Positions 1-64,000 of a stretch of DNA of 64,000 bases are shown here, piece by piece. The stretch is from a virus (lineage: Duplodnaviria; Caudoviricetes). The stretch lies in IMG/VR virus record IMGVR_UViG_3300050336_000035, positions 64,001-128,000 of that record; one strand, 5' to 3'. Both the position numbers and the translations under genes were made by a program. Numbering within the stretch: the first letter of the stretch is position 1; each line of letters opens with the position of its first letter. A model generated the notes under the pieces. That model saw only the letters and a list, made by a program, of their open reading frames with translations, was not told where the DNA came from and did not search any database.

Positions 1-160
1 AGAGGATTTTAAAAATAATGAGTATTATCATTTTAAGATTTCTGGTGCTAAAAGTAAAAAATATATGGGTTTTCAATATCAATCAATAGATGAATTAAGA
101 TTATACCCATCTTTTGAAGATACGGTAAAAGCTATAAAAGAATTTTGGCATAAGAATTTC

Positions 161-187
161 AAAGGCTAAATTAGCCTTTTCTTTTTA
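161..187. terminator. Bidirectional intrinsic terminator between convergent genes
   Basis: AAAGGCTAA-A-TTAGCCTTT hairpin followed by a T-run, between the end of a + strand gene and the end of the - strand ORF 206..451. Confidence 0.65.
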
Positions 188-205
188 TTATAAGCAATAA
201 ATATT

Positions 206-451
206 TTATGTGTTTCCAGCTATCCAATCTTCAACCGCCATAATAGTTTTATTTAAACCATTATAGTAAAGTTTATAATCTATCGAAGAATAATATGTTC
301 CATTAGGAAATGTTATATAAAAATAATAATATTTATTTTCAGCAGTTGATAAAGTAGGTAATAGTATTATTTTCACGAAATATCTTTTTTCGGGGTCATG
401 ATAAGTCCATGTTTCAAGATATTTTCTGCGTTTTAATTGAATAAATTTCAT
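206..451 (-). CDS. Hypothetical protein (reverse orientation)
   Basis: 81-aa ORF with SD (TCCCTCC on + at 463-469) at normal spacing. Confidence 0.7.
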   Translation of the reverse strand: MKFIQLKRRKYLETWTYHDPEKRYFVKIILLPTLSTAENKYYYFYITFPNGTYYSSIDYKLYYNGLNKTIMAVEDWIAGNT

Positions 452-578
452 TGGTATAAAAATCCCTCCTTTTGTTAAAAAAATTATTATATATATTATT
501 CGTAGAAAGCTAAATTTTATGGGTATATAATTCTTTGTATTATTAATTAATTGTTATTAAAATAATTTTTTATTTATA

Positions 579-607
579 TTGACATATTGTTATAATGGTG
601 ATAAGAT
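579..607 (+). promoter_or_regulatory. SigA-type promoter preceded by a TATTAAAATAAT box
   Basis: TTGACA(579)-17bp-TAAGAT with TGn extension; box at 555-566. Confidence 0.6.
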
Positions 608-682
608 ATATATGTAAGATAAAGGTAAATAAAAAAAGTGAATAGAGTTAACCTTTGGTAATGTTTTTGAAAGGAATTTAAA

Positions 683-892
683 ATGAGAGATGAATTATAT
701 GCTTTTAGATGTAAAGAATGCGATTTCATCTATCTTGAACCGTATAATATTTCAGATAGATTTAGTAAATATCCTAGTTGTCCAGATTGCGGTTGTAAAG
801 ATGTAGAAATATATGAAGGCGAGTTGTCAGAAGATTTACAAGAATTTGCTAGTCAATATGCTGATGAATTAGAAAATGAAGAAGATGAGTAG
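683..892 (+). CDS. Small Zn-ribbon protein with acidic tail
   Basis: CKEC...CPDC motifs; SD AAAGGA. Confidence 0.7.
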   Translation: MRDELYAFRCKECDFIYLEPYNISDRFSKYPSCPDCGCKDVEIYEGELSEDLQEFASQYADELENEEDE

Positions 893-919
893 TTTGAATT
901 AAAATTGTGTTTCATTAAG

Positions 920-1068
920 AAAGGGAAATTAATCAATGCAGATTTAAATGGAGCGTATCAGATAATAAAGAAAGTAATACCAAATGCTTTTGCTGATGGT
1001 ATAGAGGGTGCAGGTTTACATCCGATTAGAGTTAATTTAATCTAATAAATCACTTTGTAAAAAAGTGA
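920..1068 (+). pseudogene. tnpB: 3' remnant of a canonical IS200/IS605-type tnpB plus terminal hairpin (omega-RNA region)
   Basis: 920-1045 translates KGKLINADLNGAYQIIKKVIPNAFADGIEGAGLHPIRVNLI*, a typical TnpB RuvC-III C-terminus, with no start codon. It is followed by a TCACTTT...AAAGTGA hairpin and bounded by junction sites at 898 and 1069. Confidence 0.8.
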
Positions 1069-2219
1069 ATGAATCAGCGATTTGATGATATATAAGAAAG
1101 GAGAAGCTTATGGAAAACAGCAATAACATTGAATTATCTTTAGAAGACATATTTTGGATTGGCAAAGGTTTAGCTAATACTATAAAGGTATTAGAATTAG
1201 AAAATGAATATACTAACCTTATAAAAGAAATTCAAAATATTCAAAATAAATTATGTTCTTTTATTTACAGAGAAGATGCTAAGATTAATGATAGAGTAAT
1301 TATGCAATTGATAAAATAGACAATTTAAGTGATTTAAGGAGGTAATGTTATGTATATTGATAATAGAGGTATTCATTTTGAAGAAAATGATGAAAAAGAA
1401 AAGATCAATTATGGAGTTGGTTATAGTGATGGTTATAAAGCAGCATTAAAAGTTATGCAAATACATTTAGAAGATTTGTCCAACAGAATGATATTAAAAG
1501 AAGATTGATGATAGAATGTAGATTTTGTAATATAAGGAGTAAAAATGAATATTAATTATTTAAAAAGAATACGAGAAAAATATCAACAATTACAAGATAA
1601 ATTCTTTGACGAAGATGATTTTGATTGTGCTGGATTTATGGTTGGAGAACTTGAAAAAATTGATAAACTAATCAATGAAAAAGAGGAGTTTAATATTAAA
1701 TCTTTTCTATATAAAATTTACACAAACAATAATAAAGAAGTTATGTGGATTGAGTCTACTGCACCAAAAGACAAATTTAAATCATTGTTACAAGCTTATT
1801 TTATGACCACAAAAATTAATGGAAAAATTGGAATTGGATTTGGAGAAGTAATAGAAAGTAGTGGATATAAATCTGAGTTATTATTTGAAGGGATAGATAA
1901 TATTCCTAATGATTATCAAGTTATATATTTAAGTGATATTAATATTTTTGATATTTAATAGAGGGAGTACACATATGAAATATATAGAAGTTAGTCAAAA
2001 TAAGTATAGGAATTTTATACTTAATAGTGATTTAAATATATATGGCGTTTCTAATGGAATTGTTGAAGTTACATATATAAAACCCAATGATTGTTTAGCT
2101 TTTAGATTTCAAAAGGGAAATCAAAAGTGTTATATTAGAGAAGATTATATTTATCTTTGTGAATAAATATATCTTTTATAGCAAGCATTGTTTTTAGGAT
2201 ATTAATATAATTTATTATA

Positions 2220-2248
2220 TTGACAATTACATATATTGGGAGTATAAT
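2220..2248 (+). promoter_or_regulatory. SigA-type promoter with upstream TATTAATATAAT box
   Basis: TTGACA-17bp-TATAAT; box at 2200-2211. Confidence 0.75.
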
Positions 2249-4941
2249 AAAATTGCATCAAAGGAATAAGCTTTTTAAATATATAAAAAAGTGAGGACTA
2301 AATATGGATAATATAATACAGTTTAAAGATTTTGAAAGACCTGTAAAACGAAATGAAGATGAATGTAGAGAGTACTGGCAAGAACAATACGAAAGAAGAA
2401 AAGAAAGTCGATTACATATACATGCGGAAGAAATAGAGAGTAAAGTAATAAATAATGAAAATGTTGTTAATATAGTAGGAAAACTATTAAAAGTAACATT
2501 TAAAAATATTGAACAGGTTGAGCAATTTGAAAAACAAGAATGTGAAAATCAACCATGTGAAAATTCTTGGATGTCATGTAAGGAGAAATTCAATAAATTT
2601 CCTTGTGTTATTTATTGTAGATTTACAAAAAGAGGTATTCTTGAAGGATATGTGGCTCAATATATAACTAAAGATGAATATATTGCTGAGTTAAAAAATC
2701 AATTATTACAAGCTGTATAGTACTTAATATCTTTGAGTGGTTGAAGCAGTAGACAATGCATAACATTCGGATATTAATATAATATGACTAAATATTAGTT
2801 TTATAATGAAAGGAAGTGATTTTATTGTTAGAAACTATATTTTGTATATCAATTCTTTGGTTTACTCCTAGTTTAATTTTATGGTTGGTTGTTTTTGATT
2901 GGTTTTGGAAACAGGAAGTATTAACTATTGGGCATATTATATTTGCTATATTTACATATCCAATGACAATATTGGCAGTAATAGTCTATTTATTATTCCT
3001 ATTAATAATTGGGTTTATTAAATTATGTAACATAAAAATTAGAATAAGATAAATGATTCATTTGGTCACGAAATAATTTAGAAAGGAGTTTTAAATATGT
3101 GTAAAAAAGTAATGTCAGCTATAATCATTATACTAATAGTTTTAGCTTTAATTGTGATTGGAAGTGTGTTATTACCAACCAATTTAAAAATGTTAAATAC
3201 CTTATTAGGATTTATATATGGATTTCTTGCAATGAAAATTTATTTGAGTATTAATAACATATAAAAAAAATACATAAAACATCCATTTTATAAAATAAAA
3301 AAATATAAAGGAGAATAATACATATGAGTGAATTTCTTACTAAAAGTGAAAACGATGAATTAATAAAGAGAATTGAAGAAGGAGATATTTTACTAGCTAA
3401 AATTACTGATGCTTATAATGAAGCTGCTAAAGATTATAATAAAGCATCTTCCGAAAGAGAATCAATGAAGGTTGTTATTAGACATTTATTAGGATGGGCT
3501 GAAGAAGAAGGTCTAAATATTCCATATGAAAAATGGGATGAGGTTATTGACAAAGCACACGATAACGATGGTTTCTTTACAGCAATGTTAGAATGGTTCG
3601 TAGACCATATGAATGATTTTGGTGAAAACTATGGTGTTGAATTTGAAGATTAAACATGATGAATAATCAATTTTATGATGTTATAAGAAAGGAGTTTATA
3701 TGATTTATATAATTTTAGGTTATATAGTATCAATTGTTTTATCATTTTTGATTTTACGTTATGCTTTTATTAATATGGAAAAATACGCTAAAGAATCAGC
3801 ACCTATACCAATAATAATTTTTATGATGTTAATTCCAATAATAAATATATTTTTTGGATTAGCAATTGTGAATGCCTTTGTAGAAAAAGATTGTTCTGAT
3901 ATTATTAATAAAATATTTAGGATAAAAAGTTGATTTCATAATAATATAATATTAAATAAGGAGATTTTAGAAGATGAAGTTTGAAGATGTTAAAATAGGA
4001 ATGAAAGTAGTTCCTTTTAAGAAAACACAAGGACAGGTAAAATTAGAAGAATCTATGGAACAAGCAAATAAAATTAAGCAGAAATATCTCTTTATGTATC
4101 ATGTATAGATAATAATGAAAGAAAAATCGGATTATGGCATGAAAAATATTGTTCTTGTAGAGATTGGTTCGATGCATCAGATTTTAACTTATACATAGAA
4201 AACGAAAAGAATGTAAATGTAGAACAATACATATTTGAATCTATGCCATTTATAATCAATTTTAAAGTTACTGATAAAAATAATAAAATTACATATCAAA
4301 CAGTTAATACGGAGCACTTAAAATATAAACTTATCATTAATGGCACAACTACAGTAGTAATTCTTAAAGATGGTTCTAAAGGTGTTTCTAAGTGTTTACC
4401 TACAGACATATATGATAGGGATAAGGGTATAGATATTGCATATAAAAAGGCATTAATTAAATCATATCAAAAGGAATTAAATGATTTAATGAAATAACTG
4501 TTTTAAGTGGTTTTAGATTGGAGGTGTTATTATTTATTATTTTGCAAGTGAACAAAATTTTAATGGAAAAACTTTATACCCTAGAATTCCAGAGCATAGA
4601 ATGCAAAAAGAAGATTTTTCAACAAAGAGAATATGTGTTTCTAAATCAATTAATGGGTGTTTAACGGCAATAGAACCATGTGAAGGAGATTTGTTATATA
4701 TACACTGGTGTGAGTCTAACAATGTTACACAACCATCAATAAACCAAGTTGCTGATGCTCCTTTTACTGGAGAAGAATGGATTTTAGAGCCTGTGGTCAT
4801 GAATGCTTTTATGACAATTAGAATAATAAAGCGTTATTCTAATATGATTAATAATTTATCCAACAATTTATATACATATGAATTAATAGAAGGATAACAT
4901 AATGAAACACTTCATTTATTCAGAATGAAAAGGAAAAACAT

Positions 4942-5469
4942 ATGATTGAAGCAATTTTAGTAGCTTTTATAATAGCTATTGTTAATAATATAAATGTCAT
5001 ACCAGTTTTAACTAAAATATTTATGATACCTATATACATGGCATCAGTTTTATATATTGTAATTATTGTCTTAGAACAACTTAATATTTCTAAACATAGT
5101 AAGTACTTTACCTTCAGTATATTAGGCTTAATAGTCATTCCAACTATGTATTGTATATTTGTTTATCACCTATATTTTTACATCTTAATAGGGTTTATAT
5201 GCTCTGTAGTAGGTATGCTACTTAATCAGATAGTTGTTAGAGCTAATGGTAATAAAATGCCTATGTTTTTAAGTTTATCAAAGTTAACAGGAAGTATTGA
5301 TTTAGAAGAACTTAAAGTTAGTCAAACACATCAACTTGGAGATAAGAATACAAAATTGAAATTTTTAACAGATATAATTGATTTGGGATATAACGTTTTT
5401 AGTATTGGTGATGTAATGATATTTAGTATTTTTGGCATTGTTATGTATGGAATCTTAATTAATATATAA
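4942..5469 (+). CDS. Membrane protein, DUF5317-like
   Basis: Several TM segments; motifs NG.KMP and L.FL.DII...FSIGD. Confidence 0.55.
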   Translation: MIEAILVAFIIAIVNNINVIPVLTKIFMIPIYMASVLYIVIIVLEQLNISKHSKYFTFSILGLIVIPTMYCIFVYHLYFYILIGFICSVVGMLLNQIVVRANGNKMPMFLSLSKLTGSIDLEELKVSQTHQLGDKNTKLKFLTDIIDLGYNVFSIGDVMIFSIFGIVMYGILINI

Positions 5470-6849
5470 TAGGAGGAGTTTTATGATTAAACTAAAAACA
5501 AAATGGTATAATATCATAGGAATTAGTATAGGATTGGCTTATTTTGTGTTAATGTTATTGTTGGGAGGTATGATTCATGGATAGAGTTATAGAACGTTTA
5601 TTAATTGAAAATGGACTGAAAGAAATTAATAAAAAGTTTGGTAAAATAAATTGGGAATACATAGCTCCAGATATTGATTTAATTTATGAAGGAAATAATT
5701 TCATATTTAAGTGTCCTAAAGGTATTATTAATTTCGGTTTTGAAGAAATATGGACATGGTTATATGATGAAGATTATGCAGGATGTATTCATGATTGTGA
5801 TATGTGTTTGACACCAATATGTTAAAAGAAAGGAGAATAATTATGTTTAAAATTTTTAATAAAAAAGAAAAACATCAATACTTAGAAGAAATATATAATA
5901 AATATAATTTAGTAATTAAATTAAAAGGTGCTTCATATGAAAGAACGTTTTCTACAGAAACTTCTGCAATACCAGATTCATATAGACAATTATTAGGTTG
6001 GTATCACAGCCGTATATCGGATACATATAGTTTTAGATATAAAGATGGAATATTAAGTTTTAATAGAAGTAATATTGAATATATTAATGTTTTTAAATCA
6101 CAACATACAAGAAAAATATAATAGAAAGATTATTTTATTAGAAATGAGGGTGTTTATGGGAATAAGACTTAATATATATGAGAAATCTCCATACGAGGGA
6201 TTAGGCACAGAGTTATTAAATGGAGGTTCCTTTGGTTGGGGTATTACTTCAGAATTAAATGATTGTGAAATTGTAAATAAATACAAAGATGACTGTAAAA
6301 ATAGAAATAGTTATAGTGGCTGTTTTATGTGTGAATGTTCAGATAGTGATTATACAAAAGTAACATATGAAAAATTATTAACAATAAATAAGGAAATATT
6401 ATATAGAAATACAAATATTATTAATGCATTTTGTTTAAATAGGGATAATTGTATTTTAGAAAAAGAATGTGGATTAGATTGTATATCGAATAATCATAGA
6501 AATTGTATATGGGTAAATTTTAGTTAGAATGAAAGACATATTTCATGAAGAAAGGAAATAATTAAAATGATAGAGAGAATATTTTGTGAAGATAATTCAT
6601 CTAAAAACTATGAACAATTATCTGAAGAAAGAAAGTTAAAATATCAGGAGTTTTATAAGGATACTGCATGTTGTCCTGAGAAATATGTTATATCTGTAGA
6701 TGTGGCTTCACCAAACATCAAAGACCAAAGTTGTGTAGTTAGATATAATTATGAAGAGTATTTAAAAGGTAATTTAGTTATTGATAGTGTTAAGTATTTT
6801 TAACCACTTCACGATTTGATATTGTTTTATTTAAAATTATATTGCTCAT

Positions 6850-7275
6850 ATGAGCAGAAAGATGAGGAAATTTTATATGAAAAAGAAGTTAATAATAATT
6901 ATATCTGCATTAAGTATTATGTTGTTTTTATTAACAGGATGTGACACAGAAGCAAGTAGAGTTTCTTATAATTTATCACAAGAAGCAGATAATTTTAATG
7001 TAATTAGACAATTAACAGTTATAAATTGTATACAGGGTGATGTGTTATTCCAAATGACGGGTAGAATTTCCATAACTGCGGATACTGCTGATAATCAATT
7101 GGAAGTAATTGTTGAAGATTCAGACGGTTCTTATCAAAAGCATTTTATTGGATTAAGTGATAACGTTACATATGTTGTTGAACAGAAAAACTTTAAGAAT
7201 GTTGATAAATATAAATATACTTTGAATTATAATCCTAAGATGTGGATTCCTGTAGATGTAAAAAATATAGATTAA
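6850..7275 (+). CDS. Phage lipoprotein (likely start 6877)
   Basis: MKKK + hydrophobic signal + lipobox LTGC. Confidence 0.7.
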   Translation: MSRKMRKFYMKKKLIIIISALSIMLFLLTGCDTEASRVSYNLSQEADNFNVIRQLTVINCIQGDVLFQMTGRISITADTADNQLEVIVEDSDGSYQKHFIGLSDNVTYVVEQKNFKNVDKYKYTLNYNPKMWIPVDVKNID

Positions 7276-7335
7276 AAAGTAAATAAAATGTATTTTCTAT
7301 TGTTAATAATTTATTGGATATTAAAATAATATCTA

Positions 7336-7364
7336 TTGACAATACTAAAATAATATGTTAATAT
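7336..7364 (+). promoter_or_regulatory. Promoter of the tRNA/ncRNA cluster
   Basis: TTGACA-17bp-TAATAT with TGn extension; box TATTAAAATAAT at 7319-7330. Confidence 0.7.
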
Positions 7365-7370
7365 ATAAAT

Positions 7371-7461
7371 ATGGAGCGAGGACTACAGAAAAACTCGATT
7401 CGGTGTACATAGCAATTCAAGTGTCCGAGAGAATGTATAAATACCGAATGATATGCTCCAT
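7371..7461 (+). ncRNA. Structured RNA of unknown class at the start of the tRNA cluster
   Basis: Closing stem ATGGAGC/GCTCCAT, hairpin CGAG/CTCG, long stem ATTCGGTGT/ATACCGAAT; begins at the predicted +1. Confidence 0.45.
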
Positions 7462-7467
7462 TTATAA

Positions 7468-7541
7468 GGGGAAGTAGTTTAATTGGGAGATGCGTGGCTA
7501 AAAGCTAGGTGGTATTGGTTCAAGTCCAGTCTTCCCCACCA
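7468..7541 (+). tRNA. Atypical tRNA or pseudo-tRNA, apparent anticodon AAA (Phe)
   Basis: Acceptor GGGGAAG/CTTCCCC + ACCA, T-arm ATTGG-TTCAAGT-CCAGT; anticodon stem has a mismatch and loop is CTAAAAG. Confidence 0.6.
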
Positions 7542-7543
7542 AA

Positions 7544-7620
7544 TGATTGAGAGGATAGGAGATGAGGGTTCGAATCCCTTCTGATGTAGTTCAAAGGTAA
7601 AATACTTATCTAATCAATCA
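7544..7620 (+). ncRNA. Circularly permuted tRNA-like RNA (YrlA Y-RNA-like topology)
   Basis: T-arm GAGGG-TTCGAAT-CCCTT (7564-7580) precedes a D-arm TAGTTCAAAGGTAAAAT (7587-7603); closed by GATAGG/CTTATC and TGATTGA/TCAATCA stems. Confidence 0.65.
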
Positions 7621-7626
7621 AATTAT

Positions 7627-7701
7627 AGGAAAGTAACACAATGGATAGTGTGTACGGCTTTGAACCGTAATATGAAGTTTCGATTACTTCCTTTCCTGCC
7701 A
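7627..7701 (+). tRNA. tRNA-Gln(UUG)
   Basis: Complete cloverleaf: AGGAAAG/CTTTCCT, D-stem ACAC/GTGT, TACGG-CTTTGAA-CCGTA, GAAGT-TTCGATT-ACTTC, GCCA end. Confidence 0.92.
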
Positions 7702-7710
7702 AATATTTAT

Positions 7711-7947
7711 ACTTTAGTGGTGGAATAGACATAATAAATAGGAATGTTTGTATATGGTAAAATCTATAGTTCCGCAATCGGAGCTTGGATAATAGTAGAC
7801 ATTATCGTGTGAATTAGTATGTCAGGACTTAAAATCCAATGGCATACTATAGTAATAGGAGCATCATGGAGAGAACCATGTTTTAACAAAAACTCGTTAG
7901 GTTGAGAGCTTGGCAACCATGTAAGGTGCAAATCCTTACCTAAAGTA
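7711..7947 (+). ncRNA. Expanded tRNA-Leu(UAA)-like RNA (~237 nt)
   Basis: Acceptor ACTTTAG/CTAAAGT, Leu-like start TGGTGGAATAG, anticodon arm GGA-CTTAAAA-TCC (7825-7837), T-arm GTAAGG-TGCAAAT-CCTTAC, separated by long inserts. Confidence 0.55.
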
Positions 7948-9091
7948 TAAATATAATTTAATAATATTTTTGTGTTATAAGGGATGTGATTTTAACAATG
8001 ATGTTTCCTAGAGAATTTGATTATGCTAATAGAAAGCGTAAACTATTATCTGAACGAGAAAGACGAAATATTGAAAGACGGAATAAATTGCAAGCTTTAA
8101 TAAATGATTCTGCCTCAACCGATTGTGAAAAAGCTGAAGCCAAACGAGCTTTAGAAAGAATAAGTGAATAATATGCGACTTTTATTAAAATTTAGAAAGG
8201 ATTAATAAATGGATAACTTACATATATTTTCAGTTGATAATATGGAACAATATCTTCCGCATGTTGAGTATCATGGATATGGTGGATATATACAATCTTT
8301 TTGTGATTCATTTAGCAATTGGTTGTTTCCAAAAGCCAAAAGTATATATTTTGATGGTGAAGAAAAACAGTTATGGCTTAATATGATTAATAATGCACGC
8401 AAATTACAATTGTTAGATAATCAAAAAACTTTGACAATTAAAAAGATGAATTGGTATACTAATAAACTTGTGGATTTGCTAAAAACTGATGAATGCAATT
8501 TTGATTGTTATGTTTACTTTTTAGATATTATAGTTTCACAATATAAGGATTCTAAGTATAAGAATATTGAAGTTACATTAAAATGTGAAGATAAAAACGG
8601 TGAAGACATACATATTAAAAAGTCTTTTGAAGATTTTAATTTTTTAAATTATATATCTGAAGCTAACTATCTGAAAAGGGATTATTCAAATAAAATACTG
8701 GCATACTCAGCAAATCTAGCCGAATTATATGGTAAATACTTTGATGAAGATGGTTTAACATATGATAAAAAAGGAAGACTTTTCGTTTACTTAAGTCCAA
8801 CCTTACATGGTACAAAAGCTATTCAACATGGATGGATTGAATGGTAACGTGAAATTGATAAAATGAACTTTCTATCATATTTTAAAAGGAGAAAAGAATG
8901 CTTACATATAAATGTATAATTAACAATAAAGAAGAAAAAAATATTACAAGTTTTTCTGAGCCTGAAATTGGTCAAGTAATTTTATCTCCTTCAGGTGAAC
9001 AATACGAAATTCTAAAGATAGAATTAAAAAATAATTTATATTATATTGCAACAAAATAATGCATTCATTATAAAAATAATAGGAGGTTTTA

Positions 9092-9739
9092 ATGATATAC
9101 GTTATGTCAGATATACATGGAGAATATGAAAAGTTTCTTGCCATGTTAGAACAAATAAAATTCAACAACAATGATACTTTATACATATTAGGTGATGTTG
9201 TTGATAGAGGTAGTGAATCTATCAAGTGTTTGCAATATATTATGCATAAACCAAATATAAAAATGATTTTAGGTAATCATGAAGAAATGATGTTACGTTC
9301 ATTGATTAATGGAGATAGAGGTTATTACAATTGTTGGATGGGTAATGGTGGATATAATACTTTAAGAAAATTTGATGATTTATCTATTGATTTTCAACAT
9401 AAAATTTTAGATTATCTCCAACAACTACCACTTACAATTACTATCTCTGATTTCGAAGAAGATTACATATTAGTTCATGCAGGAGTTAATTTTGACGAAG
9501 ATACTCAAGATAGAGAAACTGTGTTATGGGCTAGAGATGAATTTATTTACGGGAATGATAGATTTGACGGTGTCACAGTAATATTTGGTCATACCCCTAC
9601 TAAATATATGCAAAATATAAAACCTTATAAAATATGGAATACGGGCAATGGTAAAATAGGAATTGACTGTGGAGCTTGTTTTGAGGGTGGACAGTTAGGT
9701 TGTTTAAGACTAGATGATATGAAAGAGTTTTATGTATAA
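9092..9739 (+). CDS. Calcineurin-like metallophosphoesterase (Ser/Thr protein phosphatase family)
   Basis: DIHG, GDVVDRG, GNHE, HAG and GHTP motifs. Confidence 0.9.
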   Translation: MIYVMSDIHGEYEKFLAMLEQIKFNNNDTLYILGDVVDRGSESIKCLQYIMHKPNIKMILGNHEEMMLRSLINGDRGYYNCWMGNGGYNTLRKFDDLSIDFQHKILDYLQQLPLTITISDFEEDYILVHAGVNFDEDTQDRETVLWARDEFIYGNDRFDGVTVIFGHTPTKYMQNIKPYKIWNTGNGKIGIDCGACFEGGQLGCLRLDDMKEFYV

Positions 9740-9853
9740 AACATGACCAAATACGAATATTATCTCAATTGATAAAACATGGCAATATACTAAAGATATT
9801 AAAGTACAAAAGTATTATTAATATTAAAATAATCAGGAAAGGAGTATATTGCT

Positions 9854-9967
9854 ATGTTAGGAAAATTAGAAGATAAGCTAGTTGAAAAGTGTAGAGAATC
9901 CGAATCATTTGCATGGGGATTAACTGCATTTGGTATGGTTCTGATGGTTGTAATAGCAAGTTTATAA
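9854..9967 (+). CDS. 37-aa hydrophobic peptide (not in ORF track)
   Basis: SD AAAGGAG; MLGKLEDKLVEKCRESESFAWGLTAFGMVLMVVIASL. Confidence 0.55.
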   Translation: MLGKLEDKLVEKCRESESFAWGLTAFGMVLMVVIASL

Positions 9968-10627
9968 GATTACATAATTACAGGGTGGTAGGGTGGGGAG
10001 ATAAAACATATGAATGAAAAATTTTGGGAATTTATAAATAATCATTGGGTATTTTCACAAAGAGAAAAAGATATTAACTCTATGACGGGATTATTATATG
10101 AAATGAATAGAAGACATAATTATACAATAAAAGTAGATTATGAAGGAGCTTATTTAGATTTATTGTGCTTGTTTGAAGATTATGTAGAATTTGTGAATGG
10201 AAAACAGGAGGAAAATTAAATGAAGGAATGGTGTATGGCTCATCCATGGATGACATTCTTTATAATAATTGCATTTTTAATAACAATGGAAAATGTATTT
10301 GTAGTTATAAATAATAAGATAAAATTAAGAGCTATAGAAATTGAGAATAAAAAATAGGTTTGATATAGATTGGAGATTGAAGTAGATGAAACATACAGGA
10401 TTATATTGTTTAATATGTGAACCGCTTGTTGAGTTAATAGAACAACCTACTGGTATAGTAGATATATATGACCAATGGTTTTACCAAGATTATACCTGTC
10501 CTAATTGTGGAGCATATCATAGATGTTCTTCACAATCTGGTGATATGATTCAAGAAAACTTAGATATAATTGGGTAGTTAATGAATATTAGATTTTATCC
10601 TATTAATATAATAGAAAGGTATTAAAA

Positions 10628-11449
10628 ATGAGTGAATATAAATTAATAAATGTAAGAGTTTTTCATCCTGCGGCTAAAGACGTTAAAGAAAGATGTGAAT
10701 ATACATATTGTAATAATTGTGAGAATTGTGAATTATATAAACAAAGAAAATGCCTACATGACTATAGATATTTTGGTTGTATTCAATGTCCTTATGGAAA
10801 ATATTCTCAGGAACAAGGATATACTCAAAAAGCGAAATCATTTTATAGTTGGATGAATAATAAAAAAGAGACTTACAAAGATGTTTTAAATGCAGTTGAA
10901 TTTTATACCGATAAACTTGCAAAAGTCGGAGAATACATATATCTTCCATATCCTCATTTAAAAAACTATGTAAATTCTTTAAATGGACTAATAAATGAAC
11001 ATTTTTTAAAAGAAGCTGATTTTACAAGTCAGAAAATATTAGAAATTATTAACTTTAGACCACAGGCATTAATGGGTGGAGAAATAAGAGATTTTCAGAT
11101 AAAAGAAGTGCCTAAGTTTATTCAACATTTAAAAGAAGAACTTCCAGAAAAATATAATGAATTTGTTAAAACATATCCAGAGAAAACTAAGCAATACTCA
11201 GAAATAGCAAGTAATTATATTGGAAGAAAAGCTTATATTAAAACATTAAAAATAGGTACTGCTGTAGTAGATATACATGGAGATAGTTTTATATTTGATG
11301 GAGAGTACTTATATAATGAAAATTTTAAACCTAGTTTTGCTCCATTTGATACTAAAGGTGGATTATTTAAGTTTAAAGTTACTGATGATATGGTAGTAAA
11401 AATAACAAACAATGAACAAGTAATTAATACTACAAAATTTATAGATTAA
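10628..11449 (+). CDS. Hypothetical phage protein with Cys-rich N-terminus
   Basis: 273-aa ORF with SD and CxxCxxC cluster. Confidence 0.7.
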   Translation: MSEYKLINVRVFHPAAKDVKERCEYTYCNNCENCELYKQRKCLHDYRYFGCIQCPYGKYSQEQGYTQKAKSFYSWMNNKKETYKDVLNAVEFYTDKLAKVGEYIYLPYPHLKNYVNSLNGLINEHFLKEADFTSQKILEIINFRPQALMGGEIRDFQIKEVPKFIQHLKEELPEKYNEFVKTYPEKTKQYSEIASNYIGRKAYIKTLKIGTAVVDIHGDSFIFDGEYLYNENFKPSFAPFDTKGGLFKFKVTDDMVVKITNNEQVINTTKFID

Positions 11450-12087
11450 ATCAAACTTCGATTTCATGGAAAGGACGGTAAGTATGGAAAATAATATATA
11501 TTTTATATCTACAAATGATAAACCTGTTAAATTAATAATAGAAAATCAAAATGACACAACAACAAAAACAGAGAAATATAAAAAGACATTATATGAAGTG
11601 CTAAAAAACGAATTGAGATTTAACCACACACTAAGAAGAAATTTAACTAAACAACAAATACATACAGAAAATGGTAAATTAAAACATGGAAGATTTAATG
11701 AAGTTATTAATTTCTTAATTAAAAGAGGAGTATCAAAAGAATATATAGAAACTGAAGTTAATCAAGAAAGAGAAAGAGTAGTATTTAGTACAAGAATAAA
11801 TATTCCAATCAGCAATATTTCAGACAATAGATTTGGAATTATCAATTTAACATAAAATTTCTATTTTATAACATGTAAGGAGTGATAAATATGCCATTTT
11901 TAACAGGATTGATAGGATGTTTAATAATTAGTTTATGGGTAATAGGTCTTATTAAAGGCAATGAAGTAGCTTGTGATTGGTATGGAGCTAAAGGTAATTG
12001 GTTTATTTTTATATATTTAGTGTTATCAGTTTTAATTGCTGACGGAATATTTAATATTATTACTAGAATATAGAAAGGGACTACATA

Positions 12088-12363
12088 ATGGATAATAGGA
12101 TAAAAGTTTTAGATTGGGTCAATTCTGAAAGAGATAGACAAGAGTCTAAATGGGGAGAACAAAATCATACTCCTGAAAAATGGGTAGGGATTTTAGGTGA
12201 AGAATATGGGGAGTTTTGTGAGGCAATAAATGAAACAGTTTTCTTTAATAATACTACTAAAGGTGGTTATGAAAATATGAAAAATGAAGCAATACAGACT
12301 GCTGCTGTAGCAATTGCTTTTGTAGAATGTTTGGAAAGAAATAAAGAAAAGTGGGGTTTATAA
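12088..12363 (+). CDS. MazG-like nucleotide pyrophosphohydrolase
   Basis: ILGEEYGEFCEA...EAIQTAAV all-alpha NTP-PPase pattern. Confidence 0.75.
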   Translation: MDNRIKVLDWVNSERDRQESKWGEQNHTPEKWVGILGEEYGEFCEAINETVFFNNTTKGGYENMKNEAIQTAAVAIAFVECLERNKEKWGL

Positions 12364-12630
12364 AACCAAACCAAATGACACTTCTATAGCATTTAAAGAA
12401 AGGCTTTTATATGAGAAAAGATGGATTAACTGAGCAAGAAGGAAAAATAATGGATTCATTAGTAGATGCTTGGAATGAATTTATTAAATTAGATAGACAG
12501 CATCCTTGTGAAATTAATGATTTTGCAGACGGAATACATAGATGTCAATATCAATTGACTATGAGAATATTAAGAAGAGATTATCCAGAAGGATATCCAA
12601 TAAAAATATAATTCTAAAGGAGATAAATAT

Positions 12631-12876
12631 ATGAAAATTGAAATTAAAGGCGATAGTAATAGTAAACAACTAATAAAAATGCTTGCATGGATTGAATTGT
12701 TAGGTAATGTAGGGCACAGTGCTTCATTTAAAGTATTTGCTGATGGAGATGGTTCTACTAGATGGAAGTTCAAATTTGAAGATGAAGAACAACAGAAAGA
12801 GTTTGATTTATTGAGAAAAGAATTGTGTAAAGTACATATTGATGGAAATAAGGATATAGAATATTTTTCTATATAA
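12631..12876 (+). CDS. Hypothetical protein, paralog of 57004..57249
   Basis: Near-identical 81-aa sequence (MLAWIELLGNVGHSA.FKVFADGDGSTRWKFKFE). Confidence 0.8.
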   Translation: MKIEIKGDSNSKQLIKMLAWIELLGNVGHSASFKVFADGDGSTRWKFKFEDEEQQKEFDLLRKELCKVHIDGNKDIEYFSI

Positions 12877-14496
12877 CATGATGAAACAGCTCATTTATCA
12901 TGAGTGGAAAGGATAAAAATGTTAGAAAATATGAACACAGCTAGTCCATTTTTAACAGGTATAATTGAAGGTGAATTTATGACTTATTGTTATCAAGTTA
13001 AATGTGGTAGTAAACCTATAGCATTCACAACTTTAAAAACTAAATATATTGATTTAGCGGTATCTTATGTAAAAGAGAAATACAGTCTTAATACTTATAT
13101 TGAGGAAATAGAAAATTGTCCTGAATGGAAGATTATTTATATATACAAGCATGATTATCTAATAGAAATAATTAAATACTTACCTAAGAATCCTCAAACT
13201 TCTTATGACCATTGGATAATTGGGAAAGCATGTGGATATTCAGATGATGCTATTGGCGAATTTCTTAGTAAAAGAGTTGTAAAATAATATAATAAAAACC
13301 CAATTTGCTTCTGATTTTTGGAAAGGAGAATATTATGACAGCATTAAAATTGTATAAGTTTATTCAAGAAAATGATATAGAGCTTCGTTGGGAAGATGAA
13401 GAATTAATTGCATGGGTTGGATTTCATTGTATTAGTGAATTTACAGACATGATAGGATATGATTATTTATCAGATGGAGGATTAGATGCAAATTTACAAT
13501 ATCATTGTCTTGCTTTAGATATTGTTCCTATATGTGAATACTTTGATATTGAACCTACAGATATATTAGAAAAGGAATAATAAAAACACAATGAAATTCC
13601 ATTTTCATGTGGTTTGAAAGGAGTAATTTAAAACTATGAGATTAATAACAATTGTTGAAAATAAAATAGATATTGGAGATATTTTTATTTTTTCAGATTG
13701 TAATGCATTCATGATTAGTAAATTAGAAGATTTATATTTAGCAACACAATTATTAAATAATGGAAATAGAGAGTTAGGATTTGTTGATTATTCTGACAAG
13801 AATATATATAAATTAAAAGAAAGATTATGTCATGATTACGGAACGCCAAAAAATATAGTTCATATGAAAGATGTGAATTTATCTATATTTTAGATAAAAC
13901 CATTCTTTGGTTGTAATATAGGAGACTTAATAAAGAAATTTAAGGAGAAATTGTTATGGGAATGTATACAGGAATTAGATTTAAGGGATATGTTAAACCT
14001 CAATTTAGAGAAGATTTTGAAGGAATAGCATTAAGCGGTGATTGGAATGAATCTAACGATGAAGTATTTAGAACTTTTGGTCAGATAGGTAGGTCTGGGT
14101 TTATACCATGTGGCGGTTTATCATATATGCCTGATGAATGGGAAGTGTATGATGAATCATTAAAGGGTTCATATGATTATTATCGGTTAGCAAAGGCTAC
14201 CGATGGTTTTGAAAGAACTTGGAACAAAGATACAGGTTATTGGACTTTTCAATGTAGCTTAAAGAATTATGAAGATGAAATTGAAGAATGGTTCAAAATC
14301 GTTCCATATTTTATTGATAAGATAGAGCATCTAGAATATTTCTATGAAGAATGGACGTATAGCCAACAATATGATTTAGTTGATGGAAAAATCGAATTAA
14401 TAAATGATAGATTTAGAAAATACGGATATGAAGATTAATATTAACATAAATCTTATCTTTTATGCACTTTTAATATTATTATAATTTTTAAGGAGA

Positions 14497-15312
14497 GTGA
14501 TTACTATTTCGAAAATAGTAAATGATAAATATTATACTTCGCCAGAATTGGCAGAATACATAGTTAATAAAACAAAAGAAGTAATAGGTGTAGAAAACAT
14601 TTCAGAATATTTAGAATCATCAGCAGGGGCAGGAGTGTTTTTAGATTATCTTGATAAACCTTACATAGCTTATGATATTGAGCCTGAAGATGATAGAATT
14701 ATTAAACAAGATTTTCTTAGTCTAAATTTAGATTACAAAAAGAATAGATGCATTATAGGAAATCCACCTTATGGAGAAAAGAATGTTTTATCAGTTCAAT
14801 TCTTTAAAAAAGCTTTAGAGTTAGGTGACTATATAGTATTTATACTTCCTATTAGTCAATATAAAAATAATTATCAAATGTTTGAATTTGATATGATTTA
14901 TAGTGAAGACTTAGGATTACAACATTATACCGATAGAGATTTACAATGTTGCTTGAATATCTATAAAAGACCTAAAAATGGTTTAAATAAGAAACCGAAC
15001 TACAAGCTTAAAGACGTTGAAATAAAAGAAAATAGGCGAACAGGACAACAAATATCCGATATTAAAGATTATGATGTGGGCATTTGTTCTTTTGGAAGTG
15101 GAATTATAGGTAGGCAACCTCAATATCAAGGACAATATGCTAAAGAATTTTATTTTAAAATACATAATGATAACTTGAAAAATAGAATAATTGAATTAAT
15201 ATCAACTACCGACTGGGAATTGGAAGTTTGTAACGGAATAAGTGGTCAGACTAATTTAGCTCAATGGCAAGTATATAAATACATAAAAGAACAAATTCCA
15301 GAAATTCAGTAA
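14497..15312 (+). CDS. SAM-dependent amino-DNA methyltransferase (N6A/N4C), paralog of 58653..59456
   Basis: DKYYT, E.SAG.G.F SAM-binding motif, IGNPPY catalytic motif. Confidence 0.85.
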   Translation: MITISKIVNDKYYTSPELAEYIVNKTKEVIGVENISEYLESSAGAGVFLDYLDKPYIAYDIEPEDDRIIKQDFLSLNLDYKKNRCIIGNPPYGEKNVLSVQFFKKALELGDYIVFILPISQYKNNYQMFEFDMIYSEDLGLQHYTDRDLQCCLNIYKRPKNGLNKKPNYKLKDVEIKENRRTGQQISDIKDYDVGICSFGSGIIGRQPQYQGQYAKEFYFKIHNDNLKNRIIELISTTDWELEVCNGISGQTNLAQWQVYKYIKEQIPEIQ

Positions 15313-15396
15313 GTTTGTCACATAATTATAATATGATAATCGAAGTATACGAGAGATTGTAAGAGTAAACAGAAGTTATAGTTTACCAATTTATGA

Positions 15397-15487
15397 ATGA
15401 AAACGCTGATTCATTCACTTTTTAAAAGTGATTTATGGTATCTGAACTAATGTCCGCTTAACCAACAAGCATATTGAATCAATGCTT
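15397..15487 (-). ncRNA. Putative guide/omega-RNA scaffold, left end of cassette 1 (reads outward)
   Basis: Minus strand: AAGCATTGATTCAATATGCTT-GTTGGTTAAGCG-GACATTAGTTC-AGATACCATAAATCACTTTTAAAAAGTGA-ATGAAT; homologous to three other copies; has its own promoter. Confidence 0.7.
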
Positions 15488-15494
15488 AATTAGA

Positions 15495-15523
15495 ATTATA
15501 ATAGTAATTGTAATAATTGTCAA
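15495..15523 (-). promoter_or_regulatory. Consensus SigA promoter driving the left scaffold RNA
   Basis: Minus strand TTGACA(15523-15518)-17bp-TATAAT(15500-15495); no ORF downstream. Confidence 0.8.
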
Positions 15524-15653
15524 TACTTTTAGTATTTTATCGTTATTAATATAAATTATGTTGACATTGTAGTTCAATTAATGTATACTAATAATTGTAA
15601 GATAACATCTCTTCCCCGTTACTACATAATATTATATAATAGCTTATGGGAGA

Positions 15654-15866
15654 GTGATATATATGGTTAAGAATAGGTTAAAAGAAATATTAGATGACAG
15701 AGGAATTAAACAAAAATGGTTAGCTGAAAAAGCAAATGTTAAAGAAAACACATTATCAGGTATCATAAATAATAAAACCGTAACAAGTGTAGATATAGCA
15801 ATAAGAATTGCAAAAGTTTTAGAAATGCCTGTTGAAGATATATTTCAAGACCAAGATTCATTTTAA
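15654..15866 (+). CDS. Cro/C1-type HTH transcriptional regulator (likely start 15663)
   Basis: NRLKEILDDRGIKQKWLAEK...TLS.I...A.RIAKVL..VEDIF HTH_3 pattern; promoter TTGACA(15561)-17-TATACT. Confidence 0.9.
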   Translation: MIYMVKNRLKEILDDRGIKQKWLAEKANVKENTLSGIINNKTVTSVDIAIRIAKVLEMPVEDIFQDQDSF

Positions 15867-15980
15867 CAGAATTATTATTCATTATTCTGAATTTTTATAT
15901 TGACATATTGAATTTATTCCCTTATAATAAAAATGTAAGTTAAAGGTTGCAACCACACTTACCAAATTTATTATAAGGGA

Positions 15981-16448
15981 GTGTCTAATATGAAATTAGA
16001 AAAATTGAATCAGTTGGGTAAAGAATGTAGTTTAAGGAAATTATCTCAATTCTTAGGTATGAGGGTTGAAGTAAGTATTAATACTCATACTCATAATAAC
16101 AATTTAATGTGTACATATTTCTATGAAAGTTTCGATTTTGATGCAGGTGAATTTATACTATGTCTATTTGATAAGAAAGATGAAACATTAAATACTAGGA
16201 TTAATAATGAATTAATTTTAGAAGTAAAAAATCTAACTGAAGATTTATATGATGATGTAATTCATATCTATACAAATGATTTTATCTTATCCATTACAAC
16301 ATTAGAACAGAAACTTATCCTTCCTAAATGCAATCATTGTGGCAAAGAAATTGAGCATAATGAATACTGGTTATCTGGAGCTTATGGTGATTTGAGATTA
16401 TGCGAAGATTGCTCTTATCCATTATATCCAATCAGTGAAGAAAATTAA
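15981..16448 (+). CDS. Conserved partner protein of the TnpB-like gene, C-terminal Zn ribbon
   Basis: CNHC...CEDC; paralog at 42604 in the same position. Confidence 0.8.
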   Translation: MSNMKLEKLNQLGKECSLRKLSQFLGMRVEVSINTHTHNNNLMCTYFYESFDFDAGEFILCLFDKKDETLNTRINNELILEVKNLTEDLYDDVIHIYTNDFILSITTLEQKLILPKCNHCGKEIEHNEYWLSGAYGDLRLCEDCSYPLYPISEEN

Positions 16449-16475
16449 AAATATGAGTAGAAAGGAGGAGTAATC

Positions 16476-17879
16476 ATGGCTATGGAAATGAGAGCAATCA
16501 AATTTTATTCCAATAATAAAACTACAACTGAAGATTTTAATCGAGGCATTAACTTTTTAACCGAATGCCAAGAAGTTGAAAATAAGCTATTAGAATATTA
16601 CTGGACTAACTTTAATGAAGTTATTAGTGTTAGAACTTGGATTGATTTCTATAGTAAAAGAATTATGATTACTTCTCCTTCTACTAAATTTCAGCATTAT
16701 ATGCAAATACTTCACATGGTTTATATGCAATTAAAAAGTTTAGAAGAAAAAACTAAGCAAAAGGTTCACTTTAAATTTGAAGATAAAATGCAACAACGCA
16801 TTTACAATTACTGTAGTAAGTTTGTTTTTGACTGGGATAGACTTGAAAAGTACATTAATAAACAAGTTAAAGAATATAAAAAGAAAGATAAGAAATATTA
16901 TGATTTCTTAATGGAAGTAAAAAATATAATAGACAATGACTTATACTTCTTAACTTTACAACAAGATATTGAAAATAAGTTTTGGGAGTTAAAAAACAAA
17001 ATAAATCTACCTAGAAAGAAGTCTAAACAAATTTGGGCTACTACGTTTCATACCGTAGATATTGAGAAGTATGAGGGTTATTGGATTTTTGTTATTGATA
17101 CTAATAAGTTTATTACTAAACGTAAAATGGAAAATTTCAGAATAGTAGTAGATATATCAGATTATCATAATAGTATATTAGATAATTATAATTTAAATAA
17201 CACTTTTACTATTAAATTTAATAATTATGATAGATTTGAAATTATTGGTGTATATGAAAAAGAAATTATTTATCCTGAACCTAAACCTACTAAAACAATT
17301 GGTATTGATATTGGCTTAAAGAATTTAATTGTATCTTCCGATGGTGATTATATTGAGCAGAATAAAACAATATTAAAGAAAGCTCAAAAATTAATTAAGA
17401 ATCAAGCAAATAGACAAAGTTTAGAAGCACATATGAAAAAGAAATTAGATAACGAAAATTATACTCTACCTGATAAAAATTATATGAAGAAGCAGAACAA
17501 ACTAAGTAGATTTGTTCAATGTGATAATCGTTATAAAGTTAAACAATTTCTCAAAGGTAAAGAAGATACCCATATCATTATGGAAGACTTACAATTAAAT
17601 GATGCTAAGACTTATAGTAAAGAAGTAAATTATATGCTTAGAAGAATGAAGATTCAAGGGGTTAAAAATGATATTTTAAAGTATACAAAAGAAATGGGTA
17701 TAAAGACAACACAAGTAAATCCAAGATATACAAGTATTGATTGCCCTATCTGTGGAAATAGAGACAAACAAAATAGACAAACACAAGAATTATTTAAATG
17801 TACTAAATGTAGTCATACAGATAATGCAGACCATAATGCTAGTGTTAATATTGAAAATAGATATTTGAAAGCACAATGA
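16476..17879 (+). CDS. tnpB: TnpB/Cas12f-like RNA-guided endonuclease, RuvC triad intact
   Basis: RuvC-I IGIDIG, RuvC-II IMEDL, YTS.DCP.CG...C.KC Zn ribbon, RuvC-III NADHNAS.NI. Confidence 0.88.
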   Translation: MAMEMRAIKFYSNNKTTTEDFNRGINFLTECQEVENKLLEYYWTNFNEVISVRTWIDFYSKRIMITSPSTKFQHYMQILHMVYMQLKSLEEKTKQKVHFKFEDKMQQRIYNYCSKFVFDWDRLEKYINKQVKEYKKKDKKYYDFLMEVKNIIDNDLYFLTLQQDIENKFWELKNKINLPRKKSKQIWATTFHTVDIEKYEGYWIFVIDTNKFITKRKMENFRIVVDISDYHNSILDNYNLNNTFTIKFNNYDRFEIIGVYEKEIIYPEPKPTKTIGIDIGLKNLIVSSDGDYIEQNKTILKKAQKLIKNQANRQSLEAHMKKKLDNENYTLPDKNYMKKQNKLSRFVQCDNRYKVKQFLKGKEDTHIIMEDLQLNDAKTYSKEVNYMLRRMKIQGVKNDILKYTKEMGIKTTQVNPRYTSIDCPICGNRDKQNRQTQELFKCTKCSHTDNADHNASVNIENRYLKAQ

Positions 17880-17888
17880 GGATATGTT

Positions 17889-18086
17889 ATGAATGATGGA
17901 TATTATGAAACAATTGGATTTTTAGGACAAAAATTTACTTGGTATTTTTCAAATGATTCATGTGTTGTAGTTAATGAAGCCACTGAAGAAGAATGCGAGT
18001 TTCCTATTTCAAAAATTAGTATTACAAATGATACAATAAAAATTAAAGGAAGCCATTCTTTTACAATTTTACCTTTGGATAACTAA
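17889..18086 (+). CDS. Hypothetical protein inserted between the nuclease gene and the right scaffold (cassette 1 only)
   Basis: 65-aa ORF with SD GAGGA; absent from cassette 2. Confidence 0.6.
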   Translation: MNDGYYETIGFLGQKFTWYFSNDSCVVVNEATEEECEFPISKISITNDTIKIKGSHSFTILPLDN

Positions 18087-18104
18087 GTGAATATTTCAAT
18101 AAAA

Positions 18105-18195
18105 AGGCATTTATTTATATGCCTGTAGGTTAAGCGTACTTTAGTACAGACACCACAAATCACTTTATAATAAGTGAATAAATAACGTGTTTTAT
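18105..18195 (+). ncRNA. Putative guide/omega-RNA scaffold, right end of cassette 1
   Basis: AGGCAT..ATGCCT-GTAGGTTAAGCG-TACTTTAGTAC-AGACACCACAAATCACTTTATAATAAGTGA-ATAAAT, covarying with the left copy. Confidence 0.7.
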
Positions 18196-18232
18196 TTACT
18201 TTTAGTTATTAATATAATATGGAGGTTAATTT

Positions 18233-18994
18233 TTGGCACATAGAAAATATAAAGATACTCATAGAATAAATGAACAAGGTTTAGAAGAAAAACAGTGTAG
18301 AGATTGTAATGAATGGCTTTTAATGAATAATACATACTTTAACACAGTAAATGGGAAGAAAGATAAATTAAATGACAGATGTAAAATATGCCAAGACATT
18401 TATCAAAGAATCAATTATTTAAAAAATGCCGACAAACAAAGAGAAAAAGCTAAAAAGAGAAGACTTGAAAAACTACCTGAAATTACTGAATATTTTTTGC
18501 AGTATTATAAAAACAATAGAGAGTCTATGAAAGCAAAAAATAAACAGTATAAAAAGGAACATTCTGAATATTATAAAGAAAATAGCAGAAAATTTAGACA
18601 GTCTGAACGTGGTCGTGAAAGATGTAAAATTTATAACAGGAAACATAGAATCAAAAAACACCAAATAACTAATAAGGAATGGGAAAATTGTAAAAAGTAT
18701 TTTGATTACAAATGTTGTTATTGTGGGCTTCCATTATCAGAACATTATTATACCAGAAAAGGTATTACAAAACTAGGAGATTTTCACAAGGAACATATTA
18801 TAGATGATGGGAAGAATGATTTAAGTAATTGTGTTCCTAGCTGTCAATCTTGTAATAGTAGTAAAAGAGAGTACTCTTTACATACATGGTATAACCCTCA
18901 AAATCCTTTTTATGATAAAGATAGATATCATAAATTGTATTTATGGATTAGATATGATTATAAAAAATACATAAAAAAGAAAAAGATAAAATAG
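18233..18994 (+). CDS. HNH endonuclease
   Basis: CCYCG...HKEH...N.LSNCVPSCQSCNSSK; paralog of 47316..48203. Confidence 0.85.
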   Translation: MAHRKYKDTHRINEQGLEEKQCRDCNEWLLMNNTYFNTVNGKKDKLNDRCKICQDIYQRINYLKNADKQREKAKKRRLEKLPEITEYFLQYYKNNRESMKAKNKQYKKEHSEYYKENSRKFRQSERGRERCKIYNRKHRIKKHQITNKEWENCKKYFDYKCCYCGLPLSEHYYTRKGITKLGDFHKEHIIDDGKNDLSNCVPSCQSCNSSKREYSLHTWYNPQNPFYDKDRYHKLYLWIRYDYKKYIKKKKIK

Positions 18995-19740
18995 GAAAGG
19001 AGAAAATTAATATATGATATATCAGTTTACAGCTTATTATGGAGCGTTAATAAGAGATAAGGTGATTTACTCTATGGAATTAAGCTTCAATGATTGTACT
19101 AAATTTTTAACTGAAGATATTGATAGTGAACCATATAAAGATTACATAGCTAAAAAGATTATTGCTGATGGATTCAATCCAAATGATTTCACTTTTGATT
19201 GGTTAACCAAAGAACAGTATAAAAATAAAATTGAATCAAAAGTTGATGAGAGATATGAATTTGATGAGAATAATTTTACTAAGAAAGGAATAGAATAATA
19301 TGTTTAAGAAATTAAAAATTAAGTATAAAAAGTCAAGTCAAAATGTACATATTATATGGATGACATGGGGCAAGAAATTTAGATGGATAAGTTTTGAATG
19401 TAGTACTCCTGCATGGTGGCTACCTAAATATGAGAAGTTTAATAAAGGTACTAGATTTGGATGGTTAGTATTTGCTATTGGTACAGGAGTTGTTACTAGA
19501 GAACAAATGGACGCACTTAATATGATGCAAATTCAATAATATAATGAAACAATGATTTTCTTCACTTTTTTCCTAACTAACATGGTGAGATTCCATGTTA
19601 ATATAGACTTCATATAGAGTGACTTACTATTATGCCCCTACGGGCTTTATATAGATTTAAATAATCTTATGAATATTAATATAATATGTAACACTTGACA
19701 ATATTAAAATAATATACTATAATAAAGAGGTGGTAAACAA

Positions 19741-19944
19741 ATGTGTGAAATGAGAGGATATAGTCCAAGAGAATTTAAGATGATACTTGATAAAAATGGA
19801 TGGAAACCGAACCATCAAAAAGGGACACACTGTACATATATTAAAGATGGAATGTCATATCATATTACCTTTTCTGATAAAGGTAAAGAATTGAGTAGGC
19901 CATTGGTAAAACGGATAATAAAGGAAGCACATTTAGTTGTGTGA
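19741..19944 (+). CDS. hicA: HicA-family mRNA interferase-like protein
   Basis: REF..IL.KNGW....KGTH......I.......EL...LVK.I.K.A pattern; promoter TTGACA(19695)-17-TATAAT. Confidence 0.75.
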   Translation: MCEMRGYSPREFKMILDKNGWKPNHQKGTHCTYIKDGMSYHITFSDKGKELSRPLVKRIIKEAHLVV

Positions 19945-21039
19945 TTAGTAATATAATTATAGAAAGGATTTATTACATATGTGGATTAGAACACAGGATA
20001 GAAAAATATTAGTAGAAATTAAAACTAAAATTGAAATTATTCATGATGATGAAGATATAGATATACCAATTGGAATATTTAATTTTGATTCAGGGCTTAC
20101 ACTTTTAGGCGAATATAAAACTATGGAGAGAGCATTAGAAGTTATTGATGATATTCAACTTAAATTATCAGAATATGAAGCATTTAAGTCAAGGAATGTT
20201 TTAGAAAGTGTTGATACATGTTTTTGTATGCCGTTAGAATAGTGTACATAGAATATATGTATGATTCTGTTTTTAAAGAGAGGAATAAATTTATGAATCA
20301 CGAAACAAAAGAAATCATAATTAATAATGATGTAATCCCCGTAGATAAAGAAATGGCAGATGTAATAATTACCTTAAATAAATTAGGATATAAAACCAGT
20401 GGTTGTTGTATTGGCAATGAAGGAAATAATTCTGCATGGATAATTATTCAAGAAATAAACGAAGATAAAATGATTAACTTAATGAAAAAATTAGATAATT
20501 GTTGTTATCAGTTAACTAAGCAGTTATATAAGAAAAAATCAGATAATATAATTTATGTACAATATAAATTAGAAACACCAGAAGGGAATATACCTAATAG
20601 GATATTGTGGGTTAATCAGTGGGCAAATATTCTAGAATGGTGTGATATAGCTACACAATGTTATACAGATTATAAAACTCAAAATCAAATTATAAATTAT
20701 AATACTGTAGATAAATTATTTCAATAAAATGTTTATTTTATTTAGAGTGAGGTGATTAAAATTAAATTAATTAGTAATGTAAAATTAATATCAAATAAGA
20801 AAAATGGTAACTGGTTTTTATGGTTTACCCATAATGAAAAGCATTATTGCATCTTTTGGGAGTGTTCTAAACCTGTATGGTGGATTCCAAAGATTGATAA
20901 AAGTACTACTTATATAAGATTTGGATGGTTACTATTTTCTTTTGGTTTTGGTAAACATCCAAAAGAGAACAAGACAAAGACACTTGACAAATTATTTTAT
21001 TAATGTTAAAATAAATTTAGACAATATGAAAGGAGATTT

Positions 21040-22989
21040 ATGCAAACAAAAATTGAAAGAATACAGAATTTAGTAAAAGAGCTTAATACATATAGAAATG
21101 AATACTATAATCTGAATAAACCAAGCATATCTGACTTAGAGTATGACACAAAGTTTGACGAACTTTCTAAGTTAGAGAAGGAACATGATTACATATTATC
21201 AGATAGCCCTACACAGAGCGTAGGATATGAAGTTAAATCAAAACTAAATAAGAGACAACATCCTACTCCATTAAAGTCACTTGACAAAACAAAGTCTATA
21301 GATGAATTAAATAAGTGGAAAAATGGTAAAGATACAATTCTGATGATAAAGGCAGATGGTCTTACAGTTGAATTAGATTATGAGAATGGACAGTTTATAA
21401 ATGGTTACACTAGGGGTAACGGAGAAATAGGAGAAGAAATAGGACACAATTGTAGAGTTTTTAAAAATATTCCTTTAACAATCCCATTCAAAGGAAAACT
21501 GCGTGTCTCAGGAGAAGCTATAATTCATTGGAATGACTTTAATAATATAAATTCTAAACTAACTGATGATGAAAAATATGCCACTCCAAGAAACTTAGTG
21601 AGTGGTTCAGTTAGACAATTAGATAGCAAAATATGTTCTCAGAGAAATGTTTATTTTTATGCTTTTAATATTTTAGAATGTGAAGATATGTTATATGATT
21701 CAAAATTTGAAAGATTTAATGGATTGTATAGATTAGGCTTTACAGTAATACCAACTATAAATTTATGGAATAATTCAATTACTGAAAATAATATAAATGA
21801 ATTAAAGAATCAAGCTAACAAATTAGGAATACCAATAGACGGGTTAGTAGCTAGTTATGACTCAGTTAAATATTCAAATAGTCTTCCTATAACATCACAT
21901 CATCCTTTACACAGTTTGGCGTTCAAATTTTACGATGAAACAGAAGAAACTATATTAAGAGATGTAGAATGGAATACTACAAGAAGTGGTCAGATTAATC
22001 CTACAGCTATATTTGATACAGTAATAATTGATGGTACAGAAGTAAGTAGAGCATCACTACATAATTTATCTATAATAGAAGGTTTACAATTAGATATAGG
22101 AAATCATATTTTAGTATCTAAGAGAAATCTCATAATCCCTCATGTAGAAGATAATCTTGATAGAGATGAGAATATCTTATCTTATCCTTCCGTATGTCCT
22201 TCATGTGGTGGTAAAACTAAAATAAGAAATACTGGAACAGCAGACTTCTTATTTTGTACTAATGATGATTGTTCAGCAAAGTTACTTAATAAGTTTGTAA
22301 ACTTCGTTAAGCGTGATGCAATGAATATTGAAGGATTATCTGAAGCTACACTTGAAAAATTTATAAACAAGGGTTGGCTACAGAAGTTTGATGATATTTA
22401 CTATCTTGATGAACATAAATCTGAAATAGTTAGAATGGAAGGATTTGGTTTAAAATCATATAATAATCTGATAGAGTCGATTGAAAAGTCAAAAAATGTT
22501 AAATTAGAAAACTTTCTTACAGCACTAGGTATTGAAGGTGTAGGACTATCTACAGCAAAGTTGTTAACAAAGAAATTTAAGACTATTGATAATTTACTTG
22601 GTGCAAGTAGAGCCGAATTTATGAACATTGATGGTATTGGTGAAATAACTGCTAATTCAATATATGAATATAGGCTATTACATATTGGAACAATTCAATG
22701 TTTGAGAGATAAAGTTAATATTATTGAAGAAGAAAAGAAGGAAATAATAAGTTCAGACTCACCATTCGCAGGGAAAAAGATTTACGGTACTGGTACATTT
22801 GCTAACTATAAAAAGGAAGAACTTAAAACATTACTTGAGAGTTTAGGTGCTGAATTTGCAAATGGTTATGCAAAGAGTCTTGATTACTTGATAGTAGGTA
22901 GTTTAAAGGGAAGTAGTAAGGAAGATAAGGCAAAGAAAGATGGAATATCAATATTAACTGAGGATAAATTTATTAAAATGTTAAAATAA
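21040..22989 (+). CDS. ligA: NAD-dependent DNA ligase
   Basis: ISD.EYD, SLDK, K.DG adenylation motif, TRGNG..GE, PRN..SGS.RQLD, Zn finger, HhH and BRCT domains. Confidence 0.97.
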   Translation: MQTKIERIQNLVKELNTYRNEYYNLNKPSISDLEYDTKFDELSKLEKEHDYILSDSPTQSVGYEVKSKLNKRQHPTPLKSLDKTKSIDELNKWKNGKDTILMIKADGLTVELDYENGQFINGYTRGNGEIGEEIGHNCRVFKNIPLTIPFKGKLRVSGEAIIHWNDFNNINSKLTDDEKYATPRNLVSGSVRQLDSKICSQRNVYFYAFNILECEDMLYDSKFERFNGLYRLGFTVIPTINLWNNSITENNINELKNQANKLGIPIDGLVASYDSVKYSNSLPITSHHPLHSLAFKFYDETEETILRDVEWNTTRSGQINPTAIFDTVIIDGTEVSRASLHNLSIIEGLQLDIGNHILVSKRNLIIPHVEDNLDRDENILSYPSVCPSCGGKTKIRNTGTADFLFCTNDDCSAKLLNKFVNFVKRDAMNIEGLSEATLEKFINKGWLQKFDDIYYLDEHKSEIVRMEGFGLKSYNNLIESIEKSKNVKLENFLTALGIEGVGLSTAKLLTKKFKTIDNLLGASRAEFMNIDGIGEITANSIYEYRLLHIGTIQCLRDKVNIIEEEKKEIISSDSPFAGKKIYGTGTFANYKKEELKTLLESLGAEFANGYAKSLDYLIVGSLKGSSKEDKAKKDGISILTEDKFIKMLK

Positions 22990-23400
22990 TATAAAGGAGT
23001 GTTTGTAATGAATATTAAAATGAACAGATATGCAATTGTTACAAAAGAAAAGCCTTTTGAATTTGTAATGTCAGATTTACATCAAACAAATGATATTGAA
23101 AAAGCTATGTTAAATGATTCAGAAAAGATTTGCAATGATATTATTAAAAGTTTTTCATGTCCAAACGAATATGAAGTAATGAGAGTTGAAGTTATATATA
23201 AAATATAGAAAGCGAGTGATTATATGAAATATATGAAAATAAAAATGACAATGCCATTTAAGAAACATTGTCGAGAATGTACTGAGTACATAAAAAGAAA
23301 GTATAATACAATTGAAAGAATTATATGCTATAAAGGTACAAAAGAATTCTTTGAAATTGTATTTAAAAATGGTAAAAATAAATTTATCAAGGCTTATACA

Positions 23401-23622
23401 CTATGGCAGTTTGAACAATGTATTTAGTTCATGCTCAAGATTAGCTTTTGTTTCTAAATCAAATGTGTGGTCTATAATCAAAAAAGACGAATCTCCATTA
23501 GATTTAGTTTCAAAACTACAATATAACCCCTTTAGGGTAGGTATTTCTTGTACTTTACTATTTCGCATTTTAGTTTTTAGTTCTTTTTCTGATATGTTAA
23601 ATTTAAATACAGTATCAGGCAT
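23401..23622 (-). CDS. Hypothetical protein (reverse orientation)
   Basis: 73-aa ORF with SD AAAGGA (TCCTTT on + near 23632). Confidence 0.55.
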   Translation of the reverse strand: MPDTVFKFNISEKELKTKMRNSKVQEIPTLKGLYCSFETKSNGDSSFLIIDHTFDLETKANLEHELNTLFKLP

Positions 23623-25976
23623 TTGTCAACATCCTTTCATTTGCTATTTTAAATTTAGAATACCATATATTACATTTTTTAGCAATTAGTCTAATAACAA
23701 AATGCAATGAAGATTAATTTTATAGTATTATAAAAATAAAACATAAAAGGAGATATGTAAAATGGGATTAGATATTACGGCATATAAAAATTTAAAGGCA
23801 GTACAAAATCCAGAAGTTGATGAGGATGGATATCCTGTTAATTGGGAAACAGAGTATAAAGCTGGAGCAAGTATGGATTGGTCAGAATCAGTATGGAAAG
23901 GTCGAGGTGAAGGTTTAGATTCACAGACAGTATATACATATGAAGATGAATATGATTTTAGAGCAGGAAGTTATTTTGGCTATGGTTCATGGAGAGAATC
24001 ACTAAATGAATTTAAGGGTGATACTGCTTTTCAGGAATTGATTGATTTTGCAGATAATGAAGGTGTTATAGGAAGTGTAGTTTCTAAAAAACTATTAAAT
24101 GATTTTGTAACATATAAAAAAGAAGCAGAAGAATTTTCTAAATCGTTAGGAGAAAATAGTGAATGGTGGTTTAATAAATATTGTGATTGGGAAAAGGCTT
24201 TTGAGTTTGCTTCCAACAATGGTTGTGTAGATTTTCATTAAAACCACATAAAAGGTCAGTTCTATGGCAATATTAAAATAAATATTAATGAAGGAGAAAT
24301 AAAATGACACTCAAAGAATTAAATGAAATTTTTACAACTTGTAAAGAAGAATGTGCTGGTACTGGTGTAGGTTGTGTAGCAATACAAGTTCGTATGGATG
24401 GTTTTCCAGAAGATGAAATAATAGTCAATAAGTATGAAAATATAGATACAAAATTAGACTATTATAATAAAACTTATGATGAAAATTGTAATCACAAGTT
24501 TGCAAAAGGTATTCGTATTGTTAATGCAACTTGGACGTATTACTTTGATGAAATTGGTTTGTCTTTGGCAGGAGAATAAACATGACCAAATGTTAGATTC
24601 GTGTAAAGTTATTAAAATAAATTATTTATAAAGGAGATTATTATGGGTATCGGAATAAGTAATGTAAGTAGTTTTCAAATGATAAATACTAAAACTGGAG
24701 AAGTTGTATTATCAGGCAATGTTAATAATTTAAATGTAAAGGAGAATATTAAAATGGAAGAGAAATTAAACAAGTATTTAGTAGAAAATGAAATTAAGGT
24801 TGATGAAAATGGAAATTTTGAAATGTTTGTTGTGGTTGATGCAGATGATAAAGACCATACAGTAGGTACAATATTTAATGGAAAAGAAACAGAAGTATAT
24901 TCTGAAGAGAGAGCATATGAAGATTTGAAAGAAAATAATGTAGGAGGTTATATTTCTTCTAATCCTTTTTTATTTAACATACCAACGTTATTTTCATCAA
25001 AAGTTGAACCAAAAAAGAAAACTACTATCAGAGATGATTTATTAAAACTTGAAGATAAGATGTTTAAAGTATTGGTTAATGTAGAAAATATAACTGATTT
25101 AATAGGAAGAGTCGTATATGTTAATAAATATAAGGTTTTAGAAGAAATAGTTTTAAATTCAACATTAAAGTACAAAGTAAAATCAATTAGTTCGGATAAA
25201 GTTACTGTTTTACTTTACAATAGCTTAACTGAGAAATCAAAAACAATTGAAATTGATTGCAATAGCGAAGTAAATTCTTTAGAAGATGTAAAAGAATTAA
25301 TTAATAAGTATCTTGAGAATGATGAAAAGAAAGTAGCCTTAATTAATTCAATAATTGAAGATGGAGCAGAGCTATAAATTATTTTGACCAAAAGGAGATT
25401 CTATAATATTATGAATAAATTTTTTAAATGGGCAGGATTATTATTTTTTGTTGCAATTGCAACTGAACTGGTATTATACATATTAGGCAAATACACACCT
25501 TCAAATTTTAGTATAGGAACATATATGTTTATTACAGCAATTTCATTTTTAGAGATGTTTATGGAATATAGAAAGAATAACAAATAAGTTTATAATACAA
25601 ATATAAATATAATTTTAATTAAAGAAAAGGAGACTAAATAAAATGGTAAATGTAAGTGATAATTATAAGTTAGTAAACATGGAGATTGATGGTGAAGAAA
25701 GAACAGAAAGACTTGATGAAAAGCCTTGGAATGTAATGGAAGTTGAGTTTGAAGGAAAGACTACAACGATTCAGGAAGGTGATGAAATTAGGTTTGTAGT
25801 AGAAACTGGTGAAATTATTGAAGGAGTTCTCAATAAGATATCTGGTAAAGCTGAAAAGACTAAACTACAGATTAATCCCTTTGGTAAGGAATATGAACAG
25901 ATTTGGTCGGTAGTTTCAATTAAGGAAGGTACATTGAAGGTTATTGAACAGGAAAAGTAAGAGAGGATGATAAAAT

Positions 25977-26228
25977 ATGAAATTAAATGAAACAGCAGAA
26001 ATGATGAATAGTGCAGATTATAAGGAAAGATTTAGAGCAGAATATTTACAGTTAAAAATAAGAATGGAAGGATTAAGTGCTATGCTTAAAAAATATAAAT
26101 CTGGTGAACTTAATTTTACTCCATCTTGTAGTTATGATTTACTAAATGGACAATATAAGGCTATGGATTTGTATGCTTCATACCTTGAAGAACGTGCAGT
26201 TATTGAAAATATTGATTTAGAATTCTAA
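25977..26228 (+). CDS. Conserved phage protein (crAss001_48-like)
   Basis: M.S.DYKERF.AEY.QL.IR...L..Q..AM..Y...LE.RA pattern. Confidence 0.6.
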   Translation: MKLNETAEMMNSADYKERFRAEYLQLKIRMEGLSAMLKKYKSGELNFTPSCSYDLLNGQYKAMDLYASYLEERAVIENIDLEF

Positions 26229-26470
26229 GAAAATAAAATAATAGGAGTACATAATGAAAATGAAAGCAAATATTAAGCGTCCAATAAAACGCTGTCAATC
26301 TCCACCTATAGTATAATTATAAAAATATGTGTGTATTTATACCAATATAATGCCTATTACAAGACTTAAAAATGTATAGACATACAGAATAATGTGATGA
26401 AATGAATATTTTATCGTAAGTTAGTTAAAAACAATATTAAAATAATTTATAATAAGGAGATTACATATTT

Positions 26471-27694
26471 ATGGCTAAAAAGAATGAACCAGTCCAAGTT
26501 AAAAAGGGTATTAGTACATTTAATCTCGTAGGTAAGGCTATTGTGAAAGATTATACTTTTACAATAGATGCTTCATCTAATAATTCTGATTGGGTTTACA
26601 ATAGATTAAATTTACAAGTTGATTGTGGTTCTAATGGAATCATAAATGCAGAATTAATGGGTGGTTATGGTTCTGATAAGAAAAGAGAAAATAAAATTTA
26701 TGTACATGGTAAAAAGAAAAATGAAGAAGGTAAAGATGTAGATGATTATTCAAATCAATTTACTATTGATTGGGATGATAGACTAGACGAAGATATGTTT
26801 GAAGAAATTGGAGATAATTGTTTTCTTACCATAGGTCTTGAAAAAGAGAAGAAAGGTGAAACTTTCTATAAGAAATTTCTTTCAGCATACGATGCAATTG
26901 AATATGTAAAAGAACATCTTGAAGACGGTACAGTAATTAATGTTAAGGGTAGTCTTAATTATAGTGAATATAAGGGTAATACTCAAATTAAAAAGGAAAT
27001 TACTTCAATTGCTCTATCTAAGGTTGCCGATGACAAAGATTTTAAAGCAGTATTCCAACAGACAGTTCTTATTGATAAAGATAGTATTCAGAAATATGAT
27101 TCTGAAAAAAATGCTTTTCCAATAGAATGTTATATTCCTGAATATGTATCAAAGATTCAAACAGAAAATAGTAAGATTGATGTCCCTAAAGAAAAGAGAA
27201 ATATACTTTTCAAAAAGACATTTGATTATGATTGTGGAAATAAAGAATCTGATAGAATACTTACATTTCTTAAAAAGCATTTTTCAGCAAAAAAGGATAA
27301 TGTACATGAAGTTGCTTTTGAGGGTATTATCACCAAGAGTGGTTCATTACAGACTGTAACATTAGAAGATTTACCTGATGATATTCAGGAACTTGTTGAA
27401 ATAGGTGCTTTTACTGAGGAAGAAGCAATTGAGAAGTGTGTTGGAAATGGTAATAAGGTTGAGAATTATATATTCAAAGTACCTAAGATTAAAAAAGTTG
27501 GGGAAGAGAAGACTCCTACCATTGATAAAACAGAAGATAAATATAAATTTGAAGATTTAAGATTTTACTCTGCTTTGGTAAAGGAATTAGTCCCAGATGA
27601 AGATTCTGAAGATGAAGATAGTGAAAATGATAGCGAAGATTCATCAGATGAATTAGATATGGATGCATTGCTTAATGAATTAGACGAAGATTGA
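26471..27694 (+). CDS. Putative single-stranded DNA-binding/replication protein
   Basis: First gene of the replication operon, beta-rich sequence with a very acidic C-terminal tail. Confidence 0.5.
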   Translation: MAKKNEPVQVKKGISTFNLVGKAIVKDYTFTIDASSNNSDWVYNRLNLQVDCGSNGIINAELMGGYGSDKKRENKIYVHGKKKNEEGKDVDDYSNQFTIDWDDRLDEDMFEEIGDNCFLTIGLEKEKKGETFYKKFLSAYDAIEYVKEHLEDGTVINVKGSLNYSEYKGNTQIKKEITSIALSKVADDKDFKAVFQQTVLIDKDSIQKYDSEKNAFPIECYIPEYVSKIQTENSKIDVPKEKRNILFKKTFDYDCGNKESDRILTFLKKHFSAKKDNVHEVAFEGIITKSGSLQTVTLEDLPDDIQELVEIGAFTEEEAIEKCVGNGNKVENYIFKVPKIKKVGEEKTPTIDKTEDKYKFEDLRFYSALVKELVPDEDSEDEDSENDSEDSSDELDMDALLNELDED

Positions 27695-27707
27695 TTTCTT
27701 CGTCTAA
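27680..27707 (+). terminator. Hairpin over the stop codon (terminator or mRNA stabiliser)
   Basis: TTAGACGAAGA-N6-TCTTCGTCTAA. Confidence 0.45.
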
Positions 27708-27749
27708 CCTTCCTATAATAATTAGAATTTAAAATAAAGGAGATTTGAT

Positions 27750-28886
27750 ATGGCTAAATTTGGTAAGAAGAATGTTATTAAAATAGACCCCTTAGCATAT
27801 AATATTTGTTTGTTAGGTGAACCTAAGATTGGAAAAACTACTGTTATTAAAGAGACTTTAGATAAATTAGTTGGAGAAGATGGATATATATTTCTAGAAA
27901 TGGCAGGAGAAGCAGGAGCAGATGCTATCAATGGTATAGTTTATGAAGATGTTGATGACTGGGATGATTTAGAAAGTATTATAGATGACATAGAAACAAA
28001 TAGAAATACAGATTATGCTGGTTTAAAATCTATTGTTGCCGATACATATGACGGATGGATTAAATTAGCTGAAAAAGAAGCTATTCGCTTATGGAATAGA
28101 GACCATCAAGATAAGAAAGCAGATTCTATAGATGCATCGTGGAATGGTTTCCAAAAAGGTCAGGCAAAAGCATTTGAATTAATGTTTGATATTGTTGTAA
28201 GATTAAGAAAAATTGGTATTTCAATGATTATTATTGGTCATGTAAAAAATAGAGATGTTACTGATATAGCAACTGGTACTACATATCAAACATTGACTTC
28301 TGATGTTGAGAAAATATATTTCAATCTTTTGAAGAAGAAAATGCACTTTATAGGTCTTGCATATTATGATAGAACCATTATTACTGAAAAAACAGGTAAG
28401 AAAAATATTGTTACTAAGAAAGAAGAAACAGTAAATAAAATAGCTGAAGAAAGTAGAAAAATTAAATTTAGAGATGACAACATGGCTTTGGATAGTGGTA
28501 GTAGATTTGCAGATATAATAGAAGAAATACCACTCGATGCAGATGCTTTAATTAATGCTCTTAGAGATGCAATAAAAGCAGAGTTTGAAAAAAGAGATAT
28601 TAATAAGTCAATAGATGAAATTCAAAAAGAGCAGGAATTAGCTAAAGAAACAAAAGTTAAGGAAAATATAGAAAAAATTCAAGAAAAGAAGCAACTTGAA
28701 AATGATTCTTCTGAATTTGAAACCTTAAAAGAAAAGATTGGAGAATTTATCAAAGATAATAAATTAGACAATCCTATGATACTTAAACCTGTTTTAAAAG
28801 CAATGACCGCTTATGGCTATAAGAGTGCATCTAAAATTGAAACTCTCGAACATGCGAGAGAAATTGCAGATTTAATTGTTGAGTAA
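27750..28886 (+). CDS. AAA-family ATPase (AAA_24/Sak4-like, SPbeta YorG-like)
   Basis: Walker A GEPKIGKT, Walker B IVADT, IIIGH. Confidence 0.8.
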   Translation: MAKFGKKNVIKIDPLAYNICLLGEPKIGKTTVIKETLDKLVGEDGYIFLEMAGEAGADAINGIVYEDVDDWDDLESIIDDIETNRNTDYAGLKSIVADTYDGWIKLAEKEAIRLWNRDHQDKKADSIDASWNGFQKGQAKAFELMFDIVVRLRKIGISMIIIGHVKNRDVTDIATGTTYQTLTSDVEKIYFNLLKKKMHFIGLAYYDRTIITEKTGKKNIVTKKEETVNKIAEESRKIKFRDDNMALDSGSRFADIIEEIPLDADALINALRDAIKAEFEKRDINKSIDEIQKEQELAKETKVKENIEKIQEKKQLENDSSEFETLKEKIGEFIKDNKLDNPMILKPVLKAMTAYGYKSASKIETLEHAREIADLIVE

Positions 28887-28925
28887 TTATTAAAATAATA
28901 TATGAGTAGGTAATGAAATTAGTAG

Positions 28926-29387
28926 TTGCCTACTCATAATAATATAGGTGATATTATGGCAAAAGATTTAGATTGGGATGAATTATATAATTACGTTAAA
29001 ATAGAAATATTAAATTATACTGATAAAAAAATGCCTAAAGATATGATTTTGCGACTAATTGGCTTAAAAGATGGAAAATTTTTTGCCAACAATAATGTAA
29101 AAATAGAAGCTAAATATGACTACAAACTTATTTTATTAACTTTCAAATTAATGAAAGGAACGATTTTAAATTATTTAAATTCCGTAGAATTTAAAGATGA
29201 AAGACATAAGATAAATTGTATAATGAAAATAATTGAATCTGAAATTAATAATGTTAAAGATAGGATTGAATCTAAAAAAAAGAGTGAAGAAAAATTATTA
29301 GAAACAGATTTTTCTCATCAGGTTCATGAACAATCAAACTATACAAAAAAATCAACACAAACGGGGAAATTAAAAAATTTATGGTAA
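28926..29387 (+). CDS. Hypothetical replication-module protein (likely start 28956)
   Basis: Lies between the ATPase and helicase genes; SD GGTGA before ATG GCA. Confidence 0.65.
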   Translation: MPTHNNIGDIMAKDLDWDELYNYVKIEILNYTDKKMPKDMILRLIGLKDGKFFANNNVKIEAKYDYKLILLTFKLMKGTILNYLNSVEFKDERHKINCIMKIIESEINNVKDRIESKKKSEEKLLETDFSHQVHEQSNYTKKSTQTGKLKNLW

Positions 29388-29391
29388 TGGA

Positions 29392-30912
29392 GTGGATAGT
29401 TTGACAACGGCTAAAACTAGCAAAGAAAAAAAGAAATTAACTCCTTATCAAGAAGAGTTAATAGAGACTATAAAAAAAATAAAAGAATTCAAATTGGCTG
29501 TAGAAGCAAATGTTGTATCAATTTTATGGTCAAATAAAGATTTATATTATACATATTTTAATCTTAAATTATCAGATTTTAGTAGTAATGTTTGGAAGGT
29601 TTTTTGGCAAATTGGATATGATGTGGTTATTAAAGAAAATAAAGTACTAGATGAAATAACAATTAATTTTTATTTAGAAAAACATGCAAAGTTAAAGGAA
29701 AAATATATAGAATATGGTGGATATGAAACTATTGAAAAAGCTAATGAATACATAAATAAAGATAACATTGATGGCTATGTTAAAGAATTATATAAATGGA
29801 ATACCGTTTTAGCGATGGCAAAAGAAGGATTCCCTGTTTCTAATAGATTAAGTGAATTAACTGACATGAGTATAGATGATATATATGATGAATATGAAGC
29901 AAAATTAAATCATTTGTTTATTAATGCTGAAACAGAGATAAAAAGTTATAGCTTATCTGATGGTTTGGATGAATTAATTGAAAAATTAGATGAGGGTATG
30001 GCTGTGGGAATGCCTTATTATAATATGCCATTAGTTAATAAGGATACAGGTGGACAACAACTTGGAAGTATTACTATGTTGGCAGGAGTAAGCAATGTGG
30101 GTAAATCAACAGTTGCAAGAAGTATGACAATTCCAGCATGTATTGATTTTAATGAACCATTAATAATTATGATTAATGAGGAAGGTAAGGAAAAATGGCA
30201 AAGAGAAATGCTTGTATGGACAGCTAATAATATATATAAAGAAGATTTACAAAAATATATTGTTCGAGATGGAAAATTTACACCAGAAGTTAAATCATTA
30301 TTAAAGAAATGTGCTAGTTGGATAAAAGAAAAAGACAAAGATAAAACAATTAGAATTATTCCTTTTCCAAAATATAAAACTTCTACAGCTATTAAAGTAA
30401 TAAATAAATATTCAGCTCTAGGCGTTAAATATTTTATACTAGATACATTTAAAGCTGATTCGGGGAATATTTCAGCACAAACATGGTTAGAAATGCAACA
30501 AAATATGGTTGATATTAATGATGCTGTTAAGCCAGAATCAAAAAATGTACATATTTTTATAACCTTACAATTGCATAAAGGGTCTACTCGACAAAGATAT
30601 TATACACTAGATAATATTGGAGTTTCTAAAAATGTGGTTGACGTTGCATCAACTGTAATCATGGTGAGAGATTTATATGATGATGAATATGAAGGTGAAA
30701 AACACGCATTAAAGGTTTTTAGATTGGATGGTAAAAAAAATGCCACACAAATTCCTGTACATTTAAATGATAAAAAAAAGACTTATCAAATCATATTTAT
30801 TGTTAAAACAAGGGAAGGGGCAGCTAATGCATATCAGATAGTTATTGAACACGATAAGTCAAGAAATATAATTAAAGAAATTGGTGTAACAAATGTTCCA
30901 ATGGATTTTTAA
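29392..30912 (+). CDS. dnaB: DnaB-like replicative helicase
   Basis: Walker A AGVSNVGKST, INEE, ILDTFK, ITLQL and K.REG motifs. Confidence 0.85.
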   Translation: MDSLTTAKTSKEKKKLTPYQEELIETIKKIKEFKLAVEANVVSILWSNKDLYYTYFNLKLSDFSSNVWKVFWQIGYDVVIKENKVLDEITINFYLEKHAKLKEKYIEYGGYETIEKANEYINKDNIDGYVKELYKWNTVLAMAKEGFPVSNRLSELTDMSIDDIYDEYEAKLNHLFINAETEIKSYSLSDGLDELIEKLDEGMAVGMPYYNMPLVNKDTGGQQLGSITMLAGVSNVGKSTVARSMTIPACIDFNEPLIIMINEEGKEKWQREMLVWTANNIYKEDLQKYIVRDGKFTPEVKSLLKKCASWIKEKDKDKTIRIIPFPKYKTSTAIKVINKYSALGVKYFILDTFKADSGNISAQTWLEMQQNMVDINDAVKPESKNVHIFITLQLHKGSTRQRYYTLDNIGVSKNVVDVASTVIMVRDLYDDEYEGEKHALKVFRLDGKKNATQIPVHLNDKKKTYQIIFIVKTREGAANAYQIVIEHDKSRNIIKEIGVTNVPMDF

Positions 30913-30951
30913 ATTATTAATATAATTAATCGAAAGGATGTGTGAAGGTGA

Positions 30952-32046
30952 GTGCTTGCTGATGAATTATTAGAATATATATATCAAAACGATAAAGTAG
31001 TTTTTATTTTAGAATTAGTTGGATGTCATCATATATCTTCTCACTCTTTAAAAGAATATAGATGTGGATTGCCAAATCATAGTAATAAAACAACTGTGGC
31101 TATAAAAAAATCAGAAACACTAAAAACAAAAATATATTCTGAAGAAGAAATAATTCGAGGGAACTTATTTACATTGATAATGTATATTAATAAATGCAAT
31201 TTTTCAGAAGCAAGCAAGTTTCTTCATAGTCATTTAAATTTAGAATATACAAAATATAATAAACAAGAAATAGCAAAAAAAGAAAATCCACTAGATATAT
31301 TTTTAAAGGTTAAACCAAAGAAAAAGTATACAGTAGATGTACAAGATATTAAATTTATTGACCAAGAATTTATATCTGATTATACACCTAATTTACATAT
31401 ATCATGGATTAAAGAAGGTATTATAAAAAGAACTGCAAGAAGATTTAATATTGGTTATGATTATAACTCTAAAAGAATAATCATACCTCATAGATATTGG
31501 TGTGGAGAAGAAAATGAATATATTGGTATAATAGGCAGAACTACATTAACTTCTCAGCAATGCGAAATTCTTGATATACCTAAATATTACCCTTTAAAGG
31601 CTTATCCTAAAAGTATTAATTTATATGGTTTAAATGAAAATTATAAATCAATTCAAGAAAAAGGTTATACAGTTGTATTTGAAGCTGAAAAATCAACACT
31701 TAAACGTCATAGTAGATTAGATGAAACTGGTGTTTCAATTTGTTCTCATGATTTAAGTGATGAACAAGTAAAAATATTAATTAGTTTAGATGTAGAAATA
31801 ATTATAGCTTATGACCAAGATGTTTCATTATATCACATAAGAAGTCAATGTGAAAAGTTTTATGGTATTAGACAAGTTTCATATTTATATGACAAGTGGG
31901 ATTTGCTTGAAGAGAAAGAGTCTCCAGCAGATAAACCCAATAAAATTTATAATTTTTTACTTAAACACAAAGTCGAATATAATAACAAAGAACATGAACT
32001 ATATATAAAAGAAAAAGAAGAGAGGGAGAAATCAAAATATGTCTGA
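30952..32046 (+). CDS. DNA primase (TOPRIM)
   Basis: RIIIP...GIIGR, KY, LYGL, VFEAEKS, IAYDQD; follows the helicase. Confidence 0.85.
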   Translation: MLADELLEYIYQNDKVVFILELVGCHHISSHSLKEYRCGLPNHSNKTTVAIKKSETLKTKIYSEEEIIRGNLFTLIMYINKCNFSEASKFLHSHLNLEYTKYNKQEIAKKENPLDIFLKVKPKKKYTVDVQDIKFIDQEFISDYTPNLHISWIKEGIIKRTARRFNIGYDYNSKRIIIPHRYWCGEENEYIGIIGRTTLTSQQCEILDIPKYYPLKAYPKSINLYGLNENYKSIQEKGYTVVFEAEKSTLKRHSRLDETGVSICSHDLSDEQVKILISLDVEIIIAYDQDVSLYHIRSQCEKFYGIRQVSYLYDKWDLLEEKESPADKPNKIYNFLLKHKVEYNNKEHELYIKEKEEREKSKYV

Positions 32047-33241
32047 AAGATTAAGTTATGAACAGCTTGAACAAATTAAAAAAGATTTAAATGTTTTTGA
32101 TATATATTCTTTTAGCAAAGTGAATTCATTTAAAACAGACCCATATGGTTATTTTTTGAAATATATACTAAAAGTACCCGAAGATAGAAATGATAGTATA
32201 TATTCAGTTGTAGGTAATATTGTACATGATTTAACAGAAAAATTTCAAGCAGATGAAATTACCAGAGAAGAAATGCTAGAAACTTACATAGATAAAACTT
32301 TTGAATTAGAACAATTGGGATTTAAGTTTGATAGAACTGATGAAGAAAAAAATGATAACATATCAAAAAAATATCACGCATGTAATATCCACTTCTTAAA
32401 AAATTATAAGAAAATTGAAGGTTTGGATGGTGTATCAGAAAGTTATATAGTCGTAAGAATAGGAAATTTTGTATTTGTTGGATATATAGATTATAAACAT
32501 CTAGAAATTAATGATAATCAAAAGTATCTTTATATAACAGATTTTAAAACAAGTACAATATATAAAGGGGATAAAGTTGATAAAGAAAAAATGCAGTTAT
32601 TATTATATTCTTTAGGATATATACAACAAGATTGGGATATTAAAAATATAAAAGCTAGATGGTGTTTTACTAAATATGTGAATGTTGATGTAATGCAAAA
32701 AAAGAAAGTTGATGGTAAATATACTTGGAAATCCAGACAAATTGAAAGAAGTGAATTAGGAAGTAAATTAAGTGCATCAGCACAAATGTGGTTAAAAGAC
32801 ACCAAGAGATATTCAGAAGAACAAATAAATGACTTTCTAGTTGATATGTTGGTTACAAATTCAATAGATAAATTACCTGAAGATATTCAAAATAAATTTA
32901 TAATTTCAGACTGCTATGTTTATATAGACATATCTCAAAATGAAATAGAAGAATTAACCCAAGATTTTATTAAAACAATTCATGATATGAAAATAAAAGA
33001 GGGAGAATACTTACGTTCAAAAAATGAAAAAGTATTTTGGACTGACATAACAAAAGAAAATGAATATTTTTTATCTGTATTGTCAGGATATTCAACCAAA
33101 TTACATAAACCATATGCAGAATATTTGAAACAAAAAGAATTAGATAATCAAGGGTTTAATGTTAGTAATAAACCTAAAATTAACAATTTAGATAATGATG
33201 ATGTTGACATATTAGCATTATTACAACAACTTGAAGATTAA
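32039..33241 (+). CDS. PD-(D/E)xK nuclease (RecB/AddB-like)
   Basis: YSFSK, G..VH, GYID...ITDFKTS, QL.LY motifs. Confidence 0.85.
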   Translation: MSERLSYEQLEQIKKDLNVFDIYSFSKVNSFKTDPYGYFLKYILKVPEDRNDSIYSVVGNIVHDLTEKFQADEITREEMLETYIDKTFELEQLGFKFDRTDEEKNDNISKKYHACNIHFLKNYKKIEGLDGVSESYIVVRIGNFVFVGYIDYKHLEINDNQKYLYITDFKTSTIYKGDKVDKEKMQLLLYSLGYIQQDWDIKNIKARWCFTKYVNVDVMQKKKVDGKYTWKSRQIERSELGSKLSASAQMWLKDTKRYSEEQINDFLVDMLVTNSIDKLPEDIQNKFIISDCYVYIDISQNEIEELTQDFIKTIHDMKIKEGEYLRSKNEKVFWTDITKENEYFLSVLSGYSTKLHKPYAEYLKQKELDNQGFNVSNKPKINNLDNDDVDILALLQQLED

Positions 33242-33264
33242 TAATATAATATTAAGGAGACTAA

Positions 33265-36200
33265 ATGAATATTTATACAGTTTATCATTTACATGATGAT
33301 ACAAGTAATTGTAATGGGTATGCCGATTCGTGTTCAAACTTTAAAGAATATATTAAGTTAGCTAAAAAACAAGGAATGAAAGCTATTGCGTTCTCAAACC
33401 ACGGCGGCATATACGATTGGATAAAGAAAAAACAAGAATGTGATAAAGCAGGATTAAAATATATTCATGGTATAGAACTTTATTTATGTAATAAGTTGCA
33501 AGATGATGATAGAGGTGGACATATTGGTTTATATGCTAAAAATTGGGATGGAGTTCTAGAATTAAATAATCTTATATCTGTTTCGACAAGTAAAGGTGTT
33601 AATTCAGATAATTCTGATAGACATATGTATTATAATCCAAGAATATCACTTGATGAAATTATGAATACTAGTGATAGTATAATAATAACATCAGCTTGCT
33701 TAGCATCTCCTTTAAATAAATGGGATACTCCAGAAAAACATCAAGAGTATGAATTATTATTAAACTGGATGATACAAAATAAACACAGATGTTTTTTAGA
33801 AGTTCAATATCATAATAATATTCACCAAATTGCATTTAACAAAAAATTATATCAAATAAGTTTAGATACTGGAATTCGTTTAATAGCTGGTACTGATACC
33901 CACTCTTCTTCTAAATATAAAGCTGAATGTAGAAAGATACTTCAAAAATCTAAAGATAGTTTTTACGGTGAAGAAGATGAATTTGATTTAACTTGGAAAA
34001 CTTATGATGAGTTAATTCAATGTTTTAAAGAACAAAATTCTCTACCAGAAGAAGTATATTTACAAGCTATTGAAAATACAAACGTTTTAGCAAATATGGT
34101 TGAAGACTTTAAATTGGATAAAACATTTAAATATCCTACATTATATGGTGATAATGTTAGACAACAATGGCAGAAATTAATTCTTTCTAAATTCAGCGAA
34201 AAAAAGAAGCTTGGTATTATTGATTGTTCACGAATAGAAGATTATAAAAAACATATTAGCGAAGAATTTTCTGTAATGTGTAAGTTGGGAATGGAAAGCT
34301 TTATGATGTTTATGTCTGAACTGTTATCATGGTGTACAGAAAATAATATTCCATATGGAACTGGTAGGGGTTCAGTGTGTGGCAGTGTTATTGCTTATTT
34401 AACTGACATTACAGATGTTGACCCTATAAAGTGGAATACAGTTTTTTCTAGATTTTGTAATGCTGATAGAATATCTTTAGGTGACATAGATGTGGATTTT
34501 GCACCAGAAGATAGAATAAAAGTTTATGAGTATATAATAAAAAGATTTACACCTGAAAAAACAGCTTACATAGCCGCCTTTTCCACATTAAAAGACAGAG
34601 GTTGTATTGATGTTCTTGCAAAAGGTCTTAACTATAAAGATTTAGACAAAGTAATGAGTATTAAGAATCAATTTGAAGAGCTATATAAATCATACGGTAA
34701 GATAATGCAAGAAGAAGTTAATATTGAGGAACTTGTTGAAAATGGTGAAGTTGAATCAAGTGGAATAGATTTTGAATATCACAATGTTTATTTGAGTCAC
34801 ATTAACAATGAAAGTGCAAAGCACAAAGCGGATTCTTTAAAAAATACATATAATAATCTTATTGCTGAAAATTCAGATTTATTTTACTATTTGGATGGAT
34901 TAAAAGGAACAATAATAGCAAAAGGTAGTCATCCAAGTGGAATAATTGGTTCACCAATTACACTAGCAGACAATATAGGTCTCTTTTATAAAGATGGTGA
35001 TATTAATATGCCAGTATCCACATGTGCAATGAAATCAGTTGATTCTTTAAACTATGTAAAGTTTGATATTTTAGGTTTAAAAACAGTTGGTATTATTAAA
35101 GATGCTTGTAGATATTTAAATATACCATATCCTAAATCACATTTAGTTAATTGGGATGATGAAAAAGTATGGGATAATATGATACTATCTCAACAAGGAG
35201 TATTTCAATTTGAAGGTGATTATGCTCATAGATTATTAAAAGATTTTAAACCTCATACAATTAATCATATGTCAATGGTTAATGCCGCATTACGCCCATC
35301 TGGTAAATCATACAGAGATAGATTGATAGCAGGAGAATTTAATAATAATCCTTCAGAAGAAATAGATAATTTGTTGAAAGATAATAATGGTTATTTAATA
35401 TTTCAAGAAGATACTATTAAGTTTTTAACAGATATTTGTGATTTTACTGGTTCAGCAGCAGATACTACAAGAAGAGCTATAGGAAAAAAAGATAAAGAAT
35501 TATTAAAACAGCAATTACCTAAAATATTAGAAGGATATTGTAAACATTCTAGTAAACCTAAAGAAATAGCCGAAGAAGAAGCCAAACAGTTTATTAAAAT
35601 AGTTGAGGACAGTTCAGAATATCAATTTGGATATAATCATTCTACTGCTTATTCAATGAATGGATATGAATGTGTGATGCTAAGAACATACTATCCGTTA
35701 GAATTTATCACAGCATATCTTAATAGGGCTGAGAACAATGATGATATTAATAATGGTGTGGATTTAGCAAAACAGTTTGATATTCATGTTAAACCCATTA
35801 AATTTAGATATTCGAAAGCAGAATATGCTATAGATAGAGATACTAATACAATATATAAAGGTATATCTTCAATTAAGTATTGTTCAGAACAAATTGCTGA
35901 AGAGTTATATCTACTAAAAGATAACATCTATAACTTTTTCTCTGAGTTATTAATTGATATTAGCTCAAAAACTACGGTTAACTCAAAACAGTTAAGAATA
36001 CTTACATTATTAAATTTCTTTTCTGAATTTGGAAAAACAAAAAAACTATTAACTATTATAGATATGTTTGATAATGTTTATGGTAGAAAGCAGATTAAAT
36101 TTGCAGATATAGAAAAACTTAATATTCCAATTAATTTAATTGAAGAATTTTCAAAAAGTAAAACCGAAAAAATGTATAAAAATATTGATACTATTGGTAT

Positions 36201-36576
36201 TTTAAAGAAATATGAAAGTTCTGTTGAAAATAAAGGTATATCATTAAAAGAAAGATTACAATATGAATTTGAGTATTTAGGTTATATCGAATATATAAAT
36301 AATGAAGTTTCAAACAATCTATTTTATGTCCTTGAACTAAAAACTTATGCTGATAAAACTAAACCTTATTTACAATTATACAGAATAAATAATGGTGAAA
36401 CAATTTCAGCAAAAATTACAAAAGGTCAAATATTTATAGATAATCCATTTAATAGTAAAGCAGTATTATTAATTAAAAAGTTATCATTAAGACCTAAATC
36501 TAAATTAGTTAATGGTAAATGGGAAAAGTCATTAACCGAGTTTGATAATATAATTGAAGATTATGATGTATATTAA
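33265..36576 (+). CDS. dnaE: DNA polymerase III alpha subunit (C family)
   Basis: PHP domain (HLH...NHG...E...DTH), GRGS..GS, DIDVDF, KFDILGL, GVFQFE, Y.FN..H. Confidence 0.96.
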   Translation: MNIYTVYHLHDDTSNCNGYADSCSNFKEYIKLAKKQGMKAIAFSNHGGIYDWIKKKQECDKAGLKYIHGIELYLCNKLQDDDRGGHIGLYAKNWDGVLELNNLISVSTSKGVNSDNSDRHMYYNPRISLDEIMNTSDSIIITSACLASPLNKWDTPEKHQEYELLLNWMIQNKHRCFLEVQYHNNIHQIAFNKKLYQISLDTGIRLIAGTDTHSSSKYKAECRKILQKSKDSFYGEEDEFDLTWKTYDELIQCFKEQNSLPEEVYLQAIENTNVLANMVEDFKLDKTFKYPTLYGDNVRQQWQKLILSKFSEKKKLGIIDCSRIEDYKKHISEEFSVMCKLGMESFMMFMSELLSWCTENNIPYGTGRGSVCGSVIAYLTDITDVDPIKWNTVFSRFCNADRISLGDIDVDFAPEDRIKVYEYIIKRFTPEKTAYIAAFSTLKDRGCIDVLAKGLNYKDLDKVMSIKNQFEELYKSYGKIMQEEVNIEELVENGEVESSGIDFEYHNVYLSHINNESAKHKADSLKNTYNNLIAENSDLFYYLDGLKGTIIAKGSHPSGIIGSPITLADNIGLFYKDGDINMPVSTCAMKSVDSLNYVKFDILGLKTVGIIKDACRYLNIPYPKSHLVNWDDEKVWDNMILSQQGVFQFEGDYAHRLLKDFKPHTINHMSMVNAALRPSGKSYRDRLIAGEFNNNPSEEIDNLLKDNNGYLIFQEDTIKFLTDICDFTGSAADTTRRAIGKKDKELLKQQLPKILEGYCKHSSKPKEIAEEEAKQFIKIVEDSSEYQFGYNHSTAYSMNGYECVMLRTYYPLEFITAYLNRAENNDDINNGVDLAKQFDIHVKPIKFRYSKAEYAIDRDTNTIYKGISSIKYCSEQIAEELYLLKDNIYNFFSELLIDISSKTTVNSKQLRILTLLNFFSEFGKTKKLLTIIDMFDNVYGRKQIKFADIEKLNIPINLIEEFSKSKTEKMYKNIDTIGILKKYESSVENKGISLKERLQYEFEYLGYIEYINNEVSNNLFYVLELKTYADKTKPYLQLYRINNGETISAKITKGQIFIDNPFNSKAVLLIKKLSLRPKSKLVNGKWEKSLTEFDNIIEDYDVY

Positions 36577-36579
36577 AAA

Positions 36580-38916
36580 TTGAAAGGATTGATTAAAATT
36601 AAAAATAAAAACACCGTTTCATTTAGATATGTTCCATTAAAGCAGAATTATCCCAAAACTTTTTCTATGAATATGTTTAATGAATTTAGTGAAGAAGAAA
36701 ATGAAACCACTTCTGAAATAACTTATAGAATATATGCTGGCGAAAGTAGAGATGATAATGTAAAATACAACTCTTATTACAATGTTAGTATACTTGGTAA
36801 TTTGCCAGAGTTAACTATAGGTGTAGATTATGATGTGGTAGCAGTAGAAGAAGAAAAGAATAATGAGCCACAATATAAAGTTGTGTCAATTAAAAGAAGA
36901 AAACCTATGAATGGAGATGGTGTTAGATTGTTTTTGTCTGAGATATTAACACCATCTCAGGTTGAACAAATTATGACACATTATCCAAATATTATAGATA
37001 TAGTTTCAGAAGGAAAAACAAGTACAATAGATATAACTAAGTTACATGGTATAGGAAATTATATATTAAAGGTAATCGAAAGAAAAATATTAGAAAATTT
37101 TAAATTTGCTGAAATTATTGCAGAATTTGAAGGATTATTAAGTTTTGAAATTCTTAAAAAATTATCTGAAGAATATACATCTATCGAAGAAATAAAAAAA
37201 GAAATTAAAAATAATCCTTATGAGTGTCTAACAGACTTAAGTAGAATTGGATTTAAAATTGCTGATAAAACCATAATAAACTTTGATAAAGAGTGTAAGA
37301 AAAAAATTAAGAATGGTGAAAATCCTCCAATTACTTTTGATTATGATATTTTAACATCAAAACAACGTGCGTATGCTTGTGTAGAATATCTTATTAGTGA
37401 AAATGAAAATAATGGACATACCAAAATGTTAACTGAAGACTTAATTAAATCAGTTAAAGATTTAGCCCCTGAGTGTTTTTCTCATATTTTAAATGTCTTA
37501 AAAGATAAAAGTAAGTTTGTTTTAAAGACTCCTTATGTAGCAAGAAAAAACACATATGAAACAGAATTATTTATAGCAGAAACTTTAAAATTCGCTTTAA
37601 AAGAAGATAATAATATTAAGTGGGATATTAATATAAGTAAATATCAAAAAGATTTTAATTTAACTGATGAACAATTTAGTATTTTAAAAAATGTATGTGA
37701 AAATAATATTTGCGTTTTAAATGGAGCAGGTGGTACAGGAAAATCATTTACTATAAAAGCTATTCTTCAAATGTTAAAAGATAATAACATTGATAATTAT
37801 TTATTAGCTTCTCCAACAGGTAAAGCAGCAAAAGTAATAAAAGCGTATACTGGGGAAGATGCAAGAACAGTTCATAGAACTTTAGGTGCAAAAGGGGATA
37901 ATATATTTGAATATAATGAAGAACATAAATTAGAAGTAGATATTATATTTATTGATGAGTTTTCCATGATGGATATATTTTTAACTAAACATTTATTTGA
38001 AGCAATAGATTTTACGAAAACCAAATTAGTATTAATTGGAGATTCTGCACAGCTCCCTTCTGTATCATGTGGAAATGTATTTCATGATATATTACAAAGT
38101 GATATACCTAAAACTACACTAACTAAAGTTTTTAGATATGGAATCGGTGGGATATCAACCGTTGCAACTAATACAAGATTAAGAAAAGAAACTATCACAA
38201 ATGAATATGATAAACAGGTTGTATTAGGTGAAGATAAAGCATATGTTTATTTTAATATGTCACAAGATAAAATTATAAAAAGTATGCTTACATTATATAA
38301 AAAACTACTAGAAACAATTCCTCCTGAAAATATCAGTGTTTTAACAAGTTATAACAAGGGTGACTATGGAACAATCCTTATCAATAATTATCTTCAAAAT
38401 ATAGCAAATCCAAAATCTAAACAAAAAGATGAACCATTTGTAAGAGTTGTAGACACTAAATTTTATATAAATGACATAGTAATGCAGAATGTTAATAATT
38501 ATAAAGCTATAGTATTTATAGATGATATAGAAACTTCATTAAAACAAAAATGTCAAACATTTATATCAAATGGTGATGTAGGTAAAATAATTGATTTAGA
38601 TACTCAAAAACAAATAGCAGTAATAAAATTTGATGATGCTATTGTGGTATATACTGTTAAACAATTATATGATTGTAGATTAAGTTACATATATACAATA
38701 CACAAATCTCAGGGAAGTCAAAATAACACAATAATTCTTTTAACTCCAAAAGCACATACATATATGTTAAATTCAAACTTAATATATGTAGGGGTAACTA
38801 GAGCAACAAATAGAGTTTATCATTTTGGAGAATTAGAAACATTTAATCGTGCTGTTAAGATAAAGGCTAATTTTGATAGGTTGACATTCTTGCAAGATTT
38901 ATTAACCGATTTATAA
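36580..38916 (+). CDS. recD2: RecD2-like ATP-dependent helicase
   Basis: GAGGTGKS, SPTGKAA, IDEFSM, GD.AQLPSV, TIHKSQGS, YV..TRA. Confidence 0.92.
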   Translation: MKGLIKIKNKNTVSFRYVPLKQNYPKTFSMNMFNEFSEEENETTSEITYRIYAGESRDDNVKYNSYYNVSILGNLPELTIGVDYDVVAVEEEKNNEPQYKVVSIKRRKPMNGDGVRLFLSEILTPSQVEQIMTHYPNIIDIVSEGKTSTIDITKLHGIGNYILKVIERKILENFKFAEIIAEFEGLLSFEILKKLSEEYTSIEEIKKEIKNNPYECLTDLSRIGFKIADKTIINFDKECKKKIKNGENPPITFDYDILTSKQRAYACVEYLISENENNGHTKMLTEDLIKSVKDLAPECFSHILNVLKDKSKFVLKTPYVARKNTYETELFIAETLKFALKEDNNIKWDINISKYQKDFNLTDEQFSILKNVCENNICVLNGAGGTGKSFTIKAILQMLKDNNIDNYLLASPTGKAAKVIKAYTGEDARTVHRTLGAKGDNIFEYNEEHKLEVDIIFIDEFSMMDIFLTKHLFEAIDFTKTKLVLIGDSAQLPSVSCGNVFHDILQSDIPKTTLTKVFRYGIGGISTVATNTRLRKETITNEYDKQVVLGEDKAYVYFNMSQDKIIKSMLTLYKKLLETIPPENISVLTSYNKGDYGTILINNYLQNIANPKSKQKDEPFVRVVDTKFYINDIVMQNVNNYKAIVFIDDIETSLKQKCQTFISNGDVGKIIDLDTQKQIAVIKFDDAIVVYTVKQLYDCRLSYIYTIHKSQGSQNNTIILLTPKAHTYMLNSNLIYVGVTRATNRVYHFGELETFNRAVKIKANFDRLTFLQDLLTDL

Positions 38917-39180
38917 ATATTAAAATAATATATTGACAACTTTTTAGAAAAGGAATATACTGATAATGGAAATACAAAATATCAAATGCCAATACATAAT
39001 GGAAAATAAGGATAGATATATAGTAAGTAAGGAAGATGGCAAATGGGTGCTTCATTTGGTTGATAGTGATCACCCTAATGGGAAATTTTTGACAAGGAAT
39101 AAGGATATTGAAAAGATATGGGAGAGAATACCAGAAGGTATGACTTAAAAACAAGATATAATATGATTTATAGAAATTTC

Positions 39181-39245
39181 AATTTTGAAACCCACTAATA
39201 TCAAGGGCTTCGGGACACGAAAAGTGAATAGAAAGCACATTTTAT
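39181..39245 (+). repeat. Extended junction element (AAACCC...AAGGG hairpin + AC.C.AAAAGTGA + core site), copy 1 of 3
   Basis: Aligns without gaps with 49116-49180 and 58565-58629. Confidence 0.65.
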
Positions 39246-40593
39246 TGTTTTGTTAAAATAATTTGAAAGGAGTACATAATGAATAATATTGAATATGCTT
39301 GCCAAAGAATTGGAATAGACGAAAAACAATTAAAAATATTATTTGAATCTATAGTTGGAAATAAATTAGAAATCCCTGAAAAGATATATATATTTCATCA
39401 TTGTAAAACCATTCCAGATATGATTTATGACAGATATAATTGGGAGGTAACTGATGGTAAAGACACTACTTTATACTTAGGAGACTTTGACGGACTTAGT
39501 GATTTTCTATATAGAAATAAACATATAATAAATGATTTTGAAGATATGTCTGATTGGAGCATGAATAAAGTAATTAAAAATATTTTAACTAATACAAATA
39601 AATTTTTAAAAACAACATAAAAGACAAATTTTATAATGTTTAAGAAAGGAGATAAGCAATATGTTTTGGACTAAGAAAAATAAAGTAGAAGTAAACCATA
39701 TAAGAGTATGTGAAGTTAATCAAGGGTTGCCTGAGTGTAATAGTGTTAATAAACTTAGAGAATATCAGCAACAACTCAAAAATATAAAAAATTCTTCATT
39801 AACTGATATCTCTGCAAAATACTTGAATGTTGTTAATGATAGTTATTTAAGAAGTGAGTTATATTGTATTGAAGTTATATTAAATCAATTAATTCGTCGA
39901 ACAGATAATACATATATTAATTTTGAAGAAAGATTTAAAGCTTTCGGAAAAGAAATTGATGACTATATAAAGAAAGATTGTATAATAGATGATTTAATTA
40001 AGAAAATAAAAGTTGAGAAAAACATATTAGGAATTGAATAGAATTCAGTATTTATAGCATTTAAATTGGAGGTTTTTTATGAAAATTTGTAACAACACAA
40101 CAGGAATACGTGATTGTAATGATAAATATTATAAATATGGGTTATGTATTAAGAATAGAAAATGTAAAGATTCTTTATTTGTAAATGAAAATGTTATTAA
40201 ACAATTGATAATTGAAAAATGTGAATATAATAAAATATTTGCTGATTGTATAGATAATCTTATTTATGAAGCAAAAACAATATGAAATGCCGTTTTTATT
40301 TTACATGAAAGGAATGAAGTTTTTATGGAAGGATTTGTTATTGATATAAATAAATTTAATCCAACACCTGATTATCAAGATTTTAAAAAAATAGATGAAA
40401 CTATAAATTATTTATTAATAAAAAGAATACCATTTGTTACAACTCAAGATATAATAGTTTTTCATGAAGATATTTACTTGAAATATAAAGATAATATAAA
40501 TTATTGTGTTAATGAATTACAAAATGAATTTTTAACAGAAACAATTAAAAAAATATAAAGCATATAAAATGCGTTTCATCAAAAGGAGAAAAC

Positions 40594-40914
40594 ATGATAA
40601 AGTATAAAGGGTTAAAATATAGAAAATTCATTAACTTTATTAATAAAGAGTTGCCAACATTTAATATTATAAAGTTAAAATTATTAAAAGGTTATGACAC
40701 AATTGAAGTTAATAAAACTGATAAAGTTTTTGCTCTTTATTATGTTGAAGAGAAAGCAATATACTTACCAACATCAAATGAGGAAGAAATTACATATACA
40801 AATTTAGCCCATGAATATGTTCATGCATGGCAAGACGAGAACAATAAAGACTTTAGTGAAGAAGAAGCCGAATTAAAAGCAAGTGAATTATATAATAAGT
40901 TTAAAATAAGATAA
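40594..40914 (+). CDS. Small zincin-like metallopeptidase-fold protein
   Basis: LAHEYVHAWQ (HExxH) with downstream E..A. Confidence 0.65.
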   Translation: MIKYKGLKYRKFINFINKELPTFNIIKLKLLKGYDTIEVNKTDKVFALYYVEEKAIYLPTSNEEEITYTNLAHEYVHAWQDENNKDFSEEEAELKASELYNKFKIR

Positions 40915-40916
40915 AA

Positions 40917-41666
40917 ATGTGTTTTTATTTAAAAAGGAGAAAAGAGGATATAATGATAAAAGTAGGAATTACTGAACGTGGAGATGCAGGATTAGATTTC
41001 TCATGGGTAAACAAATTACTTGATGTAAACATTATTATTACTAAGAATTTAAATGATATAATAATTCAACATCTTATTGATAATAAAAATAAAATAATAT
41101 TACATATGACTTGTACTGGACTTGGAGCAACAAAAGTAGAACCTAATGTTCCCAATGTGAAATTTACTCACAATCAAATATTAAAACTAATTGATAGTGG
41201 ATTTCCTGTAAATCAAATTGTTTTAAGAGTAGACCCTATTATACCATTACAAATTACATTAGAGCAAAGGGTTAAAAAAGTATTAGATTTATTTAAAGAT
41301 ACAGGAATTAAGAGGGTTAGATATTCATTTTTAGATATGTATCCGCATGTAAAAGAAAGATTAACAAAAGCAGGATTGAATTTACCATATAATACATTTT
41401 GTTGTCCAAATTATATGAAAGAAGATGCTTTAAAGTTGTTAAAAGAATATGAAAATATTTATGAATTTGAAGCATGTGCTGAAAACACCTTTCATCAATT
41501 AGGATGCATTTCACAAAAGGATTTTGATATTTTAGGGATTGAAGAAAAAGCAATACCATCAGGATATCAAAGAAAAGGCTGTTTGTGTATAGCTGGTAAA
41601 ACTGAATTGTTGACCAATAAAAAGAAATGTCCTCATGGATGTTTGTATTGTTACTGGAAAGGATAA
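40917..41666 (+). CDS. DUF1848-like radical-SAM/SPL-related protein (likely start 40953)
   Basis: TKN, EPNVP, R.DPI and C-terminal CPHGCLYCY. Confidence 0.7.
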   Translation: MCFYLKRRKEDIMIKVGITERGDAGLDFSWVNKLLDVNIIITKNLNDIIIQHLIDNKNKIILHMTCTGLGATKVEPNVPNVKFTHNQILKLIDSGFPVNQIVLRVDPIIPLQITLEQRVKKVLDLFKDTGIKRVRYSFLDMYPHVKERLTKAGLNLPYNTFCCPNYMKEDALKLLKEYENIYEFEACAENTFHQLGCISQKDFDILGIEEKAIPSGYQRKGCLCIAGKTELLTNKKKCPHGCLYCYWKG

Positions 41667-42002
41667 TGTAATAAAATTGGGATTCTACGCTAAAAAGAGA
41701 GGATGAAATAATATGAGTGAAATAAGTATTGGAGAAGAAAATTATAACTATTTTACAAATGGAAGATATAAAGCAAATAATTCTCCAAAAGCAAAAAGTA
41801 TTAAAAAGAAATTAGAAGATAATGGTCATACTAATGTTTTTGTATGGTATGAAAAGCTAGGTAAAGCAATGGAAATGTGTGGTTGTAGTGGAGGATATAT
41901 GTATACTTCTGACCAAAGTCCAATAGAACCTATAGGATATTCCTTTGATGAGGCAATGATAACAATAGAGAAAAAATGGCATAAGATATCAAAATAATTG
42001 TG

Positions 42003-42093
42003 ATAAATTCTCAGATTCATTCACTTTTTAAAAGTGATTTGTGGTATCTGAACTAACGTCCGCTTAACCAACAAGCATATTGAATCAATGCTT
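42003..42093 (-). ncRNA. Putative guide/omega-RNA scaffold, left end of cassette 2
   Basis: Two substitutions relative to the cassette-1 left scaffold; minus-strand promoter TTGACA(42129-42124)-17-TATACT(42106-42101). Confidence 0.7.
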
Positions 42094-42271
42094 AGTTATA
42101 AGTATAAGGAATATTGTGGCAAATGTCAATAAGTTTTACTAATACTTAATTAATATTAAAATAATATCTATTGACAATACCGTTTAATTAATATATACTA
42201 ATAATTGTAAAAGCAACATCTCTTCCGAACCATTACATAATAATGTATAATTAATATGGGAGAGTGATGAT

Positions 42272-42433
42272 ATGCCAAAGTTTAAAAATAATCATATTGG
42301 ATTTAATGTAAGTGATAAATTAAAGAAAAAGACAGAAGAAGTTTCTAAAGAACATGAAATGAGTTTAGCTGATTTTATGAGATACATTTTACAAAAATAT
42401 ATAGATGAATACGAAATCAAGAAAAACAAGTAG
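42272..42433 (+). CDS. Ribbon-helix-helix (CopG-like) regulator (not in ORF track)
   Basis: MPKFKNNHIGFNVSDKLKKKTEEVSKEHEMSLADFMRYILQKYIDEYEIKKNK; promoter TTGACA(42171)-17-TATACT. Confidence 0.75.
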   Translation: MPKFKNNHIGFNVSDKLKKKTEEVSKEHEMSLADFMRYILQKYIDEYEIKKNK

Positions 42434-42603
42434 ATATTAAGAGCAATAATATTCTAGTTTAGCTTATTCGGTTTATATTAAGATATTTAACCTGTTTTAA
42501 TATCGTTAGTAATTTGATATTTAGTAATTATTCCCTTATAATAAAAATGTAAGTTAAAGGTTGCAACCACACTTACCTAAATTATTATAAGGGAGTGTAG
42601 ATT

Positions 42604-43047
42604 ATGGTTAAAATGGATTATGAAAGAAAGTGTGAGTTAAAAAAATTACAACAGTTTCAAGGACACAGAGTTGAAGTTAGTTTTAACACTCATACACATG
42701 ATAACAATGTGATGGTTACATTTGTTTATAACAACTTTGATTTTGATAACGGCGAATACATATTGTGTCTTTTTGATTCAAAGGATGAAACATTGAATGC
42801 TAGACTTGAGAAGAATCTTATAACAACTGTAACAAACATTGATGAAGATATATATCATGATGTTGTACATATTTATACTAATAATTTTATACTCAGCATA
42901 ACAACTCTTGAAGAACCCATACGCCTACCTAGATGTAATCATTGTGGAAATGAAATTGAATATAATGAATATTGGCTTGATGGTGCTTATGGTAGGTTAA
43001 GACTTTGCGAAGATTGTTGTTTGGATTTGTATCCTGATAACGAATAG
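42604..43047 (+). CDS. Conserved partner protein of the TnpB-like gene, C-terminal Zn ribbon
   Basis: Paralog of 15981..16448. Confidence 0.8.
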   Translation: MVKMDYERKCELKKLQQFQGHRVEVSFNTHTHDNNVMVTFVYNNFDFDNGEYILCLFDSKDETLNARLEKNLITTVTNIDEDIYHDVVHIYTNNFILSITTLEEPIRLPRCNHCGNEIEYNEYWLDGAYGRLRLCEDCCLDLYPDNE

Positions 43048-43074
43048 AAAATTAAATAGAAAGGAGGAGTAATC

Positions 43075-44478
43075 ATGGCTACTGAAATGAGAGCAATTAA
43101 ATTCTATTCTAATAATAAAACAACAACTGAAGATTTCAATAAAGGTATTAACTTTCTATCTGAATGCCAAGAAGTTGAAAATGAATTGTTAGAGTATTAT
43201 TGGACTAACTTTACTGAAGTTATTAGAGCGAAATCACAACTTGTTTTTTATAAGAATAGAGTCATGATTACTTCTCCTGCTACAAAATTTCAACACTATC
43301 AACAAATTTTATTTATGGTATTTAGAACACTTAAAAGTTTAGAAGAAAGAATTACTCAAAAAATACATTTTAAATTTGATGATAAAATGAAACAAAGAAT
43401 ATATAACTATTGTAGTAAATTCGTTTTTGATTGGGATAAACTTGAAACATATGTATCTAAACAAATTAAACAGTATAAAAAGAAAGACAAAAAGTATTAT
43501 GACTTCTTAATAGAAGTTCAAAAAATTATTGATAATGAACAGGCTTTTTTAAAACTAAAACAAGATATAGAAAATAAGTTTTGGGATTTAAAAAATAAAA
43601 TTAATCAACCTGTTAAGAAATCTAAGCAAATATGGGCTACAACTTTTCATACTGTAGATATCGAAAAGTATAATGATTATTGGGTATTTGTGATTGACAC
43701 CAATAAATTTTTAAGTCCTCGCAATATGGATAAGTTTAAAATAGTTGTAAGTATTTCTGATTATCACAGAGATATTCTTAATTCCAATACACTTCAAAAT
43801 ACTTTTTCTATTAAGTTAAATGATTATGGTAGAATCGAAATTTTTGGAGCATATGAAATTGATATAAATTATCCAACACCTAATCCTGTTGATACTATTG
43901 GCATAGATATAGGTTTGAAGAAACTTATTACATCATCTGATGGTGAATTTATTGAACAGAATAAAAACATTGTAAAGAAAGCTCAAAAGTTAATTAAGAA
44001 TCAAGCTAATAGACAGAGTTTGGAAGCTCATATGAAAAAGAAATTAGAAGATGAGAATTTTACTTTACCTGATAAAAATTATATGAAGAAACAAAACAAA
44101 TTAAGTAGATTTGTTCAATGTGATAATAGGTATAAAGTTAAACAATTTCTCAAAGGTAGGGAAGATACTCATATCATTATGGAAGATTTGCATTTAAATG
44201 ATGCCAAGACATATAGTAAAGAAGTAAATTATATGTTAAGAAGGATGAAGATACAAGGCATTAAAAATGACATTCTAAAATACACAAAAGAGATGGGCAT
44301 CAAGACTACACAAGTAAATCCTAGATATACGAGTATTGAGTGTCCTATATGTGGCTGTATTGATAAAAAAAATAGACAGACACAAGAAACATTTAAATGT
44401 GTTAAATGTAGTCATACAGATAATGCAGACCACAATGCTAGTATTAATATTGAAAATAAATATTTAAAGGCACAATAA
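43075..44478 (+). CDS. tnpB: TnpB/Cas12f-like RNA-guided endonuclease, RuvC triad intact
   Basis: IGIDIG, IMEDL, CP.CG..C.KC, NADHNAS.NI; 467 aa like copy 1. Confidence 0.88.
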   Translation: MATEMRAIKFYSNNKTTTEDFNKGINFLSECQEVENELLEYYWTNFTEVIRAKSQLVFYKNRVMITSPATKFQHYQQILFMVFRTLKSLEERITQKIHFKFDDKMKQRIYNYCSKFVFDWDKLETYVSKQIKQYKKKDKKYYDFLIEVQKIIDNEQAFLKLKQDIENKFWDLKNKINQPVKKSKQIWATTFHTVDIEKYNDYWVFVIDTNKFLSPRNMDKFKIVVSISDYHRDILNSNTLQNTFSIKLNDYGRIEIFGAYEIDINYPTPNPVDTIGIDIGLKKLITSSDGEFIEQNKNIVKKAQKLIKNQANRQSLEAHMKKKLEDENFTLPDKNYMKKQNKLSRFVQCDNRYKVKQFLKGREDTHIIMEDLHLNDAKTYSKEVNYMLRRMKIQGIKNDILKYTKEMGIKTTQVNPRYTSIECPICGCIDKKNRQTQETFKCVKCSHTDNADHNASINIENKYLKAQ

Positions 44479-44486
44479 TAAATATA

Positions 44487-44573
44487 AGGCTTTAATTTAA
44501 CGCCTATAGTTAAGCGTACATTAGTACAGATACTATAAATCGCTTTTAAAAGTGAATGAATTGTAGGATTTAT
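44487..44573 (+). ncRNA. Putative guide/omega-RNA scaffold, right end of cassette 2
   Basis: AGGC..GCCT-ATAGTTAAGCG-TACATTAGTAC-AGATACTATAAATCGCTTTTAAAAGTGA-ATGAAT. Confidence 0.7.
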
Positions 44574-44598
44574 ATGCTTATTATATAAAATATAAAGT

Positions 44599-45177
44599 GT
44601 GGTGATAATAATAGCAAAAACAGAAATGACATTAAATCTAGAAAAAGAATTGTATTCAAGTACAAACAAAATGGGCGTGTTTGGTTGTTTTGAAGTTACT
44701 ATAGGTTGGTATGGCAAAGAACGTGTTGATTATATTACATATGATACTAAAGGGGTTTGGCGTTGTTATGAAATAAAAGTGTCTAAAGCAGACTTTCATA
44801 GTAAGGCAAAGAAAACATTTGTTGGACATTTTAATTATTATGTTATGCCAAGAGAATTATATGAGGAAGTTAAAGACGAAATACCGAAACATATAGGTGT
44901 ACATATTGGTAGTGGTTGTATAAAGAATGCAAAGAGACAAGAATTATCTGTTGATGAGAAAATATTAAAAGATTCTTTAATACGTTCATTGTGTCGAGAT
45001 GCAGAAAAAATTTATACTTCAGAAAATGTTAATTATATTAATAGACTTAAAAAACAAATATCAAATCTTGAAAAAGAAAGTAAAGAATGGAGAAAAGACT
45101 ACTACGATTTATATAAAAAAGTTAGAGAATTGTATGGTAGAGATTGGGATAAGGATTTGATTAATTTTGATGAGTAG
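44599..45177 (+). CDS. MmcB-like PD-(D/E)xK nuclease
   Basis: E...RVD......YEIKVSKADF...NYYV.P. Confidence 0.7.
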   Translation: MVIIIAKTEMTLNLEKELYSSTNKMGVFGCFEVTIGWYGKERVDYITYDTKGVWRCYEIKVSKADFHSKAKKTFVGHFNYYVMPRELYEEVKDEIPKHIGVHIGSGCIKNAKRQELSVDEKILKDSLIRSLCRDAEKIYTSENVNYINRLKKQISNLEKESKEWRKDYYDLYKKVRELYGRDWDKDLINFDE

Positions 45178-46648
45178 GACTATAATTATGAATAGAAAAA
45201 CACTAATAAACATACTCAATAATTATGATGGAATTGTAGCAAAAGAAGTATCTAAAGAAGAATATGATAATTTAATCATAGAAGATACTATACCCGTTTT
45301 AGATGATATCAAAGGTATAATAATTAAGAAATCTTATTATCCAGATTATGAAGGTTGTAAGTGGTTGATTACATACAAGATATTGGCTGAAATAAAAGTA
45401 AAGAGTTTATAAAATCGGGGTTCTGTTGTGTTTTTAGATATTAAAATAATATTTGACAATTCTCAAACTTGATATTATAATTATCTTGAGGTGATAAAAT
45501 TCATCAACTTAAAGAGAGGAAAAAATATGTTTAAAAAACTTAAAGAATGGATTTTAAATAAAATACTCAAAAGAGACTATACAATGACTTATGTTATGGG
45601 TGTAGATATTTATGGTACAGAATATGGCTATAAGAAAGAAGGATATAGAGATAAAAGTGGTCAAATTCACATTAGTAAAGTTACACTCTTTGAATAAATC
45701 AGCAATTCTATGATAAATAAAGGAGAATTTTTATGATTAATTGTAATGCAGAATGTAAATATGAGTGTAATGGAGAATGTATTTTACATCCAGACAAAAT
45801 AAAACTTGTAATAAGAAAATATAGTGATGATTTTAAAAAACAATATTTAGAATGTGATTCTCAAATTCTTGAAGATAGAGACATGGGAATTAGATAAAAT
45901 CAAACTTCTATGATGATTGGAGAAAAAACATGAATGATATAATAATAAGTTTACTTAAAGAAAAGATAGATTATTATTCTCATAATGCTAAATTGTTATA
46001 TGATGATTATAAATATTACTGTTATGTTAAGGCTTTACGTCAGGAACTATACAGCACATTAAAAATTAGAAATGAATTCAAAAGAGCATTAAAAGAATAT
46101 AAGAAACTATTACATAATGTACAGATAGAAAAGTATAAAAAAGCAATAAAAGAATATAGAGAACATCCAGACAAATATGCAGAAGATATTTTGGGAGTAA
46201 AGCTATATCCATATCAAAAAGAAATATTAAAATATTTTTATAAAGCAAGATAGAAAACTTAATTCATCACAAATTGAAAGGAAAACAAAATGAATAATAA
46301 TTTACCTTGCGAAGATAATGATTGTGCATATTATAAAATGGATTACCAAGATAGAACTTATTGTAGTAAGAAAAATAGATTCATAGATAATGAAACAGGT
46401 GAATGCGAATATTTTACGCCTTCTCAAACTTGTGATTTGTGCAAACATTCTTATATGAAAGTCTATGAAACTGGTTCTATAGATGATATTGAATATTATT
46501 GTAAATTACAAAATGGGAAATTAATATATGATGATTTAAGTCCTTATATGATAAATTTTGCAGATTTTCCTAAATGTAATATAAACAAATTTGAAAAGAA
46601 GGACTGAATCAATTCACCATTTTAATCACTTTTAGAAAGGAGGTAATT

Positions 46649-47086
46649 ATGTCTGAGGAAAGTTTAAAACTTAGTAAAACAAGAAAAGAATATTGTGAAT
46701 ACATATATTATAGAATACTAAATAAATTAAAAGAAGCCAATGAACATCAATTACTAGCTTTTGCTATGTTAGGTATGCATTTATGCTTAAGACAATCTGA
46801 TATTCTTAAATTAAAATGGGAACAAATTGATTTTGAAAATATGAAAATAAACAATGTGCATCTTCTTAAAGGTGGTTACATTGGCTCTCTTGATTTAGAA
46901 ATTAGATTGGTTAGTGCTTTAAAGAAATGGTATGAAAATACTGATGACAAAACAATGATATTTCCTAAATTAAAAAGATATGAAACAGGAAATAAAATTG
47001 GTGAGTTAATAGGAGATACAACATTTAATAATCACGATTTAAGAAGTATTGGTTTATGTTTAAAATTGCAAGGGGTTATATATTAG
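46649..47086 (+). CDS. Truncated tyrosine recombinase catalytic-domain protein
   Basis: LCLRQSDILKLKWEQID (box I Arg) and HDLR; ends about 14 aa later without the canonical H/W...Y segment; no core-binding domain. Confidence 0.75.
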   Translation: MSEESLKLSKTRKEYCEYIYYRILNKLKEANEHQLLAFAMLGMHLCLRQSDILKLKWEQIDFENMKINNVHLLKGGYIGSLDLEIRLVSALKKWYENTDDKTMIFPKLKRYETGNKIGELIGDTTFNNHDLRSIGLCLKLQGVIY

Positions 47087-47315
47087 CATGAAAATATCTT
47101 TTATTTAAAAAAGAGGAGTAATATAAAAATGTTAAATGTTGATAAAAATATAATTAATTTTATAAATAGTGATGAATATAAGTGGTATAAAGATGGTACA
47201 AAAAATGGAATTTGGATTGGATTATTTTTAGGGTTTTGGCTTGGAATGTTAATGATGACTATATTAGTTATAATAGGATTCTTTAAATAAAACTACTCTT
47301 CTAAACACATTTTTA

Positions 47316-48203
47316 TTGAAAGGATTGAAGAAAATATCTAAATATAAATATAATGATTATCACAAAGAGATAAATGGAAAAGAATATAAAAAATGTACAT
47401 TACATAATGAGTACTTTCCTAATGATTCTGAATGGTTTATTTGTTCATCTGATTTTTTCTTTGTTAACAAAACAAACAAGACCGATGGGTTATATCCCTA
47501 TTGTAAAAAATGTTCAAGTAAAAAATATATGAAATGGGAGAAAGAACATCCTGAAGAATATTTAGCACATAATTTCAGACAAAATCGAAGAAAAGAAAAA
47601 ATAGAAGCAAGAAGAAAAATATCTCAGCAACGAAGAGAAAATGGTTACTATGATGATTATTTTGAATTGAATCCAGAAAAGAAAAAACAATATGCTGAAA
47701 ATCATCGAGACCATGATATAACAAATGCAGAATGGATAGCTAATAAAAACTTTTTTAAAAATGAAAATGGGGAATGGGTATGTGCCTATTGTGGAATGAC
47801 AGAAAAGGAACATAAGACTATTAGAAGAGAGCAACTTCACAAAGAACATGTTGAACACAATGGATATAATGATGTAAGAAATTGTGTTCCTGCTTGTTAC
47901 ACTTGTAACTCTAGTAAATGGCAATATGACATGGAAACTTGGTATAGAGAACAAACATTCTTTAACGAAGATAATCTTGCTAAAATAAAACTTTGGTGTT
48001 CAAATGAATATAAAAAATATATTGAAGATAAACCACCATATATTATAAAACGAAGTAGAGTAAATGATGATAATGGCAAATATCATTATGAATATAATTT
48101 ATGGACTGTTGATGTAATGAGAAATATAGTTGAAATAATTTATACAGGTAATAAGAAAAAGGATATGATTAATTACATAAACAATAATAAATTAGAAAAT
48201 TGA
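47316..48203 (+). CDS. HNH endonuclease
   Basis: CAYCG...HKEH...N.VRNCVPACYTCNSSK. Confidence 0.85.
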   Translation: MKGLKKISKYKYNDYHKEINGKEYKKCTLHNEYFPNDSEWFICSSDFFFVNKTNKTDGLYPYCKKCSSKKYMKWEKEHPEEYLAHNFRQNRRKEKIEARRKISQQRRENGYYDDYFELNPEKKKQYAENHRDHDITNAEWIANKNFFKNENGEWVCAYCGMTEKEHKTIRREQLHKEHVEHNGYNDVRNCVPACYTCNSSKWQYDMETWYREQTFFNEDNLAKIKLWCSNEYKKYIEDKPPYIIKRSRVNDDNGKYHYEYNLWTVDVMRNIVEIIYTGNKKKDMINYINNNKLEN

Positions 48204-50276
48204 AACATAGGCGTAGAGCCTATTCTACGCCTTAAAAAACATGATGAAACATGAAATTCATGCTGTTATTGGAAGGAATTAAATTATGAGTTATGTCAAT
48301 GATTATCAAAAGAAGCGCAAAGATGAATATTTAGAACAGGGTTATGATTTAGCACAAGCTAATATTAAATTTAAACGTTGGATGCAAAATCACACTACTA
48401 AACAAAAGAAAGTATTTAAAAGAAATGGATTAAAATATATTTATGTTAATTATACACCTTATATAGATTCTGGATGCGAAAAGTGGTATGTAGATATTGA
48501 TTATAATACAAATATATGCTATCTATATCATAAAAATAGAGAAAATGGAACATATCATTTTCAACAAGAATTCAACAAAGGTAAATTTATTACTGATAAT
48601 TTGATTAATATTTGTAATTATATATGGGGACATTCAAATAAACATATTCAAAAAGATTTTAATAACACATTAAGAGATAAATTATATAAAGCAGGAATTG
48701 AAGAAACACTATTGAGTTAATATGAAATTGGACTTTCATTTGGTTTATTTAGTTATGATATAAAAAAAATAATTTTTTAATATGAAAGGGAAGAAAATAA
48801 TGAAAGAGATTTTAACAACTTTTGGTTTACCTATTTTAACTGGTATATTTGCATTTTTAGGTTCTATATACAAAAGTAGAATTGACTTAAAAAAGCAAAT
48901 AGATTTAAACAATGCAGAATTAGAAAAAGTACGTGAGCAATGCAATAACGAAATCGAAAAAATCAAGGCACAAGCCGAGACTCAAGCACAATTATATGAA
49001 AAGAATGCACAAACCGACATAACAACTACTTTTATGAATACTTTATTTAAGAATCCAAAAATTTCAAATACTATTAATGATTTTATGATTAAAGAAATGA
49101 ATAAATCATTTTTGTCAAAATAAAACCCTTGCTACATAAGGGTTTCAGAACACAAAAATGTGATGAAATGGATATTTTATAATGAGGTTAATTTAATTAT
49201 GGATAATAAAGAAAAAGAAAAAATTAAGAAATTTGCAGAAGCTTTATTTGATAAAAGAATGTTAGAAATATTAAAACCCTATCAATATAATCAGAAGATT
49301 TGTAAATTTATTGAAATTAAAAATATAAAATAAAAGAATAATTAGTGAGGATATATGAATTTACATAAGTTTTTTATAGATAAAATAAATGAAGAAATAT
49401 ATAAAGCTCTAGGAGTTAGTGACTCATTGTTTGTGTCAACATCAGCAACAACCACTAATAATTGTGCCGTGTCAATAGAAGAAATAAAACTAGCATTAGA
49501 AAATGTAAGACCTGAACATGCAGTTTTACTTAGTAATTATGCTCCACATGGAACTGATATTTTTGAAATCGAGAATCCTTTGCCAGATAAATATTTCTGT
49601 AAAAAATTACTTTTACTAAATGCAGATTGTTATGAATCTTTGCTTAAGAAAATTTTAGAAGAATATAACTGTGATATAAAAGTTTATAGATAAAATTATG
49701 TTTTGGTCATATTATTAGAAAGGAAATTTTTAAATGAAAAATATTGAAGAAGTAAGGAAAATTTGCGGTCATTATTGGAATAAGCCAGAGTATAAACCAC
49801 AGTTAAATGAACATAGATGTCATCATATTGCTGGTAATAGTTGCCCAAATAGTTTTAAAGATTGCCCATTATACAAATTAGTTCAAAAAAATATTATAAA
49901 ATAATAGATTCATTATGAAATGAGGTAACTATGAGAAAACCATTTAGAGATATTATTGATATGCCTGAATATCAAGCAGGAATGGAAGATGGTTGGGAGA
50001 CTTTAAAAGATGTATCTAAGTTAGATAAATTCTATATTAAGGGTTTAGTTAAATGGTACGTCTGTAAAACACCTAAAGGAAAAACATTTAAATTTGCTTA
50101 TAAAGACACACCGAAAGGCAGGATGTGGATTAAATTTAAGTTTGATTAATTGATGTTAATATAATATATTTGACAATATTATGTCCCTATGTTATACTAA
50201 TATTGTAATGAAAGGGGTGATGCTATATGCTCTATCCAAGCATGACTAATATTAATTAAACGAAGGAGATGGTGAA

Positions 50277-50942
50277 GTGAAAAAACTTATAACTTTAGCT
50301 TTATGCACAGGGGTATTTATTATCAGTATTTGGTCATATAATTCTAATGTACAGAGTGCTAAAATTACAAGCTACGAAACACAAAAAGAAATTGATGCAT
50401 TAAAATTTGAAAAAGGAAAACAATTACTTAAATCTATTCAGGAAGAGAAAAGAAAAGAAGTAATAAATAATAAAATAATACAAGCGCAAATACAAGTACA
50501 AAAAGAAATTCCACTATATGACATACCACTTAATATTGATATACAAAAATACATATACAAAATTAGCAAAGAAAAAAATATACCCCATGAATTAATATTG
50601 GGTGTAATAAAAACTGAAAGTGATTTTAGACCTAATCAAACACATAAAAATAAAAATGGAAGCATAGATATTGGACTTATGCAGGTAAACTCGTGTCACG
50701 TTGATATATGTAAAGAATTAGGTATAACCAACTTATATGACCCTTATCAAAACATCAAAATAGGAGCAACATTATTAGCAAACATCTATAATAGTTACCC
50801 AAACATACATAAAGCGATGATGGTTTATAATATGGGACTTGGAGGAGCTAGGCGAAATTGGAAAGTAGGCAGGAGTAGTACTGATTATAGTAGAAAAGTA
50901 GTAAATAATATTAATATAATTTTAGCTTGTAAGCAGGAGTAA
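50277..50942 (+). CDS. Lytic transglycosylase (SLT domain) with N-terminal signal/anchor
   Basis: I.TES.F, D.GLMQVN, DP..NI..G..L, YN.G. Confidence 0.88.
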   Translation: MKKLITLALCTGVFIISIWSYNSNVQSAKITSYETQKEIDALKFEKGKQLLKSIQEEKRKEVINNKIIQAQIQVQKEIPLYDIPLNIDIQKYIYKISKEKNIPHELILGVIKTESDFRPNQTHKNKNGSIDIGLMQVNSCHVDICKELGITNLYDPYQNIKIGATLLANIYNSYPNIHKAMMVYNMGLGGARRNWKVGRSSTDYSRKVVNNINIILACKQE

Positions 50943-51535
50943 TAAAACATATGATACGATTGGAACTATGCACTTATACCAGTTGCCCAAAATCTAAAGA
51001 ATGTTATAGAACTGTTGCCGAAATTGGAATTAACGGTTTTGCAAACTTTAAAAATATTTGTGGTGACTGGAATAATTATAAATATTATTATGAAATAGGT
51101 GATAAGCCTACAAGAAAGGAGGAATTAGAAAATTGACAAATATAAATAGATACATATCTGCACAAGAGAAAAATAATACAGAAGAAAAATGTAAAAAAGA
51201 ATTTATTCAATTCAAGAAAATGCTAAGAAATTTTGAAGATTTAATAGACCATTGGTATGATGAAAAGTGTGAAATTGATAATTCATACAAAAATCATTTA
51301 AATGACGAAATTTCTTACGAAGTCGCTAAAAACAAGGCTTGTAACCCTTGTGACTGTAAGGACACAAATGCAATAAAAGATGCATTTCATGAAAAATTAG
51401 ATTTAACCAATATTAGGAAGCAGTTTCTTGATTCATATCGTGGTGATATTCCAGATGAATCATTAAATTGGATTTACAAAACATTTGCATACATAGAAGT
51501 TAATATTAATAATATAATTTCAAAGGAGTAAATAC

Positions 51536-53998
51536 ATGGCTGAAATGAAAGTGGCAAAAAGAAAAAAGGGTAAAATAAACTCAACTGATTTAAATTTATT
51601 AGTTGAATCTACTACACAAGAAGAAATATTTGAATATGATAAAAATAGAATAATACATACTTTACAAGAAGAAATTGATTGTCCAAATGATATAGCTATT
51701 AAAGTAGCAGATATAGTTACAGAAAGATTAAATGCAACTAATACCAAAATACTTACACCATCATTAATAAGAAGTTTTGTTAATGTAGTACTCTGTGAAT
51801 ATGGCTTTGATAAACAACTTAAATCTAATTCAGAAATTACTATATCAACTAACGATGTAGAATCCTTAATCTTTAATAAGAATAAAGAAAACGGTAATAC
51901 TCCACATAATCCTGAAAGTATTAACTTAGCTTTAGCAGGTTTAGTTATTAAACAATATACTTTGAAAAAGATACTTCCAAAACATTTAAGGCAAGCACAT
52001 CTACAAGGTGATATACACATTCACGATATGGATATGTATGATAGATTATATTGTTCAGGACATAATCCAGAATATATCAAACGTAATGGAATAAAGAATA
52101 TGGATAATATTCCTAATGATAGCAAACCTGCTAACTCTGCATGGGTAGTAGCTAGACATATGGCATCTGCTACATTATTCTATACTTCGCTTTTTGCAGG
52201 TGCAATAGGTTGGGATTCTGTAAATATGTTTCTTGCTCCATATACTAGAGGATGGGATTATAAAAAATATAAACAATTAGCACAAACACTGATATTTGAT
52301 TTTGCTCAGTTAGCAGGTGCAAAAGGGGGGCAGGTATCTTTTACTGATTTTAATATTTATGCAAATGTTCCACAATTTTATAAAGATACTTATGCTGTAG
52401 GTAAAAATGGTTGTTACATGGTGGAAGATTCTGATGATATTATTCACTATATTTATAATAAATCCGAAGCTGAATTATTTGCTCAAGAAAATAACTATAA
52501 AATACTTACATATAAAGATTTTGAAACTGAGTCACAATATATATGTAAAGCTTTATTAGAAGTATCTAAAGAAGGTGATTCTAGGGGTATGCCATTTGGA
52601 TTTCCTAAGTTGCACTTCCATATAAATAATGAAGTTTTTGAACATGAAAGCTCAAAAGAATTGTATAAATATGCTTGTGAAGTATTAAGTTTACAAGGAA
52701 ATCCATATATAGATTTTGATAGGAACGCCGCATCAATGTCACAATGTTGTAGATTAGTTATTGAATTTGATAATTCTGATATGGAGCTTACAAAAACTCC
52801 TGAAGAATTACGCTTTGTTGGAGGAGAAAATGTATCTATAAATCTTCCAAATATTCCATTGATGTGTAGTAATGATGAAGTTAAAATATTCGCAGAAATT
52901 AAACGTAGAATTGACATGGCTGTTGAAGCTCATAAAATCAAACTGGAGTATATTAAATCTATAGTTGAAGTTGAAGGTAGTCCATTAAAATTTTACAAAG
53001 AAGGCTGTGATGAAAAACCTTATGTTAGATTTGATAAAATATCTTGGCTTATAGGTATGGTTGGTTTAAATGAATGTATTTATAATTTGACTGGCAAACA
53101 GCTACATGAAAGTAAATCCGCTTATATTAAAGGATTAGAAATAATTTCATTTATGAATCAGTATTGTAAAGAATTATCTAAAAAACATAATATGAAGTTT
53201 ATTTTGGAAGAAACCCCCGCAGAGTCTACCGCAGGAAGATTTGCAAAACTTGATAGAAAAAAGTATGGAGATAAAACATTTGTTAAAGAAAATGATTATG
53301 GTTTTTATTACAGTAATAGTATTCATTTTGCTGTTGATGCTAAGATAGATTATATTGATGAGTTACAATATCAGTCCAAATTTCATAGTTTAGTTGAAGC
53401 AGGCTCAATGATTCATGTTTGGGTTGGAGATAAAAGACCTTCTCCTAAAGCTATTTCAGACTTAATATATAAAGTTTGGAAGAACACAAAATGTACAGAA
53501 ATGACTATATCTCCAAATAAAACTGTATGTAATAACTGTAAAACAACTGTAGATGGATTTCATGATTTTTGTCCAAAATGTAATAATACAAATGTATTTT
53601 GGATAGCAAGAATTACTGGATATCAGGTTAGAGTCGATAAATTTAACGCTAGTAAACTTGCAGAGTTGTTTGATAGAAATAATCATGATATTGAAAATGA
53701 TAATTTATCAATTAATTTTCTAGAAAATGATGTACCAGAAACCAATGATATTAAAATATACTCTTTACCAAATTGCCCTAATTGTAGAAAGATTAAAACT
53801 TATTGCAAAACAAATGATATTATTTTTACCGAATTCAATACTGAAAATGATTTTAAAGCAAGAGCTAGAATAATTGCTGAAGGACTAGAAAACTTTCCAA
53901 TAATCCAACTAGGTAATAAATTTATAGAGTATGATTTTAATAAGGACTCAGAAATAAAAGAAATAATAAAGGAATATAATAATTGTTTAAATCAGTAG
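51536..53998 (+). CDS. nrdD: Anaerobic (class III) ribonucleotide reductase with ATP cone and fused C-terminal glutaredoxin/NrdH domain
   Basis: H..GDIHIHD, YC, SQCCRL, ETPAEST, CxxC..CxxC, RITGY glycyl loop, then IYSLPNCPNC...FP.I Grx domain. Confidence 0.93.
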   Translation: MAEMKVAKRKKGKINSTDLNLLVESTTQEEIFEYDKNRIIHTLQEEIDCPNDIAIKVADIVTERLNATNTKILTPSLIRSFVNVVLCEYGFDKQLKSNSEITISTNDVESLIFNKNKENGNTPHNPESINLALAGLVIKQYTLKKILPKHLRQAHLQGDIHIHDMDMYDRLYCSGHNPEYIKRNGIKNMDNIPNDSKPANSAWVVARHMASATLFYTSLFAGAIGWDSVNMFLAPYTRGWDYKKYKQLAQTLIFDFAQLAGAKGGQVSFTDFNIYANVPQFYKDTYAVGKNGCYMVEDSDDIIHYIYNKSEAELFAQENNYKILTYKDFETESQYICKALLEVSKEGDSRGMPFGFPKLHFHINNEVFEHESSKELYKYACEVLSLQGNPYIDFDRNAASMSQCCRLVIEFDNSDMELTKTPEELRFVGGENVSINLPNIPLMCSNDEVKIFAEIKRRIDMAVEAHKIKLEYIKSIVEVEGSPLKFYKEGCDEKPYVRFDKISWLIGMVGLNECIYNLTGKQLHESKSAYIKGLEIISFMNQYCKELSKKHNMKFILEETPAESTAGRFAKLDRKKYGDKTFVKENDYGFYYSNSIHFAVDAKIDYIDELQYQSKFHSLVEAGSMIHVWVGDKRPSPKAISDLIYKVWKNTKCTEMTISPNKTVCNNCKTTVDGFHDFCPKCNNTNVFWIARITGYQVRVDKFNASKLAELFDRNNHDIENDNLSINFLENDVPETNDIKIYSLPNCPNCRKIKTYCKTNDIIFTEFNTENDFKARARIIAEGLENFPIIQLGNKFIEYDFNKDSEIKEIIKEYNNCLNQ

Positions 53999-54654
53999 TA
54001 TGGAGTTCTACTATTGATTACCCCAATCAAGTATCAACCGTATTATTTGTTGGTACTTGTAATTGGGATTGTAAATTCTGTTATAATCGTAATTTAATCA
54101 ATAATGAGTCCATTGATTTTAATACACAAATACTACCAAGATTAATTAATAGGAAAGAATTTATTAATCATGTTGTTATAAGTGGTGGAGAATGTACATG
54201 TTATAAAGAATTATTAACCATTCTTAATATACTAAAAGAAAAGGGTTTTATTGTTGGTATACATACAAACGGAAGCAATCCAAATATTTTGGCTCAATTA
54301 ATAAATAAAATTGATTTTATTGGTATGGATATTAAAACAGGTAGTTGGAATAGTTATGAAAGTATTACTAATACTGAAATAGCTATGCACGATATTATAG
54401 ATTCTATTTATATGATTATAAAATCTAATAAGGAATATGAGTTTAGGACTACTGTTTATCCTCCCTATGTCAATTTAAAAGATTGTGTTAATATAGCTCA
54501 GTTACTAAAAAACATTAAAGCTGATAAGTATATTTTACAACAATTTGATAATTCATTTGATAAAAGTGTAGTAGAACCTTATTCAATAAAATATCTAAAC
54601 GAAATAAAAGAAGAGTGTAACAAAATAATTCCAACATTTATTAAAGGATGGTGA
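53983..54654 (+). CDS. nrdG: Anaerobic RNR activating radical-SAM enzyme
   Basis: STIDYP, CNWDCKFC, SGGE, HTNG, MDIK, EFRTTV. Confidence 0.9.
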   Translation: MFKSVVWSSTIDYPNQVSTVLFVGTCNWDCKFCYNRNLINNESIDFNTQILPRLINRKEFINHVVISGGECTCYKELLTILNILKEKGFIVGIHTNGSNPNILAQLINKIDFIGMDIKTGSWNSYESITNTEIAMHDIIDSIYMIIKSNKEYEFRTTVYPPYVNLKDCVNIAQLLKNIKADKYILQQFDNSFDKSVVEPYSIKYLNEIKEECNKIIPTFIKGW

Positions 54655-54857
54655 TAAACATTTTAAATATTGATAAAAATCCTAATGAACAAGAATATAA
54701 AGAAATTACTGCTGATGTAATAGCATGTGATGGATATTGTCCTTGTGTACCTAAAGAGAAAAGAAATAATAATACAAAATGCATATGTAAAGAATTTAAA
54801 GAACAAGATTTTGAAGGTTATTGCCATTGTGGTAGATTTTATAAGCATGAAGTATAA
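54648..54857 (+). CDS. Ferredoxin:thioredoxin reductase catalytic-subunit-like protein
   Basis: GYCPC...CIC...GYCHCG.F motif set. Confidence 0.8.
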   Translation: MVINILNIDKNPNEQEYKEITADVIACDGYCPCVPKEKRNNNTKCICKEFKEQDFEGYCHCGRFYKHEV

Positions 54858-54875
54858 AAAATAAGGAGAAAAATA

Positions 54876-55394
54876 ATGAGAAAAGAAATAGAAATTTTTG
54901 TAGAAGTTTTAGACGATTCAATAGACTTACCTACATATGCACATGACGATGATTCAGGTATGGATGTTAGAGCATCAGAGGATGTAATTATTAACCCAAA
55001 TGAAACAGTAATAATACCTACTGGATTAAAAGTAGCTATTCCTGATGGATATGAAATACAGGTACGTCCACGTTCAGGAGTTTCACTCAAAACCCCACTT
55101 AGAATATCTAATTCTATAGGAACTATTGATTCAGGATACAGAGATGAAATAGGAGTTATTATAACAAATACATCAGATATATCATTATCTACAGATAGTA
55201 TTACAAGTTGCTATTTTGCAAGAAGTATTGAAGATAAGGGAAATAAACAAGGCTCTTATGTAATCCATAAAGGTGATAGAATAGCTCAACTTATATTACA
55301 AGAAGTTCCTAAAATGAAATTCACAAAAGTCACATCGGTAAAAGATATCGGAAGCAATAGGGGAGGCGGGTTCGGCTCTTCTGGAACTAAGTAG
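54876..55394 (+). CDS. dut: dUTPase (trimeric)
   Basis: GMD, PTG, RPRSG, GTID.GYR.EI, GDRIAQ, RG.GGFGSSG. Confidence 0.95.
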   Translation: MRKEIEIFVEVLDDSIDLPTYAHDDDSGMDVRASEDVIINPNETVIIPTGLKVAIPDGYEIQVRPRSGVSLKTPLRISNSIGTIDSGYRDEIGVIITNTSDISLSTDSITSCYFARSIEDKGNKQGSYVIHKGDRIAQLILQEVPKMKFTKVTSVKDIGSNRGGGFGSSGTK

Positions 55395-55531
55395 TCACAT
55401 CTAAATAAGTTAATAGGGGTTAGGTGATTAAATTATTGATAACCCCTATTAATCCTACCTTATTAAATAGGTTATTTAACAATAGTATTTGTAAATTTTT
55501 AAAATATATGTATTTCAAAGGAGAAATATTT

Positions 55532-55705
55532 ATGGCAATATACAATTATTTTTGTACAAAATGTGGAGATATTCAATTAGAAAAGAAAATGTCAGAGCCA
55601 GATTATAAAATTTGTCCTTTCTGTAATTCATCACTAGAAAGAGTTAATGGAGCTTATTTTAATTTAATGTTTAATGGTAGCTATAATAATTTAAATAAGA
55701 AGTAG
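55532..55705 (+). CDS. FmdB-like Zn-ribbon protein
   Basis: SD AAGGAG; MAIYNYFCTKCG...CPFC. Confidence 0.65.
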   Translation: MAIYNYFCTKCGDIQLEKKMSEPDYKICPFCNSSLERVNGAYFNLMFNGSYNNLNKK

Positions 55706-55714
55706 GAGGTAAAA

Positions 55715-56080
55715 ATGGAAAACTGTGAACTGTGTAAAACAATTACTAATGAACAAATATTTAAAAATACAAGTATTAGGAAAATAGATATTAATACCTA
55801 TGATTTAATAGCATGGGAACTAATTGGTTTTAATAATGACGAAAAATATCAAGAACTTTATGCTATTCCTATTAAATGTTGTCCTGAGTGTGGTGATAGA
55901 CTAGGAGATAAATCAATAGAAGAACTTGATTTTACCGTTCGTACATATAATTGTTTAAAAAGAGTAGGAATAAACTTCCTGAGTGAATTACAGCAAAAAA
56001 CTTATGATGACCTCATTCAAATAAGAAATTGTGGTCAATCAAATATAAACGAAATTAGGGAAGTATTAAAGAGATATTAA
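55715..56080 (+). CDS. Zn-ribbon protein fused to an RNA polymerase alpha C-terminal-domain-like module
   Basis: SIEELDFTVRTYNCLKRVGIN...L..IRNCG....EI..VL matches the alpha-CTD signature. Confidence 0.85.
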   Translation: MENCELCKTITNEQIFKNTSIRKIDINTYDLIAWELIGFNNDEKYQELYAIPIKCCPECGDRLGDKSIEELDFTVRTYNCLKRVGINFLSELQQKTYDDLIQIRNCGQSNINEIREVLKRY

Positions 56081-56101
56081 TATAAATTAGAAAGGATAAT
56101 T

Positions 56102-56965
56102 ATGGAATATATTAAGAGTCCAATGAATTATATTGGAGGTAAATTTAAATTACTACCACAATTATTTGATAGGTTTCCGAAAAGTATTAATACATTATAT
56201 GATGTTTTCGGTGGCGGTGCAAATATCAGTCTCAATACTAAAGCTAGACATATTTATTACAATGATATTGTTAATTATGTAAGTGATATGTTTAGTGCCT
56301 TACAAGATAATACTTTAACTACGGCATTAAATAAAATACATAATGTGATAAATACATACCAATTATCAAAAACAAATTTAGATGGATTTCTAAGGTTAAG
56401 AGATGATTATAATAGAGGAAATAAATCATGGGAAATGTTTTACATGTTAGTGTGTCACTCCTTCAATTATCAGTTCAGATTTAATAATAATCATGAATAT
56501 AATAGTAGCTTTGGTAAAGATAGAAGTTATTATTCAACAGTTACTGAAGAAAAATTTATCACATTTTTAAATAGATTACATAGTTTAGATATTATTTTTG
56601 ATAGTAAAGATTTTAGAAAAATAAATTTTTCTAATGCTAATAAAAACGATTTAGTTTATTTTGACCCTCCGTATCTTATTACGACAGGGAACTATAATGA
56701 TGGTAAACGTGGTTTTAAAGGTTGGAATGAACAAGATGAAAAAGACTTATTAGAACTGTGTGACTCATTAAATAATCAAGGCACAAGGTTTGCTTTAAGT
56801 AATGTATTTGAGTGTAAAGGAAAGTCAAATGATATATTAAAAAAGTGGTCAAATAATTATAATCTAGCATATATACATTCTAATTACGGTAATTGCAATT
56901 ATCAAGCAAAAGATAAAAGCAAGGACAGTACTATTGAAGTGCTAATAACTAATTATAAATATTAA
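56102..56965 (+). CDS. Dam-family (D12 class) DNA adenine methyltransferase
   Basis: SPMNY.GGK, D.FGGG, YFDPPY, E.LITNY. Confidence 0.92.
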   Translation: MEYIKSPMNYIGGKFKLLPQLFDRFPKSINTLYDVFGGGANISLNTKARHIYYNDIVNYVSDMFSALQDNTLTTALNKIHNVINTYQLSKTNLDGFLRLRDDYNRGNKSWEMFYMLVCHSFNYQFRFNNNHEYNSSFGKDRSYYSTVTEEKFITFLNRLHSLDIIFDSKDFRKINFSNANKNDLVYFDPPYLITTGNYNDGKRGFKGWNEQDEKDLLELCDSLNNQGTRFALSNVFECKGKSNDILKKWSNNYNLAYIHSNYGNCNYQAKDKSKDSTIEVLITNYKY

Positions 56966-57003
56966 AATAAAAAATCTATTTTATAAAGAAAGGAATTTTA
57001 AGA

Positions 57004-57249
57004 ATGAAAATTGATATTAAAGGAAATGGAAATACAAAACAATTAATTAACATGCTTGCGTGGATTGAATTACTAGGTAATGTAGGACATAGTGCTGATT
57101 TTAAAGTGTTTGCCGATGGAGATGGCTCTACTAGATGGAAATTTAAGTTTGAAAATGAAGAACAACAGAAAGAATTTGATGCTTTAAGAAAAGATTTGTG
57201 TAAAGAATATATAAACACTAACATAGATATAGAACATTTTTCAATATAA
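57004..57249 (+). CDS. Hypothetical protein, paralog of 12631..12876
   Basis: Near-identical 81 aa; single-gene cassette between sites 56967 and 57255. Confidence 0.8.
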   Translation: MKIDIKGNGNTKQLINMLAWIELLGNVGHSADFKVFADGDGSTRWKFKFENEEQQKEFDALRKDLCKEYINTNIDIEHFSI

Positions 57250-58652
57250 GGAAGACAAGTACTGTATTTTGTCATAAACGAGGTGATTAAATGAACCAAA
57301 ATTTTAACTTTGTATTTTGTAAGCATCATGGAGATTTTGAATATTGCTACAAACAATGTAAAAAGGATTGTCCTTCTGTAAGTAATTTATGGCATAAATT
57401 TATAAGAAATCCTATAGTAAATTTAATTACGGCAATAAGATACAAATTTCAGAAATGTAACCAATTACCTACACAATGTAGTTTTCTTTATAAGAATAAA
57501 TATTGTTTGTTTCAAGATAGAAATTGTTATTCAAACAGAACTAAAAAGTGATTAAAAGACTCATTCTATTATAAGTAGAAAGGAAATTAATAATGGAATT
57601 TTATAAAATATATTGTACTTGTTTTACTACATTCTTTTTAATTGCAATGTTATTAAACATTCCAATAGAAGTAAAACAAATAAATCCAAAGCGTGGTGCA
57701 TTTTTTATGAAGAAATAATTAACACAAAAAGCTTGTTTTATTGTAAAGGAGTTACTAAATGAAATACATAATATTTTTCAACACTAATCCTTATATGGAT
57801 ATACACAGTTTGGAATGGAATTAAAATTGGAATATATAGTGGAAGTTTTAATTTTGAGATTGAAGCATATCCAATAAAAAGATTTTTTAAGAAGAAATAA
57901 TATAATATATAGCCGTATCCTAGCCCTCAAATATATATCAAATGTACAAATGGTGGTTAGAAAATCTGTGAGAGCTAGGAACACTTCATATTTTGAACGA
58001 AAGGTAGGAAATTATACATATGCAAACATATAAAATGAATTGTATTCGCTGTAATAAAGAAATGAGTTATATTCCAGATTCTGTGCTTGAAGCTAGAGGA
58101 TATGTAGTTATGTATTGTGAAAATTGTAAACAGGAATTTTTAGTACCAGATAGCAATGAAGATTTACATATAATAAATGAGTGAAGAACAAGAAAGGAAA
58201 TTATTTTATGGAATATATTAAAAGATTAACCGAGCAGCAACAAAAAGTTTTTGATGTAATGTTACATATGGCAAGAGTAAGACAGAGTTATTTATTATCT
58301 TCAGAAGATAGGGGTATAGGTAAATCAATTACTCTTAATGAATTAGCCTTTACATTACAGACTATAGGGTATGATGTGTATTTATTAAATCCTCATCCTG
58401 TTAAAGATTACTATGTTAATAATATAATTGCTCTTGATAGCAAATCTTATGAGGGACTATTTAGGGAAAATTCTGTTGTTATAGCAGATGAATCAAGATA
58501 CGAAATGATGGATGATATTTTAGAGTATTGTAAATACAAAAAAGTACCTATTGTTGGATATGTCAATTTTGAAACTAGCCTATAGCAAGGGTTTTAAGAC
58601 TCAAAAAGTGAATGAAAAACACATTTTATTGTTAATATAAATTTAAAAGGAT

Positions 58653-59456
58653 GTGATTACTATATCAAAAATTGTAAATGACAAATATTACACATCACCA
58701 GAATTAGCAGAATACATAGTTAATAAAACTAAAAAAATTATAGGTGAAGAAAAAATTACTGAATATATAGAACCATCAGCAGGTGGAGGAGCATTTCTTG
58801 ATTATCTTGATAAATCATTTTTAGCATATGATATTGAACCTGAAGATAATAGAATTCTTAAACAAGACTTTCTTAGCTTGGACTTAGATTATAAAAAAGG
58901 TAGATGTATTATTGGAAATCCACCTTATGGAGAATTTAATCTTTTGTCTGAAAAGTTTTTTAAAAAATCTATAAAAATTTGTGATTATATTTCATTTATT
59001 CAACCTATTAGTCAATATAAAAATAATATAAAGCTATATGAATTTGACTTAATATATAGTGAAGATTTAGGAAAACAAATATATACTGATAGGGAAATTC
59101 ATTGTTGTTTAAATATTTATAGAAGACCTATAAATGGAGAAGTAAATAAAAAACAAAACTATAAATTAAAAGATGTATCAATCACGAGATTAGATAGAGG
59201 AAGTAAAACAATTATTAATGAATATGATATTAATATTTGTTCTTATGGTGCATCAATAGGAAAAATACCTAAATTTATAGGACAATACAGTCAAGAACTT
59301 TATATAAAAATATGTAATGAAAAATATAGAAACCAAATAATAAATTTAATTATTAATACTAATTGGAAACAAATAATTGATATGACTGCAACACCAAAAC
59401 TTCAAATATGGAGAGTATATAAATACATAAAAGAACAAATTCCAGAAATTCAATAA
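58653..59456 (+). CDS. Amino-DNA methyltransferase, paralog of 14497..15312
   Basis: EPSAG.G.F and IGNPPY motifs. Confidence 0.85.
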   Translation: MITISKIVNDKYYTSPELAEYIVNKTKKIIGEEKITEYIEPSAGGGAFLDYLDKSFLAYDIEPEDNRILKQDFLSLDLDYKKGRCIIGNPPYGEFNLLSEKFFKKSIKICDYISFIQPISQYKNNIKLYEFDLIYSEDLGKQIYTDREIHCCLNIYRRPINGEVNKKQNYKLKDVSITRLDRGSKTIINEYDINICSYGASIGKIPKFIGQYSQELYIKICNEKYRNQIINLIINTNWKQIIDMTATPKLQIWRVYKYIKEQIPEIQ

Positions 59457-59593
59457 ATTGTAACAGTATTGTAATATGCAATTCAAAGTAAATAAAAGTA
59501 TGAGTGAGTATATGGAAGTTGTAAGTTACTAAAAACATGATAAAATCAGGATTTGGTTGTAAAAATAAAATTTAATTTATAGGAGGATAAAAT

Positions 59594-60175
59594 ATGACTT
59601 GTATCGTTGGATTAATTGAAAATGGTGTTACATATATCGGTGGAGATAGTTGTGGAAGTAATGGTTATTCAAAAGTTACTAGAGTAGATAAAAAAGTTTT
59701 TAAATTAAAAGATACGCCTAATGCAATATTAGGATATACTAGTTCTTTTAGAATGGGTCAATTACTTATGTATGCTACAGGACTTATAGATAAGAGAGAT
59801 GAACCAAATATTGACCATGAATATCTAGTAACTAAATTTATACCAAACGTTACAAAATTATTTAGTGATGGTGGATATCTTAAAACAGATAGTGGTGAAA
59901 AAGAAGGTGGATGTTTCTTATTAAGTTATAAAGATAAATTATATAAAATTGAATCTGATTTTCAAGTAGGAATTTCTATAGATAATTATGATGCTTGTGG
60001 GTGTGGAGAAGATTATGCTTTAGGTTCTTTAAATACAACTGAAAATTCAAACTTATCACCAGTAGAAAGAATACATTTAGCTTTACAGGCAGCAAGTAAA
60101 TTTAGTGTAGGAGTTTCAGCGCCTTTTTACATAATTAATACACAAAATGATGATGTAGTAGAATTTAAAGATTAA
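59594..60175 (+). CDS. HslV/proteasome-like Ntn hydrolase
   Basis: N-terminal (M)TCIVG nucleophile Thr, GGDS, KVF, A.G.G...ALG.L. Confidence 0.75.
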   Translation: MTCIVGLIENGVTYIGGDSCGSNGYSKVTRVDKKVFKLKDTPNAILGYTSSFRMGQLLMYATGLIDKRDEPNIDHEYLVTKFIPNVTKLFSDGGYLKTDSGEKEGGCFLLSYKDKLYKIESDFQVGISIDNYDACGCGEDYALGSLNTTENSNLSPVERIHLALQAASKFSVGVSAPFYIINTQNDDVVEFKD

Positions 60176-60434
60176 TAGAGGTGATTATCATTAAAGATTT
60201 AGATTTTGATTACATAAAGAAAATGTTCTGTAAGTACAATTGTAATGTAAATAAAGAAATATTCGATACAACAGTATATGTTCAAGAAATTCAATGTCCT
60301 AAATGTTATGAATTTTTTAGTAGTTGGCATGATGTAGAAGTTGACTTAGAAGACAATAAACCATGTCAACTATGTCAAATAGATAACTTTATTAAAGAAT
60401 TACAAAATAATCTATAGAAAGGATATTAATATAA

Positions 60435-61082
60435 ATGAATATTGAAAATACACAAGTTTTTGGTTTTGAACCTGCTTTACGAGCTATGAGGAATCCTATG
60501 GATAGTTGGAATAAAAGCGATAGCTATTGTACTGATTATAGTTTTAAACTTCCCAATGATAAGAATTCTAATATCGAACATTTTACACTTGGTAAAAATG
60601 ATATGTTTTTATCTCAAAAACTATCTAAATCTGGTGGAGAGCATAGAAAACATTTAAGGCTTATCAGTGTTTGGTGTGATATCACTCTCCCTAGATTTAT
60701 TTGGCAAGAACTAGACACTTATAAACACAAAGAAAATGTAAGTTGTTCAACCATGCATAAACTTATGAGTTATCCAATAACTGAGGAAATGTTTGAACTA
60801 GGAGAAGATTATATTCCTGATTCAGTAATAAATTCTTTAAATGAGTTAGTTCAAAAATATAAAAACACAAATATAAATGAGGAAAAGAAAAATTATAAGT
60901 ATTGGGCAAAAACAATTTTACCAGAATCTTTCTTGCAGAAACGTACTATGTCGATTAACTATGAAACATTATTAAATATTTATAATCAACGCAAAAACCA
61001 CGAATTACCACAATGGAATACAATATGTAATTGGATATTGAAATTACCTTATTTTACTGAACTTACGGGGGTTAGTCAATGA
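60435..61082 (+). CDS. ThyX-like (flavin-dependent thymidylate synthase-related) phage protein
   Basis: H.K.LR, PR..W.E.DTY, S.STMH, LPE...Q.R...NY..L.NIY.QR..H.L..W; canonical RHR motif not conserved. Confidence 0.6.
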   Translation: MNIENTQVFGFEPALRAMRNPMDSWNKSDSYCTDYSFKLPNDKNSNIEHFTLGKNDMFLSQKLSKSGGEHRKHLRLISVWCDITLPRFIWQELDTYKHKENVSCSTMHKLMSYPITEEMFELGEDYIPDSVINSLNELVQKYKNTNINEEKKNYKYWAKTILPESFLQKRTMSINYETLLNIYNQRKNHELPQWNTICNWILKLPYFTELTGVSQ

Positions 61083-61309
61083 TAGGATGGATAGCTGCAC
61101 TACTTTGTATAATTGGTAATCTATTAGTAGTTAAAAAGAAGAATGGATTCTTAGTATGGTTTGTTGGAACAGGAGTACTTTTAATATTAGCATTGGTACA
61201 TCAAAATTGGTCACAGGTATTTTTGTTTTTTATCTATGAAGTAATCAATATTTTCGGCTACATAGAATGGTCAAATTCAAAGAATAAGAATAGGAGGAAT
61301 TTAAAGTGA
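61079..61309 (+). CDS. Small 3-TM PnuC-like membrane protein
   Basis: Three hydrophobic helices; GF..W and terminal G...W. Confidence 0.5.
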   Translation: MIGWIAALLCIIGNLLVVKKKNGFLVWFVGTGVLLILALVHQNWSQVFLFFIYEVINIFGYIEWSNSKNKNRRNLK

Positions 61310-61839
61310 AAACTGTGTTTTTAGTAGTTGGTGAGAGCGCAAGTGGTAAAGATTCCGTGGTAAATTTATTAGAACAAGAAGGATATAAAGTCCTAAAAAG
61401 CTACACTACAAGACCAAGACGTACAAATGAAGGAAATACACATAAATTTATTACACCTTCAGAAGTAGAACAATTTAAAGATGATATGATAGCTTATACA
61501 AAAATAGGTAGCTATGAATATTTTTCTACAATACAGCAACTTAAAGAATCTGATATTTATGTTATTGACCCTAAAGGCATAGAATATCTTAAATCAAAAA
61601 TTACTGATATAAATATAATTGTTATATATATTAATGTACCTATTGATGAAAGAATACATAGGGCTAGAGATATTCGTAAAGATAATCCACAAGAAATTTT
61701 AAATAGATTTAATGCCGAAAAGAAACAATTTGATAAATTCAAACTTCATGCAAATTATGATTATAGTGTATCAAACGTTGATTTAAATAAAGCATATAAA
61801 ATTGTAAAAAATATTATTCAGATAGAAGGTGATAATTAA
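61306..61839 (+). CDS. Guanylate kinase-like nucleotide kinase
   Basis: GESASGKD, SYTTRPRR.E, Y.IDP.G. Confidence 0.85.
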   Translation: MKTVFLVVGESASGKDSVVNLLEQEGYKVLKSYTTRPRRTNEGNTHKFITPSEVEQFKDDMIAYTKIGSYEYFSTIQQLKESDIYVIDPKGIEYLKSKITDINIIVIYINVPIDERIHRARDIRKDNPQEILNRFNAEKKQFDKFKLHANYDYSVSNVDLNKAYKIVKNIIQIEGDN

Positions 61840-62255
61840 TGTACTTTTATACGGCTAGTGCTTTAACATATTATCAAAAAACTAACCAATTCAATAAGGC
61901 TACAGAATGGAGAAACATATTTACAAAATGGTGTAATGAAAATAATCATAAATTATTTAATCCAGCCAAAACATTTGCTATTGAACAAAATCATACATAT
62001 AAAGAACGCAATTGTGTTGACCAAAATAAATACTACTTAGATAAAGCTAATATTTTAATTGTTAATCTTGATGATATTATGGAAAGTGCTGGAACTCAAT
62101 GGGAACTATGTTATGCCTCAATGATTAGAAGAATTCCTATTATTGCCTTTGGCAAATCTTCTTGGAGTCCTCATATTAATTATGGCATATCACATCAATG
62201 TAAAGATATTTATGAAGTTATAGAATTATTAGATTTGATGTATTGTCAAGAATAG
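61839..62255 (+). CDS. Nucleoside 2-deoxyribosyltransferase-like protein
   Basis: WR......NP, SAGT.WE..YA....P. Confidence 0.6.
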   Translation: MYFYTASALTYYQKTNQFNKATEWRNIFTKWCNENNHKLFNPAKTFAIEQNHTYKERNCVDQNKYYLDKANILIVNLDDIMESAGTQWELCYASMIRRIPIIAFGKSSWSPHINYGISHQCKDIYEVIELLDLMYCQE

Positions 62256-62654
62256 GAGGACTATTACTTTGAACCAAATGATTGATGAATTATCAAGAAT
62301 TATTCTTGACCATTTATATGAGTATAAGAAAAGAGAAAGGAAGAATTAATTATGGTGTTTTGGTTAATAGTATTTTTTATGTGTGGTATGATATTTGGTG
62401 CTGGTCTTATGGCTATTTTTAATTCTGGAAAAACTAGTGATTTATATAATGAAATTGATGCATTAGTAAAACATAATGAAGAATTAGCTACTGAAAACGA
62501 AATTCTTTGTAAAAAAAATAAAAATAATAATAATTCATACCCAACATATAGTTATAAAATTTAATTAGCATTACTATATATATATAGTATATAAAATATA
62601 ACCCCATAAACATAGATTTCATTGTGAAGGAGTATAGGAGTATAGGAGAATATC

Positions 62655-63629
62655 TTATACTCCTTTTTCACTTTCTCTTCTTAAATGCTCTGCAAAAAAA
62701 GCTTTTGGATATTTAACTTCATGAGCATCCCACTTACCATCCATTAACGCTAAGTAAGTTGACTCTAACGCATATTTAGAATATATACTTACATCATTCC
62801 AATCAACATCTGCCTGAGTAAAAAATAAACGATATTTAAATGATAAAATTGATTTAATAGCTGTAAATAAATCATTTTCACTCATATTTTTAACTGCCTG
62901 TACCTCTGGTGGTAAATCAGATTCATCTACAATTTCTTTTTTCATTTTAATTTTAAAAACAATAGAAGTATATTTTCTACCAGATTTTTTAGGAGTATAA
63001 CTAACCTCAATATCATTTAATTCATTAATTTCTTGAATGGATGGTAAAAGAATATATTTCTCAAAATCATTAAAACGAGAATATTTATCACCTAAAATAA
63101 ACATTTCTCTTAATGTATCAACATTTACATTATAAAACCCTATTAGTTCATATGATTTTAGAATTTCATATATACGAATAGAATATTTAGACTTTAATTT
63201 TAAAAGTAAAGGAAGATTAAATTTTTTATATTCACCAACTAAGTCAACTATATATGGAAAAATATCTTCGTTATAGGTTAGTCTTATAATGCCATTATTA
63301 TATCTGACAGAATCAATCCATCCAGTAATATATCCTTCTTCAAGTTCTCCCGTTTTATCATTAAACTTAGCTGTGACAATTGAACGTTCTCTTAATTTTT
63401 GCAGTACATCAACTAAATGTTGGTAATTAAAGTGTTCAAGTTCTAGTAATTTTTTATAATCAGAGACAGGTATTTCTACAGTCCTATTATGAGTATCCTC
63501 AACATAAACTATACCTATATGGATAACTCTATATTCAACTACAGATAAATCATATTTTGCCCTAATGAGAATATTAGACTTATTAATAGACAGTTGATTC
63601 TTATCAATCTCAATGATATCTTGAACCAT
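62655..63629 (-). CDS. Plasmid replication initiator, Rep_3/RepB family
   Basis: KSN.LI.A.Y.LS..E, LKSKYSIRIYE.LK, F.K.IL.P.I.EIN, K.GRK...I.F. Confidence 0.9.
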   Translation of the reverse strand: MVQDIIEIDKNQLSINKSNILIRAKYDLSVVEYRVIHIGIVYVEDTHNRTVEIPVSDYKKLLELEHFNYQHLVDVLQKLRERSIVTAKFNDKTGELEEGYITGWIDSVRYNNGIIRLTYNEDIFPYIVDLVGEYKKFNLPLLLKLKSKYSIRIYEILKSYELIGFYNVNVDTLREMFILGDKYSRFNDFEKYILLPSIQEINELNDIEVSYTPKKSGRKYTSIVFKIKMKKEIVDESDLPPEVQAVKNMSENDLFTAIKSILSFKYRLFFTQADVDWNDVSIYSKYALESTYLALMDGKWDAHEVKYPKAFFAEHLRRESEKGV

Positions 63630-63838
63630 ATTAATTTAACCTCATTTCATTTTTGTAAAATTTACCTGTGGATATATTATCACTTTCCATACGAAAAATC
63701 AACAATTATTTTCGATATATTTTATTCTTTTTCATAATTCTTTATAATAATTCAAAATCTTTAATATTTAAAATCTTTAAAACTTTAAATCTTTTAAGAA
63801 AATCTTGTAACCTTTATATTTAGCACAATACGGTATAT

Positions 63839-64000
63839 TAACTACGAGTAATTTTATGCTTTGTACAAGAAATTTTATTTGTAATACATGATAATTTTAT
63901 GCGAAAAACGAGATTTATTATTTGTAGTAAGAACTATTTTATTTAAACTACAAGAAAATTTACTTCAAGTACATGTATTTTTACTTTAACTACAAGAAAA
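63839..64000. repeat. Iteron array (about 8 degenerate ~21-bp direct repeats), putative origin
   Basis: TACAAGAAAWTTTA-like units start at 63843, 63864, 63885, 63907, 63928, 63949, 63970, 63991; adjacent AT-rich AAATCTTT repeats at ~63754-63806. Confidence 0.75.

Follow-up and report, generated by a model that had tools for sequence, protein, structure and literature searches.

How could a nuclease cassette of the TnpB type be maintained and spread in a phage without a transposase, and why should it carry an RNA scaffold at each of its ends? TnpB is the ancestor of Cas12, and to our knowledge it has so far been known with a single guide RNA linked to a transposon's right end, and that transposon also needs TnpA. 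The window analysed here is a whole stretch of 64,000 nucleotides (positions 64,001 to 128,000 of the viral record IMGVR_UViG_3300050336_000035). The phage genome is large and AT-rich, is complete at 167 kb, and contains three diverged copies of a small TnpB cassette with a mutual identity of ~80%, namely: cassette 1 (window 15397-18195), cassette 2 (42003-44573) and cassette 3, which lies outside the window. An earlier note on this DNA had described the cassette architecture from the letters alone, and all the features that it listed are present where it placed them. In order, these are an outward-facing scaffold preceded by its own promoter, the gene of a small regulator, an orphan gene for a Zn-ribbon protein, a gene for a 467-aa TnpB and a second outward-facing scaffold (Table 1).

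Table 1. Features of cassettes 1 and 2, with positions in the window.
Feature	Position	Strand	Support or remark
Cassette 1, left junction dyad: outer arm ATGAAA, N6 ACGCTG, inner arm ATTCAT	15397..15414		
Cassette 1, left-end scaffold, four helices, outward	15409..15488	-	covariance model, 101.7 bits
Cassette 1, promoter of left scaffold, TTGACA-17-TATAAT	15495..15523	-	12/12 to consensus
Cassette 1, regulator promoter, divergent from the left-RNA promoter	15561..15589	+	11/12
Cassette 1, XRE-type HTH regulator	15663..15866	+	Pfam HTH_3, E 2.4e-10
Cassette 1, promoter (12/12) and conserved 5' leader with long hairpin and GGTTGCAACC loop, before partner gene	15900..15989	+	89% between copies
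Cassette 1, orphan 152-aa protein with C-terminal CxxC...CxxC Zn-ribbon	15990..16448	+	
Cassette 1, TnpB-family nuclease, 467 aa	16476..17879	+	Pfam, triad, fold, Foldseek
65-aa ORF between tnpB and right scaffold, cassette 1 only	17889..18086	+	no family
Cassette 1, right-end scaffold, omega-RNA position	18105..18183	+	covariance model, 101.2 bits
Cassette 1, right junction dyad: ATAAAT, AACGTG, TTTTAT	18178..18195		
Cassette 2, left junction dyad: ATAAAT, TCTCAG, ATTCAT	42003..42020		
Cassette 2, left-end scaffold	42015..42094	-	covariance model, 99.8 bits
Cassette 2, promoter of left scaffold, TTGACA-17-TATACT	42101..42129	-	
Cassette 2, Arc/CopG-type ribbon-helix-helix regulator	42272..42433	+	PHROG 582 and 7325
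Cassette 2, Zn-ribbon partner	42604..43047	+	65% identical to cassette 1 partner
Cassette 2, TnpB, 467 aa	43075..44478	+	79% identical to cassette 1 TnpB
Cassette 2, right-end scaffold, begins 8 nt past the tnpB stop	44487..44561	+	covariance model, 96.9 bits
Cassette 2, right junction dyad: ATGAAT, TGTAGG, ATTTAT	44556..44573		

The cassette 1 protein matches the Pfam families OrfB_IS605 and Cas12f1-like TNB (E 6e-15), with scores of 31.3 bits for PF01385 (cut-off 30.5) and 55.6 bits for PF07282 (cut-off 26.3). The RuvC triad D278/E370/D452 is invariant in 35 clade members. An AlphaFold2 model with a pLDDT of 90.6 matches AsCas12f, OsCas12f, CnCas12f1, ISFba1 TnpB and ISDra2 TnpB over its full length in Foldseek (E 1e-17 to 6e-9), with a probability of 1.00 for AsCas12f, ISFba1 TnpB and ISDra2 TnpB. 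Domains, fold and triad (35/35) thus agree with the earlier designation of the protein as a TnpB/Cas12f-type nuclease with D/E/D RuvC residues. By homology and structural modelling, the cassette nuclease is a TnpB/Cas12f-fold protein, for which RNA-guided, TAM-dependent cleavage is predicted. A TldR, i.e. a nuclease-dead TnpB-like repressor, was considered and rejected, since every copy retains its catalytic triad. Cas12f proteins (AsCas12f, 8j12; OsCas12f, 9nzq; CnCas12f1, 8hr5) are the best full-length matches in both sequence and structure and are of similar size. However, the cassette has no adaptation genes, and its guide would be fixed flanking DNA rather than acquired spacers. No direct-repeat array was found inside or beside the cassettes, and a Type V-F CRISPR-Cas system was rejected for want of an adjacent CRISPR array.

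Are the two ends of the cassette DNA repeats or RNA genes? All four scaffolds in the window contain GTTAAGCG, in agreement with the common sequence noticed earlier; where 0.2 occurrences would be expected in the window there are five, four of them inside scaffolds. A covariance-model search, as the earlier note had proposed, shows that the 167-kb genome has six complete scaffolds and no more (95-102 bits), together with a single partial relic. The scaffold matches no Rfam family, and the whole window matches only two tRNAs in that collection. The scaffold is ~85 nt long with four helices: in an alignment of 18 copies from 11 loci, 93.2% of cells are paired, and 15 of the 19 pairs show compensatory changes in which both sides are altered. 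None of 500 shuffles was as good as the observed pairing, and slid controls pair 32-46% of cells. The compensatory changes first seen within the window (AAGCAT/ATGCTT vs AGGCAT/ATGCCT, GGAC/GTTC vs GTAC/GTAC and TGGT/ACCA vs TATAGT/ACTATA) are real and extend to relatives, and the structure also holds in the six left-end copies taken alone, where 9 pairs are compensatory. Read on the outward strand, the scaffolds have 11 G-U cells vs 3 A-C cells, and the internal unpaired blocks GGTTAAGC and AGATACC are more conserved than the scaffold termini. Since covariation, the excess of G-U, internal conservation and a dedicated left promoter all speak for RNA, the two ends appear, as judged from comparative sequence analysis, to behave as one structured outward-read RNA rather than as plain DNA terminal repeats, the possibility that the earlier note had set against its own proposal.

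In every relative examined, including those whose protein is 45% identical, the right-end scaffold comes directly after the tnpB stop, in the classic place of an omega-RNA. At the left end of cassette 1, the minus-strand promoter that had been claimed lies at 15523-15495, has a full match to the consensus and sets a start ~6-7 nt ahead of helix 1. The comparison of this promoter covers six of the seven cassettes with a left end (cassettes 1 to 3 and L004 to L006; the seventh is L254); the -10 element is kept in 6/6 and the -35 element is exact in 5/6. Two further consensus promoters are found in cassette 1: one for the regulator and one for the partner and tnpB genes. The regulator of cassettes 1 and 3 is an HTH protein, in place of which cassette 2 has a ribbon-helix-helix protein; such an Arc-like regulator, which is present here in cassette 2 only, has been reported for IS605 elements (bioRxiv 10.64898/2026.09.24.754181). 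The Zn-ribbon partner matches no family in Pfam or PHROG and has homologues in sister cassettes only, and the model of its structure has a low pLDDT of 59.8. The left-end scaffold with its promoter is restricted to a subclade of seven cassettes that carry the regulator and Zn-ribbon genes as well; these cassettes come from at least five phages and their TnpBs differ by up to 27%. A TnpB served by two guides, or by one at the left end, was looked for in the literature and not found, and this want of a precedent speaks against a second guide there. What appears to be new here is a second, promoter-driven outward scaffold at the left end of a TnpB/omega-RNA element of known type.

Each scaffold hairpin runs into the inner arm of a junction site, as had been described: read outward, every cassette end has the order hairpin, ATRAAT, N6 and WTTYAT. 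Such 6-6-6 dyads number 51 in the genome vs 8.5 expected (6-fold), and they lie 10-25 nt upstream of the ribosome-binding sites of most small genes. In phage SPbeta, the dead-recombinase repressor MrpR binds a repeated intergenic element, SPBRE (PMC10516654). The present SPbeta-like phage also has a repeated intergenic motif and encodes, at genome positions 62281-62817, an MrpR-like dead-recombinase protein, which offers a candidate explanation for the dyads at the cassette ends. However, SPbeta has about ten 15-bp sites, whereas ~50 6-6-6 dyads precede most small genes in this phage, where binding is putative. Because of their placement before ribosome-binding sites and the presence of the MrpR-like protein, the dyads may be operators of this repressor, which is as possible as their being recombination sites. 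The cassette also connects a selfish element with a motif that punctuates the genomes of SPbeta-like phages throughout. A reading of the dyad as a fourth RNA hairpin was rejected, since the R or Y in one arm varies without regard to that in the other and A-C combinations are as common as pairs. A target-site duplication was likewise rejected, the left and right N6 being unrelated in all six cassettes examined.

The closest known relatives of the cassette are IS200/IS605 elements (ISDra2, PDB 8exa and 8h1j, and the TnpB-only IS1341-type), whose TnpB is alike in family, fold, D/E/D triad and Zn-ribbon TNB. As in those elements, tnpB is followed directly on its 3' side by a structured scaffold that runs up to the element boundary, and the flank could serve as guide. 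There are also differences. In the complete 167-kb genome no match was found to the Y1 HUH transposase (PF01797), for which the search controls did match, or to the serine recombinase (PF00239), which upholds the claim that the element is transposase-free. In addition, the cassette ends are ~85-nt inverted repeats and not same-strand subterminal hairpins. An IS200/IS605 insertion sequence was rejected on both these grounds, and an IS607 insertion sequence for lack of a serine-recombinase TnpA. Furthermore, the cassette adds the promoter-driven outward left scaffold and the orphan Zn-ribbon gene, its scaffold is outside the Rfam families, and its clade is nearly confined to phage-like contigs, with 1-3 diverged copies on each.

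How, then, might the cassette spread? The reading that we favour, and to which we would give about an even chance, is that it is a transposase-free, dual-guide TnpB homing element spreading among related phages. Transcription of the two RNAs, their loading into TnpB, the place where the guide begins, the TAM and the homing event are all inferences here. As with canonical TnpB, the tnpB transcript would supply the right scaffold from its 3' end. The left scaffold would be a small-RNA gene in its own right, transcribed outward on the opposite strand from a separate sigma-70 promoter. Both RNAs would extend beyond the element end into the adjoining phage DNA, with the 3' extension acting as the guide. 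TnpB loaded with either RNA would cut a co-infecting or related genome whose flank is not joined to the cassette, and recombinational repair templated by the cassette-bearing genome would copy the cassette in. The cassette's own junctions would be spared by the inner arm ATRAAT, which differs from the generic ATRAAA at the target-adjacent base, and the small HTH or Arc-like regulator would restrain expression.

Several features of the junctions bear on this homing model. The spacer-proximal base of the inner arm is T in 17/23 cassette ends vs 23/94 generic arms (p=3.7e-5), a bias that fits a TAM-like distinction between self and non-self. The remaining 6/23 inner arms end in A, as generic arms do, and for these self-protection would be weaker. 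The putative 20-nt guides have their own flank as sole match in the genome, in which they resemble omega-RNA guides. It speaks against the model, however, that positions 7-12 of the putative guide (TTTYAT) belong to the motif common to ~50 genome sites. In its most specific form, the proposal describes a natural dual-guide TnpB with a minimal ~85-nt scaffold present twice, one copy being a free-standing guide gene. The cassette would be built into the repeated dyads of the phage, with the generic arm ATRAAA as the TAM and ATRAAT as the mark of self. Guides made of spacer plus flank would cut both sides of any cassette-free allele in rival phages, and the element would be an RNA-guided homing drive that is transposase-free and retargets itself as its neighbours change. 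This specific form is tentative, and we consider it possible but doubtful.

There are precedents for parts of the homing model. A TnpB-dependent, TnpA-independent spread of IS605 is reported for plasmid populations (PMC11870625), and 'non-restorative homing' by TnpB is a concept already in the literature (PMC13565253). Like the free-standing T-even Seg/Mob homing endonuclease genes and TnpB homing in plasmids (PMC13565253; PMC11870625), the cassette is a nuclease gene between phage genes, exchanged among related phages and likewise expected to cut the cassette-free allele and so to be copied in by recombination. Compared with Seg/Mob, its recognition would use RNA guides from both flanks rather than protein, and its homing is putative. 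If the model is true, RNA-guided nucleases can serve as true homing endonucleases in phage populations, and a guide-RNA gene can separate from the nuclease gene; the dual-guide cassette would be a possible step from a transposon-bound omega-RNA to independently encoded guides. A scaffold of ~85 nt may also suffice for this clade, which would matter in practice for the design of compact genome editors.

It could be argued instead that the ends serve as terminal inverted repeats at the DNA level, and that a trans-acting recombinase works on them and on the flanking dyads; it could be one of the four tyrosine-recombinase-fold proteins of the phage or a host Xer-type enzyme. Movement would then be by site-specific recombination, in the manner of integron or pdif modules, and TnpB with the right RNA would only bias inheritance. 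The junctions do have the geometry of recombinase cores, in the sixfold excess given above, and the profile search of the genome gave four matches to PF00589. In addition, homology between cassettes 1 and 2 stops exactly at the border of inner arm and spacer, and two pairs of ends at different loci have a spacer in common: the right ends of cassette 1 and L007 agree over the entire dyad, from inner to outer arm, although their loci are unrelated, and the left end of cassette 1 agrees in 5/6 N6 bases with a relic end at window 1069, the two sites being inverted. Such common spacers suggest that the N6, or the entire dyad, may travel with the end, and they make the start of the guide ambiguous. 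However, the left and right N6 lack any target-site relation, and the most conserved bases of the ends are internal and not terminal. The letters of the hairpins change as their pairing stays, and a conserved outward promoter stands precisely at helix 1, which fits RNA over a protein-bound repeat. The position of the dyads before most ribosome-binding sites, in a phage that encodes an MrpR-like dead recombinase, also speaks against this explanation, and inverted ends are incompatible with single-strand IS200/IS605 transposition. On balance we consider recombination in trans unlikely.

A second alternative concerns the left RNA only. The right-end RNA alone would guide TnpB, and the left copy would be a regulatory or decoy RNA that titrates TnpB, or that directs binding, with no productive homing, which blocks read-through into the cassette or represses a neighbouring gene. 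A control module is suggested by the joint origin of the left copy, the regulator gene and the Zn-ribbon gene in a single subclade; the promoter of the left RNA stands back to back with that of the regulator; and left copies diverge faster than right copies (60-78% vs 72-90% identity). Yet none of the four helices is lost in the left copies, which, like the right copies, retain the invariant single-stranded blocks GGTTAAGC and AGATACC. The left copies also keep the inner arm and junction geometry, although a decoy needs no precise element end, and the catalytic triad of TnpB is intact. We judge a purely regulatory role to be quite improbable. Finally, it is very hard to credit that the left scaffold is the functionless leftover right end of a second, opposite TnpB element that has lost its gene: elsewhere in the genome (window ~905-1101) the 3' part of a decayed TnpB gene, with a hairpin at its end, is indeed present, but no tnpB remnant adjoins the left scaffold, which carries compensatory substitutions and is kept at a fixed distance from the regulator in the seven cassettes, with a consensus promoter as described above, despite their spread over at least five phages and the divergence of their TnpBs.

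Homing among related phages would predict cassette-free alleles, and related phages without the cassette had been suggested as a check. No cassette-free allele was found in the phage, viral-contig or metagenome collections searched, which counts against the homing model. The cassette has no blastn match in the phage GenBank collection, its flanks do not match the 65-kb contig of the closest relative, and exact flank words are absent from the metagenome and viral contigs searched. A scan of metagenomes with the protein profile gave only distant TnpBs among the matches listed. Flank proteins have relatives in viral contigs at ≤62% identity, and tblastx among all cassette flanks gave a single weak common neighbour, between cassette 1 and L004. 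The TnpBs of cassettes 1 to 3 are 78-80% identical to one another, and the cassette 1 protein shares 85% identity with a copy from another phage. The cassettes are thus not recent intragenomic copies, which points to exchange between phages.

The virus record is a complete genome of 167,493 bp with direct terminal repeats and a G+C content of 26.7%. Its sequence suggests an SPbeta-like phage whose host is a low-G+C member of the Bacillota, and it encodes an MrpR-like protein just upstream of the window (G000 C1:62281-62817, whole-record numbering). Its TnpB cassettes c1, c2 and c3, whose TnpBs are 78-80% identical, are laid out in the table below, and the architecture described for c1 in the earlier note was recovered: dyads, scaffolds, promoter, regulator, Zn-ribbon gene and TnpB. 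The scaffold is a structured, RNA-like element read outward at a cassette end; the dyad consists of an inner arm on the cassette side, a spacer (N6) and an outer arm in the flank. The predicted start of the c1 left promoter would lie a few bases ahead of the structured element.

Cassette features and example dyads (window positions unless marked C1, whole-record numbering)
Feature	Position	Strand	Description
c1	15397-18195		whole cassette, junction dyad to junction dyad
c1 part 1			junction dyad at left boundary
c1 part 2	15409-15488	minus	structured element, ~80 nt
c1 part 3	15523-15495	minus	perfect TTGACA-17-TATAAT promoter
c1 part 4			divergent promoter (11/12), then 67-aa XRE-type HTH gene
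c1 part 5			promoter (12/12) with conserved hairpin leader
c1 part 6			orphan protein, 152 aa, Zn-ribbon at C-terminus
c1 part 7			TnpB, 467 aa
c1 part 8			ORF of 65 aa
c1 part 9		plus	structured element as on left
c1 part 10			second junction dyad, at right boundary
c2	42003-44573		plan as c1; Arc/CopG ribbon-helix-helix gene instead of HTH; lacks 65-aa ORF
c3	~C1:44859-47313		beyond the window
18-bp dyad sites (examples)	898, 3274, 3659, 6529, 13591, 14446

The leader 5' of the Zn-ribbon gene (15900-15992 and 42514-42606, 89% identical between c1 and c2; also L002, a relative's locus, 990-1060) folds into a long hairpin in which the -10 region and the ribosome-binding site are buried. It has a palindromic GGTTGCAACC loop and may act as an operator or as a regulatory RNA. 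Directly left of c1 lies one copy of a 271-aa gene (paralogous pair 14468-15315 and 58624-59459). This pair and a second one (12616-12876 and 56989-57249) show ~80-82% DNA identity and are spaced roughly 44 kb apart. Two tRNA genes (Rfam RF00005) are found at 7468-7538 and 7627-7698.

The c1 TnpB carries OrfB_IS605 and Cas12f1-like TNB domains (Pfam), a profile built from 35 members of its clade hits Cas12f and TnpB chains of solved structure, and the AlphaFold2 model (pLDDT 90.6) aligns full-length with AsCas12f, OsCas12f, CnCas12f1, ISFba1 TnpB and ISDra2 TnpB. Since D278, E370 and D452 are also invariant in these 35 members, the nuclease is, as judged from sequence and model, an enzyme of the TnpB/Cas12f fold whose RuvC site is intact, in agreement with the D/E/D residues noted earlier; its identity as a TnpB is nearly certain. 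With this site intact, it is not a nuclease-dead repressor of the TldR type. About 55 related proteins (42-85% identity) make up a compact clade, separated by a gap from generic TnpBs at E ~1e-10. They occur in 1-3 copies on phage-like contigs, beside terminase, HNH, methylase and dNK genes, and TnpA was never seen beside them among the loci examined. A fourth intact TnpB (~400 aa, ...HRDVNGAINIL...) outside the window, at G000 C1:54575-55807, belongs to a more canonical family unrelated to the dual-scaffold clade. A decayed TnpB remnant at ~905-1101 has an open frame ending ...INADLNGAYQIIKK...RVNLI*, which resembles the RuvC-III motif of a different type of TnpB; a terminal hairpin comes next, then the dyad ATGAAT-CAGCGA-TTTGAT (31.8 bits with the covariance model).

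Eighteen scaffold ends, drawn from G000 plus ten further loci, were aligned and folded using RNAalifold and an explicit pair count. The fold comprises four helices. The first is the 5' hairpin and the last the terminal hairpin; of the other two, the closing helix (TGGT/ACCA) surrounds GTTAAGC together with a short hairpin, which is itself the remaining helix. Overall, 93.2% of cells are paired and 15 of 19 pairs show both-sided changes, values reached by none of 500 shuffles (slid controls are 32-46% paired), which upholds the compensatory changes claimed earlier. The stems vary, whereas GGTTAAGC and AGATACC, both unpaired, hardly change, as would be expected for a protein-recognised RNA; a transposase-bound terminal repeat is most conserved at its tips, the opposite pattern. 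G-U cells outnumber A-C cells on the outward strand (11 vs 3), which hints weakly at an outward RNA. The covariance-model search proposed in the earlier note, run on the whole genome, returned exactly six full copies, two per cassette, and one 32-bit relic. No Rfam family matches the scaffold.

In all relatives examined, the most distant at 45% protein identity, the right scaffold begins within ~10-130 nt of the tnpB stop. Directly 3' of tnpB is the canonical position of the omega-RNA, and the right scaffold is very probably one. Because no strong promoter was found ahead of it, it would be excised from the tnpB transcript, as one study reports for TnpB (PMC10278001). The left scaffold is confined to seven cassettes (c1-c3, L004, L005, L006 and L254), which encode TnpBs at least 73% identical to that of c1 and all carry a regulator and a Zn-ribbon gene; the next relative (L007, TnpB 69%) has tnpB and the right scaffold alone. 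Six left ends, all except that of L254, were inspected for promoters. The -10 hexamer lies at a constant distance to helix 1 in all six and an exact TTGACA at 17 bp in five; taken alone, these ends retain every one of the four helices and show nine compensatory pairs, although left copies are more diverged than right ones. This conservation argues against the left copy being a relic or a repeat that was homogenised passively. c1/c2 are an exception: their left scaffolds (15409-15488 and 42015-42094) are 98% identical compared to 79% for the TnpBs and 75% for the right scaffolds, a sign of recent gene conversion restricted to the left ends. On the sequence evidence, the left scaffold is probably transcribed into the same type of RNA as the right one; the chances that it serves as a guide are about even.

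Neither Y1 (PF01797) nor serine recombinase (PF00239) had a match in the complete genome, with working controls, in line with the proposal of a transposase-free element. The strand-specific mechanism of IS200/IS605 is incompatible with the cassette's inverted ends. RNA-guided homing without a transposase is the best-supported reading. Its precedents are the part that TnpB plays in keeping transposons in place and in gene drive on plasmids, along with the idea of non-restorative homing (PMC11870625, PMC13565253); new relative to these would be the second guide gene facing outward. The earlier interpretation stands in part: TnpB, RNA-like ends and lack of transposase were found, but no cassette-free allele was detected in the collections searched. 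The whole chain, transposase-free homing with a second outward guide gene, could equally well hold or fail, and the cassette merits experimental follow-up.

A guide consisting of N6 plus flank, as first proposed, would fit, since c1/c2 homology ends at the inner arm and in no cassette are the N6 of the two ends related. The 20-nt stretches past the inner arms have no second match anywhere in the genome. The spacer or whole dyad may sometimes travel with the end, because the right ends of c1 and L007, at unrelated loci of different phages, are identical across the entire dyad, N6 (AACGTG) included, and the c1 left end (15397-15423) has an inverted 27-nt match (93%, N6 5/6 alike) to the relic end at window 1069.

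All 23 collected ends comprise the terminal hairpin, ATRAAT, N6 and TTTYAT, or close variants of these arms. The genome has 51 instances of ATRAAW-N6-WTTYAT (8.5 +/- 3.1 expected). In the window, this motif precedes the ribosome-binding site of most small genes by 10-25 nt, and it is also enriched at relatives' loci; on these grounds the cassette ends are, by sequence, embedded in a punctuation motif that recurs across the genome. The spacer-adjacent T is found in 17 of 23 cassette inner arms vs 23 of 94 generic-arm equivalents (Fisher p=3.7e-5), an asymmetry that would match the requirement of TAM/self distinction; two kinds of recombinase half-site would also fit. The dyads may be operators like SPBRE rather than recombination sites. 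The SPbeta master repressor MrpR, which has a tyrosine-recombinase fold but has lost catalysis, binds SPBRE, a repeated intergenic element (PMC10516654). This parallel is joined by the MrpR-like gene near the window and by DndB-MrpR pairs directly adjoining the cassette in two other phages, on its left in one and its right in the other (L006:1-2207, L255:5270-7726). Operators would explain the recombinase-like geometry without recombination. The genome has four tyrosine-recombinase-fold ORFs besides the MrpR-like one, and coupling of the cassette to a dyad recombination system is improbable. A fourth RNA hairpin was rejected in favour of a DNA dyad because the two arms do not covary.

Two contigs with the identical TnpB (P0041), L258 (5081-5098) and L259, differ by a ~310-bp small-gene indel ~50 nt past the dyad; an 18-nt direct repeat, not a dyad, marks its borders. 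An 84-nt repeat (39166-39249 and 58550-58633, 76% identity) terminates in AAGTGAAT and a dyad (ATAGAA-AGCACA-TTTTAT and ATGAAA-AACACA-TTTTAT), an end that resembles the terminal hairpin arm and junction of the TnpB ends.

Follow-up and report, generated by a model that had tools for sequence, protein, structure and literature searches.

A phage-borne TnpB-like nuclease cassette with inverted omega-RNA-like ends and gene-junction dyad borders: a putative transposase-free homing element of an SPbeta-like phage

TnpB, the ancestor of Cas12, is an RNA-guided DNA cutter. Its elements are regarded as passengers carried by IS200/IS605 transposons, in which a single guide RNA is located at the right end. 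In T-even phages, free-standing homing endonuclease genes (Seg, Mob) are thought to spread by cutting the allele of a rival during co-infection, with co-conversion of their neighbours. The IS200/IS605 family is defined by the absence of terminal inverted repeats and has dissimilar left and right ends, whose hairpins lie on one strand, and non-restorative homing by TnpB has been described (PMC13565253). The cassette analyzed here (cassette 2, Table 1) lies in a window of 64,000 nucleotides, to which all positions refer unless stated otherwise. It belongs to a complete 167-kb SPbeta-like phage that carries three copies, the third of them beyond the window (genome 44859-47313). Cassette 2 is composed, in this order, of a junction dyad, an outward-reading scaffold, divergent promoters, genes encoding a putative 53-aa ribbon-helix-helix (RHH) regulator, a 147-aa zinc-ribbon protein and a 467-aa TnpB-like nuclease, a further scaffold and a further dyad. 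On balance it is probably a phage-borne TnpB/omega-RNA homing element that lacks a transposase, is maintained independently and takes two guides from its flanks.

Table 1. Features of cassette 2 (positions in the window)
Feature	Position	Strand	Basis or remark
Cassette 2	42003-44573		2.57 kb
Putative left guide	41995..42014	-	About 20 nt of flank after the left scaffold, length inferred; from TnpB biology and outward promoter position
Left junction dyad ATAAAT-TCTCAG-ATTCAT	42003..42020	.	Outer arm in flank, inner arm in cassette; sequence and alignment with all other cassette ends
Left omega-RNA-like scaffold	42015..42094	-	Outward-reading, four helices, inverted copy of right scaffold; nhmmer E 9e-24, covariance model 105 bits
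Outward promoter TTGACA-17-TATACT	42101..42129	-	Predicted driver of left scaffold
Regulator promoter TTGACA-17-TATACT	42171..42199	+	Divergent from outward promoter; homologous to cassette 1 promoter 15561-15589
Conserved leader	42206..42271	+	CUCUUCC able to pair with GGGAGAG ribosome-binding site
53-aa putative RHH-type regulator	42272..42433	+	PHROG Arc-like E 3e-4, CopG-like E 4e-4 over residues 6-52
Second promoter TTGATA-17-TATAAT	42514..42542	+	Precedes zinc-ribbon gene and tnpB
147-aa protein	42604..43047	+	PH-like/YojF-like beta-sandwich and C-terminal CxxC...CxxC zinc ribbon
467-aa TnpB-like nuclease, putatively RNA-guided	43075..44478	+	WED, REC, RuvC, TNB; Pfam Cas12f1-like_TNB E 3e-15, OrfB_IS605
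Weak promoter-like site near right scaffold	44450-44479		
Right omega-RNA-like scaffold	44486..44561	+	nhmmer, covariation, covariance model; begins 8 nt past the tnpB stop codon
Right junction dyad ATGAAT-TGTAGG-ATTTAT	44556..44573	.	Sequence, end alignment, genome-wide motif set
Putative right guide	44562..44581	+	About 20 nt after the right scaffold, length inferred; from guide position in characterized TnpB omega-RNAs (PMC10055086, PMC13565253)

The cassette shares with TnpB of the IS200/IS605 family (ISDra2, ISFba1 and the TnpB-only IS1341-type) a nuclease of WED-REC-RuvC-TNB architecture whose triad is D-E-D, a structured non-coding element located directly 3' of tnpB and ending at the element border and, presumably, a flank-derived guide and a homing role. 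Unlike these elements, it resides in a phage without TnpA (Y1 TnpA, PF01797, gave no match in the complete 167-kb genome, and the cassette has no such ORF), its ends are inverted copies of each other that form terminal inverted repeats of about 90 bp (42003-42068 against 44573-44509, 85% by BLASTN self-comparison), and it includes an additional inverted scaffold under a promoter of its own as well as repressor and zinc-ribbon genes. Moreover, its scaffold of about 80 nt lies outside the coding region and is short beside characterized omega-RNAs, and the N-terminal half of its nuclease showed no sequence match to known TnpB families. The best structural matches of the nuclease are CRISPR-Cas12f proteins (type V-F; 8j12, 8dzj, 7c7l), which it resembles in fold and size class (Foldseek E 1e-16 to 1e-13, TM ~0.5). 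In contrast to these systems the cassette has neither adaptation genes nor a CRISPR array (self-comparison of the window gave only the inverted ends and the paralogous cassettes), and its guide would be set by the insertion site instead of being acquired. As with Seg and Mob, a nuclease gene is wedged between phage genes, but in the cassette recognition would be RNA-guided and two-sided, and the borders are discrete.

A preliminary description of the locus had stated that the same layout recurs 26 kb away with different flanks and that homology stops at the junction sites. Both statements were confirmed. BLASTN of the window against itself aligned 15408-15662 with 42014-42273 (81%) and 15914-17877 with 42528-44476 (79%), and the homology between cassettes 1 and 2 begins and ends within the 6-nt spacers of the dyads. 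In an alignment of the six ends of the three genome copies the flanks are unrelated, similarity extends from ATTYATTCA inward, and outside this motif a variable hexamer is followed by a conserved outer ATRAAW. These edges, together with the presence of cassettes at three unrelated loci of the phage genome and on at least three other phage contigs, support the earlier view of a discrete, site-bounded mobile unit. A truncated relic of a cassette end was also observed at 1043-1086, which indicates turnover of cassettes. A cassette-free allele of the locus was not found by megablast against INPHARED phages, nor among IMG/VR loci encoding the right-flank protein (the best had 62% protein identity, with DNA similarity in the coding region only), and exact-pattern scans for the flank junctions and for full dyads with the cassette 2 spacers returned chance matches devoid of dyad context or flanking genes.

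The recurrence of one gene order 26 kb apart could reflect a simple segmental duplication inside the genome, in which case homology would be expected to continue past the sites. Instead, the flanks show no relationship beyond the dyad spacer, another regulator gene has been substituted, dS is ~1.1 between all pairs of the three copies, and cassette 1 resembles the copy in another phage (85%) more closely than it does cassette 2 (79%). Distances among the three copies are as large as those to copies in other phages, and the tree is star-like, with cassette 1 pairing with the copy at L007. A simple duplication is already refuted by these findings. Since the dS of ~1.1 is accompanied by omega values of 0.09-0.13, all three copies have been kept functional. 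That three old copies within one genome are under strong purifying selection, each with its own repressor and promoters, would also agree with domestication of the cassettes, in which spread had ceased and the phage employed TnpB and its fixed guides to regulate itself or to cut the DNA of the host or of rivals. Such a fate is regarded as quite improbable because the catalytic triad is intact and invariant, unlike that of the nuclease-dead TnpB-like repressors (TldR), because the cassettes occupy non-homologous loci in several phages with a star-like tree, and because the relic end is a sign of turnover.

The assignment of the nuclease is supported by a match to PF07282 (the TNB zinc ribbon) above the cut-off, E 3e-15, and by a structural model (pLDDT 91) that retrieved AsCas12f (8j12, Foldseek E 1.5e-16) and the TnpB structures 8iaz and 8h1j. 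The residues D278, E370 and D452 occur in all three copies and do not vary among 36 homologues; C423, C426, C442 and C445 are likewise invariant in this set. In line with the earlier observation that the RuvC half is nearly identical and stretches of the N-terminal half diverged, residues ~281-467 are 85-100% identical between copies vs 55-75% for residues 41-100, 141-160 and 201-280. The suggestion that this N-terminal divergence may change the TAM found no support: the variable REC/WED segments evolve under purifying selection (omega 0.15-0.27, with no positive selection seen in them), and the paralogs differ mainly at positions that vary throughout the family. Gene conversion was considered as a cause of the conserved RuvC half and rejected, since synonymous changes are evenly spread.

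The end element of about 80 nt is conserved as a structure. In its alignment 13 of 17 pairs covary with compensatory changes and 95% of cells are paired; none of 500 shuffles equaled the observed values, and slid controls collapsed. The minimum free energy fold of the right scaffold corresponds to the consensus helices. No Rfam family matched 41500-45000 at E up to 1, and a loose scaffold pattern run on IMG/VR returned 115 loci, one of them genuine (L125). All relatives examined (L007-L014, L125, L269), with protein identities as low as about 50%, have the element 3' of tnpB, and in cassette 1 it is separated from tnpB by a 65-aa ORF that cassette 2 lacks, which indicates that the element is self-contained. 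Single-ended relatives retain only this copy, and the inverted left scaffold occurs in six of six three-gene cassettes and only there; left and right scaffolds constitute separately conserved lineages, distinguished by A-U vs G-C at one P1 pair. The covariation is compatible with RNA and with single-stranded DNA hairpins alike. The 10 G:U pairs on the outward strand, against one A:C, and the outward promoter, which scores 10-12 of 12 against the consensus and, at each of the six left ends examined, terminates 81-86 nt from the end of the scaffold, point to RNA. The end elements would be bound by TnpB, with the guides placed as in Table 1.

The upstream part of the cassette was reported to contain an RHH gene in place of the HTH gene of cassette 1, behind a homologous promoter and leader. 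The replacement and the homology upstream hold, with the RHH assignment tentative. Cassettes 1 and 2 align over the promoter and leader, the regulator segments 15663-15913 and 42274-42527 share no homology, and the cassette 1 product is an HTH_3 protein (Pfam E 2e-10), compared with weak Arc-like/CopG-like PHROG matches and no Pfam match at E below 0.1 for the 53-aa regulator. A relative of the latter (83%) is encoded at L274, where it adjoins a protein of the same zinc-ribbon family. The leader is conserved in cassettes 1 and 2, L007 and L274, with a predicted fold of -13.9 kcal/mol (z -1.8, a weak signal). Homology to cassette 1 restarts at 42528, and thus the -35 box of the second promoter lies inside the swapped segment. 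The zinc-ribbon protein belongs to a rare family (39 representatives among 1.8 billion proteins); its AlphaFold model (pLDDT 90.5) gave no Foldseek match at E 1e-3 or better, and its similarity to YojF (1njh, VIA-align Z 8.6) is of a generic PH-like/YojF kind. The possibility that it is an HUH transposase was discarded, as the second subtype does not conserve the H-T-H-T-H stretch and Y1_Tnp was not matched.

Terminal inverted repeats are a hallmark of cut-and-paste elements, and a zinc-ribbon protein of no known function is encoded in every dual-ended cassette. It could thus be proposed that the 90-bp repeats are DNA sites for a transposase acting in trans, supplied by the phage, the host or an unrecognized gene such as that of the zinc-ribbon protein, with TnpB only safeguarding the element. 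This is considered very doubtful: Pfam and PHROG detected no transposase domain within the cassette, and no target-site duplication was found at its ends (a six-base duplication is ruled out by the different spacers at the two ends). In single-ended relatives the copy 3' of tnpB is the sole one, members of the zinc-ribbon family are also found together with a regulator in loci without TnpB or scaffold (L006, L222, L274), two zinc-ribbon forms of about 23% identity stand beside nearly identical ends, and the fixed outward promoter and G:U strand bias favor RNA.

The dyad ATRAAW-N6-WTTYAT bounds both ends in all six dual-ended cassettes and is not private to them. The genome contains 51 exact matches vs 4-12 in shuffles (an over-representation of 4-12 times), 29 of which are located at ORF stops, so that the dyads mark mostly gene ends. 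They are enriched in the loci of relatives too, and L010 and the phage genome have three dyads in common, whose spacers and order are identical and which enclose unrelated genes. The hexamers TCTCAG and TGTAGG, initially taken for guides, are therefore the variable centers of a dyad that recurs at dozens of gene junctions and represent, at most, the first 6 nt of flank-derived guides. Similarly, the contrast drawn between the outer arms of cassette 1 (ATRAAA) and cassette 2 (ATAAAT) falls within normal arm variation (74% A and 26% T at this position genome-wide), and these arms would occupy positions 7-12 of an outward-reading guide and not the TAM position.

These observations raise the possibility that recombination at junction dyads moves the cassette in the same way as the remaining accessory genes of the phage, either site-specifically or aided by spacer identity in the manner of integrons or pdif modules, with TnpB and its RNA as cargo, for instance a weapon against competitors or plasmids. 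The end of inter-cassette homology within the 6-nt spacers, the abundance and position of the dyads in this genome and in relatives, and the shared array of L010 all agree with such a process. The only recombinase-fold candidate found for the dyads is a phage-encoded MrpR-type protein with a tyrosine-recombinase fold. MrpR of SPbeta binds the repeated element SPBRE, but its recombinase activity is reported to be lost, the protein being catalytically inactive (PMC10516654). The dyads resemble the SPBRE/MrpR operator sites in setting, as repeated intergenic dyads of an SPbeta-like phage with an MrpR-type protein; they recall pdif/integron-type modules in that inverted sites with variable 6-nt centers bound the cassette, and differ from these in having no known active recombinase and in spacers that are unequal at the left and right ends of every cassette, which is not expected from conservative recombination with one partner site. 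Besides, L014 keeps the scaffold with a degenerate dyad in a 9-kb locus without dyad enrichment, and the second scaffold with its dedicated outward promoter would be left unexplained. Movement by dyad recombination is thus judged unlikely, if the strongest of the alternatives considered.

In the homing model favored here, the core unit would consist of tnpB followed by the structured scaffold ending at the cassette border, and transcripts reading on into the flank would gain a flank-derived guide. In the three-gene subclade a left module would have been added, comprising the inverted scaffold, a strong outward promoter, a small repressor gene (RHH-type in cassette 2, HTH elsewhere) and the zinc-ribbon gene; how strongly the operon and the outward RNA are expressed is presumably set by the repressor. 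TnpB carrying the right and left guide RNAs would cut both borders of the matching locus in a co-infecting, cassette-free related phage, and recombinational repair off the cassette-bearing genome would copy the cassette in, resulting in non-restorative homing or marker exclusion. Cleavage would depend on a TAM and be directed by the guide. The borders fall on the phage's own gene-junction dyads, and the first 12 nt of each putative guide therefore correspond to dyad spacer plus half-site. Besides the shortness of the scaffold and the lack of a cassette-free allele in the searches described above, two observations run counter to homing. The inner arm ATRAAT that precedes each putative guide resembles the other arm, ATRAAW, and consequently a TAM equal to the dyad arm would risk self-cutting. 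In addition, borders placed exactly in the spacers are not predicted by gene conversion alone and fit site-based exchange at least equally well.

A more specific version, in which this TnpB lineage would have adapted to the junction dyads of SPbeta-like phages, is speculative and rather improbable. The half-site would serve as TAM, the spacer and neighboring half-site would form the start of the guide, and with two outward guides the cassette would cut a junction-bounded slot of a rival phage at both of its borders and replace the resident gene. If true, this would amount to RNA-guided, two-sided gene replacement, with the dyads as naturally arrayed landing pads and an exchangeable repressor module for tuning.

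The cassette lineage described here is carried by phages without a transposase and has its own repressor, a zinc-ribbon partner and a duplicated guide scaffold by which both borders would be targetable, and it is tied to the unexplained junction dyads by which the accessory genome of SPbeta-like phages is partitioned. Cassettes 1, 2 and 3 are natural variants for mapping the specificity determinants of protein and RNA: across the cassettes, regulators and zinc-ribbon proteins each come in two types, and one protein would read different hairpin sequences. If confirmed, the system would constitute a natural example of RNA-directed homing between viruses that uses two guides, and its compact nuclease-RNA pair (467 aa, ~80-nt scaffold) may be of interest for genome editing.

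The second cassette reported in the preliminary description was borne out by the ORF listing and by self-comparison of the window, in which cassettes 1 and 2 align over two blocks (see table). Cassette 2 runs from a junction dyad and an inverted omega-RNA-like scaffold through a regulator gene, a gene for a 147-aa zinc-ribbon protein and tnpB to a second scaffold and dyad, its left and right ends being mutually inverted copies. A third copy lies beyond the window in the complete virus record (167,493 bp with direct terminal repeats; window, bases 64001-128000) of this AT-rich, SPbeta-like phage, one of whose proteins scores above the Pfam cut-off as MrpR-type. A 65-aa ORF, absent from cassette 2, separates tnpB from the right scaffold in cassette 1, and the scaffold is therefore independent of the 3' end of the tnpB reading frame. 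Upstream of cassette 1 lies a DNA methyltransferase gene with a paralogue 44 kb downstream (~80% DNA identity); this similarity dwindles ~10 nt short of the left dyad of cassette 1.

Coordinates of the cassettes and associated features (window positions unless stated; strand in parentheses)
Feature	Position	Counterpart	Remark
Cassette 2	42003-44573
Block one	15408-15662	42014-42273	cassette 1 vs 2, 81%
Block two	15914-17877	42528-44476	cassette 1 vs 2, 79%
Cassette 3	genome 44859-47313
65-aa ORF	17889-18086 (+)		no family match
Methyltransferase gene	14465-15335	58620-59478	paralogues
Scaffold relic	1043-1086 (+)		ATGAAT-cagcga-TTTGAT
Shared dyads	14446, 15397, 18178	L010 2297, 2912, 5480	spacers cttatc, acgctg, aacgtg
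Regulator/zinc-ribbon pair	genome 139218-139622 (-)	L006 1429-2313	no TnpB or scaffold
Leader	42206-42271, 15596-15653	L274 about 4620-4660, 4960-5000
145-aa ORF	46649-47086 (+)		HDLRS motif
Distant TnpB indel	L271 5081-5098	L272 4714-5056	repeat ATAATTAATTAAA

The 467-aa nuclease matches the Pfam families Cas12f1-like_TNB and OrfB_IS605 in its C-terminal half only, and its N-terminal 210 residues gave no match among annotated phages. Full-length relatives were found in metagenomes (about 64 clusters, 42-80% identity), on contigs that were phage-like in all cases inspected; D278, E370, D452 and four zinc cysteines are invariant in 36 homologues. The AlphaFold model (pLDDT 91) comprises a strand (2-12), helices (18-175) and a beta domain (185-264), followed by RuvC and a zinc ribbon, with AsCas12f, other Cas12f proteins, ISFba1 TnpB, Cas-lambda and ISDra2 TnpB as top structural matches.

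Among the three cassette copies dS is ~1.1, omega 0.09-0.13, and synonymous changes are evenly distributed; purifying selection, and not recent conversion, thus explains why the RuvC halves are nearly identical. Dual-ended cassettes are monophyletic in the tree (support 99/98), with star-like branching inside the clade, and cassette 1 pairs with a cassette found in another phage (L007, 85%). This pairing and the dS value exclude a segmental duplication, and the copies are lineages maintained separately. The variable segments (41-100 and 201-270, REC and WED) from which a possible change of the target-adjacent motif (TAM) had been argued show omega of 0.15-0.27 and differ mostly at positions variable family-wide, and that argument was rejected.

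All six ends in the genome were aligned with eleven from relatives, and RNAalifold proposed four helices, with 95% of cells paired vs 78% in shuffles and compensatory changes in 13 of 17 pairs; no shuffle reached the observed values and slid controls collapsed. On the outward-reading strand G:U pairs numbered ten vs a single A:C, a bias also present in left ends alone and right ends alone. Genome-wide, a covariance model detected exactly six full scaffold copies plus a single relic. Applied to related loci, it found two scaffolds in L007, L008 and L009, one in L010, L011, L012, L014, L125 and L269, and no match in the more distant L271 and L273. Since the scaffold of single-copy relatives always lies just 3' of tnpB, the right scaffold is the ancestral tnpB partner, in keeping with an omega-RNA, and the left one is part of a derived left module. 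An outward-strand promoter (10-12 of 12) precedes every left scaffold, its -10 box ending 81-86 nt from the scaffold end, and for right scaffolds the best candidates at this distance are weak promoters, seen in three of nine. The guide RNA of TnpB derives from the tnpB transcript, and by analogy right scaffolds may be made from it too. One P1 pair consistently distinguishes left from right scaffolds (A-U vs G-C). As the two hairpin-1 sequences of cassette 3 are unlike and yet each keeps its pairing, we infer that a single protein must read hairpin 1 by its structure and the conserved unpaired stretches by their sequence. The relic, a truncated scaffold 3' end with hairpin 1 and a dyad (covariance model E 1e-3) just ahead of a gene starting at 1111, suggests a lost or decayed cassette.

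Both cassette ends fit a hexamer-spacer-hexamer, ATRAAW-N6-WTTYAT, the inner arm being the final 6 nt of the scaffold. This dyad is not cassette-specific: it occurs exactly 51 times in the genome vs 4-12 in shuffles, in 29 cases at a stop codon that ends a plus-strand ORF (~3 for random positions), and dyads at 39617, 40282 and 40911 are interspersed among genes just upstream of cassette 2. TCTCAG and TGTAGG are consequently spacers of a genome-wide site, and the contrast drawn between ATRAAA and ATAAAT falls inside the ordinary A/T variation of that arm base (74% A, 26% T). Exact dyads exceed shuffles in most relatives' loci, with L014 as the clear exception. L010 and this genome have three dyads in common, with equal spacers in equal order, and the flanking DNA and intervening genes are unrelated; the spacers may be conserved addresses. 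The recombinase-fold repressor MrpR of SPbeta binds a repeated element of that phage (PMC10516654). The HDLRS motif of a 145-aa ORF ~2 kb downstream of cassette 2 is, by eye only, reminiscent of the tyrosine-recombinase HxxR box. The contigs L271 and L272 have one distant TnpB in common and are set apart by an insertion of 307 bp that contains an 84-aa ORF. It lies ~30 nt past the right end, flanked by a ~16-bp direct repeat, and represents an indel of a small gene cassette at a palindromic repeat.

RNA-guided homing between co-infecting phages, employing two flank-derived guides, would account for the spread of the cassette; we favour it with confidence just above even, and its counterpart is the non-restorative homing discussed in PMC13565253. 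Its main weakness is that guides and TAM are unanchored, because a search for a cassette-free allele found none. The borders lie exactly inside the dyad spacers, which an exchange based on the dyads would explain at least as well as homing, and this route, judged rather improbable, is compatible with homing and not mutually exclusive with it.

The regulator swap was confirmed: between the aligned blocks, cassette 1 carries an HTH_3 gene vs a gene in cassette 2 for a 53-aa protein with weak matches to Arc-like and CopG-like families, a putative ribbon-helix-helix (RHH) regulator. Also within the swapped segment is the second promoter's -35 box; regulator and operator probably moved as one. The zinc-ribbon protein belongs to a rare family (39 representatives; two subtypes, ~23% identity) and its predicted structure is a confident beta-sandwich plus zinc ribbon, for which no informative structural relative was found (YojF, Z 8.6). 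Family members occur without TnpB beside an HTH regulator, in L006, L222 and an orphan gene pair at genome 139 kb, and beside an RHH-type regulator in L274. This regulator and its cassette 2 counterpart are 83% identical, and the protein paired with it in L274 has only the zinc-ribbon domain in common with the family (hhalign probability 98.8%); none of these pairs has a scaffold. The pair therefore resembles an independent module that the cassette has captured between its left scaffold and tnpB, and genes of this zinc-ribbon type have a natural alternative regulator in the RHH-type protein of cassette 2. A conserved leader recurs ahead of differing small genes in related phages; its CUCUUCC (CCUCC in L274) could pair with the ribosome-binding site, and the leader may act as a hairpin controlling translation.

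IS200/IS605 elements are by definition without terminal inverted repeats (PMC13565253), whereas the ends of the cassette are inverted copies, and no dual-scaffold TnpB element was found in the literature searched. New here are the copy comparison, the tests of selection, the occurrence of one or two scaffolds across the family, the independent regulator/zinc-ribbon module and the rejection of the TAM argument. The cassette combines a phage-borne tnpB, an omega-RNA-like scaffold duplicated in inverted orientation and a regulator module in its interior, with no transposase; it is a new form of a known system.
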